This document shows positions 1 to 42,741 of a stretch of 42,741 bases of DNA, piece after piece. Under the pieces are notes generated by a model that was given only the letters and a program-made list of their open reading frames with translations, did not search any database and had not been told where the DNA came from. Origin of the DNA: a virus (Duplodnaviria > Caudoviricetes); IMG/VR virus record IMGVR_UViG_3300010043_000006, positions 1 through 42,741 of that record; one strand, written 5' to 3'. The translations under genes were made by a program, and so were the position numbers. Within the stretch, counting starts at the first letter, position 1, and each line of letters opens with the position of its first letter.

Positions 1-414
1 GAAGAACAGATCCGTCCGCTTCTTCGGCCCTCGGTTGATGAATGTACCAGCGCTTGCCATTGCATTGGCGACCTTGGTAGCAAGCGTCTGCTGGGTCACG
101 TACAGGCATTCTGTCCCCATACCGTTCGGCTTCTGTGCCGCCGTGTACTTCTGGTAAGCGTTAAAGTGCACGCTTACGTCGTAGTCGCGTGTGCGTGAGT
201 TATGGTAGTTGACGATGGTGTTGAGGTTCTGGTTTTGTGACGTCGACGTATTGTCATGGAACACGTCGACGCCAACGCCGGACTGCTTCCAAAGCTCCGC
301 TACTCTGTTAACCACCTTCCTAGCTTCATCAACTTCGTCAAGATAAGGTGGCCGAGGGCTTGACGAAGCGCCACGGATAAGCTGTCCGTGGCCAGAGCTA
401 ATGACAATCTTCAT
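1..414 (-). CDS. N-acetylmuramoyl-L-alanine amidase (Amidase_3) endolysin, truncated at the window edge
   Basis: Not in the ORF track; translated by hand from ATG 414: MKIVISSGHGQLIRGA...LDEVDEARKVVNRV...DVSVHFNA...GTECLY...NRGPKKRTDLFF. Has the Zn-amidase motifs GHG, E and SVHFNA; ATGA overlap with the GH25 stop. Confidence 0.88.
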   Translation of the reverse strand, partial: MKIVISSGHGQLIRGASSSPRPPYLDEVDEARKVVNRVAELWKQSGVGVDVFHDNTSTSQNQNLNTIVNYHNSRTRDYDVSVHFNAYQKYTAAQKPNGMGTECLYVTQQTLATKVANAMASAGTFINRGPKKRTDLFF

Positions 415-1226
415 TTTCCCGCCTCCTTCGCACGCATCCTCTTAAAGGCATCACGAGTCGTCTGCATCTGCTGCGGCGTCAGCACCACTTGCCTGACCTT
501 GACAAGGACGCCGGGCGTGGTTGCCACGACCACTGTGCACTCACCAGCATCCGGCGTCGGGGTTGGCTCAGGAGGCGTCGGCTCGGACTGACCAGTTGCC
601 CACTCTGCCTCAAGCTGCTCGGGCGGCCCGTTACGGTAGCTGTTGACGTCACAGTTGCCAACGCCGTTGATTGAATGTGGACCGGGCCCATACTGGCCGT
701 CGGTGAATTGCCAGAGCCAATAGACTGGCCACACCTCTGTTGGCCACGACGCCGAGTCACTATACTGGCAGAGCCACAAGCGCCGCGCTGACCAGAACTC
801 GTTCGGCGAGTTGGGGATTGCTTCCTTGATGGTGTTGCCGCCATAGACCACGCACTGGTTCGGACGGCCTAGGCGATCCTCGACGCCTTGTATCCACTGC
901 TCGGCCTGTGAACGGCTCATTTTGGCGCCGCCGTTGTCCTCCCAGTCGAGGCAGAACAACTCGTCTGGATCTGGCGCGGCGAACCTCATGAAGTTGTCGA
1001 TCTGGCTCTGCGTATTCGAGCTATCGGCAAAGTGGTATGCTCCCCACTTTAGCCCGGCGGCGCGCGCAGCAGAGCGCTGAGAGACGTAGGTATCGTCGGT
1101 GTAGCTGGTGCCCTGCGTGGCCTTATAGATGACGCCGTGGATACCATCATCCATAACGGCGCTGTAGTCGTCAGCGGGGTCCCAGTGCGACAGATCAATA
1201 ACCATTGGATTAACAGGTTGTGCCAT
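411..1226 (-). CDS. Glycoside hydrolase family 25 lysozyme (endolysin)
   Basis: GH25 motifs IDLSHW, YKATQG, GAYHF, LDWE, LWLCQY, WQFTD, CDVN; Pro/Glu/Thr linker before a short C-terminal segment. ATG 1226 fits the SD better than GTG 1232. Confidence 0.92.
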   Translation of the reverse strand: MAQPVNPMVIDLSHWDPADDYSAVMDDGIHGVIYKATQGTSYTDDTYVSQRSAARAAGLKWGAYHFADSSNTQSQIDNFMRFAAPDPDELFCLDWEDNGGAKMSRSQAEQWIQGVEDRLGRPNQCVVYGGNTIKEAIPNSPNEFWSARRLWLCQYSDSASWPTEVWPVYWLWQFTDGQYGPGPHSINGVGNCDVNSYRNGPPEQLEAEWATGQSEPTPPEPTPTPDAGECTVVVATTPGVLVKVRQVVLTPQQMQTTRDAFKRMRAKEAGK

Positions 1227-1228
1227 AG

Positions 1229-1567
1229 TCACTTCCCCTTTTGCTGTAGCTCTTTCAGTTCCCGTGCCCTCTTGTCTATTGCCTGCATAGCTGCAATGTA
1301 GGCCCGGCGCGCTTTGTTGGCGCCAGCAATGACACGTTGGGGCTGCTCAGTATCGTCCACTGTCCATACAGCGAATAGATGCTGGAGCCTATCTTCGTAG
1401 GCAGCGTCCATTGCCTGCCGATCAAGTTCTACTATGTGTTCTTCATACTGCGGCGAGATTGGTTCCAAAGCCACTGGCCTTGGCTGCGCCATCACATTGA
1501 AGGCAAAGGCAATGAGCAGCAGCGCCAGCAGAGCCAGCACAGCTACTACCCATTGGTACTTCCACAT
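1229..1567 (-). CDS. Membrane-anchored or secreted helical protein next to the endolysins (possible lysis accessory/spanin-like)
   Basis: Probable start MWKYQWVVAVLALLALLLIAFAF (hydrophobic N-terminus) followed by a helical domain; directly upstream of GH25. Confidence 0.55.
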   Translation of the reverse strand: MWKYQWVVAVLALLALLLIAFAFNVMAQPRPVALEPISPQYEEHIVELDRQAMDAAYEDRLQHLFAVWTVDDTEQPQRVIAGANKARRAYIAAMQAIDKRARELKELQQKGK

Positions 1568-1580
1568 TATGGGTCTCACT

Positions 1581-2540
1581 TTAGCTGGAAATATTTGACC
1601 ATGTGGTCCCCCAATAGCTCGCTGCGTCGTTGCCAAGCAAATTGCTGTCGGTAACGCTGATTAGGACATTGAAAAGGTATAGTTCGGCTATGTAGCCGTC
1701 CAAGTGTTGGCTGTTAGTGTTGTAGCAAATTGCCGATGAGGCCGTCGTTATTTGAACGTCGCTGGTTGTAACTGTATTTGCGGTCCCGCCTCCGATATAA
1801 GCCTTGATGGTGGGCCCGGTACCGTCGTAGCGGTGGAGAGCTGCCGCAGTAAATGGAAATGCCACCGATATCGTGACATTATTAGGGGCACCAAACTGGC
1901 CAAAGTTAGCAACCGAGGTAGAGGTGTGTACGCTGCCACTCCACATATAGTTAAAGGTGTCACCAAACACGAGTGGATCGTTTTGGGGGCCCGCGCCAGC
2001 GCCACCGGCGTTCCAGCGAACAACGTAAAATATCGAAAAATTCGAGGCGTTAATGAATGTGCCAAGGGTCGCAGCGGTCATCGTATGGGTGGAGCCGTTA
2101 CATTGCATCGTCCCCTTGGAACTAAGCGCCGTGAGCAGCGCCCCGGAGGCTACAATCTGCGGCTGATTAGCCGCCGTCGCCTGCGTAAAATTGCGCGCAT
2201 TGCCGCTCTGGTCGTACCACGTCGCGACAAAACAATTCGTCGCGGCGCAGAACGTGAGCATTGAGGCGGTATCGAGGTTGCACCCACCCGAAAAGCCGAT
2301 GTTTTGGGTTGCGTTGTCACTAGCTCGGCGCACCTGTAGGGCATTACCGGCATAAGCCGAGCGCACCTTGCGCATGGAAAATATGCCGGTCGGCGCAGAG
2401 GTAAGCGAGTCAACCGGATAAGTGCAGGCTGCTGCACCGGCACCAGCCTTTCCCGGCCCTGGCCAAGGCAGCGACACCTGTGCACTGGACGAAAGTGCAA
2501 GCGCAACGACAAGCAGTAGCGCAGCAAGTAATCGGGTCAT
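1581..2540 (-). CDS. Signal-peptide protein with arabinofuranosidase-B catalytic-like / ConA-LamG lectin fold (putative receptor-binding or fibre-tip protein)
   Basis: Signal peptide MTRLLAALLLVVALALSSSA; motif FSMRKVRSAYAGNALQVRRASDNATQNIGF...VATWYDQSGN...QP typical of AbfB-catalytic-like domains; C-terminal LDGYIAELYLFN is LamG-like; 6 Cys. Confidence 0.65.
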   Translation of the reverse strand: MTRLLAALLLVVALALSSSAQVSLPWPGPGKAGAGAAACTYPVDSLTSAPTGIFSMRKVRSAYAGNALQVRRASDNATQNIGFSGGCNLDTASMLTFCAATNCFVATWYDQSGNARNFTQATAANQPQIVASGALLTALSSKGTMQCNGSTHTMTAATLGTFINASNFSIFYVVRWNAGGAGAGPQNDPLVFGDTFNYMWSGSVHTSTSVANFGQFGAPNNVTISVAFPFTAAALHRYDGTGPTIKAYIGGGTANTVTTSDVQITTASSAICYNTNSQHLDGYIAELYLFNVLISVTDSNLLGNDAASYWGTTWSNISS

Positions 2541-4390
2541 CTGACCACCCGCCAGTTAAGAGTTATTGCACCGGGCGTAATGCTGGCCGAGGTGTTGTTG
2601 CAAACTTTGAAATTCACGTTGTTGGCCGTCGGATAAGGGATGATGGTTAGCATACCGGCGGTGAGGGGAACGTAGCCGGTGACGGCTGTTGGATCGCCGT
2701 TGAACGATGCTGATACGACGTCGGTTGTGGCAACACCGGTGGCCGAGACGGTAACGGCTGTGGCACACGCCGCCGATGCAATGGCACTGGTGCCAAGCGC
2801 TGCGGTGCCACTGGCAACAGTGTAAGTGAGGGTGTTAGTCCCAGTCCCTGTAGGCAGGACAAACGTTCCATTCCCAACTGCTGGACCCTGTAACGTCGTT
2901 GTGCCCGACGTGGAGCCAACAAAGCCTATTGCCCCAGTGCTGCCAGTGGAGCCGACGGACAGGACAGGCGAGGCCCAAGTCAGGTTCGGGCTGGCACCGA
3001 AGGCACCGGAGTTATTGAACTGGACCTGAGTATTAGAGCCAGCTGGTGTCCCACTAGCAGTGATACATCCTATGCCAGTGCCATTGGTGTAGTTAAGGGC
3101 TTGGTTAGTACCACTGCACGACGGCATCGTATTGAACTGTGGAGCGACCACGCTGCTGTTGGTCCAGTTCGAGAATACCGTGTTGGCTGCGACATTAGAG
3201 AGGGTGAACGTCAGAGCCGGGTTGACGGTCGAGCTAGCAACGGACGTGGTGAACAGCGGCGACAAGTTGCCAGCCGAGAACGACTGAACTGTGCCGGTGC
3301 CAGCCGTGATCGTGACGCAGCTGAAGCCGGTGCCGGTGGTCCATTGGAGTGCTTGGTTGGCGGTGCTACACGAGGGGACGCTTAGGTAGCTTGGTGCGGT
3401 GGCTGACAAGCCGCCAAGCAGGGAGTTGGCTGTGGCAGTTGGTAGTTGGGCTAGGGTTGCCGTGCCGCCGATCTGGCTAAAGGTGTAGTCGCCGCTTTGG
3501 GCGACGATGGCGCCAGTGCGGGTAAAGACGCTCGTGACAGGCGAGGCAGCGGTAATGGTGCCGCAGCTAAAGCTGTGGGTCCCAGTGGAGTACTGTAGGG
3601 CGTTGGAGCTACCAGTACAGGCTGGGAGGGCCATGCCGGTGAGAAGGTTAGACGCAGTGTTAGTTGGGTTACCAAGGGCACTGTCAGCGTTAATGGTTGG
3701 CAGCCCACCGCCGCCTCCACCACCTGACACAACGGCGCAGCCAAAGCCGCCACCGGGTACCCACTGGAGCGCTTGGTTCGGGTTGTTGCACACCGGCATT
3801 GGCAGTGCGCTTGGGACGCTGATGTTGCCATAGACGGTGTTGACGCTCGCCACAGGCATCTGTGGGAACGTGGTTTGTCCAGAGATCTGACTAAAGGAGT
3901 AGTCGCCGTTCGCCGAGACAACCGTGCCCGACCGGCCGAACACGCTATTGACAACGGGGTTGACGGTGTTACAGCCGAAGGTGTGGGCCGTCGCGTCATA
4001 GAGTAGGCTCTGCTGGCCGCCGATGCAGTTAGGGATCGTGACACCGGCCACAGTAGTGCCAGTATTCATATAGACTTGGTTCGCCGAGATCGGCGGCATC
4101 TGATTGAAGCCGAGCAGGCTCGGGCCGATCTGCGTGAAGTCGTAGTCGTTAATAGCCGGAACGACTACGCCAGATCGGCCATTCCAGCTACTAACGCCCG
4201 CCCCTGGACCCATGGCGTTCTGCTGCACCCACAATGTTGAGGCTGCCCGGTTAGAGGCGTCGCCCGCCGGTGCCATCGGCACAATGCAGTTGGGGTTGTT
4301 GGAGCCGCAACCCTGAGCGGCGGCTGGGAACGAGGGTACAAGCGACCCAGCCGCCGCCAGAACGGCGACCAGTAGCAGATGTTTACACAT
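2537..4390 (-). CDS. Fibre-like repeat protein with N-terminal signal peptide
   Basis: Gly/Ser/Thr-rich; three VxSxxxRxGxxVxxxxDYxFxQI repeats, five Cys-pair repeats, and the fibre-type motif PAGSNTQVQFNNSGAFG; signal peptide ending AAA|Q. Confidence 0.65.
   Translation of the reverse strand: MCKHLLLVAVLAAAGSLVPSFPAAAQGCGSNNPNCIVPMAPAGDASNRAASTLWVQQNAMGPGAGVSSWNGRSGVVVPAINDYDFTQIGPSLLGFNQMPPISANQVYMNTGTTVAGVTIPNCIGGQQSLLYDATAHTFGCNTVNPVVNSVFGRSGTVVSANGDYSFSQISGQTTFPQMPVASVNTVYGNISVPSALPMPVCNNPNQALQWVPGGGFGCAVVSGGGGGGGLPTINADSALGNPTNTASNLLTGMALPACTGSSNALQYSTGTHSFSCGTITAASPVTSVFTRTGAIVAQSGDYTFSQIGGTATLAQLPTATANSLLGGLSATAPSYLSVPSCSTANQALQWTTGTGFSCVTITAGTGTVQSFSAGNLSPLFTTSVASSTVNPALTFTLSNVAANTVFSNWTNSSVVAPQFNTMPSCSGTNQALNYTNGTGIGCITASGTPAGSNTQVQFNNSGAFGASPNLTWASPVLSVGSTGSTGAIGFVGSTSGTTTLQGPAVGNGTFVLPTGTGTNTLTYTVASGTAALGTSAIASAACATAVTVSATGVATTDVVSASFNGDPTAVTGYVPLTAGMLTIIPYPTANNVNFKVCNNTSASITPGAITLNWRVVR
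3065..4195 (-). repeat. Protein-level repeats in the 617-aa fibre-like protein
   Basis: Type A: VSSWNGRSGVVVPAINDYDFTQI, VNSVFGRSGTVVSANGDYSFSQI, VTSVFTRTGAIVAQSGDYTFSQI. Type B: PNC..SLLY..FGC, PVC..ALQW..FGC, PAC..ALQY..FSC, PSC..ALQW..FSC, PSC..ALNY..IGC. Boundaries approximate. Confidence 0.85.
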
Positions 4391-4736
4391 TGCTATCCAT
4401 CACCGTTAGAGGGTTGTTGACGCCTGTTGAGGCCAAGCACTGCCAAGCACCTTGGCACTCACCCTCGATTGTAACGAACGCGCCTTGATAGACGGCAAAG
4501 CATCCACCAAGGCTCGTCAACGTGGGTACGATGGTTTGGCCGTCTCGATCGAGCGTTGGCGCCACGTAGAGCGTGGCAGCACCGCCGGGGTTATGGAAGG
4601 TGATCCGCACCCTCATGGCGTTGGCCGGTGCCACGACGACTGGCGATGCGCCGATGGCACTAAACCCTTTAACCTTGCCACCAGACGCCGATGAGGCTGT
4701 CTGTGGGCCTCCTACGGCGGCAATTAGGGGCATCAC
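4383..4736 (-). CDS. Hypothetical beta-rich virion-associated protein
   Basis: 117-aa ORF translationally coupled in the late operon; GGAGG SD. Confidence 0.7.
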   Translation of the reverse strand: MMPLIAAVGGPQTASSASGGKVKGFSAIGASPVVVAPANAMRVRITFHNPGGAATLYVAPTLDRDGQTIVPTLTSLGGCFAVYQGAFVTIEGECQGAWQCLASTGVNNPLTVMDSNV

Positions 4737-5251
4737 ACCCTCCGTGCGGGTTTCTCAGTTAGCTGAGCCTGTAGCTCGGCATATTTGGCTTGTAGCTCTT
4801 CAAACTCAGATCGGCTGACCATCTCGGTGGTGGGTGAGGCTACAGTCTGATGGCCATTGGATTTCATCTCGGCGACCTGCTCTTGAAGGTTCATCAGCAG
4901 CCGGTCGCTGTGGCTAATAGCCGAGAACTCGTTGATAGGATCATGCCACTCCGGCCGGTACCTCTCGGTGATGGCCTCGGCCTCTTCGTCGAGCGGCTCC
5001 ATCCCCGGCGTGGGCGGGCCGTCGAAAACGATGTCCCTCGGCTTGCCCTTGCCTTCCCAACAGACGATGATGATGCCATCCTCACGGTAGTTGAAGTCGG
5101 CTTGGTCTTTAGGATCGAGCAGCCTAGGTACCTTGTAAACGAGCCGAGCTTGTCGGCCGGTGTTACGATCGGTTTCCTTGTGCTCCCACTCGGCCTGATC
5201 CTTGCCAATGCAGTTGATGTAGTGGGGTTCGATTAGCTTCCATCTGGCCAT
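4733..5251 (-). CDS. Hypothetical phage protein (late operon)
   Basis: 172 aa, GGAGG SD, C-terminal coiled coil ending KPARRV. Confidence 0.75.
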   Translation of the reverse strand: MARWKLIEPHYINCIGKDQAEWEHKETDRNTGRQARLVYKVPRLLDPKDQADFNYREDGIIIVCWEGKGKPRDIVFDGPPTPGMEPLDEEAEAITERYRPEWHDPINEFSAISHSDRLLMNLQEQVAEMKSNGHQTVASPTTEMVSRSEFEELQAKYAELQAQLTEKPARRV

Positions 5252-5260
5252 TGGGCCCTC

Positions 5261-5689
5261 CTAGATGATGCTGTAGTACAGAACAACGGCGATAGTGGCT
5301 ACGCTAGGCGTTACGCAGACGTTGTACGCTGGGGTGGCCGACGGGGTAGAGAAGAAGGCATAGCCAGAGTGGTCAGCAGATGGCGCCGTATTGGAGACGT
5401 TCATAGCCGGGACTATGGTTCTGGTGTTGGTGTCGCAGGGGGTTGTGGTCTGCTGCCCAGCAGTTATGCTGAAGGTGCCGGTAGCGCCAGAGTTGGTAAC
5501 GTGCCAGCCACAGAGGTTGATATTTCTCCCCGCTACGCCGGTGATCAGGGTCTGGATCGTTGTGGGCCCAATCCCCATAGTGGCGACTTGGTTGCACAAG
5601 ATCATATTTGCTGGGCCAACCTGACCTTGTGGGACGGCGGGGCCTAGCGACAAGAGAAGAGCAGCGACTACCAACCAAAGCTTACGCAT
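5261..5689 (-). CDS. Signal-peptide, 4-Cys beta protein (paralog B)
   Basis: Signal MRKLWLVVAALLLSLGPAVP|Q; AGGAGG SD; aligns by eye with 5699..6097. Confidence 0.8.
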   Translation of the reverse strand: MRKLWLVVAALLLSLGPAVPQGQVGPANMILCNQVATMGIGPTTIQTLITGVAGRNINLCGWHVTNSGATGTFSITAGQQTTTPCDTNTRTIVPAMNVSNTAPSADHSGYAFFSTPSATPAYNVCVTPSVATIAVVLYYSII

Positions 5690-5698
5690 TAGCCCCTC

Positions 5699-6097
5699 CT
5701 ATTGCTGCGAATAGTACACCGTATAGTGAGCAGGGCCGGTACCGGTGACAACAACACACATCCCTGCACCCTGTGGGCCAGAGACTTGGCGGCTGGTGCC
5801 GGTCAGTGAGCCAAGTGCGCCTAGGTCGTACGCCGCTGTTATGTTGAGGGTGTTGGTGCCACAGGTTGCCCCAGCGCCTGTGATAATCTGGAAAGTAGCC
5901 GCAGCAGCGGCCGTCACTTCAAAGCCACAATACGTTACTGCCATGGAAGCGTTTGGGGCTACAACTTGAGTGGTGCCAACGGCGGCTGCGCCGTTGACAG
6001 ACTTGTTGCAGAAGAACTGCTGCGGCCCAATGCCTTGAGCAGGCGCTCCCCCGCATAGCGCGAGTAGGGCAACCAGCGAGAGGAGCGCCGTGCGCAT
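5699..6097 (-). CDS. Signal-peptide, 4-Cys beta protein (paralog A)
   Basis: Probable start ATG 6097 (TAATG overlap with the cement gene): MRTALLSLVALLALCGGAPA|QGIGP...; shares CN, CG[FW]xVT, TFxIxxG, CxTNT and YYS with paralog B. Confidence 0.8.
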   Translation of the reverse strand: MRTALLSLVALLALCGGAPAQGIGPQQFFCNKSVNGAAAVGTTQVVAPNASMAVTYCGFEVTAAAAATFQIITGAGATCGTNTLNITAAYDLGALGSLTGTSRQVSGPQGAGMCVVVTGTGPAHYTVYYSQQ

Positions 6098-6678
6098 TAG
6101 TTGTTGATCGTAATGCCGGGCACGTAACCTGAAGGTGCAGGCACTGTAGCCGTGCCACCCCAAGGCTGGTCGAACCGGTCGATCACGATGCCAGCATAGA
6201 TGGAGCCCAGTGTTGGGGCAGACCCAGCGATTGTGAAAGTGACCTTCAGGAACCTCGGCATTGGTTGGCCGGGGATCTGTCGAGGCACGTCCACGTTGGC
6301 GAGGTAAGCACCTTGCACGAGGTTGGCCAGCACCACAGCCGCTGGGCTTTGCCACATGACTGTGAATGCGCCGGGCTGGTTGGGTGTGGTCGTGGAGTCC
6401 GGCGCCCCTGAGAGGGAGCACGTCAGGCTCGTGAGGGTGTTGAAGGTCGCCGTGACGACAATCAACAGCTTGAGCATCGGGTCGTCGCCAACGCCGATGT
6501 CACGAGCACCACCTTGCGCCAGTGGACCACCTGGATCAGTGGACCGGAGCGTTGCAGGCGGGCTCGGCCAGTTGACGCCGAGGTCAATGATGTTGGTAGC
6601 GTCGCCGGTCGCCGTCGGCGAGTCAACGATGCTAGTACCAACAACACCAGTGAAGGTGAGAAGTCTGTCAAGGATCAT
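6097..6678 (-). CDS. Bbp16-like capsid cement/decoration protein
   Basis: Start MILDRLLTF; motifs TNIIDLG, RDIGVG, PRFLK; immediately downstream of the major capsid gene as in BPP-1-like phages. Confidence 0.8.
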   Translation of the reverse strand: MILDRLLTFTGVVGTSIVDSPTATGDATNIIDLGVNWPSPPATLRSTDPGGPLAQGGARDIGVGDDPMLKLLIVVTATFNTLTSLTCSLSGAPDSTTTPNQPGAFTVMWQSPAAVVLANLVQGAYLANVDVPRQIPGQPMPRFLKVTFTIAGSAPTLGSIYAGIVIDRFDQPWGGTATVPAPSGYVPGITINN

Positions 6679-6679
6679 G

Positions 6680-7732
6680 TTACACCACCCTTGCTTCCGT
6701 GTTGAGGATTGCGTCACAGGTCCTAACAGGGATACCCCGGAAGGTTGTGATCGGCTTACCGTCGAACTCTTCAATTCTGAGCAGGACGTTAGTCTTGTTC
6801 ATAGCTTGAAGGTCGAGGTAGGTGCGGACGACACGGTTGCAGTAGATGACCGTGCGGCCCATATTGGCGCGCACCTCAGGAGTGTCTGAGGTCTGGACGG
6901 TACCAGCGCTGACTGGCTGCGTCGGCATACGATACAAGGCTCGGACGAGGAAGTTGATCAGGTTGGCTGCCGAGACACCGGTGAGGATGGTGGTGTCGAT
7001 GTTGGCGATGCGGACAGCATAACGCCAATCTCTGAGCACCAAACCGATCTCCCACTTGAAGTGGTCACGGTAGGCCTGATAGGTGTTCCCGCCCGAGTCC
7101 TGTACCGGCCACTCGCCCATATCCCGGTGTTGGAGGCCGGTGATCTTGCCCTTCGGGAACGTCGCAAAGAGCGTGTCCGCACCCCAACACACGACCCAAA
7201 TCGATGTGTTGACTGAGGCCGTGCCACCAGCGTCAAGGATGTTAGCCGCCGTTTGTGAGTTGGCTGCCGTGACGGTGGAGTACCGAGGAGCGAGGCCAGT
7301 AAACCGCTCAGGGTTGGCAAACTGGTTGCCGTAGATAAGCGTCTGTGCGACTTGCTGGCTCATGCCTTCCAAGAACGCCTTGACTTCGCTGAGCCTGAAC
7401 TCGGCGGTGTTGCCGTTTAGGTCGGCGATGTCCTTGTCGATCACGGCGTAGGTTTCCAGATTGCCGCACGTGTCGACGATCTGTGCCGTGGTTGACTTGG
7501 CGTTCGGGACGCCGCTGTTGAGCAAGCGCCATGTACCGATCGGCAAGCCTGTCCGAACGGTGGTCTTGTGGCCGGTTGGGAGGTTGCCCTCCATCACCAG
7601 CATGTCTTCCAGTATTTCGTTCGTCTGACTGAGCAATTCGATGATGGTGGCTACACGGTAGCCGTCATCCATGCGTTTGGCCCAGTCACCGTAGGTAAGC
7701 GCAAGAGCGCTACCTGCTAACACTGTTGCCAT
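6680..7732 (-). CDS. Major capsid protein (BPP-1 Bbp17-like)
   Basis: IIELLSQTNEILED, GNLPTGHKTTVRTGLP, FTGLAPRY, LVLRDWRYAVRIANID, FRGIPVRTCDAILNTEARV. Confidence 0.95.
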   Translation of the reverse strand: MATVLAGSALALTYGDWAKRMDDGYRVATIIELLSQTNEILEDMLVMEGNLPTGHKTTVRTGLPIGTWRLLNSGVPNAKSTTAQIVDTCGNLETYAVIDKDIADLNGNTAEFRLSEVKAFLEGMSQQVAQTLIYGNQFANPERFTGLAPRYSTVTAANSQTAANILDAGGTASVNTSIWVVCWGADTLFATFPKGKITGLQHRDMGEWPVQDSGGNTYQAYRDHFKWEIGLVLRDWRYAVRIANIDTTILTGVSAANLINFLVRALYRMPTQPVSAGTVQTSDTPEVRANMGRTVIYCNRVVRTYLDLQAMNKTNVLLRIEEFDGKPITTFRGIPVRTCDAILNTEARVV

Positions 7733-7735
7733 TGA

Positions 7736-8425
7736 TTAGGCTCCTGATGGGAGAGTAGGGTAAAGAGCCTGCGCCGCCGTAGCGGGCCTGCCCCTTGACG
7801 GATCCACTTGCCCGGTCTTGGCGGGACCGTTCCCCATGACGGGGCGGCCCTCCGTGATATGCTGAGCAAGCTTGTAGAATAACCGGATGAAGGCCGGATG
7901 GTCTCCAGCGCCGGTCATATCCATCACCTGCCGGAACTCGGTAGCGAGTGCCGGATCGCCCACGCTATCAATCGCCTTGGCGACTGTAGAGAGGACTCGG
8001 TCGAAGCTCCCCCCGATCTCAGGGTGAGCCTTCGCCTTTTCTCGCCATTCATTACGGAGAGCCTCGTAGGCTTCGTATGGCTGACGGAAAGCTTCGGACG
8101 TCTGTTTGACGTAGAAATCGACTAACTGCTGACCTTGCTCTTGGGTCAGGTTCATGTCTTTGAAGAGTTTGGACGCTGCGGTGGCAACCTCGCCATCGAG
8201 CTGATAGCCCTCAGGCGCCTTGAACTCCTCGTACTTCTCAGGCGCGCCCTTAGGCTTCTGTTCTTGGTTGAGAAGCGATTTGGGCTCGGTCGAACTCGGT
8301 GTAGATGTCTTCGTCTCCGGCGTCGTCTTCGCTTCCGTCGTCGGTTCCTTCGGTGGGGCCTCCGGCGGTGGAGTCTGCTGCGGTGGCGGCTGGACGTCTG
8401 GATTGTTCAGTTGCGGATCGCTCAT
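7736..8425 (-). CDS. Capsid scaffolding protein
   Basis: Pro/Glu-rich N-terminus, APEKYEEFKAPEG, LTQEQGQQLVD, GAGDHPAFIR, C-terminal AAQALYP; directly upstream of the MCP. Confidence 0.8.
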   Translation of the reverse strand: MSDPQLNNPDVQPPPQQTPPPEAPPKEPTTEAKTTPETKTSTPSSTEPKSLLNQEQKPKGAPEKYEEFKAPEGYQLDGEVATAASKLFKDMNLTQEQGQQLVDFYVKQTSEAFRQPYEAYEALRNEWREKAKAHPEIGGSFDRVLSTVAKAIDSVGDPALATEFRQVMDMTGAGDHPAFIRLFYKLAQHITEGRPVMGNGPAKTGQVDPSRGRPATAAQALYPTLPSGA

Positions 8426-8717
8426 TTCGTTCTCTCATCATTGTGACGTATTGGTCGGGACAGTGGGCCATGATGTCGGCGAGGATGCGGAGGCCCATCG
8501 ATCGTTCTCCTTCACCGAAGGCGGTGCGGAGGGCAATGTCGGAGTATGTGCTAGAGAAGATGTGGGCTGCTTCAAGGAGGTCACAGACCCAGCTTCGGCC
8601 GGGGAGAGTGGACATAATATTGGCAACAAACTCGCCGCGCTGGACAGCAACGAGCTTCGCTTGCTTTGCCGCCTGACGAATATGCCGACGTTCGGCTGCA
8701 TTGTAGGGTTCATCCAT
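8250..8717 (-). CDS. Bbp19-like head-assembly protein
   Basis: IMSTLPGRSWV..LL...HIF...AFGEGERSMGL motif; lies between portal and scaffold; low-complexity tail overlaps the scaffold gene. Confidence 0.7.
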   Translation of the reverse strand: MDEPYNAAERRHIRQAAKQAKLVAVQRGEFVANIMSTLPGRSWVCDLLEAAHIFSSTYSDIALRTAFGEGERSMGLRILADIMAHCPDQYVTMMRERNERSATEQSRRPAATAADSTAGGPTEGTDDGSEDDAGDEDIYTEFDRAQIASQPRTEA

Positions 8718-10495
8718 TAGGGCTGTTGACCTAGCATTGCTTGAATGGCGTTCTGACCGCCGCCGACGTCTACATCGCCAGCGACTTTGGCGGCCTTGGC
8801 GAGCTGCTCGGCCTGTTGGGCGCGCTCGGCTTGGATCTGTTGCTGCTGACGGTTCTGGCGGATCTGGGCGAGTTGTTGCGGCGATCGGATGAGCCGAGGG
8901 TCATTGTTGAGCAGGAAGCTCATCTTCTCGATGCCGTAGTCGATGTCGACGTTGTCCATAGCCGCCGGGTCGATGCCGCCCATCTGCCCGGCGACTTGGA
9001 ATATCCGCTCGATACCGGCCGAGGCCGCCGCGTCTTGGGCGATCTCTAGCATCGAGCGGTATTTGATGTTGATGCCTTGGCCTTGAACTTCGGGCGGGGC
9101 GGGTGGTATCAGCCCGGCCCTTTGGGCGATTCCGAAGACTCGCTCGATGTCTTTTCCGAAGAACTCGACTTGGAGCCGGGTGAATACAGGACCCAAGGCG
9201 AGGAATCCTTCTGCCCGTCGAGCGTCAATTTCAGCTGCGGTAACGTTGCTTCTGGTTTGGTACTGGGAAATAACAGCAAAGACATCATTATAGAAGATCT
9301 TTTGGATTCGCTGTCGGACTTCATTGAGATCCTCCATCATATCCTTGATGTTGGGGTTCACTTGATAGACTGGGGCAAAGCCTTGGTTCTTAGTAGAGTT
9401 CATCAGCCCGCTGACGTAGGTAACGCCACCGGGTAGCAGGGAAGCTGGTTGATTCTTCAGCTGGATGTCGGCCAGCATAGGGGGATTTACTTGCTTGTCG
9501 ATTGCCTGCGCCTTGCGCCGCGACTCTTGCTGGAGTTGCTTGGTGTCCGGCAGGGCGTCCATTCCCGGAGAGCGGCCGTAGGCGTCGTTGCTGACGAGGT
9601 CCCACCGACCCGCCGCGAAGGGCTGCTCGTAGAAACCCTGCTTCCTCAAAAGGCTCGGTGCGTACGACGAGCCGCCCTGTGGTGCGGCTGACCCGCCCCA
9701 TTCCCAGTAGATTTCGCGCCATTTGAATTTGTCCGATATGCCGAACTTGCGCCCATCGTGGTTCGGTTCAATAGCATGTGCAACAACAAGCTCTCGTGTG
9801 AGCGACGTGCCGCCCTGAGCGTACAGACGTTGGATAGCAGCCGACGTGTTCTCAAGTCCGAACTGCTCGACGACTTGGTTGACGGTGTAGGTGAACTCTC
9901 GGTAGACGGCGTTGGCTTGGAGGTTCGACCCGTTCTCAAGGTAGTACTCGCCCAAGCACGGATTGAGGCAAGTAATGACATTGTCGAAGTCCTCATAAAT
10001 CACACGAACACAGGTCCCAAAGATGACCAGATCGAGGAGGGCCACGGCGACGCTGGTATAGTAGTTGCTCTCTTGGAAGATGAGCATTATGATCCGCTCA
10101 CATTCGGCAAGCCACATCGACGTGTCAGATGTTTGGGTGGAGTCGATGGTGCCGACGCGTAGTTGGAACCACTGCCTCGTGGGGTTGGCAGTGCCGCTCA
10201 TCATGCCCGCCGCGCACTTATAAGCAGCCAGCGTCGCCGTAGAGTCGATCATATGTTGATTGATAGGCGAACCTCGGCCCATCTGGTTCGGCGTGATGAG
10301 CCACTTATAACGGCGCGGCAGCATGAAGTCGGCCAGCTCACGCCAGTGGACCCACCATGAGTAGCGGTTTACTCGGAGTCCAATTAGGCGACCTTCCGCA
10401 TGCTGCCGCAGCTTCAGGTCCGCCTCGGACGGGATCTTCGTGATGGGCCTGAAGTTTGGGGTTATGGTCGGTACTGTTCCACCTTGGATTGGCAT
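8717..10495 (-). CDS. Portal (head-to-tail connector) protein
   Basis: W.ELADFMLPRR, IDST, DLVIFGT, YGRSPGMDALPD.KQLQ, NPPM, TAAEI..R; T7/BPP-1-type connector family. Confidence 0.95.
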   Translation of the reverse strand: MPIQGGTVPTITPNFRPITKIPSEADLKLRQHAEGRLIGLRVNRYSWWVHWRELADFMLPRRYKWLITPNQMGRGSPINQHMIDSTATLAAYKCAAGMMSGTANPTRQWFQLRVGTIDSTQTSDTSMWLAECERIIMLIFQESNYYTSVAVALLDLVIFGTCVRVIYEDFDNVITCLNPCLGEYYLENGSNLQANAVYREFTYTVNQVVEQFGLENTSAAIQRLYAQGGTSLTRELVVAHAIEPNHDGRKFGISDKFKWREIYWEWGGSAAPQGGSSYAPSLLRKQGFYEQPFAAGRWDLVSNDAYGRSPGMDALPDTKQLQQESRRKAQAIDKQVNPPMLADIQLKNQPASLLPGGVTYVSGLMNSTKNQGFAPVYQVNPNIKDMMEDLNEVRQRIQKIFYNDVFAVISQYQTRSNVTAAEIDARRAEGFLALGPVFTRLQVEFFGKDIERVFGIAQRAGLIPPAPPEVQGQGINIKYRSMLEIAQDAAASAGIERIFQVAGQMGGIDPAAMDNVDIDYGIEKMSFLLNNDPRLIRSPQQLAQIRQNRQQQQIQAERAQQAEQLAKAAKVAGDVDVGGGQNAIQAMLGQQP

Positions 10496-11620
10496 TTATC
10501 GTGGACCCATGGGGTGCTTCTTGGCGATCTCTGCGGCAGCTAGAGCTTGGATTTTGGCAGCGGATGCTTGGTTCTTAGGATCCTCAAAGAACTTCTCGGC
10601 AGCTTCGATTTGGTCGTTAGGAACGAGTTGGCCCATGCTGTGCCACTGTTCAGGGTTGCCCATTGTCGTGCGCATGATGTGCCGGACGAGGATTTCGTTG
10701 GGGTCGGCGTCGGAATCCTTCAAGGCCTGCACCTTGGACCGTGCATCTGACCAACGATCGAACATCTTGTTGTATTCTTTGACGGCCTCAGGGTTACGGT
10801 CGAACAGCAGCTGGAGGCCACGGTGGATGGACTCGTGGACCATAACGGACGGAGCGTCGAGCACCTCGTTGTGAGCCTGATTGATGTACATTGGGGTTTC
10901 GTGGATCCGAGCCTCTTTCATCTGCCGTGGTGTCGTGATCTTCTTGACGGGGTCGTAGGCGAGGGTAAAGCCGCCCAGGGTTGTGGCTTGCTTTTGCATA
11001 GAGAAGGCAGACTTGCCCGGATCAAAGCCGAGCGAGGCGATCGGGTCTCGACCGGCGGCTAGGGCGGCCCGAGCGACCACGTTGCCCATTCGCTGCCGGG
11101 CCTCAGGGGTCAGCTGGCTAGTGTCGAAGGTCTTTGGATCGCCGTGGAGGAAGGCTTGTTTGAAGGCTTCTGAGGAAGTCTTGCCTGCTTGGAATAGCGG
11201 TTGTGGCAGCCAGCCGGACTTGCCGGATTCGCCGTATATGCGGACGTTCTGGTCCATGAAGTGCCGTTCCCACGACTTGCCATAGGCGAGCCCTGACTCT
11301 TTGGCGAACAGGGCTTCTTGGGGTGTGGGGTAGTGCTCCTCGCCGCCGAAACCGCCCTCCTTGCCTGAGACGGTCTTGGGCAGGTTCATGTCCCCACCCT
11401 CCACCTGTGGGTTGGGCGGGAGCGGGACTTGACCCGGCGGCGTCTTCTCTGTGCCGTGCCACCAATCGCTCAGCCAGCTGGCTTGGGCTGCTTTGAACTC
11501 GGGGCTGACCAGTCGTCCGTGGTCGTACATCACCCCAGCCGCCATGACGAGGTCACTATCCGACGGCTCCCCTCGTGGTCGGTTAGGCTCGTTAGGGTTG
11601 AGTGGGACGACTAGGGCCAT
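10496..11620 (-). CDS. Hypothetical protein with HExxH zinc-metallopeptidase-like motif
   Basis: VMVHESIHRGL with a downstream NEILVR; coupled into the terminase-portal block. Confidence 0.6.
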   Translation of the reverse strand: MALVVPLNPNEPNRPRGEPSDSDLVMAAGVMYDHGRLVSPEFKAAQASWLSDWWHGTEKTPPGQVPLPPNPQVEGGDMNLPKTVSGKEGGFGGEEHYPTPQEALFAKESGLAYGKSWERHFMDQNVRIYGESGKSGWLPQPLFQAGKTSSEAFKQAFLHGDPKTFDTSQLTPEARQRMGNVVARAALAAGRDPIASLGFDPGKSAFSMQKQATTLGGFTLAYDPVKKITTPRQMKEARIHETPMYINQAHNEVLDAPSVMVHESIHRGLQLLFDRNPEAVKEYNKMFDRWSDARSKVQALKDSDADPNEILVRHIMRTTMGNPEQWHSMGQLVPNDQIEAAEKFFEDPKNQASAAKIQALAAAEIAKKHPMGPR

Positions 11621-11820
11621 TATGCGCCGCCGAGGAGAGTGCGGGTTGCTGTGCCGCCCGACTGTGGCAGGGTGCCAAGCACGGACGCAGTGAACTGCAT
11701 TGAGGGCGATTGGCTCTGGCGCTGCTTAGCGGCGTTCTGCCCGTAGGTTGGTGGATTAGGCGGTGGAGGTGGTGCCACCGGCGCAACTGCCTGCATAGGC
11801 GGCGGCTTCATGAAGCTCAT
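11620..11820 (-). CDS. Small Pro-rich virion assembly protein (T7 gp7.3-like position)
   Basis: Probable start ATG 11820 (ATGA overlap, GGAGG SD): MSFMKPPP...TRTLLGGA; a C-terminal TLLG is typical of small pre-portal proteins. Confidence 0.7.
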   Translation of the reverse strand: MSFMKPPPMQAVAPVAPPPPPNPPTYGQNAAKQRQSQSPSMQFTASVLGTLPQSGGTATRTLLGGA

Positions 11821-12242
11821 CGAAGGTCTCCCTCCATGTAGTCGTGGATCTGCATGTAGCGTTTGAGTGCTTGTTCGTGGGACGGGTAGCTGGGATAGTT
11901 GTCGAGCCCCTCCATCTTGGCTCTCTTGATGGCTTGTTCGTTTGAAACGATCTTGTTGTTCCAGACGGTGGGCAGGACGTAGGTCTTGTCGCCGATACCG
12001 GCGGTGATGGCGCGGAAGGTCGAGGTGGTGCCGTCTTCGTTCTTGACGCCGCCTTTGTGCAGATTGTTGAGATGGTGAAGGTAGACTTTGCGCTCTTGCT
12101 CGTTGAGGCTGAGGTTGGAGCTGGCGTGGTCGTAGTTGGTGCCGAGCCGGTCCGCCCAACTGGGCTCAGGGTCAGGCGGGGCTTGGCCGTCCTTTGGCTG
12201 CTTAACCATCGTCGGCATCAGTTTGGGATCGTCGTCAGGCAC
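11817..12242 (-). CDS. Hypothetical phage protein
   Basis: 141 aa, AGGAG SD, overlaps the TerL stop. Confidence 0.7.
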   Translation of the reverse strand: MPDDDPKLMPTMVKQPKDGQAPPDPEPSWADRLGTNYDHASSNLSLNEQERKVYLHHLNNLHKGGVKNEDGTTSTFRAITAGIGDKTYVLPTVWNNKIVSNEQAIKRAKMEGLDNYPSYPSHEQALKRYMQIHDYMEGDLR

Positions 12243-13725
12243 GCATTCGCTCCTGATCGAAGGGGTTGTATTCGTACTCGACTAGTGGCTTGGGGTGGTG
12301 TTCGCCACCGGCATGGGCGTGTGCGGCGAGGGGATAGGCGAACGTCAAGGCGAGAGCGTCCGCCCGGTCAGGGGACTCAACCCCTCGCCGCATCATGTCT
12401 TCTTTGGTTTCGAGCTGGATTTCGTTGCGGTTGTTGAAGGTGTACGTGGGGCCGACTAGTTGGGCCTTGAGTTCAGGGTCGTTGGGGATTGCGCCGTGCT
12501 TGATCCACTCGCGCATAGCACCCCACATGGCAGCGCGCTTATTGGCGTACTTCTCGCCCTGATTGCCGGTGTCGTAGCCACCAACGTCGTCCTTTCCACC
12601 GAATTGAACCTCGAAACAGTGGAGGGCCATATGACGTACGTTATCAACAACGCCGCCACCAACACCGCCACCATCAATAAATATTCCATCGGGCCTATAC
12701 GCATGGTAACCGTCGTTTATCCGGGTGGCGAGTTCGACGGTGTTGAGCCCTCGATAGTATTGCCACTGGATGGTTCGGGCGTCACGGCCTTTGCGAAAAG
12801 CGATGACCGACTCATTGCTGCCGAATCGAGCCACGTCGCATCCAAGGGATAAGGGATCTGAGAGAGACGTAGTGACGTCTCTAAGCATCGCCGCGTCCAC
12901 GTCTGCCGCGCTGATGAATTCCATTTCGCCGTGTCTCGGGAATTCGCCCTTGATTCGAACTCGGCAAAAGTCACTATCGTCGCCATAGGCTTCTATCCAG
13001 CGGTTGATTTGGTCTTTATTAGTGATGCTAACGGTTCGACTATCCAGTTGTATGTTTTGCCACCATTTACTAAATCGCCCACCCGCAAAGCATTCTTTAA
13101 ATCGTCCGGTGTTTCGAGTAGGATTACCAAACGCAAGCCAGATAATCTCAGTGTCACTGTCTGTAAGGGCACCTTCAACGACCTCCCATATCATATCCGG
13201 AATTGCCGAGGCCTCGTCCATTATCATCAGGATGCGCTTGCCTTTGTTGTGCATCCCGGCGAAGGCTTCGGTGTTCTTCTCACTCCATGGGACTTGGTCT
13301 ATGCGCCAAGTCCGCTCACGCGACGGGTCCCGGCTAAGGAGGGCCGTGGCAGTGAGGTAGAAGTTATCCTTCCCGATGAAGAGGTTGAACCACTTGCCGA
13401 GTTCGGCCCAGGTCTTGGTTTTGAGCTGAGCCTCAGTATTGGCGGTGATTACGCCGCGCGTGTCAGGCGCGGTGGCGAAGGCCCACAGGATAAGCCACGC
13501 CACCAGCGCCGACTTGCCTACACCGTGGCCGGTGGCAGCGGCAAGCTGAATAGCCGAGCGAAGAGGGAGCCCCGCTTGGACGCGTTTAAGGACCTCAAGC
13601 TGCCACGGTTCAGGTCCTATTGCACGCTCAAGCGTGGTTCCTTCTTTGCCCCAAGGAAAGGCGCTGAGCACAAACGCCACAGGATCCTTGTTGCACGAGG
13701 CTAACCATGCGAGCAGTTCGTCCAA
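12235..13725 (-). CDS. terL: Terminase large subunit
   Basis: Walker A TGHGVGKS, Walker B MIMDEAS, GNPTR, nuclease motifs GCDVARFG, IDGGGVG and SPDRADAL. Confidence 0.96.
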   Translation of the reverse strand: MDELLAWLASCNKDPVAFVLSAFPWGKEGTTLERAIGPEPWQLEVLKRVQAGLPLRSAIQLAAATGHGVGKSALVAWLILWAFATAPDTRGVITANTEAQLKTKTWAELGKWFNLFIGKDNFYLTATALLSRDPSRERTWRIDQVPWSEKNTEAFAGMHNKGKRILMIMDEASAIPDMIWEVVEGALTDSDTEIIWLAFGNPTRNTGRFKECFAGGRFSKWWQNIQLDSRTVSITNKDQINRWIEAYGDDSDFCRVRIKGEFPRHGEMEFISAADVDAAMLRDVTTSLSDPLSLGCDVARFGSNESVIAFRKGRDARTIQWQYYRGLNTVELATRINDGYHAYRPDGIFIDGGGVGGGVVDNVRHMALHCFEVQFGGKDDVGGYDTGNQGEKYANKRAAMWGAMREWIKHGAIPNDPELKAQLVGPTYTFNNRNEIQLETKEDMMRRGVESPDRADALALTFAYPLAAHAHAGGEHHPKPLVEYEYNPFDQERMRA

Positions 13726-13761
13726 TGCGGGGCCCCTCTACGCGCACGACGACCCTTCAAG

Positions 13762-14379
13762 TCATGCGCGTCTCTTGAACGGCAGCGGTGCCGTCACAGG
13801 AGGCAGCACCGCCGGTTTCGGCTGTACCGAGGTCTGCGGCGACGGCACAGCTTCCACTTGTTTAAGCGCGTTGAACTTGCGTATACGTTCTTCCAGCTCC
13901 AGCCCTATGCCAACGTTCACGTTGGTTGAGGTGGTGTGGCGGCCGAAGCCGGTTCGATCAGCCATCTCGACGGCAATGGCAAGTGCTGTCTTAGGACTGA
14001 CTGTCTCACCGGCCTCGTCCATCTCTTCAAAGTACTGGGCTAAGTGTCGCGCGGCAGCTTGACGTAACCATGTTGAAAGGGTCGTGTATTCCGCATTGGC
14101 GTCGATGTGCGCCTGTTCAGCCTTTTCTCGCTTTTTGGCGACTAGGTCTTGGAACGCCGGGTCGGATTGAAGGGTACGAAGGCGTTCGTAGCTGTAACCT
14201 GTGACTGTCATTACCTCCCCTGTTGTGTGGCCGAGGGCGAATAGCAGGGCCACCCGATGATGGGCGTCCCTAAACTTTGTGATCTTCGGCGTAGCCCGGC
14301 GTTCACGGAGTAGCGCCGTGTCGGCTTGAGTGAGTTCACGAACTTGGCCGATCGTGACCGGCAGCCTAGGGAGCCTCAT
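13762..14379 (-). CDS. Probable terminase small subunit
   Basis: HTH-like N-terminal half (HHRVALLFALG...TGYSYERL..L..DPAF), helical middle, DRTGFG motif; directly upstream of terL. Confidence 0.65.
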   Translation of the reverse strand: MRLPRLPVTIGQVRELTQADTALLRERRATPKITKFRDAHHRVALLFALGHTTGEVMTVTGYSYERLRTLQSDPAFQDLVAKKREKAEQAHIDANAEYTTLSTWLRQAAARHLAQYFEEMDEAGETVSPKTALAIAVEMADRTGFGRHTTSTNVNVGIGLELEERIRKFNALKQVEAVPSPQTSVQPKPAVLPPVTAPLPFKRRA

Positions 14380-14792
14380 ACTCGTCTCACAAAGCTAGAT
14401 ACGGCGAGGGGCGCTCTCGGCGCCCCCTTCCGTTGAAGGACCAGCTGCTTCCCGTTCACCAGCAGCTCAATGGGAACTTTGGGCCGCTCCTTCGTCCGAA
14501 GCTTGTGCACCTTGTTGTGCTTCGGTTGGTGCTGCTCGATGAGACTCTTTTCCACCTCGTTGAGGTCAGCTGCGGCTATCGGCTTGATGAAAACATCATC
14601 GAACCGAATAGCCTTGTCCGCCAACCAACCAGCCGCCCGCCTACCTCTGGCTATGCCTCTGGCCGCCGATGCATGGGTGTACAGTCGGGACAACGGCTTT
14701 CGGCTCTGCCCGACGTAAACCACATCTCCTCTCCACATAAGCAGATACACGCACGGTTGGAGGAGCCAACCCGCGTTTACGAATCCCATCAT
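14376..14792 (-). CDS. GIY-YIG family endonuclease
   Basis: CVYLL...VVYVGQS...R..H...E..LI...QPKHN; probable start ATG 14792. Confidence 0.82.
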   Translation of the reverse strand: MMGFVNAGWLLQPCVYLLMWRGDVVYVGQSRKPLSRLYTHASAARGIARGRRAAGWLADKAIRFDDVFIKPIAAADLNEVEKSLIEQHQPKHNKVHKLRTKERPKVPIELLVNGKQLVLQRKGAPRAPLAVSSFVRRV

Positions 14793-14799
14793 GAACCCT

Positions 14800-14828
14800 A
14801 TTATACCACAGCTAGGATTTATAAACAA
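14800..14828 (-). promoter_or_regulatory. Sigma70-type promoter of the late operon (possibly leaderless)
   Basis: Minus strand TTGTTT-17 bp-TATAAT with extended -10 TG; ATG begins 7 nt after the -10. Confidence 0.7.
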
Positions 14829-15073
14829 GCCCCTTTGTGAGGCTTCTTGTGGTACAAGGATTGTATTACAATGCGAAATTTTTATTTCGGATAGACAGAC
14901 GGTCGCCGCCCGCCCGGCGCGCCGACTTTTGGCCCCCCGCCCCCCGTCGCCATGACCATCGCCATTACCATTGCACCTCGCCATGCTGATGGCCATCAGC
15001 ATGAGGCATCGGGCATCGGCCGCCCTTATCGCCCCGTTGTACTCCCCTTGTGATACCCTCATGCACTGATAGA

Positions 15074-15087
15074 CCGACCTAGGCCGC
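15074..15087 (+). repeat. 14-bp direct repeat copy 1 (CCGACCTAGGCCGC)
   Basis: Identical to 16096..16109. Confidence 0.75.
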
Positions 15088-15310
15088 GTGGCCGAATGTG
15101 TCTGCTCTCTCTTCTCTCTCTCATCATCTCAGACAGACAGATTTACGAACGCGCGCTACCCTCGTCTATCAGGCAATCAGGGGATCACTAGGGGCCGACA
15201 AGGGTGCGACAAGGGGTCGCACTCGCCTGCCACACAATCGACACAATCGAGGCGCGACAATCCCACATCGCAATGGCATCCCGCCACGCGACAATATGAG
15301 GATCACGGCA

Positions 15311-15628
15311 ATGGCAAAGTTCAATGATGATGTGACTTGGATCAACGACGTTGCAGTTCCGACCGGGCTCAATGGCTTGTGGCAAGCGCGCAGCGAAGCT
15401 GCCAAGCGGGCCGCCGAGGCACGTGAGGCATTCGAACAAGCGTTCGTTGAGCACATGCACGACAACGGGCTGCCGCGTAGCCGCTCGTTGGTTTTCAATT
15501 ATCGGTTCGGTAAGCTCAGTGTCGCCGAGGTGGCCGCTGAGGCGCCCAAGGCTAAATCCACTGCCAAGGGTCAAACTGATCTGGCATCGTTCTATGCCTC
15601 TCAGCTTGGCAATGGCCGCCGCATCTGA
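15311..15628 (+). CDS. Hypothetical early protein
   Basis: Probable start ATG 15311 after GAGG; MAKFNDDVTW...LVFNYRFGKLSVA...NGRRI; followed by a terminator. Confidence 0.75.
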   Translation: MAKFNDDVTWINDVAVPTGLNGLWQARSEAAKRAAEAREAFEQAFVEHMHDNGLPRSRSLVFNYRFGKLSVAEVAAEAPKAKSTAKGQTDLASFYASQLGNGRRI

Positions 15629-15651
15629 CCCATCAGCATACTGTGCAGTAC

Positions 15652-15676
15652 GGGCGGCCTAAGGGCCGCCCTTTTT
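15652..15676 (+). terminator. Intrinsic terminator
   Basis: GGGCGGCC-TAAG-GGCCGCCC followed by TTTTT. Confidence 0.85.
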
Positions 15677-15703
15677 ATTAGAGGCATTCCGCCTCTGGAG
15701 GTA

Positions 15704-15940
15704 ATGGCAATGGCAATAACACCTTATGACGTGGCACGCGCCACCATAATCGCTATCTGCGAGGCTATCGTAGAGGCTATCAACGACATCGGCCCAGGTG
15801 GCACAGATGCAACGACGCTAATGGTCTACTGCACTGAGGGCGGCCTAGACGCTGGGAGCTTTATCGCCATCATGGACGCGCTTGTGCAGATGGGCCGTAT
15901 TCGCTGCGTACATCATCGCTACTACCCGGTGCGGCAATGA
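15704..15940 (+). CDS. Hypothetical protein (winged-helix-like pattern)
   Basis: 78 aa, strong GGAGGT SD; C-terminal LVQMGRI...Y pattern. Confidence 0.65.
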   Translation: MAMAITPYDVARATIIAICEAIVEAINDIGPGGTDATTLMVYCTEGGLDAGSFIAIMDALVQMGRIRCVHHRYYPVRQ

Positions 15941-16023
15941 GCGATCTGGAGCGCGCCGTGTTGCTGGCAATAGCGGCAATGTTCTATCTAATGGTTTTCT
16001 TGGATAGTGCAGGCATCCTGTAG
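15937..16023 (+). CDS. Small membrane peptide (28 aa)
   Basis: Translated by hand: MSDLERAVLLAIAAMFYLMVFLDSAGIL; ATGA overlap with the upstream stop; ends just before a terminator. Confidence 0.55.
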   Translation: MSDLERAVLLAIAAMFYLMVFLDSAGIL

Positions 16024-16031
16024 CAGAGCAC

Positions 16032-16077
16032 AAAAAGAAAGGGCCGATACCTCAACGGGTATCGGCCCTTTTCGTTT
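16032..16077. terminator. Bidirectional intrinsic terminator
   Basis: AAAAAGAAA-GGGCCGATACC-TCAACG-GGTATCGGCCC-TTTTCGTTT, between convergent operons. Confidence 0.88.
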
Positions 16078-16095
16078 GCGCTCTCAACAATCGGC

Positions 16096-16109
16096 CCGAC
16101 CTAGGCCGC
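16096..16109 (+). repeat. 14-bp direct repeat copy 2 (CCGACCTAGGCCGC)
   Basis: Identical to 15074..15087. Confidence 0.75.
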
Positions 16110-16169
16110 TCAATGGCCGCTCAGTCGCCCACAAATGGCCGCCGGTTCGTTTTCACACCGACCGGCTAC

Positions 16170-16595
16170 CTAGGTAGCGGCCACCTCACCAAATCGCACC
16201 AGCGACGCCCTAATCGGCTTTGGTAATCGGCTACCATCGGCTACCGGCGCCGTGTTACGCTTATTGCGCTGTATGCTGGTGTGTGCCGCCGATAGTTTAG
16301 AACGATCTCGCTGCGCCAACAATGCACGCTCTTTGCATATTGGACACAACGGCACCAACGATCTCCCCTTCATGCGCCGTTCAGATGCAAACTCACAGTT
16401 AAACCACACCCGAGCTAAATGCAGATTACATCCAGCTCGCCTAGCATACTGCGTAAGCACAGCACCACGACCTTCATGGTGTTCCTTAAACCGTTCAGCC
16501 ACATCACGGCCATTGCGACATATGCCAAGGTAATGACCAGCATGCTTATAGCGTGGTTCAATGTGGATGAGATAGATGGTGTAGCCGGTGCTCAT
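16170..16595 (-). CDS. GIY-YIG-like endonuclease with C-terminal CxxC
   Basis: IYLIH...HYLG...RFKEH..GRGA.LT...LARVW...ERRMK...LCPIC. Confidence 0.75.
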   Translation of the reverse strand: MSTGYTIYLIHIEPRYKHAGHYLGICRNGRDVAERFKEHHEGRGAVLTQYARRAGCNLHLARVWFNCEFASERRMKGRSLVPLCPICKERALLAQRDRSKLSAAHTSIQRNKRNTAPVADGSRLPKPIRASLVRFGEVAAT

Positions 16596-16813
16596 GTCTG
16601 CACCTCATTAGCCCACGATTGAACATCATTCCAAGCGGCAGTGTTAAGCACCCATACGAGGTGAGCCCATCTGCCATCAACACCAGCATAGTCACAAGCA
16701 CGCACAGCCGCCGTGAAATGATCCATGCGATAAGCCTTTCTACGCTTAACCCAGCTCTCCTCATGTAGCTGTTGGGCGTTGAGCACTATCCTACCAAATA
16801 GCTGCGGGGTCAT
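16592..16813 (-). CDS. Hypothetical protein
   Basis: 73 aa, ATGA-coupled on both sides. Confidence 0.7.
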   Translation of the reverse strand: MTPQLFGRIVLNAQQLHEESWVKRRKAYRMDHFTAAVRACDYAGVDGRWAHLVWVLNTAAWNDVQSWANEVQT

Positions 16814-17007
16814 GTTCGCTTCCTATATCCCTTGGTTGCATGGAGCATGTAATCAAGCTCACCAATACGCACAGAGGCAATGATCCGCCGATCCACTGTG
16901 CCTTTGCGTGTTGTTTGCCGCTTGATTAGCCGTACTGGCACCATGCTTACCTTGCCATTCTCATAGCCATAGGTAAAGCGTGGTGGCTTAACGTGCTTGT
17001 GTCTCAT
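16810..17007 (-). CDS. Hypothetical basic protein
   Basis: Probable start ATG 17007 (MRHKHV...LHATKGYRKRT), GGAGG SD. Confidence 0.65.
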   Translation of the reverse strand: MRHKHVKPPRFTYGYENGKVSMVPVRLIKRQTTRKGTVDRRIIASVRIGELDYMLHATKGYRKRT

Positions 17008-17168
17008 AGGAACGACCTCCACTTCTTAATGATCCTGAGTGCCACTTTATGCGGCTTCTTAATGCCCTTGCGTCTCAGATACATTGACAGCCACAGCCTA
17101 AACTGCGTCTCAGGATGCCAAGCGGCCATCTCTATGAACCGCTGTTGCTTCTTGGTTCTATATGGCAT
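17004..17168 (-). CDS. Hypothetical basic protein (54 aa)
   Basis: Translated by hand: MPYRTKKQQRFIEMAAWHPE...IIKKWRSFL; fills the gap with stop/start overlaps at both ends. Confidence 0.6.
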   Translation of the reverse strand: MPYRTKKQQRFIEMAAWHPETQFRLWLSMYLRRKGIKKPHKVALRIIKKWRSFL

Positions 17169-17422
17169 CACCATTCCCTCCACGTTTTGTATGTGTAATT
17201 CTTATCAAGCCAATCAATTATATCCGAATACTGCGGCATTTCCTTGCGCAGCTTGTCGTAATCCATACCAGCAGCGAGCAGCATTGCGATGGTGTTATAC
17301 CATCCACGATACCAGTTATCATCTGGCCGAGCATTGAAATGCTTCCACATAGCATTATCAATGTCGATGAACGAAGCCGGTTCCTTGTGCCCTTTGCGGG
17401 TGAATGCTATACAGTGGGCCAT
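17168..17422 (-). CDS. Hypothetical protein
   Basis: 84 aa, GGAG SD, in the coupled early operon. Confidence 0.7.
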   Translation of the reverse strand: MAHCIAFTRKGHKEPASFIDIDNAMWKHFNARPDDNWYRGWYNTIAMLLAAGMDYDKLRKEMPQYSDIIDWLDKNYTYKTWREW

Positions 17423-17423
17423 G

Positions 17424-17639
17424 TTACACTCCCAAATCTTTCTTGGTTTCTCGGATCAGCACCGTTACCGTCTTATCAATCTCAGCAGAACTAAAGCTAC
17501 TGAGCTTACCGCCCTGCGCTGATATTCCTCGCCAGATAAGCTCCCTTGCCAATGATTTCACCTTGGCTCGTTGTGCTCTGCGCTTACTGGGATGCAGCCT
17601 GTACAGCCTTGCAACTTCACTCTCAAATGTGCTCATCAC
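17424..17639 (-). CDS. Hypothetical protein
   Basis: 71 aa, AGGAG SD. Confidence 0.65.
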   Translation of the reverse strand: MMSTFESEVARLYRLHPSKRRAQRAKVKSLARELIWRGISAQGGKLSSFSSAEIDKTVTVLIRETKKDLGV

Positions 17640-17842
17640 ACTCTCCTCTCAACGAATAATCGCCATTCCTCAACTTCGTCGTAATGCCACACACACCAAA
17701 ACCCATCCTCCTCATCAACTATGAGGAACACGATGGGCTGACCATCACGATCGACAACAGCATAGGCGGCCTCATACTGCTCACCGTCTTTGCTCTTGAA
17801 CGCGCATTTATGTATTGTTGGGAGATAATAGTTCCATGTCAT
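17636..17842 (-). CDS. Hypothetical protein
   Basis: 68 aa, coupled; ends LFVERRV. Confidence 0.65.
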   Translation of the reverse strand: MTWNYYLPTIHKCAFKSKDGEQYEAAYAVVDRDGQPIVFLIVDEEDGFWCVWHYDEVEEWRLFVERRV

Positions 17843-18063
17843 CGCTGATCCTCCACAGCAAACTTCCAGCCCAGTGCCATAGTGCGCGTGATCTCATTCA
17901 TGAGCAGCGATCCACCACGATGGCCGTTGCTGATGCCAATGATCCACGCCATCAATATCTCAGCATCATACGGCTCAACGCCTTCCTCCTCGAATAGGTC
18001 ACATATCCTATCGACGACGGCTTGGTGCTCAATCACTATTTGTCTGGCTGTTTTCATCAGCAT
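17839..18063 (-). CDS. Hypothetical protein
   Basis: 74 aa, coupled. Confidence 0.65.
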   Translation of the reverse strand: MLMKTARQIVIEHQAVVDRICDLFEEEGVEPYDAEILMAWIIGISNGHRGGSLLMNEITRTMALGWKFAVEDQR

Positions 18064-18263
18064 ACCCTCAGCTTATCCAACATATATCGGGTGTTAAGGT
18101 GTGCTTGAATGCGCCGTAGGCTCTGTGGCGCATTGAACGGATTGCTACTTGTGCCCATAGCAACCACGCACTTGGTGGTTATGTCCCACAGCTTCCATTC
18201 ATAATAGCCATCAATGTGCTTATTGCGGCTCATCTGGAATGGACAATCACGCTTCTTGCTCAT
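18057..18263 (-). CDS. Hypothetical protein
   Basis: 68 aa, GAGG SD. Confidence 0.6.
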   Translation of the reverse strand: MSKKRDCPFQMSRNKHIDGYYEWKLWDITTKCVVAMGTSSNPFNAPQSLRRIQAHLNTRYMLDKLRVC

Positions 18264-18438
18264 CTTTAACCTCGTAGAATGCTAGTGTGAAGTCGCAGAC
18301 CGGGAAAGCCTCAGCAGCTTGGACGAGGCTTTCAGCTTCAACTATTCCAACGAAGTCCTGTGTTTGCTTCTCGTATGTCTCTCCTTTGATTTTGACATAG
18401 ATGTTGGTGGGTTTATACCGATACACAGCCACTTGCAT
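18247..18438 (-). CDS. Hypothetical protein
   Basis: Probable start ATG 18438 (MQVAVYRY), GGAGGT SD. Confidence 0.65.
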   Translation of the reverse strand: MQVAVYRYKPTNIYVKIKGETYEKQTQDFVGIVEAESLVQAAEAFPVCDFTLAFYEVKDEQEA

Positions 18439-18440
18439 CG

Positions 18441-18524
18441 TTACCTCCAATGTATGAAACCAGCAGCTTCAAGGAATGCTACCAGCATGAGCATGTAGAA
18501 TGCCATCATCAGGAACACACGCAT
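18441..18524 (-). CDS. Small membrane peptide (27 aa)
   Basis: Translated by hand: MRVFLMMAFYMLMLVAFLEAAGFIHWR; strong SD AAAGGAGG 5 nt upstream. Confidence 0.65.
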   Translation of the reverse strand: MRVFLMMAFYMLMLVAFLEAAGFIHWR

Positions 18525-18540
18525 TGCGGCCTCCTTTGAA

Positions 18541-18615
18541 GAGCCTCCCCTCAATGACGAGGGGCACCTGTTGCGTAGGTGTCAGCTACAGAACGCAACT
18601 CTGTACTGAAGGCTC
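18541..18615 (-). ncRNA. Candidate structured RNA: perfect four-way junction with complementary 7-nt loops
   Basis: Four stems with no unpaired junction bases (18541-46/18610-15; 18547-52/18559-64; 18565-69/18577-81; 18582-92/18600-09, one bulge); loops GTTGCGT and ACGCAAC are exact reverse complements. Strand inferred from flanking genes. Confidence 0.6.
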
Positions 18616-18623
18616 ATAAGGGA

Positions 18624-18654
18624 CAAAGAGAGGCGGTAGGTTTCCCTACCGCCT
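18624..18654 (-). terminator. Intrinsic terminator-like hairpin
   Basis: Minus strand AGGCGGTAGG-GAAA-CCTACCGCCT-CTCTTTG, just after the 18677 stop; weak U tract. Confidence 0.65.
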
Positions 18655-18676
18655 TAGTCGCCGTCGGTAGGTTCAG

Positions 18677-19288
18677 TTACCAACGGTATGGGTCTGTGCC
18701 TGTAGCTACCTTAGGCTCTTCAGCCACATGTGAATCATCACCAGCGGCAGTAGGCTCATGCACAGGTGGAGTGGGAAACGGTGTAGGTTCCCTAACCTCC
18801 TCTTTCGGCTCTTCACGATGGAACAGCTTCTTTGCCGCATCCATCCACTCGAATGCCTCATCGAGCTTGGCTTTCACCTTCTCAAGCTCTTCCTCCGCCG
18901 TCATGGCACGGAGTAGATGATCGTCACTCTCGCGCTGACTGGAATGGAGCTTATCGCTGAGATCCTTAATGCGAATATCATTGGCACTGATAGTGTCATT
19001 CGCATTAGCCAGATCACGATGCAGCACATCCTTCGTGCTACGCTCTGTATCAAGCTCACCCTGAAGCCTATCACGATGCTGCCGCACCGTATTCAGCTGC
19101 TCATTGAGCCATTGATTGGTAGCCTTAAGGCTCTCAACCTCTTCCTTGATACGCCGTTGCTCATGCTCAAGCTCTGCAACGCGCTTACCAAGCTCACTAG
19201 CTGAGACGATTGCATCGGCCGCTTTCGAGAACATATTGCGAATGCTTGTCATCTCAGCCTCCGTCGGGGCAGCAACTACATCAGTCAT
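18677..19288 (-). CDS. Coiled-coil protein
   Basis: About 130 aa of heptad-like sequence and an acidic/Pro tail; AGGAGG SD. Confidence 0.8.
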   Translation of the reverse strand: MTDVVAAPTEAEMTSIRNMFSKAADAIVSASELGKRVAELEHEQRRIKEEVESLKATNQWLNEQLNTVRQHRDRLQGELDTERSTKDVLHRDLANANDTISANDIRIKDLSDKLHSSQRESDDHLLRAMTAEEELEKVKAKLDEAFEWMDAAKKLFHREEPKEEVREPTPFPTPPVHEPTAAGDDSHVAEEPKVATGTDPYRW

Positions 19289-19479
19289 GACTTAACCTCC
19301 TGTTTATACAGATCCGCATCATTCACTACCGTAATGGTCATGCTCGACCAATCAGGGTAATTCTTCTTGACATGGGCATAAGCACCAAGAACGAACTTGT
19401 CTTGGCTGCCTTTACCCTCAGGACGTGGAACGTCAAACGTCCGCCCATCCTTTGTGTTAACTTGGATGTAAAGTGCCAT
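19285..19479 (-). CDS. Hypothetical protein
   Basis: Probable start ATG 19479 (MALYIQVNTKDG); the longer start lies inside a terminator. Confidence 0.65.
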   Translation of the reverse strand: MALYIQVNTKDGRTFDVPRPEGKGSQDKFVLGAYAHVKKNYPDWSSMTITVVNDADLYKQEVKS

Positions 19480-19505
19480 CGCTGTGTGCTCATTGATGGA
19501 GAAAT

Positions 19506-19538
19506 GGGGAAAGCAAAGCCACATTTCTGTGGCTTTGC
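19506..19538 (-). terminator. Intrinsic terminator-like hairpin
   Basis: Minus strand GCAAAGCCACA-GAAA-TGTGGCTTTGC-TTTCCCC. Confidence 0.7.
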
Positions 19539-19649
19539 CCTGTGCTCATACGATCCTGAGCTTGCTTACCAGTGTGCACTCCGGTAGTGGCCGCTCATTG
19601 CTCGTACGATTGAGGCTCACTGTGTACAGCAATGAGCCTCTGGTAACTG

Positions 19650-20270
19650 TTAGTGACGGGCAATCGGTTGACCCGGCCGCCCTCGTGTCTGCACCATAGC
19701 GGCTTGCTTGGCGCTCGTAGCAGCCTTTGCCTTTTGCTTCTTAGCCTCGGCAGCAGCCACCTTGGTGGGAGACGTCTTGATGATGCTCTTGACGTCGATC
19801 TTGACAGGCACCTTCGCCCTCTCTTCGAGGTTCTTCGTTGCCTGCTCGATGAGACTTGCATCAGCCTCAAGCAGCTGGTTAGCTGCCTTCGTAATCTCAC
19901 TGGCTTCCACATGGGAAACCTTGATGCCTTGGCGTTTCATCTCATCCTTGATGAGGTTCTTCGCCAAACGCCGAGCCTCGGTCATAACCACACCGGGCAC
20001 TTTGCCAGCCTTGGCAGAACGGCCACGCTTGGGCATCTTGCCAACCTTGAGATCCTCAAGGTTCTGCATTGCGATTTCCAAAGCCGCTTCCTTACGCTTC
20101 TCCTCATCTGGATAATTGGCTTTGGTAATCTTGCTCATCCCCTTGTTGAGATAAGCCTTAACGCCTTCAGCCAAACACCACTTGTAGAGTTCCTCATCGG
20201 ACAGATCCACATCGGTGTCCACTTGAAGGCTATCCTTCGCCTTCGTAATCTGGATGTCGAACACGGCCAC
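19650..20270 (-). CDS. Lys/Ala-rich protein, first gene of the leftward early operon (possible DNA-binding protein)
   Basis: 206 aa, GTG start with AGGAGG SD, histone-like AAAEAKKQKAKAA tail. Confidence 0.8.
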   Translation of the reverse strand: MAVFDIQITKAKDSLQVDTDVDLSDEELYKWCLAEGVKAYLNKGMSKITKANYPDEEKRKEAALEIAMQNLEDLKVGKMPKRGRSAKAGKVPGVVMTEARRLAKNLIKDEMKRQGIKVSHVEASEITKAANQLLEADASLIEQATKNLEERAKVPVKIDVKSIIKTSPTKVAAAEAKKQKAKAATSAKQAAMVQTRGRPGQPIARH

Positions 20271-20370
20271 ATTGGCCTCCTATGTTGTGTGGGATTGTAA
20301 CGCCGAGATGTGCAGCACCATCATGGTGACGGACAGGATTGCCTCTTACACACCTCGGCACTACCCAGAT

Positions 20371-20399
20371 ATGATACGCCATTGCGATGGCTTTGTCTA
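20371..20399 (-). promoter_or_regulatory. Sigma70-type leftward early promoter with palindromic spacer
   Basis: Minus strand TAGACA-17 bp-TATCAT; spacer contains the inverted repeat GCCAT-N4-ATGGC. Confidence 0.65.
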
Positions 20400-20432
20400 T
20401 GTGACAAATTGTCGCACCCCCGCCTTGAGCCA

Positions 20433-20469
20433 TGCGCTGGGCGCATACCAGCTCTGCGCTGGGCGCATA
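20433..20469. repeat. Two 15-bp direct repeats, each internally palindromic (operator-like)
   Basis: TGCGCTGGGCGCATA at 20433-20447 and 20455-20469 (22-bp period). Confidence 0.75.
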
Positions 20470-20510
20470 GCTATTCTTATCAGACTATCAGGTAATCAGA
20501 TACATCAGAC

Positions 20511-20539
20511 TTGACTTTTTTACCGTTTTATGGTATAAT
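20511..20539 (+). promoter_or_regulatory. Strong sigma70-type rightward promoter
   Basis: TTGACT-17 bp-TATAAT with extended -10 TG. Confidence 0.85.
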
Positions 20540-20582
20540 GTTAGTCAGAATGGGAAAGCATAAGTAATAAAGGCGCAGCACG

Positions 20583-20723
20583 ATGAGCAACCGAATAGTA
20601 GTAATAACAGCCGCCGTCCTTGTTGGTGGAGTGATAGGCTACCTAATCGGCCAATACACCGGCGGTGAGACTGCCTTACTAGGTGCCCTTACCGGCGGCC
20701 TCATTATGATGGTGCTCAAGTAG
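20583..20723 (+). CDS. Small Gly-rich two-helix membrane protein (46 aa)
   Basis: Translated by hand: MSNRIVVITAAVLVGGVIGYLIGQYTGGETALLGALTGGLIMMVLK; first ORF after the promoter. Confidence 0.65.
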   Translation: MSNRIVVITAAVLVGGVIGYLIGQYTGGETALLGALTGGLIMMVLK

Positions 20724-20767
20724 GCCCAGCTCCCCATGAAACGATCCCGCCAACACAAAGGAATAGT

Positions 20768-21094
20768 GTGATGTCCGCCACAGTGACAACCTTCCGACCT
20801 CCGTGGGCCATTACCTGCTGGGTCGATGACGAATACGTGTACGTGGAGATGCCGGGCGAAACAATGCCCTACATCCAACGGCACGCTTTGAGCGAGGCCG
20901 GTTTTGCCAAGGCCCTCAATGTTCTCCGCGAAGTCCACCGGCAGCATCCATTGAGGCCGATCGGCCGATCCAAATACCCAATGCCAACGCCAAAGGTCAC
21001 GCACCCCCGACGCGGCAAGCTGCCTCGTGGTGAGTTCACCCCTGAGCAGCGCCTAACCGCCCTCGCCCTCGTCAAGAAGATGGGCCTGAAATGA
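20768..21094 (+). CDS. Hypothetical protein
   Basis: 108 aa, AAGGA SD. Confidence 0.7.
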   Translation: MMSATVTTFRPPWAITCWVDDEYVYVEMPGETMPYIQRHALSEAGFAKALNVLREVHRQHPLRPIGRSKYPMPTPKVTHPRRGKLPRGEFTPEQRLTALALVKKMGLK

Positions 21095-21252
21095 CCTGTC
21101 CCTATGGCGAGTGTCGCATGGTCAACCTATGCCGTAACCATTGTGTGAGGAAGGCGCTGGAAGACAACGGCTGGCGCCTTAACACCCAAGGTGATCTGGA
21201 GAAGATCAATGAGTCCGATCGAAGAAGCACTAAACTCCAACCTGCCCGATGA
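21091..21252 (+). CDS. Small Cys-rich hypothetical protein (53 aa)
   Basis: Translated by hand: MTCPYGECRMVNLCRNHCVRK...; ATGA overlap with the upstream stop. Confidence 0.5.
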   Translation: MTCPYGECRMVNLCRNHCVRKALEDNGWRLNTQGDLEKINESDRRSTKLQPAR

Positions 21253-21511
21253 TTGGCAAGTCACCAACCTATCCGAGCTAGGCGACAGGGATTGGCAAGT
21301 GATCTGCTCAGACGAAGTCCACGTCGTCATCGCCACCGGCGACACCATCGAAGATGCCATCCTACATGCCGCAGCTAGAATCTTTGATGGAGTTTACGCC
21401 GGGACGCTCTTCGGTGCAGCTAAGCGCGACGAGTTTGAGGGTAAAACGATCCCGCTGCTATCCCTCCTTGGCTTAGAGAAGCCCAAACAACCATTCAATC
21501 GCCGAGTATGA
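21209..21511 (+). CDS. Hypothetical protein
   Basis: Probable start ATG 21209 (GGAG SD); ends KPKQPFNRRV. Confidence 0.7.
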   Translation: MSPIEEALNSNLPDDWQVTNLSELGDRDWQVICSDEVHVVIATGDTIEDAILHAAARIFDGVYAGTLFGAAKRDEFEGKTIPLLSLLGLEKPKQPFNRRV

Positions 21512-21807
21512 TCCCAGTACCAACATCCATTTGGCAAATCATCATTCCAGCCGTCGTCATACTCGGCGTGGCTGGGTTTATCCGTTTGTTCATGCCCAAG
21601 CAACCCACAGACATTAGAATACCAATCATTAAGGGGCCACCACGCTCCAACTGGTTGGGCACCACGTTGCACGGCGGCACATGCCCTGAGTGTGGGCACG
21701 ACTACTTCTTCGTTAGGGTCGACATGCTCTGTTGCGACAAATGCAAGACGGCCTATCGAGTTTTCAATTACGGTCACGGCCAAGTGTGGGCCGAGATCGT
21801 TAACTAA
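21508..21807 (+). CDS. Membrane-anchored zinc-ribbon protein
   Basis: N-terminal TM helix, then CPEC...CDKC. Confidence 0.7.
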   Translation: MIPVPTSIWQIIIPAVVILGVAGFIRLFMPKQPTDIRIPIIKGPPRSNWLGTTLHGGTCPECGHDYFFVRVDMLCCDKCKTAYRVFNYGHGQVWAEIVN

Positions 21808-21850
21808 AGGGGACTCCACTACCAAACGGGGTAATATGAAAGGAACTTCA

Positions 21851-22483
21851 ATGAAGAAGCTACTATTGGCCACAGTGATGGCAATGACGCCAGTTGCTGC
21901 GATGGCCGACGTCACCATAATTGACAAACTAAGTGGTACTGGTGACAACGTGGTGTTTGACTCTCAAGTAGGTGGTCTCATCCTTGGGAGTTTCAACGGC
22001 CAAAATCAAGGGGTCGTTGACTTCACCGACCTGTCTGGAAACGCACTGTTTGTGGGTGCTCAGAATGGCAACGACATCAAGATTGCCAACACGAGCGACC
22101 TTCAGATACAGGTCTTTGACGCAACCAACACCTCGGTGTTGCCAACTGCCACTGACGTGTTCTCTCTGAAAGGCACCGGGACCGTGACAGCATTCGTCAC
22201 CGCCAACGAACCGGGCGGCGGCACCACGTTGTTCACGTTCAACCTCGGCATGATTGACCCGAACGCACAGTCCGGGTTCACGTTGTCGGCCATCAACGGC
22301 GAAACGATCAACATGTACACGCTGCTCGATGTTGGTGGTAACATTACCGACTTCGAGCACTATCGTGTCGACGTTGCCACTAGCGCTGTACCAGAGCCAA
22401 GCACGTGGGGCATGATGTTGCTGGGCTTTGTCGGACTAGCCTTTGCCTTCCGTAGTCGGCGGAAGGTAGTCGGCCTAGCCTAA
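21851..22483 (+). CDS. PEP-CTERM (PEPxxWA-type) sorting-domain secreted protein
   Basis: Signal MKKLLLATVMAMTPVAAMA; C-terminal AVPEPSTWGMMLLGFVGLAFAFRSRRK (PEP motif, TM helix, basic cluster). Confidence 0.92.
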   Translation: MKKLLLATVMAMTPVAAMADVTIIDKLSGTGDNVVFDSQVGGLILGSFNGQNQGVVDFTDLSGNALFVGAQNGNDIKIANTSDLQIQVFDATNTSVLPTATDVFSLKGTGTVTAFVTANEPGGGTTLFTFNLGMIDPNAQSGFTLSAINGETINMYTLLDVGGNITDFEHYRVDVATSAVPEPSTWGMMLLGFVGLAFAFRSRRKVVGLA

Positions 22484-22497
22484 CCAACAACCAGAGG

Positions 22498-22519
22498 GGA
22501 GGGACGCAAATGTCCCTCC
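22498..22519 (+). terminator. Hairpin after the PEP-CTERM gene (weak terminator or processing site)
   Basis: GGAGGGAC-GCAAAT-GTCCCTCC; no real U tract. Confidence 0.35.
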
Positions 22520-22526
22520 ATTCCCC

Positions 22527-22736
22527 ATGACCGTACCTACCAAAGGAGAAACCTACTTCAAACTAATGGAGCACCTGCGTCTGGCACAGGAAGACGCGGC
22601 AATGCTAATGCACCTTGAACAAGCGGAGGGTGGCGCAGCTGGCACGGTCATAGGCCGTGGCTGGTGGCACGTCACCGAGAACCTAAAGAAACTGCAAGGA
22701 CACATCACTGTCCTTGCCAAACGAGGTCTGCAATGA
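22527..22736 (+). CDS. Hypothetical protein
   Basis: 69 aa, helical. Confidence 0.7.
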   Translation: MTVPTKGETYFKLMEHLRLAQEDAAMLMHLEQAEGGAAGTVIGRGWWHVTENLKKLQGHITVLAKRGLQ

Positions 22737-22912
22737 CACAAGACGAAAGGACTATGATTAAGCTGCTGCTGTCGGGCCTAGAGCCCTTCCATAGGGCAAT
22801 CGACAGCGGAGGGAAGTACACACCGACGCCCGACGATTACATCAACGCTGCCACTGTCTACAAGACGGTCTATGAGGAGGTAAAGGGCGTCGAGGAAGGA
22901 GTCACGATATGA
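22733..22912 (+). CDS. Hypothetical protein
   Basis: Probable start ATG 22733 (ATGA overlap, GAGG SD). Confidence 0.6.
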   Translation: MTQDERTMIKLLLSGLEPFHRAIDSGGKYTPTPDDYINAATVYKTVYEEVKGVEEGVTI

Positions 22913-23226
22913 AACAACATACCCCACCTAAAAGCATTCTGTCCTTCAAGCAGAGGATGGAAGTCTATAACTTTGTCAAGGAGGTTGGTCACGTTGACCC
23001 CGATGGTTACTGGAAGTACAACGACGCCTATTCTGACAAGTCTATCGCTGCGCACTTCGGCTTCACTGAGCAGAACGTAGCCTCAGTTCGTAAGGGCCAC
23101 CTCGGCAACCTCAATCCTCAAACTGGCTCCCCGTTCATCAAGAAGGTCTACGATCTTGAGGCTCGTGTCCAGCGGCTTGAGGAGCTGCTCGACGCCTATA
23201 CGTTCCCGAAGGAAGTCCATAAATGA
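22909..23226 (+). CDS. Hypothetical protein with HTH-like segment and short coiled coil
   Basis: SDKSIAAHFGFTEQNVASVR...G resembles an HTH; LEARVQRLEE. Confidence 0.65.
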   Translation: MKQHTPPKSILSFKQRMEVYNFVKEVGHVDPDGYWKYNDAYSDKSIAAHFGFTEQNVASVRKGHLGNLNPQTGSPFIKKVYDLEARVQRLEELLDAYTFPKEVHK

Positions 23227-23411
23227 AAAGGTCTGCGAAACATGCAAAAGCTGCCAAAGCTAATCGAACAATTACTCTCACGAGCGAGGAAGCGGCCACG
23301 ATACGTGAATCCCTTTCCCGACCTCTCGGTAAGGTCCAGCTCGGCGAGATATTCTTCCTTGTCGGCATCCTTCGTCGCGTCACCGACACCAAAGCGCCGG
23401 GCGCGCATTGA
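23223..23411 (+). CDS. Hypothetical protein
   Basis: 62 aa, ATGA-coupled. Confidence 0.55.
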   Translation: MKRSAKHAKAAKANRTITLTSEEAATIRESLSRPLGKVQLGEIFFLVGILRRVTDTKAPGAH

Positions 23412-23429
23412 TTGGAGGGCCGTCGGTCG

Positions 23430-24896
23430 ATGAGTATCCTCAGCGACATTGTCTCCAACACGGTTATGCCAAAGGAGGCCCTGCCTCCCACCGACGAGCA
23501 GGCCCACTACCTCGATCTGCTCCTCGGTACCGACGACAACATCATGATGAACGCCCTTGCCGGTACAGGCAAGACCACCACCCTCGAAATGGGTGAGAAG
23601 CGCGTCAAGGTCCCAACGATCCTCTACCTAGTGTTCAATACCAAGAACGCCAAGGAAGCCAAGGGCCGGATGCTCTCAACCACCGACACCCGCACCTTCA
23701 ACGGCTGTGGCCACATGATATGGGGCCGCACCACCGGCACAAAGCTCACCCTCAACACGAAGAAATGCAATGATATTCTCAAAGTCATCATCCAAGAATC
23801 GCCGAAGAAGCTCCACAAGGAGCTATGGGACGTCTACTTTGAAGTCCTCGCTGGAGTCGGCATGGCAAAGTCCCTCGGATACATTCCAGATGGCAAGTTC
23901 CCTGATACACAGAGACTCTGTACACAGGAGCAGCTCATTGGCGCAATGGAGGAACAGCCAAGTGATCTTGTCATCGATCTTGTCGACGCAGTCCTCTTCG
24001 CTTCCATCAAAGCCGCTTACGCCGGATCAGTTGACTACAACGATCAGGTTTATATGCCCGGTGTGTTCGGTGGAGCATTCCCTCGATTTCCCCTCATCCT
24101 CGTCGACGAATACCAAGACCTCAACCCCGTTAACCATGCAATGCTTACACGCCTTGTCAAAGGGCGCATTGTTGGAGTTGGCGATCCGTGGCAGAACATC
24201 TACGGATTTCGTGGAGCTAAGGCTAACGGCATGGCCGAGGCGAAAGTCCAATACTCAATGACCAGCTGTGACCTGTCTGTCAGCTTCCGATGCCCCGAGA
24301 AGGTAGTTGAGGCTGCCAGATGGCGCGTTCCACACTTCAAATGGTTAAAGCCGGGAGGGCACGTTGAGCGACTCGAAGGAATGGAGGCTGGAGATTTCGC
24401 TGACGGGGCGGCAGTCATCTGTCGAAACAACGCTCCGCTTTTCAAGCTCGGTATGCAACTTCTATCGCACGGCCGTTCTGTCACCGTTGCAGGGTCAGAC
24501 ATTGGCCCTAAGCTTATCGGCACTATGCGAAAGCTTGGGCCTGAACATTCCCCTAAAGCTTTTGTCCTTGGTGCTATCGAGGATTGGAGAGCCGAAAAGC
24601 TCGCCAAAGAGTCCTCAACCGCCAACGACATGGCCGACTGCATGAAGATCTTTGCCGGATACGGCGACGATCTCATCACCGCCATCAAATACGCCGAGCA
24701 TCTCTTTGCTCAGCAAGGCACGATGAAGCTCCTCACTGGCCACAAGTCCAAAGGGCTTGAGTTCAAGGACGTCTACATGCTCGATCCTTGGCTGATGAAG
24801 AGCGACGACCAAGACCTAAATCTACGCTATGTAACTCAGACGCGATCTCTGAACCAGCTGTTTGAGGTCAGCTCTGACACCATCAGGTGGGAGTAA
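23430..24896 (+). CDS. UvrD/Rep-family (SF1) DNA helicase
   Basis: ALAGTGKTT, VDEYQD, VGDPWQNIYGFRGA, SFRC, ICRNN, HKSKGLEF, YVTQTR. Confidence 0.95.
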   Translation: MSILSDIVSNTVMPKEALPPTDEQAHYLDLLLGTDDNIMMNALAGTGKTTTLEMGEKRVKVPTILYLVFNTKNAKEAKGRMLSTTDTRTFNGCGHMIWGRTTGTKLTLNTKKCNDILKVIIQESPKKLHKELWDVYFEVLAGVGMAKSLGYIPDGKFPDTQRLCTQEQLIGAMEEQPSDLVIDLVDAVLFASIKAAYAGSVDYNDQVYMPGVFGGAFPRFPLILVDEYQDLNPVNHAMLTRLVKGRIVGVGDPWQNIYGFRGAKANGMAEAKVQYSMTSCDLSVSFRCPEKVVEAARWRVPHFKWLKPGGHVERLEGMEAGDFADGAAVICRNNAPLFKLGMQLLSHGRSVTVAGSDIGPKLIGTMRKLGPEHSPKAFVLGAIEDWRAEKLAKESSTANDMADCMKIFAGYGDDLITAIKYAEHLFAQQGTMKLLTGHKSKGLEFKDVYMLDPWLMKSDDQDLNLRYVTQTRSLNQLFEVSSDTIRWE

Positions 24897-24897
24897 G

Positions 24898-25296
24898 ATG
24901 TCATACCCAACATCGTCAATGGCCTACAAGGATTGCTACGAGGCGCTCAACGCTGCCTTGGAGCATCCCAAAGGCGTTAAGATCCCATGCGAAACCCGAG
25001 AAGCTGCCGAGCGGCTACGGGCTCGTATGCACTACGCACGAAAGCTAGACAGAGATGACAACGCTGCCATCTATCCAGAGACAGATCACCCACTACACGG
25101 CCGATCACAATACGACATACTCGTCGTTCGCGTTAGCATGAACGGCAACCGCATATGGCTGCGCCTTGAGCCCAACCAATCCTTTGCTGATGTCATCGAG
25201 CCAATCGACGACGATTATCAACCGCTGCCACCTCCACCATCAGAACCCATCAAACCACTCACCATCCAACCGGTACCATTCAGGAGGCGCGTATGA
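24898..25296 (+). CDS. Hypothetical protein
   Basis: Probable start ATG 24898; Pro-rich tail ending PVPFRRRV. Confidence 0.75.
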   Translation: MSYPTSSMAYKDCYEALNAALEHPKGVKIPCETREAAERLRARMHYARKLDRDDNAAIYPETDHPLHGRSQYDILVVRVSMNGNRIWLRLEPNQSFADVIEPIDDDYQPLPPPPSEPIKPLTIQPVPFRRRV

Positions 25297-25493
25297 CCGA
25301 CTGGCTTGCCCTTTGGCTTAGAGCACAAAAGGCCGAGATAGGCCTCGCCGTCCCGACCGACGATCAGCGCGAGGTGGCACGCCAGTTGTACAAGGCCCGA
25401 AACAAGAACCCCGACCTTGCCAACGTGCGTGTGTGCTTTATGCCAAACGGCGAAATATGGCTGGTCAAGAACCAAGTGAAGGTTATCGAATGA
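25293..25493 (+). CDS. Hypothetical protein
   Basis: 66 aa, AGGAGG SD, ATGA-coupled. Confidence 0.7.
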   Translation: MTDWLALWLRAQKAEIGLAVPTDDQREVARQLYKARNKNPDLANVRVCFMPNGEIWLVKNQVKVIE

Positions 25494-25663
25494 ACACCAG
25501 CCCTACCTACCTCACGTCGATCCGCCTATACCTCCACGACGTAGAAGAGCTAGAACGCATCTACGGCCGAGGCTGGACAGGCTATGTCCGTGAGATCATC
25601 CACCGCCACCTAAGGGAGCGGCGCGCCAAGGTTAACTACGGAGTACAAGATGAGCACGATTAA
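25490..25663 (+). CDS. Ribbon-helix-helix-like DNA-binding protein
   Basis: Start ATG 25490; TSIRL strand, helix, turn, then YVREIIHRHL, matching the Arc/CopG pattern. Confidence 0.6.
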   Translation: MNTSPTYLTSIRLYLHDVEELERIYGRGWTGYVREIIHRHLRERRAKVNYGVQDEHD

Positions 25664-25871
25664 CGAGATAATGGACACACCACCAAACGAACTGAGACCA
25701 GAAGATACCAAAGCCCTCGTAGCATACCATCGTGAGGCCCGTGCACGGCTTGACGCTGGGGTAAAGCCAAAGAAAGACCGACCGAAAGTAGAACTCGACA
25801 TCTCCCACATCATCAAGCAGATCAAACCAGCATCCACACCAGACAAACCCAAATTCGTGAGGCGCGTATGA
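25650..25871 (+). CDS. Hypothetical protein
   Basis: 73 aa; ends KPKFVRRV. Confidence 0.7.
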   Translation: MSTINEIMDTPPNELRPEDTKALVAYHREARARLDAGVKPKKDRPKVELDISHIIKQIKPASTPDKPKFVRRV

Positions 25872-26890
25872 GCATCCTCAACCAACAGATCAAAACAGTA
25901 GAAGACTTCACGATAGAGACCGTAGCTGAGGCCCCGTCACCGTTTTTGCCTAACTCCAACATCCAATGGGCGTGGGACTCAACTAGCCTGAGCTATCTCA
26001 AGCAATGCCCACGCCTCTACAAGTACATCATGATCGACGGCTGGCAGAGCGAGGGCGAGTCTATCCACCTCCGCTTTGGTGCCGAGATCCACACCGCCTT
26101 CCAGATGTACCACATGATGCGCACCGGCGGTGTCAACCACGACGACGCTGTACACGAAGTCGTGTTCGATACCCTCAGCCGCACATGGGGCTGGAACCCT
26201 GACCCTGAAGAACGGCCCGGCAAGTATAAGAACCGCCACACTCTTATCCGAGCCATCGTCGACTATCTGGACAAATATGAAAACGACCCCGCAACAACAT
26301 ATATTCGGGCCCGTGACGGCACTGCTGCTGTTGAGTATTCTTTTCGTTTTGAGTTGGACTTTGGACCACGGGCGGCTGTATCCACGAGAGACGGAGAAGA
26401 CGTACTATCCCAGCCCTATGTCCTGTGCGGACATCTGGACCGTGTTGTCACCTTCAACGATAGCGTGTTCGTCATGGACTATAAAACGACCACATCGACT
26501 CCCGGCCCTCACTACTTCGATCAATACGACCCACATAATCAGATGAGCCTCTACACCCTAGCTGCCCAACAGATCTTTGAAGAGGTACCCGTCAAAGGTG
26601 TCATCATCGAGGCTATCCAGTTAATGGTTGACGAGTCGCGCTCTACCCGTGGCATCACCTTCCGTAGCTCTGGCCGCCTGATGGAGTGGACCACCGATCT
26701 CGAATACTGGCTCGGCATGGCCGAATACTATGCCGAGGTGGGTTACTGGCCGCACAACGATACGGCCTGTGACAAGTTCGGCGGCTGTCGCTTTCGTGAG
26801 ATATGTCAGAAAGACCCGGCCGTTCGAGAGAAGTTCCTAGCTTCATCATTCAAGAAAGGAACTCCTTGGAATCCACTACAACCTAGATAG
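25868..26890 (+). CDS. PD-(D/E)XK RecB/Cas4-like exonuclease
   Basis: QCPR, FGAEIH, GHLDRV, VMDYKT, QMSLY, and C-terminal CDKFGGCRFREIC (1+3 Cys, Fe-S type). Confidence 0.9.
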   Translation: MSILNQQIKTVEDFTIETVAEAPSPFLPNSNIQWAWDSTSLSYLKQCPRLYKYIMIDGWQSEGESIHLRFGAEIHTAFQMYHMMRTGGVNHDDAVHEVVFDTLSRTWGWNPDPEERPGKYKNRHTLIRAIVDYLDKYENDPATTYIRARDGTAAVEYSFRFELDFGPRAAVSTRDGEDVLSQPYVLCGHLDRVVTFNDSVFVMDYKTTTSTPGPHYFDQYDPHNQMSLYTLAAQQIFEEVPVKGVIIEAIQLMVDESRSTRGITFRSSGRLMEWTTDLEYWLGMAEYYAEVGYWPHNDTACDKFGGCRFREICQKDPAVREKFLASSFKKGTPWNPLQPR

Positions 26891-26912
26891 TCACCTTTGG
26901 AGGGGCCACTCT

Positions 26913-27155
26913 ATGACTACCTATGTCATAAACACGACCGTCGTCAACCTAGAACACCGTTTCAAACGTTTCCACGTCGCTGGGTTCGGCCCTGACTCTG
27001 TCTTCAAGACCGAGCCCGTCGGCTGGTTCGTGCACCTAGAAGGCTCACATGAGTCCCTATACCTCGGCACAGACCGGCCTGAACTAGACTCCGGGGACCC
27101 CGTCGAAATACGCATAAGGAAAACCAATGCCCAGCCTAGCTCAGCACCAAAGTAA
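26913..27155 (+). CDS. Hypothetical beta-rich protein
   Basis: 80 aa, GGAGG SD. Confidence 0.65.
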   Translation: MTTYVINTTVVNLEHRFKRFHVAGFGPDSVFKTEPVGWFVHLEGSHESLYLGTDRPELDSGDPVEIRIRKTNAQPSSAPK

Positions 27156-27966
27156 TGAGTTTGTAAAGGTTCTCATTGTCGGGGATCCGAAATCAGGGAA
27201 GACCAGCTCGCTCGTTTCGTTAGTTGAGGCTGGCTATCTGCTGCGTATCCTCGACATGGACAACCTTCTCGATCCACTCAAGTACCAAATCCTTGCGCGG
27301 TGTCCGCATCTGATTGGGCACGTTGAGTTCCGAACGCTTAGAGATAAGCGCAAAATGACACCATTAGGACCAGTAATCGATGGACAACCAAAAGCCTTCA
27401 TTGAAGCAATCCGGATGTTCGACCATTGGAAGTACGATGACGTCGATCTCGGTAGACCCGCCGAATGGGGCAGTAATATTATCCTTGTGGTTGATTCCCT
27501 CAGTCGTCTCTGCGATTCGGCGTTTGACTGGAGAGAACCTCTCACGCCTAAAGGACGTTCAGGCGACTATGATAAACGAGCGACTTACGCTGACTCTCAA
27601 AACGCGATCGAAGACGTCCTCGCCGGGCTCACGTCGCCGCTCTTCCAAACGAACGTCATCGTCATCGGACACGGTCAGTACCAGCCCCAAGTCGTTGGAC
27701 CCGACCAAATCTTCCCACAGGGAATAGGGCAGAAGCTCTCGCCGAAGATCCCTGCCTATTTCCCCAACTATATCCGCTACGTAAACAGAGGAGGCAAACG
27801 CACAATCCAACTAGAATCAGACTCACAGATTAGCTTGGCAACGGCTAGGCCACTTGAGCTTAAGGCGCTGCCAGCAGAGACAGGACTCGCAACGCTATTC
27901 GAGGCGCTGCGAGGGAAACCAGCATCCAAACCAGCAACCAGACCAGTTGCTCTCAAGAGGATATAA
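27127..27966 (+). CDS. RecA-like / Sak4-type ATPase
   Basis: Walker A GDPKSGKT, ILDMD, Walker B VVDSLS, VIVIGH; sits between the nuclease and SSB. Confidence 0.8.
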   Translation: MPSLAQHQSNEFVKVLIVGDPKSGKTSSLVSLVEAGYLLRILDMDNLLDPLKYQILARCPHLIGHVEFRTLRDKRKMTPLGPVIDGQPKAFIEAIRMFDHWKYDDVDLGRPAEWGSNIILVVDSLSRLCDSAFDWREPLTPKGRSGDYDKRATYADSQNAIEDVLAGLTSPLFQTNVIVIGHGQYQPQVVGPDQIFPQGIGQKLSPKIPAYFPNYIRYVNRGGKRTIQLESDSQISLATARPLELKALPAETGLATLFEALRGKPASKPATRPVALKRI

Positions 27967-27969
27967 CCA

Positions 27970-28473
27970 ATGGCTATCAGACCACAGCAATCAGTACGAC
28001 GTGATCTTACACCCAAGCCTGAGCCCGAAGAGGAGAAGGCAACCAGCTTCTCTGCCATCCTCGACCAGCAGGTCGAAGACGCCGAGCGGCCAAAGCCTCT
28101 CCCCGTCGGCACGTATCTCTGCGTAGTTACTGGGCTCCCTCGGTTCGACAAGTCGTCTCGTGCACAGACGGACTTTGCCGAGTTTACCCTGCAACCGACG
28201 GAAGTCTACGACGACGTTGATAAGGATGAGCTGGAGGCGATGGGCGGTCTGGAGAACCGCACCCTTCGCATCACCTTCTGGCTCACGGAGGATGCCAAGT
28301 GGCGCCTCCGTAAGTTTCTTGAGGATTGTGGCATCGACGTCTCTGGCAAGAGCTTTCATGAGGCTATTGAGGAAGCGCCCGGCCAGCAGGTGATTGCCAA
28401 CGTCACTCATGATCCTGCCAAGGACGGCAGCGGCCACTACGCCGTTGTGAAGTCTACGGCAGCAGTGAAATAG
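27970..28473 (+). CDS. Single-stranded DNA-binding protein (DUF669-like)
   Basis: PLPVGTYLCVV...KSS...FWLTEDAKWRLRKFL..CG; typical partner of Sak4. Confidence 0.75.
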   Translation: MAIRPQQSVRRDLTPKPEPEEEKATSFSAILDQQVEDAERPKPLPVGTYLCVVTGLPRFDKSSRAQTDFAEFTLQPTEVYDDVDKDELEAMGGLENRTLRITFWLTEDAKWRLRKFLEDCGIDVSGKSFHEAIEEAPGQQVIANVTHDPAKDGSGHYAVVKSTAAVK

Positions 28474-28572
28474 TCGGGTACCTCGTCAGCCATAACCCGA
28501 CTAGGTCCCCCGTCGAACCTGTTTGTCACAGTCCCCGGCGGGGGACCACCTTCCCCCAATGGAGAAATCCCA

Positions 28573-28914
28573 ATGCCTGAACCACCAGACGTAAACCTAC
28601 AAGAGATGGAAAACTTAATGGCTGGGCAGCCAGCTAAGACCAACTCCGGTGAGCAACCCAAGCTGTCTCACCCACTCAACCGTGAGCGATGGAAAACCCA
28701 CGGCAACTTCAAGGACAACGCCAAGCTCTCTCAAGCATTGAAGAAGATCGGCCACGAGGCACCCGGCTGGGGCAAGATGACCGATGTCATGCGCGAGGTG
28801 TATGATCAGGAGATGATGAAGTGGTCACGCATCCTATCCGGCCGATCAGATTACCGTGAACACTGGGAAGACATCGGCGGCTACAACAATCTTCAGTTGG
28901 AAGATATGCGATGA
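28573..28914 (+). CDS. DUF6378-like protein
   Basis: ERWKTHGNF.DNA.LSQ.LK...KWSRILSG....EHWEDIGGY. Confidence 0.75.
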   Translation: MPEPPDVNLQEMENLMAGQPAKTNSGEQPKLSHPLNRERWKTHGNFKDNAKLSQALKKIGHEAPGWGKMTDVMREVYDQEMMKWSRILSGRSDYREHWEDIGGYNNLQLEDMR

Positions 28915-29108
28915 TCGACAGGAGAAGCCGAGACTGTGTCCGCATCAAGGTGTGGAACGAGGACGGCGATCCATTCTTTGTTTACTTCTACGGCCTAACG
29001 GAGAAAGACCTGTGCGAGATTCCCAACCAGTACGTCAGCGCAATGATCAGGCGCCGTCACTTTGAGAGGTGCACATCGTCCCTGTTCACAGTGGAGCAGG
29101 TGCGATGA
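28911..29108 (+). CDS. Hypothetical protein
   Basis: 65 aa, ATGA-coupled on both sides. Confidence 0.6.
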   Translation: MIDRRSRDCVRIKVWNEDGDPFFVYFYGLTEKDLCEIPNQYVSAMIRRRHFERCTSSLFTVEQVR

Positions 29109-30199
29109 TCCTCCTCGTCGGCGAGGCTTGGGGCGAGAATGAAGAGCGTGTGCACGTTCCATTCGTTGGCGCCGCCGGGGTGGAGCTACTGAAGATGCTC
29201 GTTGAAGCCGACATCATCGAATGGACGAATGGCGATGCAGATCTCCTGCATCGCTATTACCGCACCGGCCAGCCCCAGCACCTCGGCCAGATTTGGCTCA
29301 ACCACACCGACGCCGTACGCACTACCAACGTGTTCAACATTCGCCCTCGGTACAACAAGATAGAGAACTTTTGTGGCACCAAGGCCGAAGGTATCGTCGG
29401 TTACCCATCTCTCTTCAAATCCAAATACGTTCGGGCTGAGTTCATCCCCGAACTAGAAAGGCTTGGTGATGAGATCGTTGACCTTGAGCCTGAGCTTACT
29501 ATCTGCCTCGGTAACAGTGCTCTTTGGGCTTTGGCTGGTTCTACAGGGATCAGCAAGCTCAGGGGGACGACTCGTTATAGCACTCATACTGCTACTGGCT
29601 ACAAGCTCCTTCCTACTTATCATCCTGCTGCTGTTCTCAGGCAGTGGGAACTCCGGCCCACGGCGGTAGCCGATCTCATCAAGGCCAAACGGGAGTCCGC
29701 CTATCCTGAGATCCGCCGCCCACACCGAGAAATCTGGATCGAACCCAATGTCGAAGACATACGGACGTTCATCAACACGCATGTGCGCAACTGCCGGGTC
29801 CTTAGCGTGGACATCGAGACTTCTGGCGAAGACGTTACTTGCATCGGCCTCTCGCCGAGACCAGACCTTGCGCTCGTTGTGCCGTTCTTTGACCGGCGGA
29901 AAAAGAACCGCTGTTACTTCCCTGATCTTAAGACAGAGATACTTGCTTGGGATCATATCAAACGAGTTCTCGAAGATCGAACGATCCAAAAGGTCTTCCA
30001 GAATGGAATGTACGACATCGCCTTCCTCTACCGATCCGTGGGTGTGCGAGTCCGGGGAGCCGAGCATGACACCATGCTCCTCCATCACGCACTTCAACCA
30101 GAGAGCCTTAAAGCTCTTGGCTACCTCGGCTCCATCTACACCGACGAAGGCGCGTGGAAAACTGAGCGCAAGACTACAACGATTAAGAGAGACGAATGA
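29105..30199 (+). CDS. Uracil-DNA-glycosylase-like domain fused to a partial 3'-5' exonuclease (N-terminal part of split PolA)
   Basis: UDG family-4-like LVGEAWG..E..PFVG, TNV, CLG..A, PTYHPAAVLR; ExoI VDIET, ExoII QNGMYD, HDTMLLHH; no ExoIII motif. Confidence 0.88.
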   Translation: MILLVGEAWGENEERVHVPFVGAAGVELLKMLVEADIIEWTNGDADLLHRYYRTGQPQHLGQIWLNHTDAVRTTNVFNIRPRYNKIENFCGTKAEGIVGYPSLFKSKYVRAEFIPELERLGDEIVDLEPELTICLGNSALWALAGSTGISKLRGTTRYSTHTATGYKLLPTYHPAAVLRQWELRPTAVADLIKAKRESAYPEIRRPHREIWIEPNVEDIRTFINTHVRNCRVLSVDIETSGEDVTCIGLSPRPDLALVVPFFDRRKKNRCYFPDLKTEILAWDHIKRVLEDRTIQKVFQNGMYDIAFLYRSVGVRVRGAEHDTMLLHHALQPESLKALGYLGSIYTDEGAWKTERKTTTIKRDE

Positions 30200-30573
30200 A
30201 AATCAAACGTGACGCCTTCCTCTACTACGACGGTACCCGACGTGACTTTGCTCAGTGCGGCTCGTGCTGGCTGTTCACTAGCAAAGCGCGCTGCGTTGTG
30301 CTCCAAATCCCCGTCAACGCCGAAGACTCTTGTGGCTATTACGGCAAGGGTACATGGCATCCCGGCATCAACGAAGCTGACTACCCAGTGTTCACCCGTG
30401 AAGAGGTCGGCTACGTGCGCCGTCAGGTGCGGTGTGAGAACTGTGCCCATTTCGACGCCGGGCGCAGCGTCTGCTACCTATTCGAGACCCTCAACAACGA
30501 ACTGGAGCTATTCGACCTCGATGTTAAAGTCATGCCCAGAGGCTGCTGCAATGCCCAAGTACCCAAAGCCTAA
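30196..30573 (+). CDS. Cys-rich protein with two HiPIP-like 4-Cys repeats
   Basis: CGSCWLF..RCVVL..VNAEDSCGYY and CENCAHF..VCYLF..VMPRGCCNAQ. Confidence 0.6.
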   Translation: MKIKRDAFLYYDGTRRDFAQCGSCWLFTSKARCVVLQIPVNAEDSCGYYGKGTWHPGINEADYPVFTREEVGYVRRQVRCENCAHFDAGRSVCYLFETLNNELELFDLDVKVMPRGCCNAQVPKA

Positions 30574-30721
30574 GCCCGATCCACATAAGTGGGAGGAACT
30601 AGAGACCGTCCGTAGCAACGGCGGCCACATCCGCCTTCGATGCAAGAAGTGCAAGAAGGTCGGGTTCAAGGACATCGAGACCGGCATCATCAAGACCTTC
30701 GCCGAAAGGTGTGAGAAATGA
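30551..30721 (+). CDS. Small zinc-finger-like protein (56 aa)
   Basis: Probable start ATG 30551: HKW...RCKKC...C. Confidence 0.55.
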   Translation: MPKYPKPKPDPHKWEELETVRSNGGHIRLRCKKCKKVGFKDIETGIIKTFAERCEK

Positions 30722-31056
30722 CACGCGAGGAAGCACTCCAAGCGCTATCCCGCCGAGCGAAAGACAGGAACCTGTTCTTCTCATTCAAGGGAGTAGCGCC
30801 GACGGTTGAGACCAACGAAGACTATGATGGAGAGTTCGCCGCATTCACCCAATACTTCGGCGGCTTCAAAACTATCAACGACTACGGCCAACGGGTTGGC
30901 ATCGAGAAGTGGGTAATATACGACGAACAGTGCGAGACTCTAACCAAAGAGTTGATGGAACGACGCGACTTCCAGCTGTCTGGCAAGTACGAGTATGCCA
31001 GTCAGATGCTTGCCACAACCATCCCGCAACGCGCCAAGTGGGGACGCCACCGGTGA
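30718..31056 (+). CDS. Hypothetical protein
   Basis: 112 aa, coupled on both sides. Confidence 0.65.
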   Translation: MTREEALQALSRRAKDRNLFFSFKGVAPTVETNEDYDGEFAAFTQYFGGFKTINDYGQRVGIEKWVIYDEQCETLTKELMERRDFQLSGKYEYASQMLATTIPQRAKWGRHR

Positions 31057-32543
31057 AGATAATCGCCACCCACAATTCCGATCCCGCAACCTACACGCCC
31101 ATGGAAAGAGAGTGGGTTTACAATGGTATCGACGCCTGTATCACCGGAGAGATCCTCAATGTTCTGCTCCCACAGCTGGACAACCACACAGCAGCCACAT
31201 ATAGCTTTTCGAGAGAGCTACAAGGTCCAGTGCTCGAAATGCGGCTGCGTGGCGTTCGAATTGACCATGCACGTAAATCAGCAGTTATCGACGAATACTA
31301 TGATTTACTTGAGCGCCTTGAGCAACAACTTGAAACAGTTGTGCTTGATGGCGTCGGCCTTCCTTACTTCAACTGGAGATCGAATGACGACAAGAGGGCC
31401 CTCTTCTACGACGCTCTCGGCATTCCCGTCATTCGGCGACAGGGGCGACCGACGGTAGACATCGCCGCACTCGAAAAGATCCAGACCGAGTACCTGATCG
31501 CCCGGCAGATCTGTGCACATCTGTTGATGATGGGCGAACTGCAAAAGAAGATCCAAGTCCTTAAGACGGAGGTAGACAAAGATGGCCGTATTCGTACTAG
31601 TTACAATATTGCTGGTACTAACACTGGTCGGTTTAGCAGCAGTTTCAGTGAGTTTGGTACTGGTGGGAACCTCCAGAATGTCGAGGAGTCACTCAGATCA
31701 ATCTTCATCGCCGACAGGGGAATGAAGCTGGCCAAGTTCGACGCCAAGAGCGGAGAGTCCTATGTCGTCGGCGCGATCGAGTGGAACCTCTTTGGGGATG
31801 GACGCTATCTGGACTCATGCGAGTCGGGTGATCCCCATACTGCCACAGCCCGTCTGTGTTGGCCGAACCTACCTTGGACAGGCGATCTCAAGCAAGATAA
31901 GGAGATCGCCAAAGGGCCGGGTTATCGGCATTACTCTCGTCGTGACATGTGCAAGAAGCTTGGGCACGGTTCGAATTACCTCGGCCAGCCAAGGACGATG
32001 TCAACTCAGACGAGAATCCCCATCTCCAAGGTCGAGGAGTTCCAGCGTATCTACTTCAACATCTACCCAGCCCACCAGAAATGGCATGCTCACGTGGACG
32101 ACCGCCTCAGGCGAGACGGTTACCTTATCAATCTCACCGGGCGTAAGCGGTGGTTCTTTGGACGTCGAGGTGACGACTCCACGCTCAGGGAAGCGATCGC
32201 CTACGATCCGCAGGGTTCACTTGCCGACATCGTTAATAACGGCCTTATCAAGGTTTGGCGCCAAAGAGCGGCAAGCCTCTACATGCACGACCACGACGCG
32301 ATCACGGTCCAGTATCCAGAAAAGAAAGAAGACGAAGTCATCCCGAAGATCATAGAGCAGCTCAAGTATCCGATTGCTCTGGCAGGCGGCCGGACGCTTG
32401 AGATTCCCTATGACTGCGTAGTGGGGTGGAACAGGGGAGCATACCATCCGGTCGACAACCCGGACGGCCTACGCGACTATACTCCGGGTGATGAAGGGAG
32501 AAGACGTACGCCCGATATACCTTTGCTACACAGGAAACAGTAG
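31053..32543 (+). CDS. polA: DNA polymerase family A, C-terminal part of split PolA
   Basis: Probable GTG start at 31053; ExoIII YNGID, TGRFSSS, NLQN, motif A FDAKSGE, motif B RDMCKKLGHGSNY, motif C HDA. Confidence 0.93.
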   Translation: MKIIATHNSDPATYTPMEREWVYNGIDACITGEILNVLLPQLDNHTAATYSFSRELQGPVLEMRLRGVRIDHARKSAVIDEYYDLLERLEQQLETVVLDGVGLPYFNWRSNDDKRALFYDALGIPVIRRQGRPTVDIAALEKIQTEYLIARQICAHLLMMGELQKKIQVLKTEVDKDGRIRTSYNIAGTNTGRFSSSFSEFGTGGNLQNVEESLRSIFIADRGMKLAKFDAKSGESYVVGAIEWNLFGDGRYLDSCESGDPHTATARLCWPNLPWTGDLKQDKEIAKGPGYRHYSRRDMCKKLGHGSNYLGQPRTMSTQTRIPISKVEEFQRIYFNIYPAHQKWHAHVDDRLRRDGYLINLTGRKRWFFGRRGDDSTLREAIAYDPQGSLADIVNNGLIKVWRQRAASLYMHDHDAITVQYPEKKEDEVIPKIIEQLKYPIALAGGRTLEIPYDCVVGWNRGAYHPVDNPDGLRDYTPGDEGRRRTPDIPLLHRKQ

Positions 32544-33749
32544 ATGAAACCAAATGGCAGCGGCGCGCGTAAATGCGCATCATGGGTCGATGCCTTTGTG
32601 CAAACTACGGATAACCTAGAAGCACCACCACTATATCGCACATGGGCAGCATTGACCACAATAGGGGCCACACTGGAGCAGAAGGTTTGGTTGCAGACTT
32701 CAACCCCAATGTATCCCAATATGTATGTGTTCCTCGTTGGGCACCCCGGCGTTGGGAAGACTCGGACGATTCGAGCTGTCCGTACCTACGCTGCGGAGGT
32801 AGAGAACTTCTATCTTGCCCCAACCTCGGTTACTGCCGCAGCACTGGTAGATGCTTTGGCAGACTCAAAGCGGATTATTATGAACAAGGATGGGCCCATC
32901 GACTATAACACTATGATGTTTACAGCCGATGAGATGGGCTCGTTCATGCACAAGTGGGAAGACGATGTCGTAGCGCTGCTATCACAGTTCTATGACGTTG
33001 ATGTGTACTCCCAGCACCGGCGCGGCAAGGAGATCAAGATCAAGATAAAGCGCCCACAACTGACAATCCTCGCCGGGACCACCCCGGCCAACCTAATGCG
33101 GTTCGTGCCTGAGAGCGCATGGGACCAAGGCTTCACGTCCCGGTGTATCTTGGTCTACTCAGAGGATCGGATCGTCACCGACATCTGGAGCGCTCGGCCG
33201 GGGATCATGGACAAGGATCTTCTGCATGACTTGAAGCTCATCAACAATCTCTACGGTCAGTTCAATGCCACACCCGACTACCAAGAGCTGGTCAACGCTT
33301 GGCGAGATGCAAACTATCATCCTGTTCCTAAGCACCCCAAACTGGTACACTACAACACTCGACGCCTTGCCCACCTTTTCAAGCTTTCCATGATCTCCTC
33401 GGTTGACAAAGGCGCCAGCCTGCTGCTCACGAAGGACGACTTCAACCGAGCTTACAACTGGCTCACTGGCGCCGAGGCGCTCATGCCAGACGTATTCAAA
33501 GCCGGTACGCCGAGTGCCGATGCCAAGGCCATCGATGAAGTCCTTCATTATATGCAAGCCACAGATAAAGGCAGCGGTGTCCAAGAATACATGATCATGG
33601 CCTTTGCCAAGGATCGTCTCAACATGAATTACTTGCCTAAGCTAATGGACACTATGGTAGCCTGTCGTATGGTTCGGCCGGTCGGTATCAATAAGACCAC
33701 CGGCACCCGGATATGGAAGGTTACTTCTTCGGACGAGCCTCGCCAGTGA
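32544..33749 (+). CDS. DUF3987-family P-loop ATPase (putative replicative helicase)
   Basis: YPNMYVFLVGHPGVGKT, Walker B ADEMG, LAGTTP, GFTSR, C-terminal winged-helix-like segment. Confidence 0.8.
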   Translation: MKPNGSGARKCASWVDAFVQTTDNLEAPPLYRTWAALTTIGATLEQKVWLQTSTPMYPNMYVFLVGHPGVGKTRTIRAVRTYAAEVENFYLAPTSVTAAALVDALADSKRIIMNKDGPIDYNTMMFTADEMGSFMHKWEDDVVALLSQFYDVDVYSQHRRGKEIKIKIKRPQLTILAGTTPANLMRFVPESAWDQGFTSRCILVYSEDRIVTDIWSARPGIMDKDLLHDLKLINNLYGQFNATPDYQELVNAWRDANYHPVPKHPKLVHYNTRRLAHLFKLSMISSVDKGASLLLTKDDFNRAYNWLTGAEALMPDVFKAGTPSADAKAIDEVLHYMQATDKGSGVQEYMIMAFAKDRLNMNYLPKLMDTMVACRMVRPVGINKTTGTRIWKVTSSDEPRQ

Positions 33750-36700
33750 TGAAGCCTTGGATCCACTCGTAGAAATTCCTTGGCTGTTTCTTATACGATC
33801 CGTAATTCAAATCATAGATGAACTGTAACGTGCGGCTTATCTGCGCCATTGGCAGCCCGGTTGTCATGCCGACGAGACCGCCAACATCCTTAATCGGGTG
33901 CTCTATCTTCCGGCTCTCGCCCTTAACATAGTGCTCGACGTCGCGCACAACAGAGCCAACCGCCTGAAACAGACTCAGCACCGACGGCCGTGGCGAGATG
34001 CCCTCGATGAAATACTCAGCAGCGTCGCGCATCAACCACACCGTCTGCAACGGCTGTAACAGCAAGGCCTTGCCGATGGTCCACCACCACGACTCGCCCT
34101 CTTTCCGCTGATTGAACAGCAACGCGCCGAACGCCGCCGGTATCAGCACCGATCCATATAGCGTGTTCATCGCCTTGCCATAGGTCTGCGCTCTCAGCTG
34201 CCCGGGGATCTGGCGCTGCCAGTTGTACATCGAATTAAAGAACCCATAGAATAGCGTAGTCAGCTTAAAGCCCTCGCTGCCACGCATCACCGCCGACAGA
34301 TCGGGCAACCCGGCTGCGCCATGCCGCTCCCTCACTAATGAGTCGGCGGAGGCAGCAGCATCATAATCCGACCGGCCGAGTTCTTTCATCCGCTCAAACT
34401 CTGTAGCCCACGTAACGATCCGGAAACCCTGACTGACCTTGACAAGCGGCAAGAAGCTCTTCCTAACCACGTCCGCTTGGAATGCCTCCAAGCCCTTCTG
34501 CCTGACCGACTGTTCCATCCGCTCACGAAAGTCTCGGTCCATGTTCTTAAACGTGTGGGGAATTTCCATCGAGTGTTGGTAGGCAAGATCGGTGTAGTAG
34601 TCCTGCCGCGCCATCACCCTCGCCACATCCACCGGATTGAGTGCGCCGGTATCCGGCGACAGGATCACCTTCAGGTTCAGCCCGAGCGCATTGCCCATCA
34701 AGTTGAACCTGATCCGCCGGAGGATCCCGTTCATAGTCTTGATGGCTTCTTCATTGGAGTTGAAGTGATTGGCAATGCTCTTTAGCCACGGCTTGAACTG
34801 CTTGGCATACATATCACCGTAGTGGCCGGATATGGCGTTCATAATGTCTCGGTCGTGGATAACCTTGTTCGCCTGTATCACCGCCTCACGATATGAGATG
34901 TCGTGGATCTCCTGCTGTATCCGCGCCGCCATCAGCTCGATGGTACCTTGGAACTCAACCGGCCCAACAAACCCGGTGCGGGTCTTAACATAGTGATTTG
35001 CCGGGGTTGCCCGATGGAAGCCAGCCTCAAACAACGCGTCCACATCTGGCGCCTTCAGCACCACGCCTTCTTTGTAGAAGATCGGCCAGTGCCCACCCTT
35101 GAAGGTGCCGTGCGGCGTCACCACCTCCTCGGGCGGTATCCACTTGGGCGGTATCCCCGACGTCTCTCGATACACTTTGTCGGCCGCCTTTCGAACGAAC
35201 TCCTCTCGGATGTCCCACATATCCTGAGCGAACTGCCAGTCCTCCTTGTTCAGGTTGTCCTTGAGAAACTTATCCATCTTGCCCATGTACTCGTCACGGT
35301 GCTCTCGACCAAAGTGCCCGTCGATGAACTTCTCCTTGTTCGACCGGTTGCCCCAGTTGACGGCGATGCCAATCGCGTCCTGCCGGGTCAGGTCATACGG
35401 CACGCCGAGATCGAGATCGAAGAACCAATCCTGTGGCAGCCTATCTTTCAGCGACCTTATCCACTCCTTGCCGCCGCCAACCTTACCAATCTCCTGCATT
35501 CGCTTGGACAGCCGCTCCTGCGCCCTATACTCATGGTGCTTGGACTCTGCCATCGGCCGAATGAGCGCATCGAACAATGGGCCTAGCGCCTCGTGGGTTG
35601 GGCTATCCAAATCCTTAACGATCTCCTCGATCCGCGTCAGCTCAGCGTCGGCCTTGAACCTCCACCTATTTAGGAAGCCCGGATCTTGACGCGGCATCGA
35701 CGTGATCCGGCTGATGACGTCCCTCTTCCAATCGGCAAAGTCACGCTTCTCACCGCCGACGGTGATCTTCTCCACCTCCCTGCCGATGTACTCCAGTGAG
35801 TCGATAGCGTCTTTGATGTCATAGCGCTGCTCAACGGTCATGTCTTCCCATTGCGTCAGCGCGTCCGGCCGGGTCTTGATGTAATCATGGACCAGCGGGT
35901 CGTAGCCCTCGCGCTGGACGTGATCGACAAAGCTCTCCAGCGACTTGAACCCATGGGTATCTAGGGCGTCGATGATATAGTTCAGGTCTAGCCGAGTACC
36001 CTTGCCAATGCTCTTAATGATCTGCTGCAAGGCATACTGATATGGCTTGCTCAAGCCCTTGACGTCGGGCTTGCTCAGGCGCTTGATGGTATCCTCAAGC
36101 TCCTCCATATCCTTCTCAAACTTAACGGCCAGCTTGGCCTCGTGCGCGCCGAACTCGCGCCTCTGCTCCAGCCTAAACGCCTCGGTGTGGTCATCCTTCT
36201 GGAGAGCGTCAATGATCTTCCGCGTCGATCGGCCGGTCGCAGCGAGCAGCTTGTCGGCGTTGAGAGTCCTCGCCTTTCGTTTCATAAACTCTATCGTCGC
36301 CTGAGGCTTCAAGTTAGGTAGTGGAAGTTCTGCCCCGGCCTTCGTGCCTAGCAGCACCGTCTCTTCCTGAATCCTCTCAAGGATAGAACTGAGCACCAGC
36401 CGATCTTTGATCTCCCTTAGGATGTTCCCCGGCAACTCACCATACTTCGAGGTCATCTGGAACTCAGTCTGTGCGTCGATCAGCTTCCGCACGTACTCAG
36501 CCGGTCGAGCCCCGGTCTCATGCCGTTGCTTCTCCAATGCGATGATCTTATCAATCATCTCCTTGCCAGACTCAAAGCCGAAGAACCCAGCGATCTCATC
36601 AGGGTTGATGCCGTCCTTGGCTATCATCTCCCGAGGCATAGCCTTCTGCTGGTCCTCGTTCAGATAGTCCATGCCAATGGGCTCTGAGCGAATGCGCCGC

Positions 36701-38487
36701 CCGCCGCCGGGGATCTCACCATCTCGCAGATAGGCTAGTGCCATGACATCCGGCCGGGACTTGACGTATCGCGTAGCCTTCTCACGCTCAACCTTGGAGT
36801 TCTCTTTCCACTCCTTGGTCTGCCGCTTGGTCTCTTCTTTGGTTATCCGCTTCTGATCGTGCTCGTACTTCTCCTGCCGTTCGGCATCCATCGCCCTGAC
36901 GTACCGGCGGTAGCTATCCTCGGTGATCCCATAGTCCCGAGCGTGCTGCATAATCCGCCGGTCCTCAACTGACAAGATCCCAGGCAGCTCTTCCTGCTTC
37001 ATCTTGGTTGTCGGCGGCGGGGCTTTCTCTTCTGGCTTTGGCGTAGGCCCCACGCCCTTCTTCTCACCGGGCGCTGGGACTTCTTGATCCAGTCGGGTAG
37101 CTGCGTTATCCTTGATGACCCGCTGAACGAAGTCGGCGGTGCCCGGCCGAGAGTCACCCCTTTCGGTTCGAACGATGTAGTTCCCCATCGAGTCCTGAAT
37201 GATGGCGAAGGTCCCGCCCTCCTTCTTCCTATAAACCCCAATGAACGGGTCTTGCTCCTCGATCATTGGGAACAGCGGTTGCATCCCCGCCGCCTGCTCC
37301 TCAGCCTCCTCAGGTGTGGCGGCCGGTTTGGTCTCTGGATGGGTCTTGGCTTCCTCTGGCGTGAAGCCCGACTCACGAACCCTAAGGCCCTCTTTGATCT
37401 CGTTGAAGACGTCACGCTCGATGTTAGCCGTTAGGTCAGACAGCTTAACCGGGATGTCGGTGCCATCTTGGAGGGCGACGCGGTAGGCATCCTCGATCCC
37501 CGGTACCCACCCCAGCAGCCCGTCATCTTTAGACGGCAACTTATCACCGTATAGCTCTTGGACAACCTCGGGCGTAATGCCCATGTCGAGATCGCCATGT
37601 TGCGCCACATACTGTCGGAAGTAGTCGAGTGACCGTTCCTTGGTGTTGGTCTTATCTGCCGACTGTAGCACCTTGCCAAGGTTCTTGACGTCGACCTTCG
37701 CCTGCTCCTTATGCAGCGTATCAACGGTCGGATCGATGCCGACGGGGATCTTCTTCCCGGCGGCGATGCGGTGGCCGCCCAAGCCAAGGACAGCACCAGC
37801 CACCATGCCTGCCTGTTCAAGCGCGCTTTGCTCGACGCCGGTCTGCTTGGAGAGTTCGTTCATTATGTTCTTGAACTCGGCAAAGACCGGCGCGAACATA
37901 ATCTGAGGCAAGGCGTACATCACGTTAGAGATGGCCACGTTCCTGCGCTGTGTCTCCATCACCGACTTAGCTTGCACTTTGGCTGCGTCCTCACTTAGCC
38001 CTTGGTTCTTCATTATGGACTGAACCACGTCATCGAACTGAGCCGGTAGCTGAGCGTCTGCCCGCCCGGCCATAAGCTCGTCAATGTCGGTGATGCTCTT
38101 CCACCCTTCGTGCACCATATCCATAATGGTGACGTAGCCCTCGGGCAGGAACTTGTGAATGTCCTGCGTTACATCGTCCAGATTAGCGTAGTCATCATTG
38201 GAGACGTGCGACGCCAACGGATTGCTGTTCACATAGTTCTGGATCTGTGGGTTCTGCTGAGCGATGGCGCCAGCCGTCATGGCCTTGTGCATACGCTCGA
38301 ACTCTGGCAGGTTATTATAGATGGTGAACGGGTCCATCCCAGCCGCTGTGCCGATTTCGATAGCTCTAGCAGCGTGGTCGGGGTTCTCGTCAATGAAGGC
38401 TGAGACGTTGGCCTGAGCCGACGTCCTTGCCTGTCCCCTAGATTGCTGAAGCTCAGAGTGCCAGTCTACGCCACTTAGGTCGGTCAT
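33721..38487 (-). CDS. Large internal virion (DNA ejection) protein
   Basis: 1588 aa, helical, last gene of the tail operon in the T7 gp16-like position; hydrophobic C-terminal segments. Confidence 0.75.
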   Translation of the reverse strand: MTDLSGVDWHSELQQSRGQARTSAQANVSAFIDENPDHAARAIEIGTAAGMDPFTIYNNLPEFERMHKAMTAGAIAQQNPQIQNYVNSNPLASHVSNDDYANLDDVTQDIHKFLPEGYVTIMDMVHEGWKSITDIDELMAGRADAQLPAQFDDVVQSIMKNQGLSEDAAKVQAKSVMETQRRNVAISNVMYALPQIMFAPVFAEFKNIMNELSKQTGVEQSALEQAGMVAGAVLGLGGHRIAAGKKIPVGIDPTVDTLHKEQAKVDVKNLGKVLQSADKTNTKERSLDYFRQYVAQHGDLDMGITPEVVQELYGDKLPSKDDGLLGWVPGIEDAYRVALQDGTDIPVKLSDLTANIERDVFNEIKEGLRVRESGFTPEEAKTHPETKPAATPEEAEEQAAGMQPLFPMIEEQDPFIGVYRKKEGGTFAIIQDSMGNYIVRTERGDSRPGTADFVQRVIKDNAATRLDQEVPAPGEKKGVGPTPKPEEKAPPPTTKMKQEELPGILSVEDRRIMQHARDYGITEDSYRRYVRAMDAERQEKYEHDQKRITKEETKRQTKEWKENSKVEREKATRYVKSRPDVMALAYLRDGEIPGGGRRIRSEPIGMDYLNEDQQKAMPREMIAKDGINPDEIAGFFGFESGKEMIDKIIALEKQRHETGARPAEYVRKLIDAQTEFQMTSKYGELPGNILREIKDRLVLSSILERIQEETVLLGTKAGAELPLPNLKPQATIEFMKRKARTLNADKLLAATGRSTRKIIDALQKDDHTEAFRLEQRREFGAHEAKLAVKFEKDMEELEDTIKRLSKPDVKGLSKPYQYALQQIIKSIGKGTRLDLNYIIDALDTHGFKSLESFVDHVQREGYDPLVHDYIKTRPDALTQWEDMTVEQRYDIKDAIDSLEYIGREVEKITVGGEKRDFADWKRDVISRITSMPRQDPGFLNRWRFKADAELTRIEEIVKDLDSPTHEALGPLFDALIRPMAESKHHEYRAQERLSKRMQEIGKVGGGKEWIRSLKDRLPQDWFFDLDLGVPYDLTRQDAIGIAVNWGNRSNKEKFIDGHFGREHRDEYMGKMDKFLKDNLNKEDWQFAQDMWDIREEFVRKAADKVYRETSGIPPKWIPPEEVVTPHGTFKGGHWPIFYKEGVVLKAPDVDALFEAGFHRATPANHYVKTRTGFVGPVEFQGTIELMAARIQQEIHDISYREAVIQANKVIHDRDIMNAISGHYGDMYAKQFKPWLKSIANHFNSNEEAIKTMNGILRRIRFNLMGNALGLNLKVILSPDTGALNPVDVARVMARQDYYTDLAYQHSMEIPHTFKNMDRDFRERMEQSVRQKGLEAFQADVVRKSFLPLVKVSQGFRIVTWATEFERMKELGRSDYDAAASADSLVRERHGAAGLPDLSAVMRGSEGFKLTTLFYGFFNSMYNWQRQIPGQLRAQTYGKAMNTLYGSVLIPAAFGALLFNQRKEGESWWWTIGKALLLQPLQTVWLMRDAAEYFIEGISPRPSVLSLFQAVGSVVRDVEHYVKGESRKIEHPIKDVGGLVGMTTGLPMAQISRTLQFIYDLNYGSYKKQPRNFYEWIQGFITGEARPKK

Positions 38488-40667
38488 TGGCTAGCTGTCC
38501 TAAACCTCTGCGGGTTCGATACCATCACGCCGATCTTGGACCCGTACAGTTTCCTGAACAGGACCTTGACATACTCACGCCGGATCATCTCGTCGGTCGG
38601 CTCGATGCCTTCTTCCTTCCAGATCGGGTCGTCGTGGATCTTCTCGTAAGCGTCGCTGGGAACATTGACGTTGTATAGCGCCTGATGGCCCCAACCCTCG
38701 GGATTGTACTGTCGGCCCCACGCATTGACGGCCACATTCTGCAACAGCAACCGGCCTATCTGCGTGATCTCAGACTGTGATGGTGGACGACCATTATGGC
38801 TGACTTGGAAGTCCTTAATCGCATCGCCCAGGTCAGCACGGTACCTGAGGTACAGGTCAGGGGCATCCCGGCGGGTGATCCCAGCCTGAAGCAGCTCACC
38901 CTCCATATACCCCATAGCCTTGTTCGACCGGGGATCATCCTTATGGGAATGGAGCATACCGATCTGCTGTTTGATGAACCCTACAGCAGCGCCGGTTGAC
39001 AGCCCCTTAACGCTCTTGATGTCGGTATCAAGGAACTTCTGCCGGTCCTCATCCAGCTCGCTCTGCGACAGCGCATACAGATCCTTGTAGTTCTCAATGC
39101 CGCCGGGTCCCCACCCCTTCTGACCACCGGCGTTCTGCGCCAGCTGGTGGTAGAATGGTTTGCGCTGGTTATAGTCCATCGCCTCCCACGCCGCCCTCAC
39201 CTCCGGTGACGACGCCACCAGCTCTTCCTCGGTGGACGGCATCTTATTATCGGGATTGAAGCCGCCGTACATCGCCTGATTGATGAGGTTGGTGTTGTGA
39301 TAGAGCGCGTCACGCTTATCGATCAGCTCCTTCTGGTAGCCGCCCCTAACTCGATCCGCCATCACATCCGGCAACAGCGGGTCTTGTGGGTTGTACTGCC
39401 GAGCCCACGCCTGCCCACGCGCGACCCTCTGCGCCACTGGCTCCTCAGGCATCTTGATAGCATTGGGATCGACGGGCTTCTCGGTATTCCACGGCATCGA
39501 GTAATGGCCGGGATCCCACGAACTGATCTTGTCGTGCTCGCCACTCAACGGGGTTCCTGTAGCAGAGAAGCCCTCCTTGATTGCCTTCTCAAGCTGGGCG
39601 TAGGTAGTGCCAGCCTGAGGCACAGCATCGAAGGCCCCGCCGACAAGGTGGTGCGAGTGCATCGTCCGGCTGTGCCCGGCTCGAACAGCGGCCGCCTGTT
39701 GCACTAGACTCCGCTTGCCGCTGACGACTTGGAACTGAACCTCGGGGTGGTGCTGATGCACCCACTTCACCACATTCTGTAGCCGAACATCGACAGTGTT
39801 CATCTTGTCGATGGAGTTCTGGTTAAACCACGGCCCGTAACCGGCGTTGATGGCGTCGGAGGCATTCCGCGCCGTGACCGTCCTGTCTAGCTGCTGAATG
39901 TGCTGGTCGGTTTTCTCGTAGGCATCCGAGCGCATGTACTGCTTATTCTCTTCCAACATCCTCCTAGCAGCAGGCGGGTCGGTATCGCCCAGCTTGGCGA
40001 TCCGGTTGGCCCAAAGCTCACTGATGGCCTTGCCCTTTAGGTTCGCCACCTGCTCAGGCGGCATACTGTTGGGGCCATTGATATTGGCCATCTTGTCGAT
40101 TTCGTCGCCGACCTGTTGCACAGCGACGTTGAAGTCGTGGTCATCCCACTTCATCTTCCGCGCCGTATCGTTGAGCGCGTCTACCTTGGCTTGGGCGGTG
40201 TTGACGTAATACTTCTTCTGCTCGGCTGCGCTATGCCGACCGGCGCTGAAGTTAGTCCTCGCCATCGTGCCGAGCGAATCTGCCAAAAACTTCCGCTTGA
40301 CCACATCGTTGGACGCGCTGTCGGCCATCCCTTGCCGCTCAGCCTCCAGCTGGGCCTTGAACGCGTCGAAGCTACCGAACGCTGCCTCACCGCCCTTCGC
40401 CTCGAAGTTGACGTAGGCGTCGTTCGTCTTCATCATATACTTGGCGTCAAGCTCAGTCTTCTCGGCTTGGTTTCTGGTGTCTTGGATGGCTATGGCACGA
40501 TTGAATATCTCGTTGCCAGCGCCCTCGATGGTTTGGCCGACTGAGGCGATCGCCTGATCGACATTAACACCGAACTGAGCGCCAGAAGTTTGGACGCGGT
40601 AGCCGGTGGCGCCGCTCGATGGGATCGGCTGTGCGGTGGAGTACGGTTGATAAGGGATCTTAGCCAT
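38484..40667 (-). CDS. Internal virion protein with an embedded M15-family peptidoglycan peptidase domain
   Basis: Probable start MAKIP (TAATG overlap); VDVRL...VVSGKRSLVQQ...SRTMHSHHLVGGAFD...WDPGH = M15 SxHxxGxAxD plus DxxH. Confidence 0.8.
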   Translation of the reverse strand: MAKIPYQPYSTAQPIPSSGATGYRVQTSGAQFGVNVDQAIASVGQTIEGAGNEIFNRAIAIQDTRNQAEKTELDAKYMMKTNDAYVNFEAKGGEAAFGSFDAFKAQLEAERQGMADSASNDVVKRKFLADSLGTMARTNFSAGRHSAAEQKKYYVNTAQAKVDALNDTARKMKWDDHDFNVAVQQVGDEIDKMANINGPNSMPPEQVANLKGKAISELWANRIAKLGDTDPPAARRMLEENKQYMRSDAYEKTDQHIQQLDRTVTARNASDAINAGYGPWFNQNSIDKMNTVDVRLQNVVKWVHQHHPEVQFQVVSGKRSLVQQAAAVRAGHSRTMHSHHLVGGAFDAVPQAGTTYAQLEKAIKEGFSATGTPLSGEHDKISSWDPGHYSMPWNTEKPVDPNAIKMPEEPVAQRVARGQAWARQYNPQDPLLPDVMADRVRGGYQKELIDKRDALYHNTNLINQAMYGGFNPDNKMPSTEEELVASSPEVRAAWEAMDYNQRKPFYHQLAQNAGGQKGWGPGGIENYKDLYALSQSELDEDRQKFLDTDIKSVKGLSTGAAVGFIKQQIGMLHSHKDDPRSNKAMGYMEGELLQAGITRRDAPDLYLRYRADLGDAIKDFQVSHNGRPPSQSEITQIGRLLLQNVAVNAWGRQYNPEGWGHQALYNVNVPSDAYEKIHDDPIWKEEGIEPTDEMIRREYVKVLFRKLYGSKIGVMVSNPQRFRTASQ

Positions 40668-41215
40668 TAGCCTATTCTCGGAAATCCTGGAATGCCTGCT
40701 TGTCCAGCGCTTATCCACTTGGAGCTGACGCCACCTGCCGCACCAAGTAACGATCCGAATGCCGCTATCGTCCCCGACGTGCGGGAGAACTTCGCAGCAT
40801 ACTTGTCGAGGTTAGCCTGCGCCTCATCCGACGCCGCCTCGACTTCGTAGCCGTAGGCTTCCTTTGCCGCATTGGTTCGGATGATGCCCATGTCCTGCTG
40901 GGCTACCTTGTACATGCCCTGAACAACTTGGGCCTTCGAGCCAGATCGGACATCGAGGCCAGAGGCCCCGCCTTCGGCTATAGCCGTGCCGATCTCAAAG
41001 CGGGCCTTCATACCCGCCTGTTGAGCTTTGATCTCACCTGCATTGATGGCGTAGTTAGCGTTCTGCTCGGCGATCTGCTTGTTCATCAGCGCGATGCCAG
41101 CTTGATAGTCGTACATCGCGCCTTGAGACTGGCCGCCAAAGTAGTTGCCAAAGGCACTGACAACACCACCTAGCGCCGTAGCGCCAATGCCAACGATGGC
41201 CATAGGGGCAGCCAT
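40667..41215 (-). CDS. Internal virion protein (T7 gp14-like position)
   Basis: Gly/Ala-rich hydrophobic ends, GASGLDV.SGS motif. Confidence 0.75.
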   Translation of the reverse strand: MAAPMAIVGIGATALGGVVSAFGNYFGGQSQGAMYDYQAGIALMNKQIAEQNANYAINAGEIKAQQAGMKARFEIGTAIAEGGASGLDVRSGSKAQVVQGMYKVAQQDMGIIRTNAAKEAYGYEVEAASDEAQANLDKYAAKFSRTSGTIAAFGSLLGAAGGVSSKWISAGQAGIPGFPRIG

Positions 41216-41661
41216 TAGCTGTGCCTCCTTTCAAAGCTCTCCCGTGTTATGGTAAATGGGATCAGCTTCTTGCCCTCGGGGAAGGTATAGACTGCGCCGA
41301 GCCACTTCAGCCATCGAATGGCCTTGATGTCAGACGCAGCCGTCTGGCCGATAATCTTGGTGTAGTGCTTTAGCACGCCCTCGATCACGACCTCGGAGTG
41401 CCGAATTAACAGAAACTTATGCTCCTCAGCGGCATCGGTAGTTAACAGCCACATGTAGCACTGATCGCTCATCAGCGACGGCGTAATCAACCCGTATACC
41501 GCCGCCACCCGATCATCGACATACCCAACGAATGTATGCGCCGATCGACGCAGAAACTGGTCCATGATCCCTTGCGCCTCGGGATCACCCGCCGCCGCAG
41601 ACCGGCTGATGACCTCGGCGTAGTCAACCTCAACGTCTTGGGCCCTCTGGATGTCGATCAT
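41215..41661 (-). CDS. GNAT-fold / T7 gp13-like (DUF2833-type) protein
   Basis: Probable start ATG 41661; AVYG...MWLLTT...AIRWLKWLGA. Confidence 0.75.
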   Translation of the reverse strand: MIDIQRAQDVEVDYAEVISRSAAAGDPEAQGIMDQFLRRSAHTFVGYVDDRVAAVYGLITPSLMSDQCYMWLLTTDAAEEHKFLLIRHSEVVIEGVLKHYTKIIGQTAASDIKAIRWLKWLGAVYTFPEGKKLIPFTITRESFERRHS

Positions 41662-42741
41662 TTGGAGTTGTCTCCAACGTCGATCTCCGGGATGATACCC
41701 AACACAGTTGCCGGTAGCGGGTTGTCCTGCTCCAAGCATATCTGCCCCTGCACATCCCACCTCGGATCGGTCCTCACGTACTCGTCATCGGTCACAAGTT
41801 CGATTGCCGTTCCTAGCTGTTGGCTGTCTTTGAACTCCTTGATTGGCGTCATCAGAGCGAAGGTCTGGCCGTAGCTGAGCCCACGCGTATCACGCACCCG
41901 GATGCTCAGGGCGTTCATCGACTTACGTTTGCCTTGGATCGAGTCTAGCTCGTTCTGCATATCCAGATACATCGTCTGGAGCTGGGGAGTGTACTGTAGC
42001 CCTACCACGACCTTGCTGGCCGGTTGAGTGAGAGTTATGGAACCGTTGACGACCTTCTGCGGCGCGATGACATTCCCGTCGGCGAGGATTTGCACAAGCT
42101 GGCCTTCGAGATAGTCGAGCCCGAAGAATGTTGTAAACTGTGGTGTTAGCGTCCATTGTCCTTGCGCCGCCGGTAGAGGAGTGAAGCTCGGGTCATTTGG
42201 GGTTAGCGCCTGCACCGGCCGGGTAAGCGTCCCAACCACCTGCTTTGCCGACACAAAGTTGGTGATGCTGGCAATACCGCCACCGGCCCTGAGGATCTGT
42301 CCGACACTGCCCGGCACGAACACAGGCTGATCGGCGGTGAACGTCGCCGTGCCCGTGGCATTAGAGATGGTGAGATTGGCCGCCGGTGCCGGTAGGAACG
42401 ATCTCGTCCCCATATCGACGCTCCACGCGTCTTCGGCGCCGTAGGGGAAGAAACGATCCGCCATCCGCTCGATGTAGTCCAGCGTCACACCTTGAATGGT
42501 TCGGCGGAAGATGAAGTAAATCGCGTCGAAGTTATTCTCCAGTACCGACGCCACCGACTGCGCAGTGCCGAGCGTATCATGCCGAGCCCAGCCCAGCATC
42601 TCCTGCTCTTTGACGTAGGTCAGCGACACGAACTTACCGTCGTTCCGTATTCCCCATACAATGCGGAAGGGTTCCTCAGCATAGGTCCATTGGGTAATCT
42701 GAAAACCATAGAAGAGGTGGTTTGAGAGTATTGAGACATCA
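41658..42741 (-). CDS. Tail tubular protein B (T7 gp12-like nozzle), 5' end outside the window
   Basis: Frame is open to the right edge: DVSILSNHLF...W.Y...P..IVW..RNDG...LTY..EQ...WARH; GLDYLEGQ.V..LADG; QDNPLP.TVL. Confidence 0.9.
   Translation of the reverse strand, partial: DVSILSNHLFYGFQITQWTYAEEPFRIVWGIRNDGKFVSLTYVKEQEMLGWARHDTLGTAQSVASVLENNFDAIYFIFRRTIQGVTLDYIERMADRFFPYGAEDAWSVDMGTRSFLPAPAANLTISNATGTATFTADQPVFVPGSVGQILRAGGGIASITNFVSAKQVVGTLTRPVQALTPNDPSFTPLPAAQGQWTLTPQFTTFFGLDYLEGQLVQILADGNVIAPQKVVNGSITLTQPASKVVVGLQYTPQLQTMYLDMQNELDSIQGKRKSMNALSIRVRDTRGLSYGQTFALMTPIKEFKDSQQLGTAIELVTDDEYVRTDPRWDVQGQICLEQDNPLPATVLGIIPEIDVGDNSK

Follow-up and report, generated by a model that had tools for sequence, protein, structure and literature searches.

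Tailed phages are held to assemble wholly in the cytoplasm, and the question raised by this locus is how four late proteins with secretion-type leaders and paired cysteines could be related to such a particle. The window, a stretch of 42,741 nucleotides, represents a soil phage. It is a BPP-1/epsilon15-like podophage with a GP7-type capsid, a Bbp16 cement protein, Bbp19 and a head-tail connector, and its major capsid protein shows 48–57% identity to those of cultured phages. Related contigs have been binned with Acidobacteria, Alphaproteobacteria and others, possibly incorrectly. The four leader genes are co-oriented and translationally coupled in the late operon, between the cement and lysis genes, in the following arrangement.

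6680..7732, minus strand: major capsid protein of the BPP-1/epsilon15 type, leaderless (PF20911, E 3e-134)
6097..6678, minus strand: Bbp16-type cement protein, leaderless (PF21190, E 2.6e-7)
5699..6097, minus strand: protein A, predicted exported single jelly roll, 132 aa, leader 1-20 (relatives n=740)
5261..5689, minus strand: protein B, predicted exported jelly-roll paralogue of A, 142 aa (25% identity to A, same family)
4733..5251, minus strand: conserved leaderless charged protein, 172 aa, start of the fibre slot (40 family members)
4383..4733, minus strand: leaderless all-beta protein, 116 aa, missing from the list of the sequence-only reading (model pLDDT 86)
2537..4390, minus strand: predicted exported fibre-like protein, 617 aa, leader 1-25 (phrog_16348, E 3e-8)
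1581..2540, minus strand: predicted exported AbfB-N/lectin-like cargo, 319 aa, six Cys (PF09206, E 3e-12, residues 56-128 only)
1229..1567, minus strand: 112-aa protein with an N-terminal hydrophobic segment, a charged body and no Cys
411..1232, minus strand: GH25 endolysin (PF01183, E 2e-30)

All four open reading frames named by the sequence-only reading (5699-6097, 5261-5689, 2537-4390 and 1581-2540) are present on the minus strand, with the mature Cys counts of 4, 4, 14 and 6 that it had given. They lie after the capsid and cement genes but are not contiguous, as the leaderless genes 4733-5251 and 4383-4733 intervene; the 172-aa product of the former has no Pfam or PHROG match. The four are followed by a fifth, Cys-free leader- or TM-like gene (1229-1567), the product of which may be spanin-like or another exported protein; no lipobox partner for it was found in the near-identical relative L001. 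A leader gene lies at most two genes from the cement gene in 62 of the 68 loci that have downstream genes.

Leaders were called with a purpose-made heuristic rather than with SignalP, and both misses and false calls occurred. In each of the four proteins a Lys/Arg start is followed by an uncharged 9-mer with a mean hydropathy of 2.9–3.4 and then by a small-residue stretch, so that the heuristic finds the basic n-region and uncharged hydrophobic h-region of Sec/signal peptidase I substrates in 4/4. As a measure of chance, the heuristic accepted 4 of 816 windows taken from inside cytoplasmic proteins and 0 of 305 taken from the four mature chains, and no member of eleven core late families passes (e.g., cement 0/72, 172-aa family 0/40). 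The ending predicted for all four leaders, a small residue followed by Gln, is observed in three, which have small residues at -3/-1, but not in protein B, where Pro stands before the first Gln and the cleavage point is therefore uncertain. Among the relatives the leaders vary in sequence while the basic-hydrophobic-small pattern is kept, and a small residue followed by Gln ends 80 of 91 leaders. Within the best 120 homologues of protein A the heuristic detects 109/120 leaders under strict and 114/120 under loose settings. In family A the leader identity (36%) is only modestly lower than the mature identity (46%). None of the four proteins carries a lipobox or membrane anchor; Cys15 of protein A follows Leu and is missing in most homologues.

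The presence of a leader is associated with cysteine pairing. In a set of 247 proteins from 80 relatives, left after dereplication of 414 complete proteins at 70%, the Cys count is even in 82/84 leader-bearing proteins that contain Cys against 44/107 leaderless ones (Fisher p 1e-18), and in the fibre-like proteins only in 30/31 against 21/44 (p 3e-6); among the best 120 of 254 AbfB-N homologues a local Cys pair is found in 15/17 leader-bearing and 4/103 leaderless proteins (p 1e-13), all of these p values being optimistic because family members are not independent and the four leaderless fibres discussed below stem from three lineages. Whole-protein parity is weaker in the leader-bearing members of the same 120 AbfB-N homologues (12 even, 5 odd). 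The conservation of leaders and cysteines in homologues, as judged from the sequences, strongly supports the export and disulfide formation proposed earlier. Because they carry secretion-type leaders and paired cysteines, the four proteins very likely fold outside the cytoplasm, the compartment in which the particle is built, and their actual export and use of the Dsb system can be expected with high confidence.

The 617-aa protein, whose sole PHROG match, phrog_16348, is unannotated, consists of an N-terminal Cys pair with a docking-like motif, five Cys-bridged hairpin repeats and a C-terminal domain with one Cys pair (Cys2 in the leader, then Cys28, 35, 122, 140, 201, 218, 258, 276, 341, 358, 425, 442, 542 and 597). 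With 2.8% charged residues and its five hairpin repeats it has the character of a low-charge repeat shaft. The C-terminal domain with its Cys pair occurs in 35 distinct carriers examined, 29 of which are leader-bearing. The fibre gene is overlapped by 8 nt by the 116-aa gene, and among 61 distinct genes downstream of 116-aa genes one N-terminal motif, which has no Pfam family match, is common to 53, the other 8 being without it. The motif contains two Cys in 48/48 leader-bearing fibres and none in 4/4 leaderless ones, from three lineages; the one remaining row is a mis-called start. Two leaderless slot-mates (L226 and L263) have matches to tail-fibre PHROGs. Another anchor domain occurs as a fusion with long fibres, 9/9 of which are leaderless, and where the same anchor stands alone the next gene is leader-bearing in 5/6 (one truncated row left out). 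Three comparisons tie the leader either to a Cys pair or to a split-off anchor. In a tree of 33 clade rows and 6 outgroups the leaderless L092 groups with the window lineage (97/95), a placement that may point to module swapping; the label of L162 in this tree is a heuristic error. Since the 116-aa protein mostly precedes exported fibres, and in a few cases leaderless fibres with the same motif, it is likely a cytoplasmic adaptor of the fibre. A possible relation to the N-domain of the PRD1 P5 spike is too weak a lead to build on (Atlas 0.89, 32% of members, 1/10 agreeing).

The sequence-only reading had assigned the adaptor role to the two paralogues A and B, an assignment that is abandoned here: both are also present in relatives with leaderless long fibres (L108, L115, L118 and L147), so they are a separate post-cement module rather than adaptors of the 617-aa fibre. 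The program-made listing begins protein A at an upstream GTG; homologues start at the ATG at 6097, which overlaps the cement stop codon. Its model (pLDDT 84) is an all-beta single jelly roll, with Cys15 in the leader and predicted disulfides Cys30-Cys57 and Cys79-Cys114. Both cysteines of the first pair are absent in 3 of 32 rows and a single loss is never observed; this co-loss places the pair within the subunit. The cysteines of protein B (32, 60, 85 and 125) occupy the same four columns. Turret and cement chains are among the best fold matches of protein A, i.e., the single jelly rolls of the HFTV1 turret (8QPG), STIV turret (4IND) and KHP40 cement protein (7DOU) with Z 7.7–8.7, but these share 8–12% identity with it, and the matches are ties of generic jelly rolls (Z 7.3–8.7), a range that includes non-virion folds such as Ena pili, XepA and PirA. 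Protein A shows no profile similarity to the Bbp16 cement protein or to the 116-aa adaptor, neither it nor the 617-aa fibre matches a cultured phage, and neither profile has a sequence match among solved structures. In the Atlas, both small proteins are placed among unnamed viral clusters.

The 319-aa protein (Cys39, 87, 98, 103, 147 and 272) had been proposed as an AbfB-like glycan-binding tip. A partial AbfB match is confirmed, but it covers positions 19-92 of the 315 in the model and ~70 residues of AbfB in the PDB; the full catalytic domain of a GH54 alpha-L-arabinofuranosidase B is absent, and such an enzyme was rejected. The protein also matches phrog_10356, 'virion structural protein' (E 3e-19). 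Unrelated bodies of 749 aa (L080) and 1028 aa (L083) occupy the same slot behind a similar N-terminus, so the protein is better described as exchangeable cargo that may bind glycans. A locus search with it gave no further relatives.

In the model favoured here, the host Sec pathway would export the four proteins during late infection, their leaders would be cleaved and disulfides formed in the periplasm, and the outer appendages would dock at or after lysis onto virions built in the cytoplasm. The 617-aa fibre would bind the leaderless 116-aa adaptor via its conserved mature N-terminal motif, the 319-aa lectin-like protein would be swappable host-binding cargo, and the two jelly rolls would decorate the capsid surface separately, as an outer coat or turret layer beside the cement protein, their possible base. 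Taken as a whole, this path of Sec export, periplasmic disulfide folding and lysis-time docking is reasonably probable. Docking onto the virion is in itself likely, with indirect support from the N-terminal motif common to exported and leaderless fibres, from the split-off anchor and from the phi10:1 proteins described below; given docking, there is a slight preference for the head over the tail.

The exported proteins might instead never join the virion, acting as free fibres or soluble lectins that assemble on their own, whether in the periplasm or once the cell has lysed, e.g., as Ena-like jelly-roll polymers, decoys, matrix- or biofilm-anchoring proteins or receptor-masking factors that aid the progeny. 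Disulfides run between subunits in Ena spore pili, whereas the pair in protein A lies within the subunit by co-loss, and protein A has no Pfam match. The Bacillus endospore proteins Ena1 and Ena3 (7A02, 8PDZ) are nevertheless small disulfide jelly rolls similar to protein A (Z 8.4 and 7.5), Ena1 tying as its best fold match (rmsd 3.8, 99 aligned). An off-virion role is further favoured by exported GDSL, pectate-lyase-like, BNR and NosD-like cargo in relatives, and by the leaderless T7-anchored tail fibre of L001, which leaves no need for the exported proteins to serve as the tail fibre. The Bdellovibrio MAT fibres, according to the accessible part of PMC10769870, are exported phage-fibre-like trimers on cells, with signal peptide, disulfides and swappable adhesive tips; they differ in being cell-surface adhesins whose 130-aa N-terminal domain is conserved, whereas the genes described here are phage late genes coupled to a predicted cytoplasmic partner. 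No S74 domain was found by Pfam in the four window proteins, and the same part of that paper describes 8/21 MATs that also lack it. What makes a life away from the virion improbable is that exported and leaderless fibres with a shared N-terminal motif alternate behind one leaderless adaptor, that exported fibres have their anchor as a separate gene, and that the coupling of the fibre to the gene of a cytoplasmic partner makes little sense unless both meet on the particle.

A moron-like conversion of the host surface, by which the envelope of the lysogen or infected cell is remodelled and other phages are excluded, would fit the O-antigen-ligase-family (Wzy_C) membrane genes inside the leader cluster of L120, L159 and L163, for which the serotype conversion by epsilon15 is a parallel. 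However, Wzy_C is missing in 5/5 records searched, the window among them, and a locus search started from the Wzy_C protein of L159 added no relatives. Lysogenic-conversion morons belong to temperate phages with an integrase; no integrase was found in the window phage, and tyrosine integrase (PF00589) and resolvase (PF00239) were each found in 0/5 relatives, four of which are at least 90% complete. Together with the position of the coupled cluster in the late operon and the four proteins being without lipobox or anchor, this makes conversion highly improbable. Equally doubtful is that the N-termini serve cytoplasmic structural proteins as hydrophobic helices for docking or membrane tethering, with disulfides forming by air oxidation after lysis: the non-canonical site of protein B and the spontaneous post-release disulfides suggested for a siphovirus tail tube (accessible part of PMC13576161) would agree with it, but the small residue-Gln ending and the conserved pattern of otherwise variable leaders do not, and Cys pairs appear only with a leader, a dependence not expected of air oxidation.

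Virion proteins with cleaved leaders are familiar from filamentous phages (pIII and pVIII, the former with periplasmic disulfides), the virions of which assemble at the membrane from membrane-anchored proteins without lysis, unlike the lytic head-tail phage studied here. A close parallel in gene order is Cellulophaga phage phi10:1 (gp090-gp094, KC821618), in which a leaderless 116-aa gene precedes a leader-bearing run ending in Ala-Gln; gp091-094 all pass the heuristic and are virion or structural proteins by MS/MS according to the GenBank notes, the record being silent on leaders. The likeness is one of gene order and leaders; phi10:1 differs in its HK97-type head, long-tail genes and Bacteroidetes host, and its gp091-094 are Cys-poor (2, 0, 2 and 0). 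Conversely, BPP-1, epsilon15, BcepC6B and Caulobacter phage JessA share the portal, scaffold, capsid, Bbp16 cement and tail-gene backbone, but in JessA and BcepC6B a leader gene after the cement gene is absent; BcepC6B has a single leader-like gene after the tail fibre, gp19, annotated 'membrane-localized' (55 residues seen). HFTV1 turrets are head appendages with proposed host-glycan binding, and the accessible part of PMC12494034 mentions neither signal peptides nor disulfides for them. The literature covered, with subscription papers and supplements outside its scope, contained no description of exported, disulfide-folded appendages in tailed phages, and the accessible parts of PMC13001222 and PMC11924767 contain nothing on exported fibres. 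The accessible part of PMC3556154 does not support the idea that signal sequences have been described for phiCbK fibres.

Docking of periplasm-folded appendages would make this large lytic soil podophage clade one with a two-compartment virion, a reading slightly more likely than not, in which a cytoplasmic core of capsid, tail and small adaptors acquires, by lysis-triggered assembly, a periplasmic disulfide-locked layer of jelly rolls, fibres and lectins, possibly glycosylated in some members by a phage O-antigen-ligase-like enzyme, and in which individual fibres change route when a leader and Cys pairs are gained or lost and the anchor is split off. The clade offers a minimal pair for this switch, since the gene behind the 116-aa leaderless adaptor encodes an exported fibre in some members and a cytoplasmic one in others, both with the same N-terminal motif. 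If true, many phage genes with leaders are being wrongly filed as morons or membrane proteins by annotation pipelines. Phages could then use disulfide-stabilised adhesins suited to soil, immature particles might be kept from binding the dying host, and the lysis-coupled extracytoplasmic last step would constitute a new assembly principle for tailed phages.

The record is linear, 42.7 kb long and 87% complete, and the sequencing runs that hold it best indicate a soil origin. Its late operon lies on the minus strand and comprises, in order, terminase, head-tail connector, a Bbp19-like gene, scaffold, GP7-type capsid protein, Bbp16 cement, the stretch that holds the four ORFs and GH25 endolysin. 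The capsid protein shares less than 60% identity with those of cultured relatives (BPP-1/epsilon15-like phages), and relatives are encoded by 595 uncultured viral stretches, the best 80 of which (83-100%) were used for locus comparison. Tyrosine integrase and resolvase were each found in 0/5 records, so the clade is likely lytic, judging from gene content. Two genes without family match (10496-11620 and 11817-12242, minus) occupy the terminase-portal interval, and an HExxH motif in the 374-aa product suggests a zinc peptidase or an ejected protein. DNA polymerase A (29069-32543, plus) is divided over two genes with small genes between, one part uracil-DNA-glycosylase-like with a 3'-5' exonuclease and the other a separate polymerase domain. 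In six loci of relatives (L087, L120, L152, L153, L156, L158) a 105-166-aa gene, HNH-endonuclease-like as judged by eye, is inserted between capsid and cement. The genes of interest are:

6097-6678, minus, Bbp16-type cement protein
5699-6097, minus, small paralogue, 132 aa
5261-5689, minus, small paralogue, 142 aa
4383-4733, minus, leaderless all-beta protein, 116 aa, upstream of the fibre gene with an 8-nt overlap
2537-4390, minus, fibre, 617 aa
1581-2540, minus, cargo protein, 319 aa

The sequence-only reading had assigned Sec-type leaders and mature cysteine counts of 4, 4, 14 and 6 to the paralogues, fibre and cargo protein, and both assignments hold, the leaders by a heuristic that asks for a net basic start, a 9-mer lacking charged residues with hydropathy of at least 2.2, and a small-X-small site. 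Its small-residue-then-Gln cleavage site is absent only from 5261-5689, where Pro precedes the first Gln and the cleavage site is uncertain. The heuristic, which makes some misses and false calls, passes 4/816 control windows, and none in eleven core late families or 11 T7-anchored tail fibres. Conservation in homologues, which that reading proposed to check, is borne out: a leader gene lies at most two genes after cement in 62/68 loci with downstream sequence, seven follow consecutively in some relatives, and none is present in L092, L096 and L110. Among 247 dereplicated downstream proteins 91 carry a leader, which in 80 ends in a small residue and then Gln; the cysteine number is even in 82/84 cysteine-containing leader proteins versus 44/107 leaderless ones (p = 1e-18, which overstates independence, the families being related). 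Three more leader families (25, 18 and 17 members; L085:2602-3075, L127:2476-3120 and L127:3117-3569) occupy the post-cement slot of relatives, one resembling the beta-sandwich of a cytoplasmic anchor domain with a weak PF20944 match. L136:6208-8454 (748 aa, 16 Cys) has a leader that looks twin-arginine-like rather than plain Sec. More distant BPP-1-like phages also bear leader genes in their tail region, namely L170:12851-14626 in a Saccharibacter prophage and L160:20959-21125, which is BcepC6B gp19; one of the two phages is cultured.

The small paralogues form one family, with a leader in 36/36 members and 740 relatives at E <= 0.001. Within the top 120 of these, all four cysteines are kept in the 116/116 rows spanning them. 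The six rows that lack a leader are fragmentary or have a mis-called start, though one may be genuinely leaderless. The first and second cysteines are jointly missing in 3 rows of a 32-row alignment and singly in none, pointing to predicted disulfides C30-C57 and C79-C114 in 5699-6097. This protein is modelled as a single, all-beta jelly roll (pLDDT 84), with tied best matches to the STIV turret (Z 8.7), Ena1 (8.4), HFTV1 turret (8.3), XepA (7.8) and KHP40 cement (7.7); Foldseek returns PirA and nucleoplasmin folds with weak E-values. The predicted fold fits capsid decoration without proving that role. The paralogues had been proposed as adaptors, but they are better regarded as a module of their own, since the family is also present in phages with leaderless long fibres.

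The 617-aa fibre contains seven local cysteine pairs, five of them in a repeated hairpin motif, and is poor in charged residues (2.8%) and rich in Ser/Thr (24.5%). Close relatives (550 to 647 aa) keep the 14 cysteines, and its C-terminal domain, found in many phages, is accompanied by a leader and cysteine pair in 29/35 distinct carriers, several of the others being mis-called frames. The 116-aa gene was found in 78 loci, from which 61 distinct next genes were read. One N-terminal motif is common to 53: 48 have a leader under a looser rule (hydropathy 2.0 plus small-Gln) and exactly two motif cysteines, four have neither, and one has a mis-called start. Two of the four leaderless proteins match tail-fibre PHROGs, and the alternation therefore indicates that slot, partner and motif are common to cytoplasmic and exported fibres. 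For a second anchor type, 9/9 long fibres fused to it are leaderless, but when the anchor is a gene by itself, the gene that follows bears a leader in 5/6 cases. Both patterns would be expected if an exported fibre docked on a cytoplasmic part. The near-identical relative L001 encodes a leaderless, T7-anchored tail fibre of its own, and the evidence therefore leans toward placing the 116-aa protein, the candidate adaptor, on the head or as a branch of that tail fibre.

The match of the 319-aa protein to the AbfB model covers no more than the first quarter of that model. It also matches a PHROG annotated as virion structural protein, as well as actinophage and cyanophage proteins of the minor tail or structural type. 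Its homologues are mostly leaderless; a local cysteine pair is present in 15/17 with a leader versus 4/103 without, though whole-protein parity is weaker in the former (12 even, 5 odd). In close relatives unrelated 749-aa or 1028-aa bodies replace it behind a similar N-terminus, as receptor-binding modules would behave. The neighbouring product of 1229-1567 (minus), with a hydrophobic N-terminus ending Ala-Gln and a charged body lacking cysteine, directly precedes the endolysin and is putatively spanin-like, but L001 yielded no lipoprotein partner for it. The tandem lysins, one a GH25 muramidase and the other an amidase-like protein of 416 aa (1-1232, minus; L001:14231-16296), sit mid structural operon, ahead of the tail genes. 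PF04932 O-antigen-ligase-family membrane genes lie within the leader cluster of three relatives (L120:13557-14669, L159:5213-6253, L163:12264-13139; E 3e-5 to 8e-9), with none in the window or four other records searched; their products could glycosylate Ser/Thr-rich exported proteins or alter O-antigen.

In the proposed route the four proteins would be exported by Sec and cleaved, oxidised by host Dsb enzymes, and brought to the particle once the endolysin step opens the cell. Dsb oxidation is a property of the diderm periplasm. Export with disulfides is highly probable, docking on the virion fairly probable, and the entire route, from export to docking, somewhat probable. The main rival, that the proteins form free or surface-assembled fibres, shares the leaders and paired cysteines and is unlikely beside the adaptor pattern. 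Moron-type conversion is very improbable, and so is the reading that the N-terminal helices serve something other than export. In the sequence record of Cellulophaga phage phi10:1, gp091-094 are annotated as structural from MS/MS; all pass the leader heuristic and follow a leaderless 116-aa gene.

Filamentous phages provide a precedent with a different assembly route. Exported fibre trimers with disulfides are described for Bdellovibrio MAT fibres, which differ in being cellular (PMC10769870). Tail-tube disulfides have been described, with host DsbA or air oxidation guessed as their source, in a paper whose available text leaves signal peptides unmentioned (PMC13576161). Our search of open-access literature, supplements excepted, turned up no description of tailed phages that export parts of the virion. 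The set of leaders and cysteines is real, conserved and selected; its parts are known folds, and the export route appears undescribed for tailed phages.

Follow-up and report, generated by a model that had tools for sequence, protein, structure and literature searches.

A candidate lineage-restricted structured RNA with a perfect four-way junction ahead of small genes in uncultured tailed phages

Background

Ahead of a run of small genes in an uncultured tailed phage lies a stretch of 75 nt (18541..18615, minus strand) that was predicted from the letters alone to encode an undescribed structured RNA. The question raised by this locus is whether such an RNA exists, to which class it might belong, and whether it would act as part of the messenger that carries it or as a molecule of its own. 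The window, i.e., the whole stretch of DNA analysed here, comprises 42,741 bases and carries podovirus-type head, tail, polymerase and terminase genes. Since the best cultured match of the polymerase is a Caulobacter phage (35.9%), and since a PEP-CTERM protein is also encoded, an alphaproteobacterial host is plausible. The runs containing the region are soil metagenomes, and no RNA dataset is found among the runs listed as holding it.

With respect to gene order, the minus strand comprises a promoter, genes coding for 206, 79 and 203 aa, a hairpin, the element, about 11 small ORFs and a terminator-like hairpin. The promoter (20371..20399) is sigma-70-like by consensus match only (10 of 12 positions), and no other sigma-70-like site was found between the start of the operon and the element. 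The first gene (19650..20270) codes for a lysine/alanine-rich protein of 206 aa with 725 homologues; neither a PHROG nor an NCBIfam family was found for it, its Pfam match is sub-threshold only, cultured phages are unmatched, and an Atlas search led to one unnamed cluster at 0.80. A coiled-coil gene of 203 aa (18677..19288) precedes the element, and the terminator scan places a strong terminator-like hairpin (16038..16071) at the end of the small-gene run.

Two further observations concern the surroundings of this operon. The segment 20371-20539 contains two sigma-70-like promoters arranged back to back, which agree with the consensus at 10 and 11 of 12 positions, respectively, and head two divergent small-gene runs, and an ORF of 141 aa (16170-16595, minus strand) is conserved in the records L012, L013 and L014. 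The latter ORF is without match in Pfam, PHROG and NCBIfam, and judged by eye its N-terminus resembles that of a GIY-YIG nuclease.

A perfect four-way junction of 75 nt

The sequence, coordinates and strand of the element are as originally predicted, and a four-way junction without unpaired junction base is indeed its minimum-energy fold (-35.7 kcal/mol; z = -4.32, none of 200 shuffles being equally good). The fold comprises 27 stem pairs, all with a probability of at least 0.85 except for a slipping one-base bulge in P2. As judged from folding and covariation, the closing stem P1 pairs 18615-18610 with 18546-18541 and encloses the arms P2 (18582..18609; 10 bp plus the one-base bulge, with loop L2 at 18599-18593), P3 (18565..18581; 5 bp, with loop L3 at 18576-18570) and P4 (18547..18564; 6 bp and perhaps a further G-U pair). 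The element is located 15 nt 3′ of a conserved hairpin and 4 nt 5′ of a ribosome-binding site.

As had been claimed, L2 (GUUGCGU) and L3 (ACGCAAC) are exact complements. However, G-U pairs close L2 and L4 in the lowest-energy fold, and L2 reaches its 7 nt only when the terminal G-U pair is opened, at a cost of 0.5 kcal/mol. To gauge chance, a single strand of each of 57 related sequences (701,530 nt in all, duplicate records included) was folded locally. Of the 2,899 four-way junctions so predicted, 31 lack an unpaired junction base, and a 7-nt complementarity between loops was found in just two, namely the element and its near-identical copy.

Homologues and compensatory changes

Two further carriers, L001 and L002, were reached through a neighbouring protein, which brings the known variants of the element to three, two of them being 97% identical. 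All 27 stem pairs are preserved in both, and there are seven two-sided pair changes, two in P2 and four in P4, found in L002, and one in P3. An equally high covariation was obtained in one of 500 shuffles, and slid controls pair in 33-45% of cells. Between the window and L002, 13 out of 14 substitutions fall into stems and not a single pair is broken, a result matched by random placement in 2 of 200,000 trials; the stem changes in L002 are clustered in blocks and may represent 3-4 events only. The closing pair of P3 is U-A, U-G and C-G across the three variants, and because of the U-G intermediate the minus-strand orientation is favoured.

Invariant in the three variants are P1, the lower parts of P2 and P3, and L2. 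Likewise, 19 of the 21 unpaired positions are kept, and the UUCA spacer and the Shine-Dalgarno (SD) sequence are unchanged in all three carriers; in five flanking genes, by comparison, 122 of 208 four-fold degenerate positions are identical. The argument from conservation is weakened by the mosaic identity to the phage of L002, one nearby gene being 93.6% identical. In every carrier, P4 ends in a UCAY loop closed by a G-U pair. An intergenic hairpin in L027 (4502-4525) has a similar loop, and the 14 nt at its top match arm P4 of L002 exactly.

Outside these three phages no further variant came to light. Pattern searches of viral contigs, which returned 8 loci, 120 loci from 10 of 64 parts, 58 loci, 22 loci and 113 loci (all 113 folded, 100 of them model-scored), together with one more pattern, gave nothing beyond L001 and L002; the search with 58 loci recovered the hairpin of L014, a relative without the element. 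A pattern search of metagenomes (120 loci from 35 of 64 parts, all folded and 100 of the 120 model-scored) found no further variant and returned identical copies of L002 (L237) and of the window (L244). The variants of L001 and L002 appear again in the runs X2 and X3, which perhaps derive from the same samples and are thus not independent. A model (R1) built from the three close sequences gave nothing beyond L001 and L002 over 55 sources, and over whole records it matched in 2 of 49 and then in none of five more, with L061 covered as a locus only; resting on three close sequences, it may let distant homologues escape. By BLAST, no copy was found in 72,556 plasmids or 50,697 phage records, and in a small sample of 401 genomes there was again no copy, two matches of 25-27 nt being at chance level. 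L050 and L034 were rejected as relatives, having exact partial matches of 14 and 18 nt, respectively, but no similar fold.

Comparison with known RNA classes

At the gathering threshold, a scan of the window with Rfam 15, which includes C4, freshwater-2, ribozymes, riboswitches and SRP, gave no match. At E-values of up to 10, four chance-level matches (12-18 bits against thresholds of 37-80 bits) were obtained, of which only the one to TLS-PK3 overlaps the element (14.8 versus 80 bits, E = 1.2). The element does not occur in the supplementary files 3-6 of a study of 8,495 IMG/VR alignments (PMC10690425), and an unnamed prior listing elsewhere in the alignments of that study is possible. Within those parts of the literature that a search returned, there was no description of the element or of any perfect four-helix junction whose neighbouring arms bear complementary loops. 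Given that Rfam is unmatched and that compensatory changes are found in P2, P3 and P4, the prediction of an undescribed structured RNA is supported, and comparison of the three variants points to a lineage-restricted candidate with a well-supported fold.

In size, cloverleaf topology and the possible 12-bp stack of P1 and P4 the element resembles a tRNA, and P3 even has the dimensions of an anticodon arm (5 bp and a 7-nt loop). It differs from tRNAs by a 10-bp arm at the position of the D arm and by the lack of junction nucleotides, and the view that it is no tRNA is borne out by the missing T-loop motif and by ARAGORN, which made no call. Instead of NCCA, P1 is followed by UUCA in all three carriers; CCA is left unencoded by many phage tRNA genes.

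The invariant core and the location between genes of a phage operon would also suit a self-cleaving ribozyme belonging to a new class and cutting the transcript of the operon, and the natural hairpin ribozyme likewise uses a perfect four-way junction. However, the ribozymes in Rfam are unmatched, known core motifs do not lie inside the element, in agreement with the original prediction, and a single bulged base is all that is unpaired outside the terminal loops, so that a ribozyme appears improbable. The hairpin ribozyme and the yybP-ykoY and NiCo riboswitches are four-helix junction RNAs that dock via internal loops or junction bases, whereas the element has neither and finds no Rfam match.

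The C4 RNAs of phages P1 and P7 and the CI RNA of phage P4 measure about 75-80 nt, have paired ends and reside in an operon ahead of small genes. The similar size, the closed ends and the position before small genes would thus be in keeping with a processed antisense RNA of this type, with loops pairing to the phage's own mRNA, as would a 7-mer complementary to L2 at position 22119 (plus strand) that is common to the three carriers. It is with the target sites that the analogy drawn in the original prediction fails. Loop-complementary runs of at least 8 nt are absent from the operon of the window and of L001, and a single match of 9 nt is found in L002 only. The shared 7-mer lies mid-gene in a 93.6%-identical segment, an 11-nt match being expected about once by chance, and no C4-family Rfam match was obtained. 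Unlike C4 and CI, the element has no conserved targets in the operon, mutually complementary loops and no unpaired junction base, and an antisense RNA of this kind is therefore considered highly unlikely. The PEP-CTERM gene as antisense target was rejected, the match being at chance level.

Two separate observations may be added here. The PEP-CTERM protein (about 21851-22483, plus strand) has a signal-peptide-like start, matches Pfam PF07589 with an E-value of 1.4e-8 and is just below the cut-off for NCBIfam PEPxxWA-CTERM; its gene is 93.6% identical in DNA in the phage of L002, far over neighbouring genes, and may be a gene for surface or exclusion functions that was exchanged recently. The P3 loop and the start of P4 of L002 are complementary (9 + 8 nt; 7574-7598 with 7695-7710) to the final part of the upstream gene, stop codon included. 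This pairing, found in L002 only, is equalled in strength by 13 of 1000 shuffles and lies 4.5 kcal/mol above the minimum fold; it may reflect either a template-switch mutation or an alternative pairing.

The element is accessory

The 27-codon hydrophobic ORF, the UUCA spacer in front of AAGGAGG and the upstream hairpin, all of which had been described, are present. The ORF (18441..18524) has a homologue in L002 with 12 of 27 residues identical. The proposed tie between the element and a membrane micropeptide does not hold, as in L002 a 70-codon ORF comes first and the homologue of the micropeptide second; this 70-codon ORF has three database matches, itself included. In the more distant L014, the upstream gene, the hairpin, a pyrimidine tract and the downstream genes are kept, the tract is joined straight to the SD, and the next small gene of the window (18247..18438) directly follows the hairpin. 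Hence the element is accessory, as L014 has this operon but not the element. What L014 lacks comprises either a 79-nt unit surrounding the element or the element along with an ORF or two. Contigs from run X1 contain the L014-type join with short flanks of 19-33 letters; this run holds a second, L014-like phage without the element beside the sequence of the window. The absence of the element from other related records, whose intergenic DNA cannot be aligned, suggests that it was gained in this lineage.

Presence/absence polymorphism and terminal inverted repeats are also what a small mobile DNA element or its remnant (IS200/IS605- or MITE-like) would exhibit, the structure then acting in single-stranded DNA, and the flanks TTAT and TTCAA are reminiscent of IS200/IS605 cleavage motifs. 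However, the empty allele differs from the exact join expected of excision at those motifs, the element is single-copy in the window and was not encountered in the plasmids, phage records and sampled genomes searched, and no transposase was found among 50 ORFs scanned. A mobile DNA origin thus seems most improbable.

Upstream hairpin and control of translation

The hairpin 5′ of the element (18631..18654) has 10 bp and a GNRA loop, covaries in four phages and is also found in L014 without the element; it is older than the element. It may be terminator-like or a nuclease-processing site. A terminator hairpin had been predicted at this position, and a hairpin is there, but efficient termination could not be confirmed, as no more than five of eight tail positions are T; the terminator scan of the window gave 11 sites against 7.9 +/- 2.8 in shuffles. 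In the lineage of the window, the lower stem of the hairpin is short. In L026, L029, L031, L036, L038, L048 and L053, a long interrupted hairpin, located about 1 kb downstream of a marker gene, extends into the SD of the next gene before small genes. These long interrupted hairpins resemble RNase III sites and, by analogy, represent a candidate RNase III-type motif for transcript processing in this group of phages.

The pyrimidine tract (18618..18634) is invariant in four phages and could pair with the SD (AAGGAGG, 18530..18536), which lies 4 nt after P1 behind the spacer UUCA, provided that the 5′ arm of the hairpin is absent. A translational switch had been among the options envisaged; in such a switch, a ligand or protein at the junction would decide on this pairing. 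P1 indeed sets the tract beside the SD, and in all three carriers an anti-SD helix of 10 bp, formed by the 3′ arm and tail of the hairpin with the SD, is predicted when the 5′ arm is absent. However, this helix is about 5 kcal/mol weaker than the hairpin state (-70.1 versus -75.1 kcal/mol), it excludes the hairpin and not the junction, and it exists equally in L014, which has no element. No loop is complementary to the SD, and exposure of the SD is inconsistent: its mean unpairing in the three carriers amounts to 0.23, 0.30 and 0.24 in read-through RNA and to 0.27, 0.18 and 0.50 with a 5′ end at P1. The switch thus lacks thermodynamic support and is regarded as distinctly unlikely. Two variations of the theme were dismissed, namely release of the SD through a cut at P1, which does not consistently free it, and an antiterminator strand located upstream, which neither L002 nor L014 conserves.

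Pairing between the loops

The claim of a 7-bp kissing pseudoknot stands in so far as the loops are exactly complementary, but among the three sequences none of the seven kissing pairs varies, and a full intramolecular helix looks sterically impossible in a crude model. In L002 one base of L3 is deleted, as it is in a Logan contig perhaps from the same sample. This deletion removes one of the pairs, leaves four contiguous ones and reduces the stability of the loop-loop duplex from -8.6 to -2.3 kcal/mol. The steric model consisted of rigid A-form beads with P2 and P3 joined directly; it is crude and poorly sampled, and its helix parameters were checked against expected phosphate distances. Out of 48 starts, the intramolecular kiss closed in 0 with 7 bp, 1 with 6 bp, 8 with 5 bp and 16 with 4 bp, compared to 7, 14, 31 and 35, respectively, for two free hairpins as control. 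This modelling points to a contact that is either partial and intramolecular or full and intermolecular, and not to the 7-bp pseudoknot as originally proposed. A nested L2:L3 helix as ground state was rejected (-30.8 versus -35.7 kcal/mol).

The element might, in turn, be an independent small RNA gene cut out at both ends, giving a trans-acting, tRNA-shaped decoy or protein ligand whose loops pair between molecules into dimers or rings. In line with this, it is tRNA-sized with paired ends, its core is invariant while the outer stems vary, it stays while the next gene changes, and it is gained and lost like small cargo ORFs. Moreover, the full 7-bp helix, as stable as the duplex above before the deletion, is feasible in the model only between free hairpins, and P2 stacked on P3 would point the loops apart. 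The cages of the phage RNAs ROOL and GOLLD are built by intermolecular kissing loops (bioRxiv 10.1101/2024.12.08.627333). Against it speak the loss of duplex stability in L002 and the lack of covariation of any loop pair, the missing CCA, and the invariant 4-nt gap to the SD, which suggests coupling to translation. Neither a consensus promoter directly upstream nor a terminator directly downstream of the element was found, and a separate RNA would therefore need processing. On balance, an independent RNA is a possibility that we rate as rather doubtful. Its more specific form, in which a released RNA of 75 nt with a tRNA-like P1/P4 axis and a kissing-loop P2/P3 rod assembles head-to-tail into small rings and either takes part in the early takeover of the host or acts as a decoy against defences directed at tRNAs, is unlikely.

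Intermolecular kissing loops with ring geometry occur in phi29 pRNA and in engineered RNAI/II nanorings. Like phi29 pRNA, ROOL and GOLLD, the element has mutually complementary loops within a single phage RNA, which might allow pairing from one copy to another. It differs in that it is far smaller than ROOL and GOLLD, has no sequence match to this group and does not lie beside packaging genes, its oligomerisation being putative.

A putative leader of the small-gene messenger

The reading that we prefer, if only tentatively and with somewhat less than even confidence, is that of a cis-acting, processed and nuclease-protected leader forming the front end of the mRNA for the small early genes. 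Host RNA polymerase would transcribe the element from the sigma-70-like promoter and pass the weak-tailed hairpin, upon which a host nuclease would cut either the hairpin, in the manner of RNase III, or the foot of P1, in the manner of RNase P, with P1 stacked on P4 providing a 12-bp acceptor-like helix for the latter cut. A contact of 4-5 bp between L2 and L3 would then lock the domain, so that attack from the 5′ end is resisted and the downstream message becomes longer-lived. Such a leader is supported by the preserved pairing, the invariant core, the fixed UUCA and SD and the processing-like hairpins in relatives, and a lock of 4-5 bp by the closure of the 4- and 5-bp kiss in the model and by the four pairs kept in L002.

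The early RNase III sites of phage T7 and the lambda N leader are likewise structured, located between host-transcribed early genes and near an SD. These are rods, whereas the element is a branched domain downstream of such a hairpin. As regards the cut at P1, it has been proposed that E. coli RNase P cleaves phage RNAs that have no T loop, C4 and CI among them (PMC5499578).

Several points argue against the leader. A plain 5′ hairpin would suffice for protection, and the invariant core and the exact loop complements exceed this need. Gain or loss with one or two small ORFs suits an independent cargo gene equally well, UUCA in place of NCCA after P1 and the short lower stem of the upstream hairpin fit the leader poorly, and the model predicts nothing about the sixth and seventh complementary loop pairs.

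Conclusions

The distribution of the element over three uncultured phages is narrow, which limits its general importance. As a small, putative natural RNA it can be synthesised directly, and the alleles with and without it, together with the loop-deletion variant, are natural controls. Should the element protect the ends of processed mRNA, it would represent a new type of nuclease barrier in bacteria and a part of use in expression constructs. If, on the other hand, its loops pair between molecules, the size of self-assembling phage RNAs would shrink from several hundred nucleotides to that of a tRNA.
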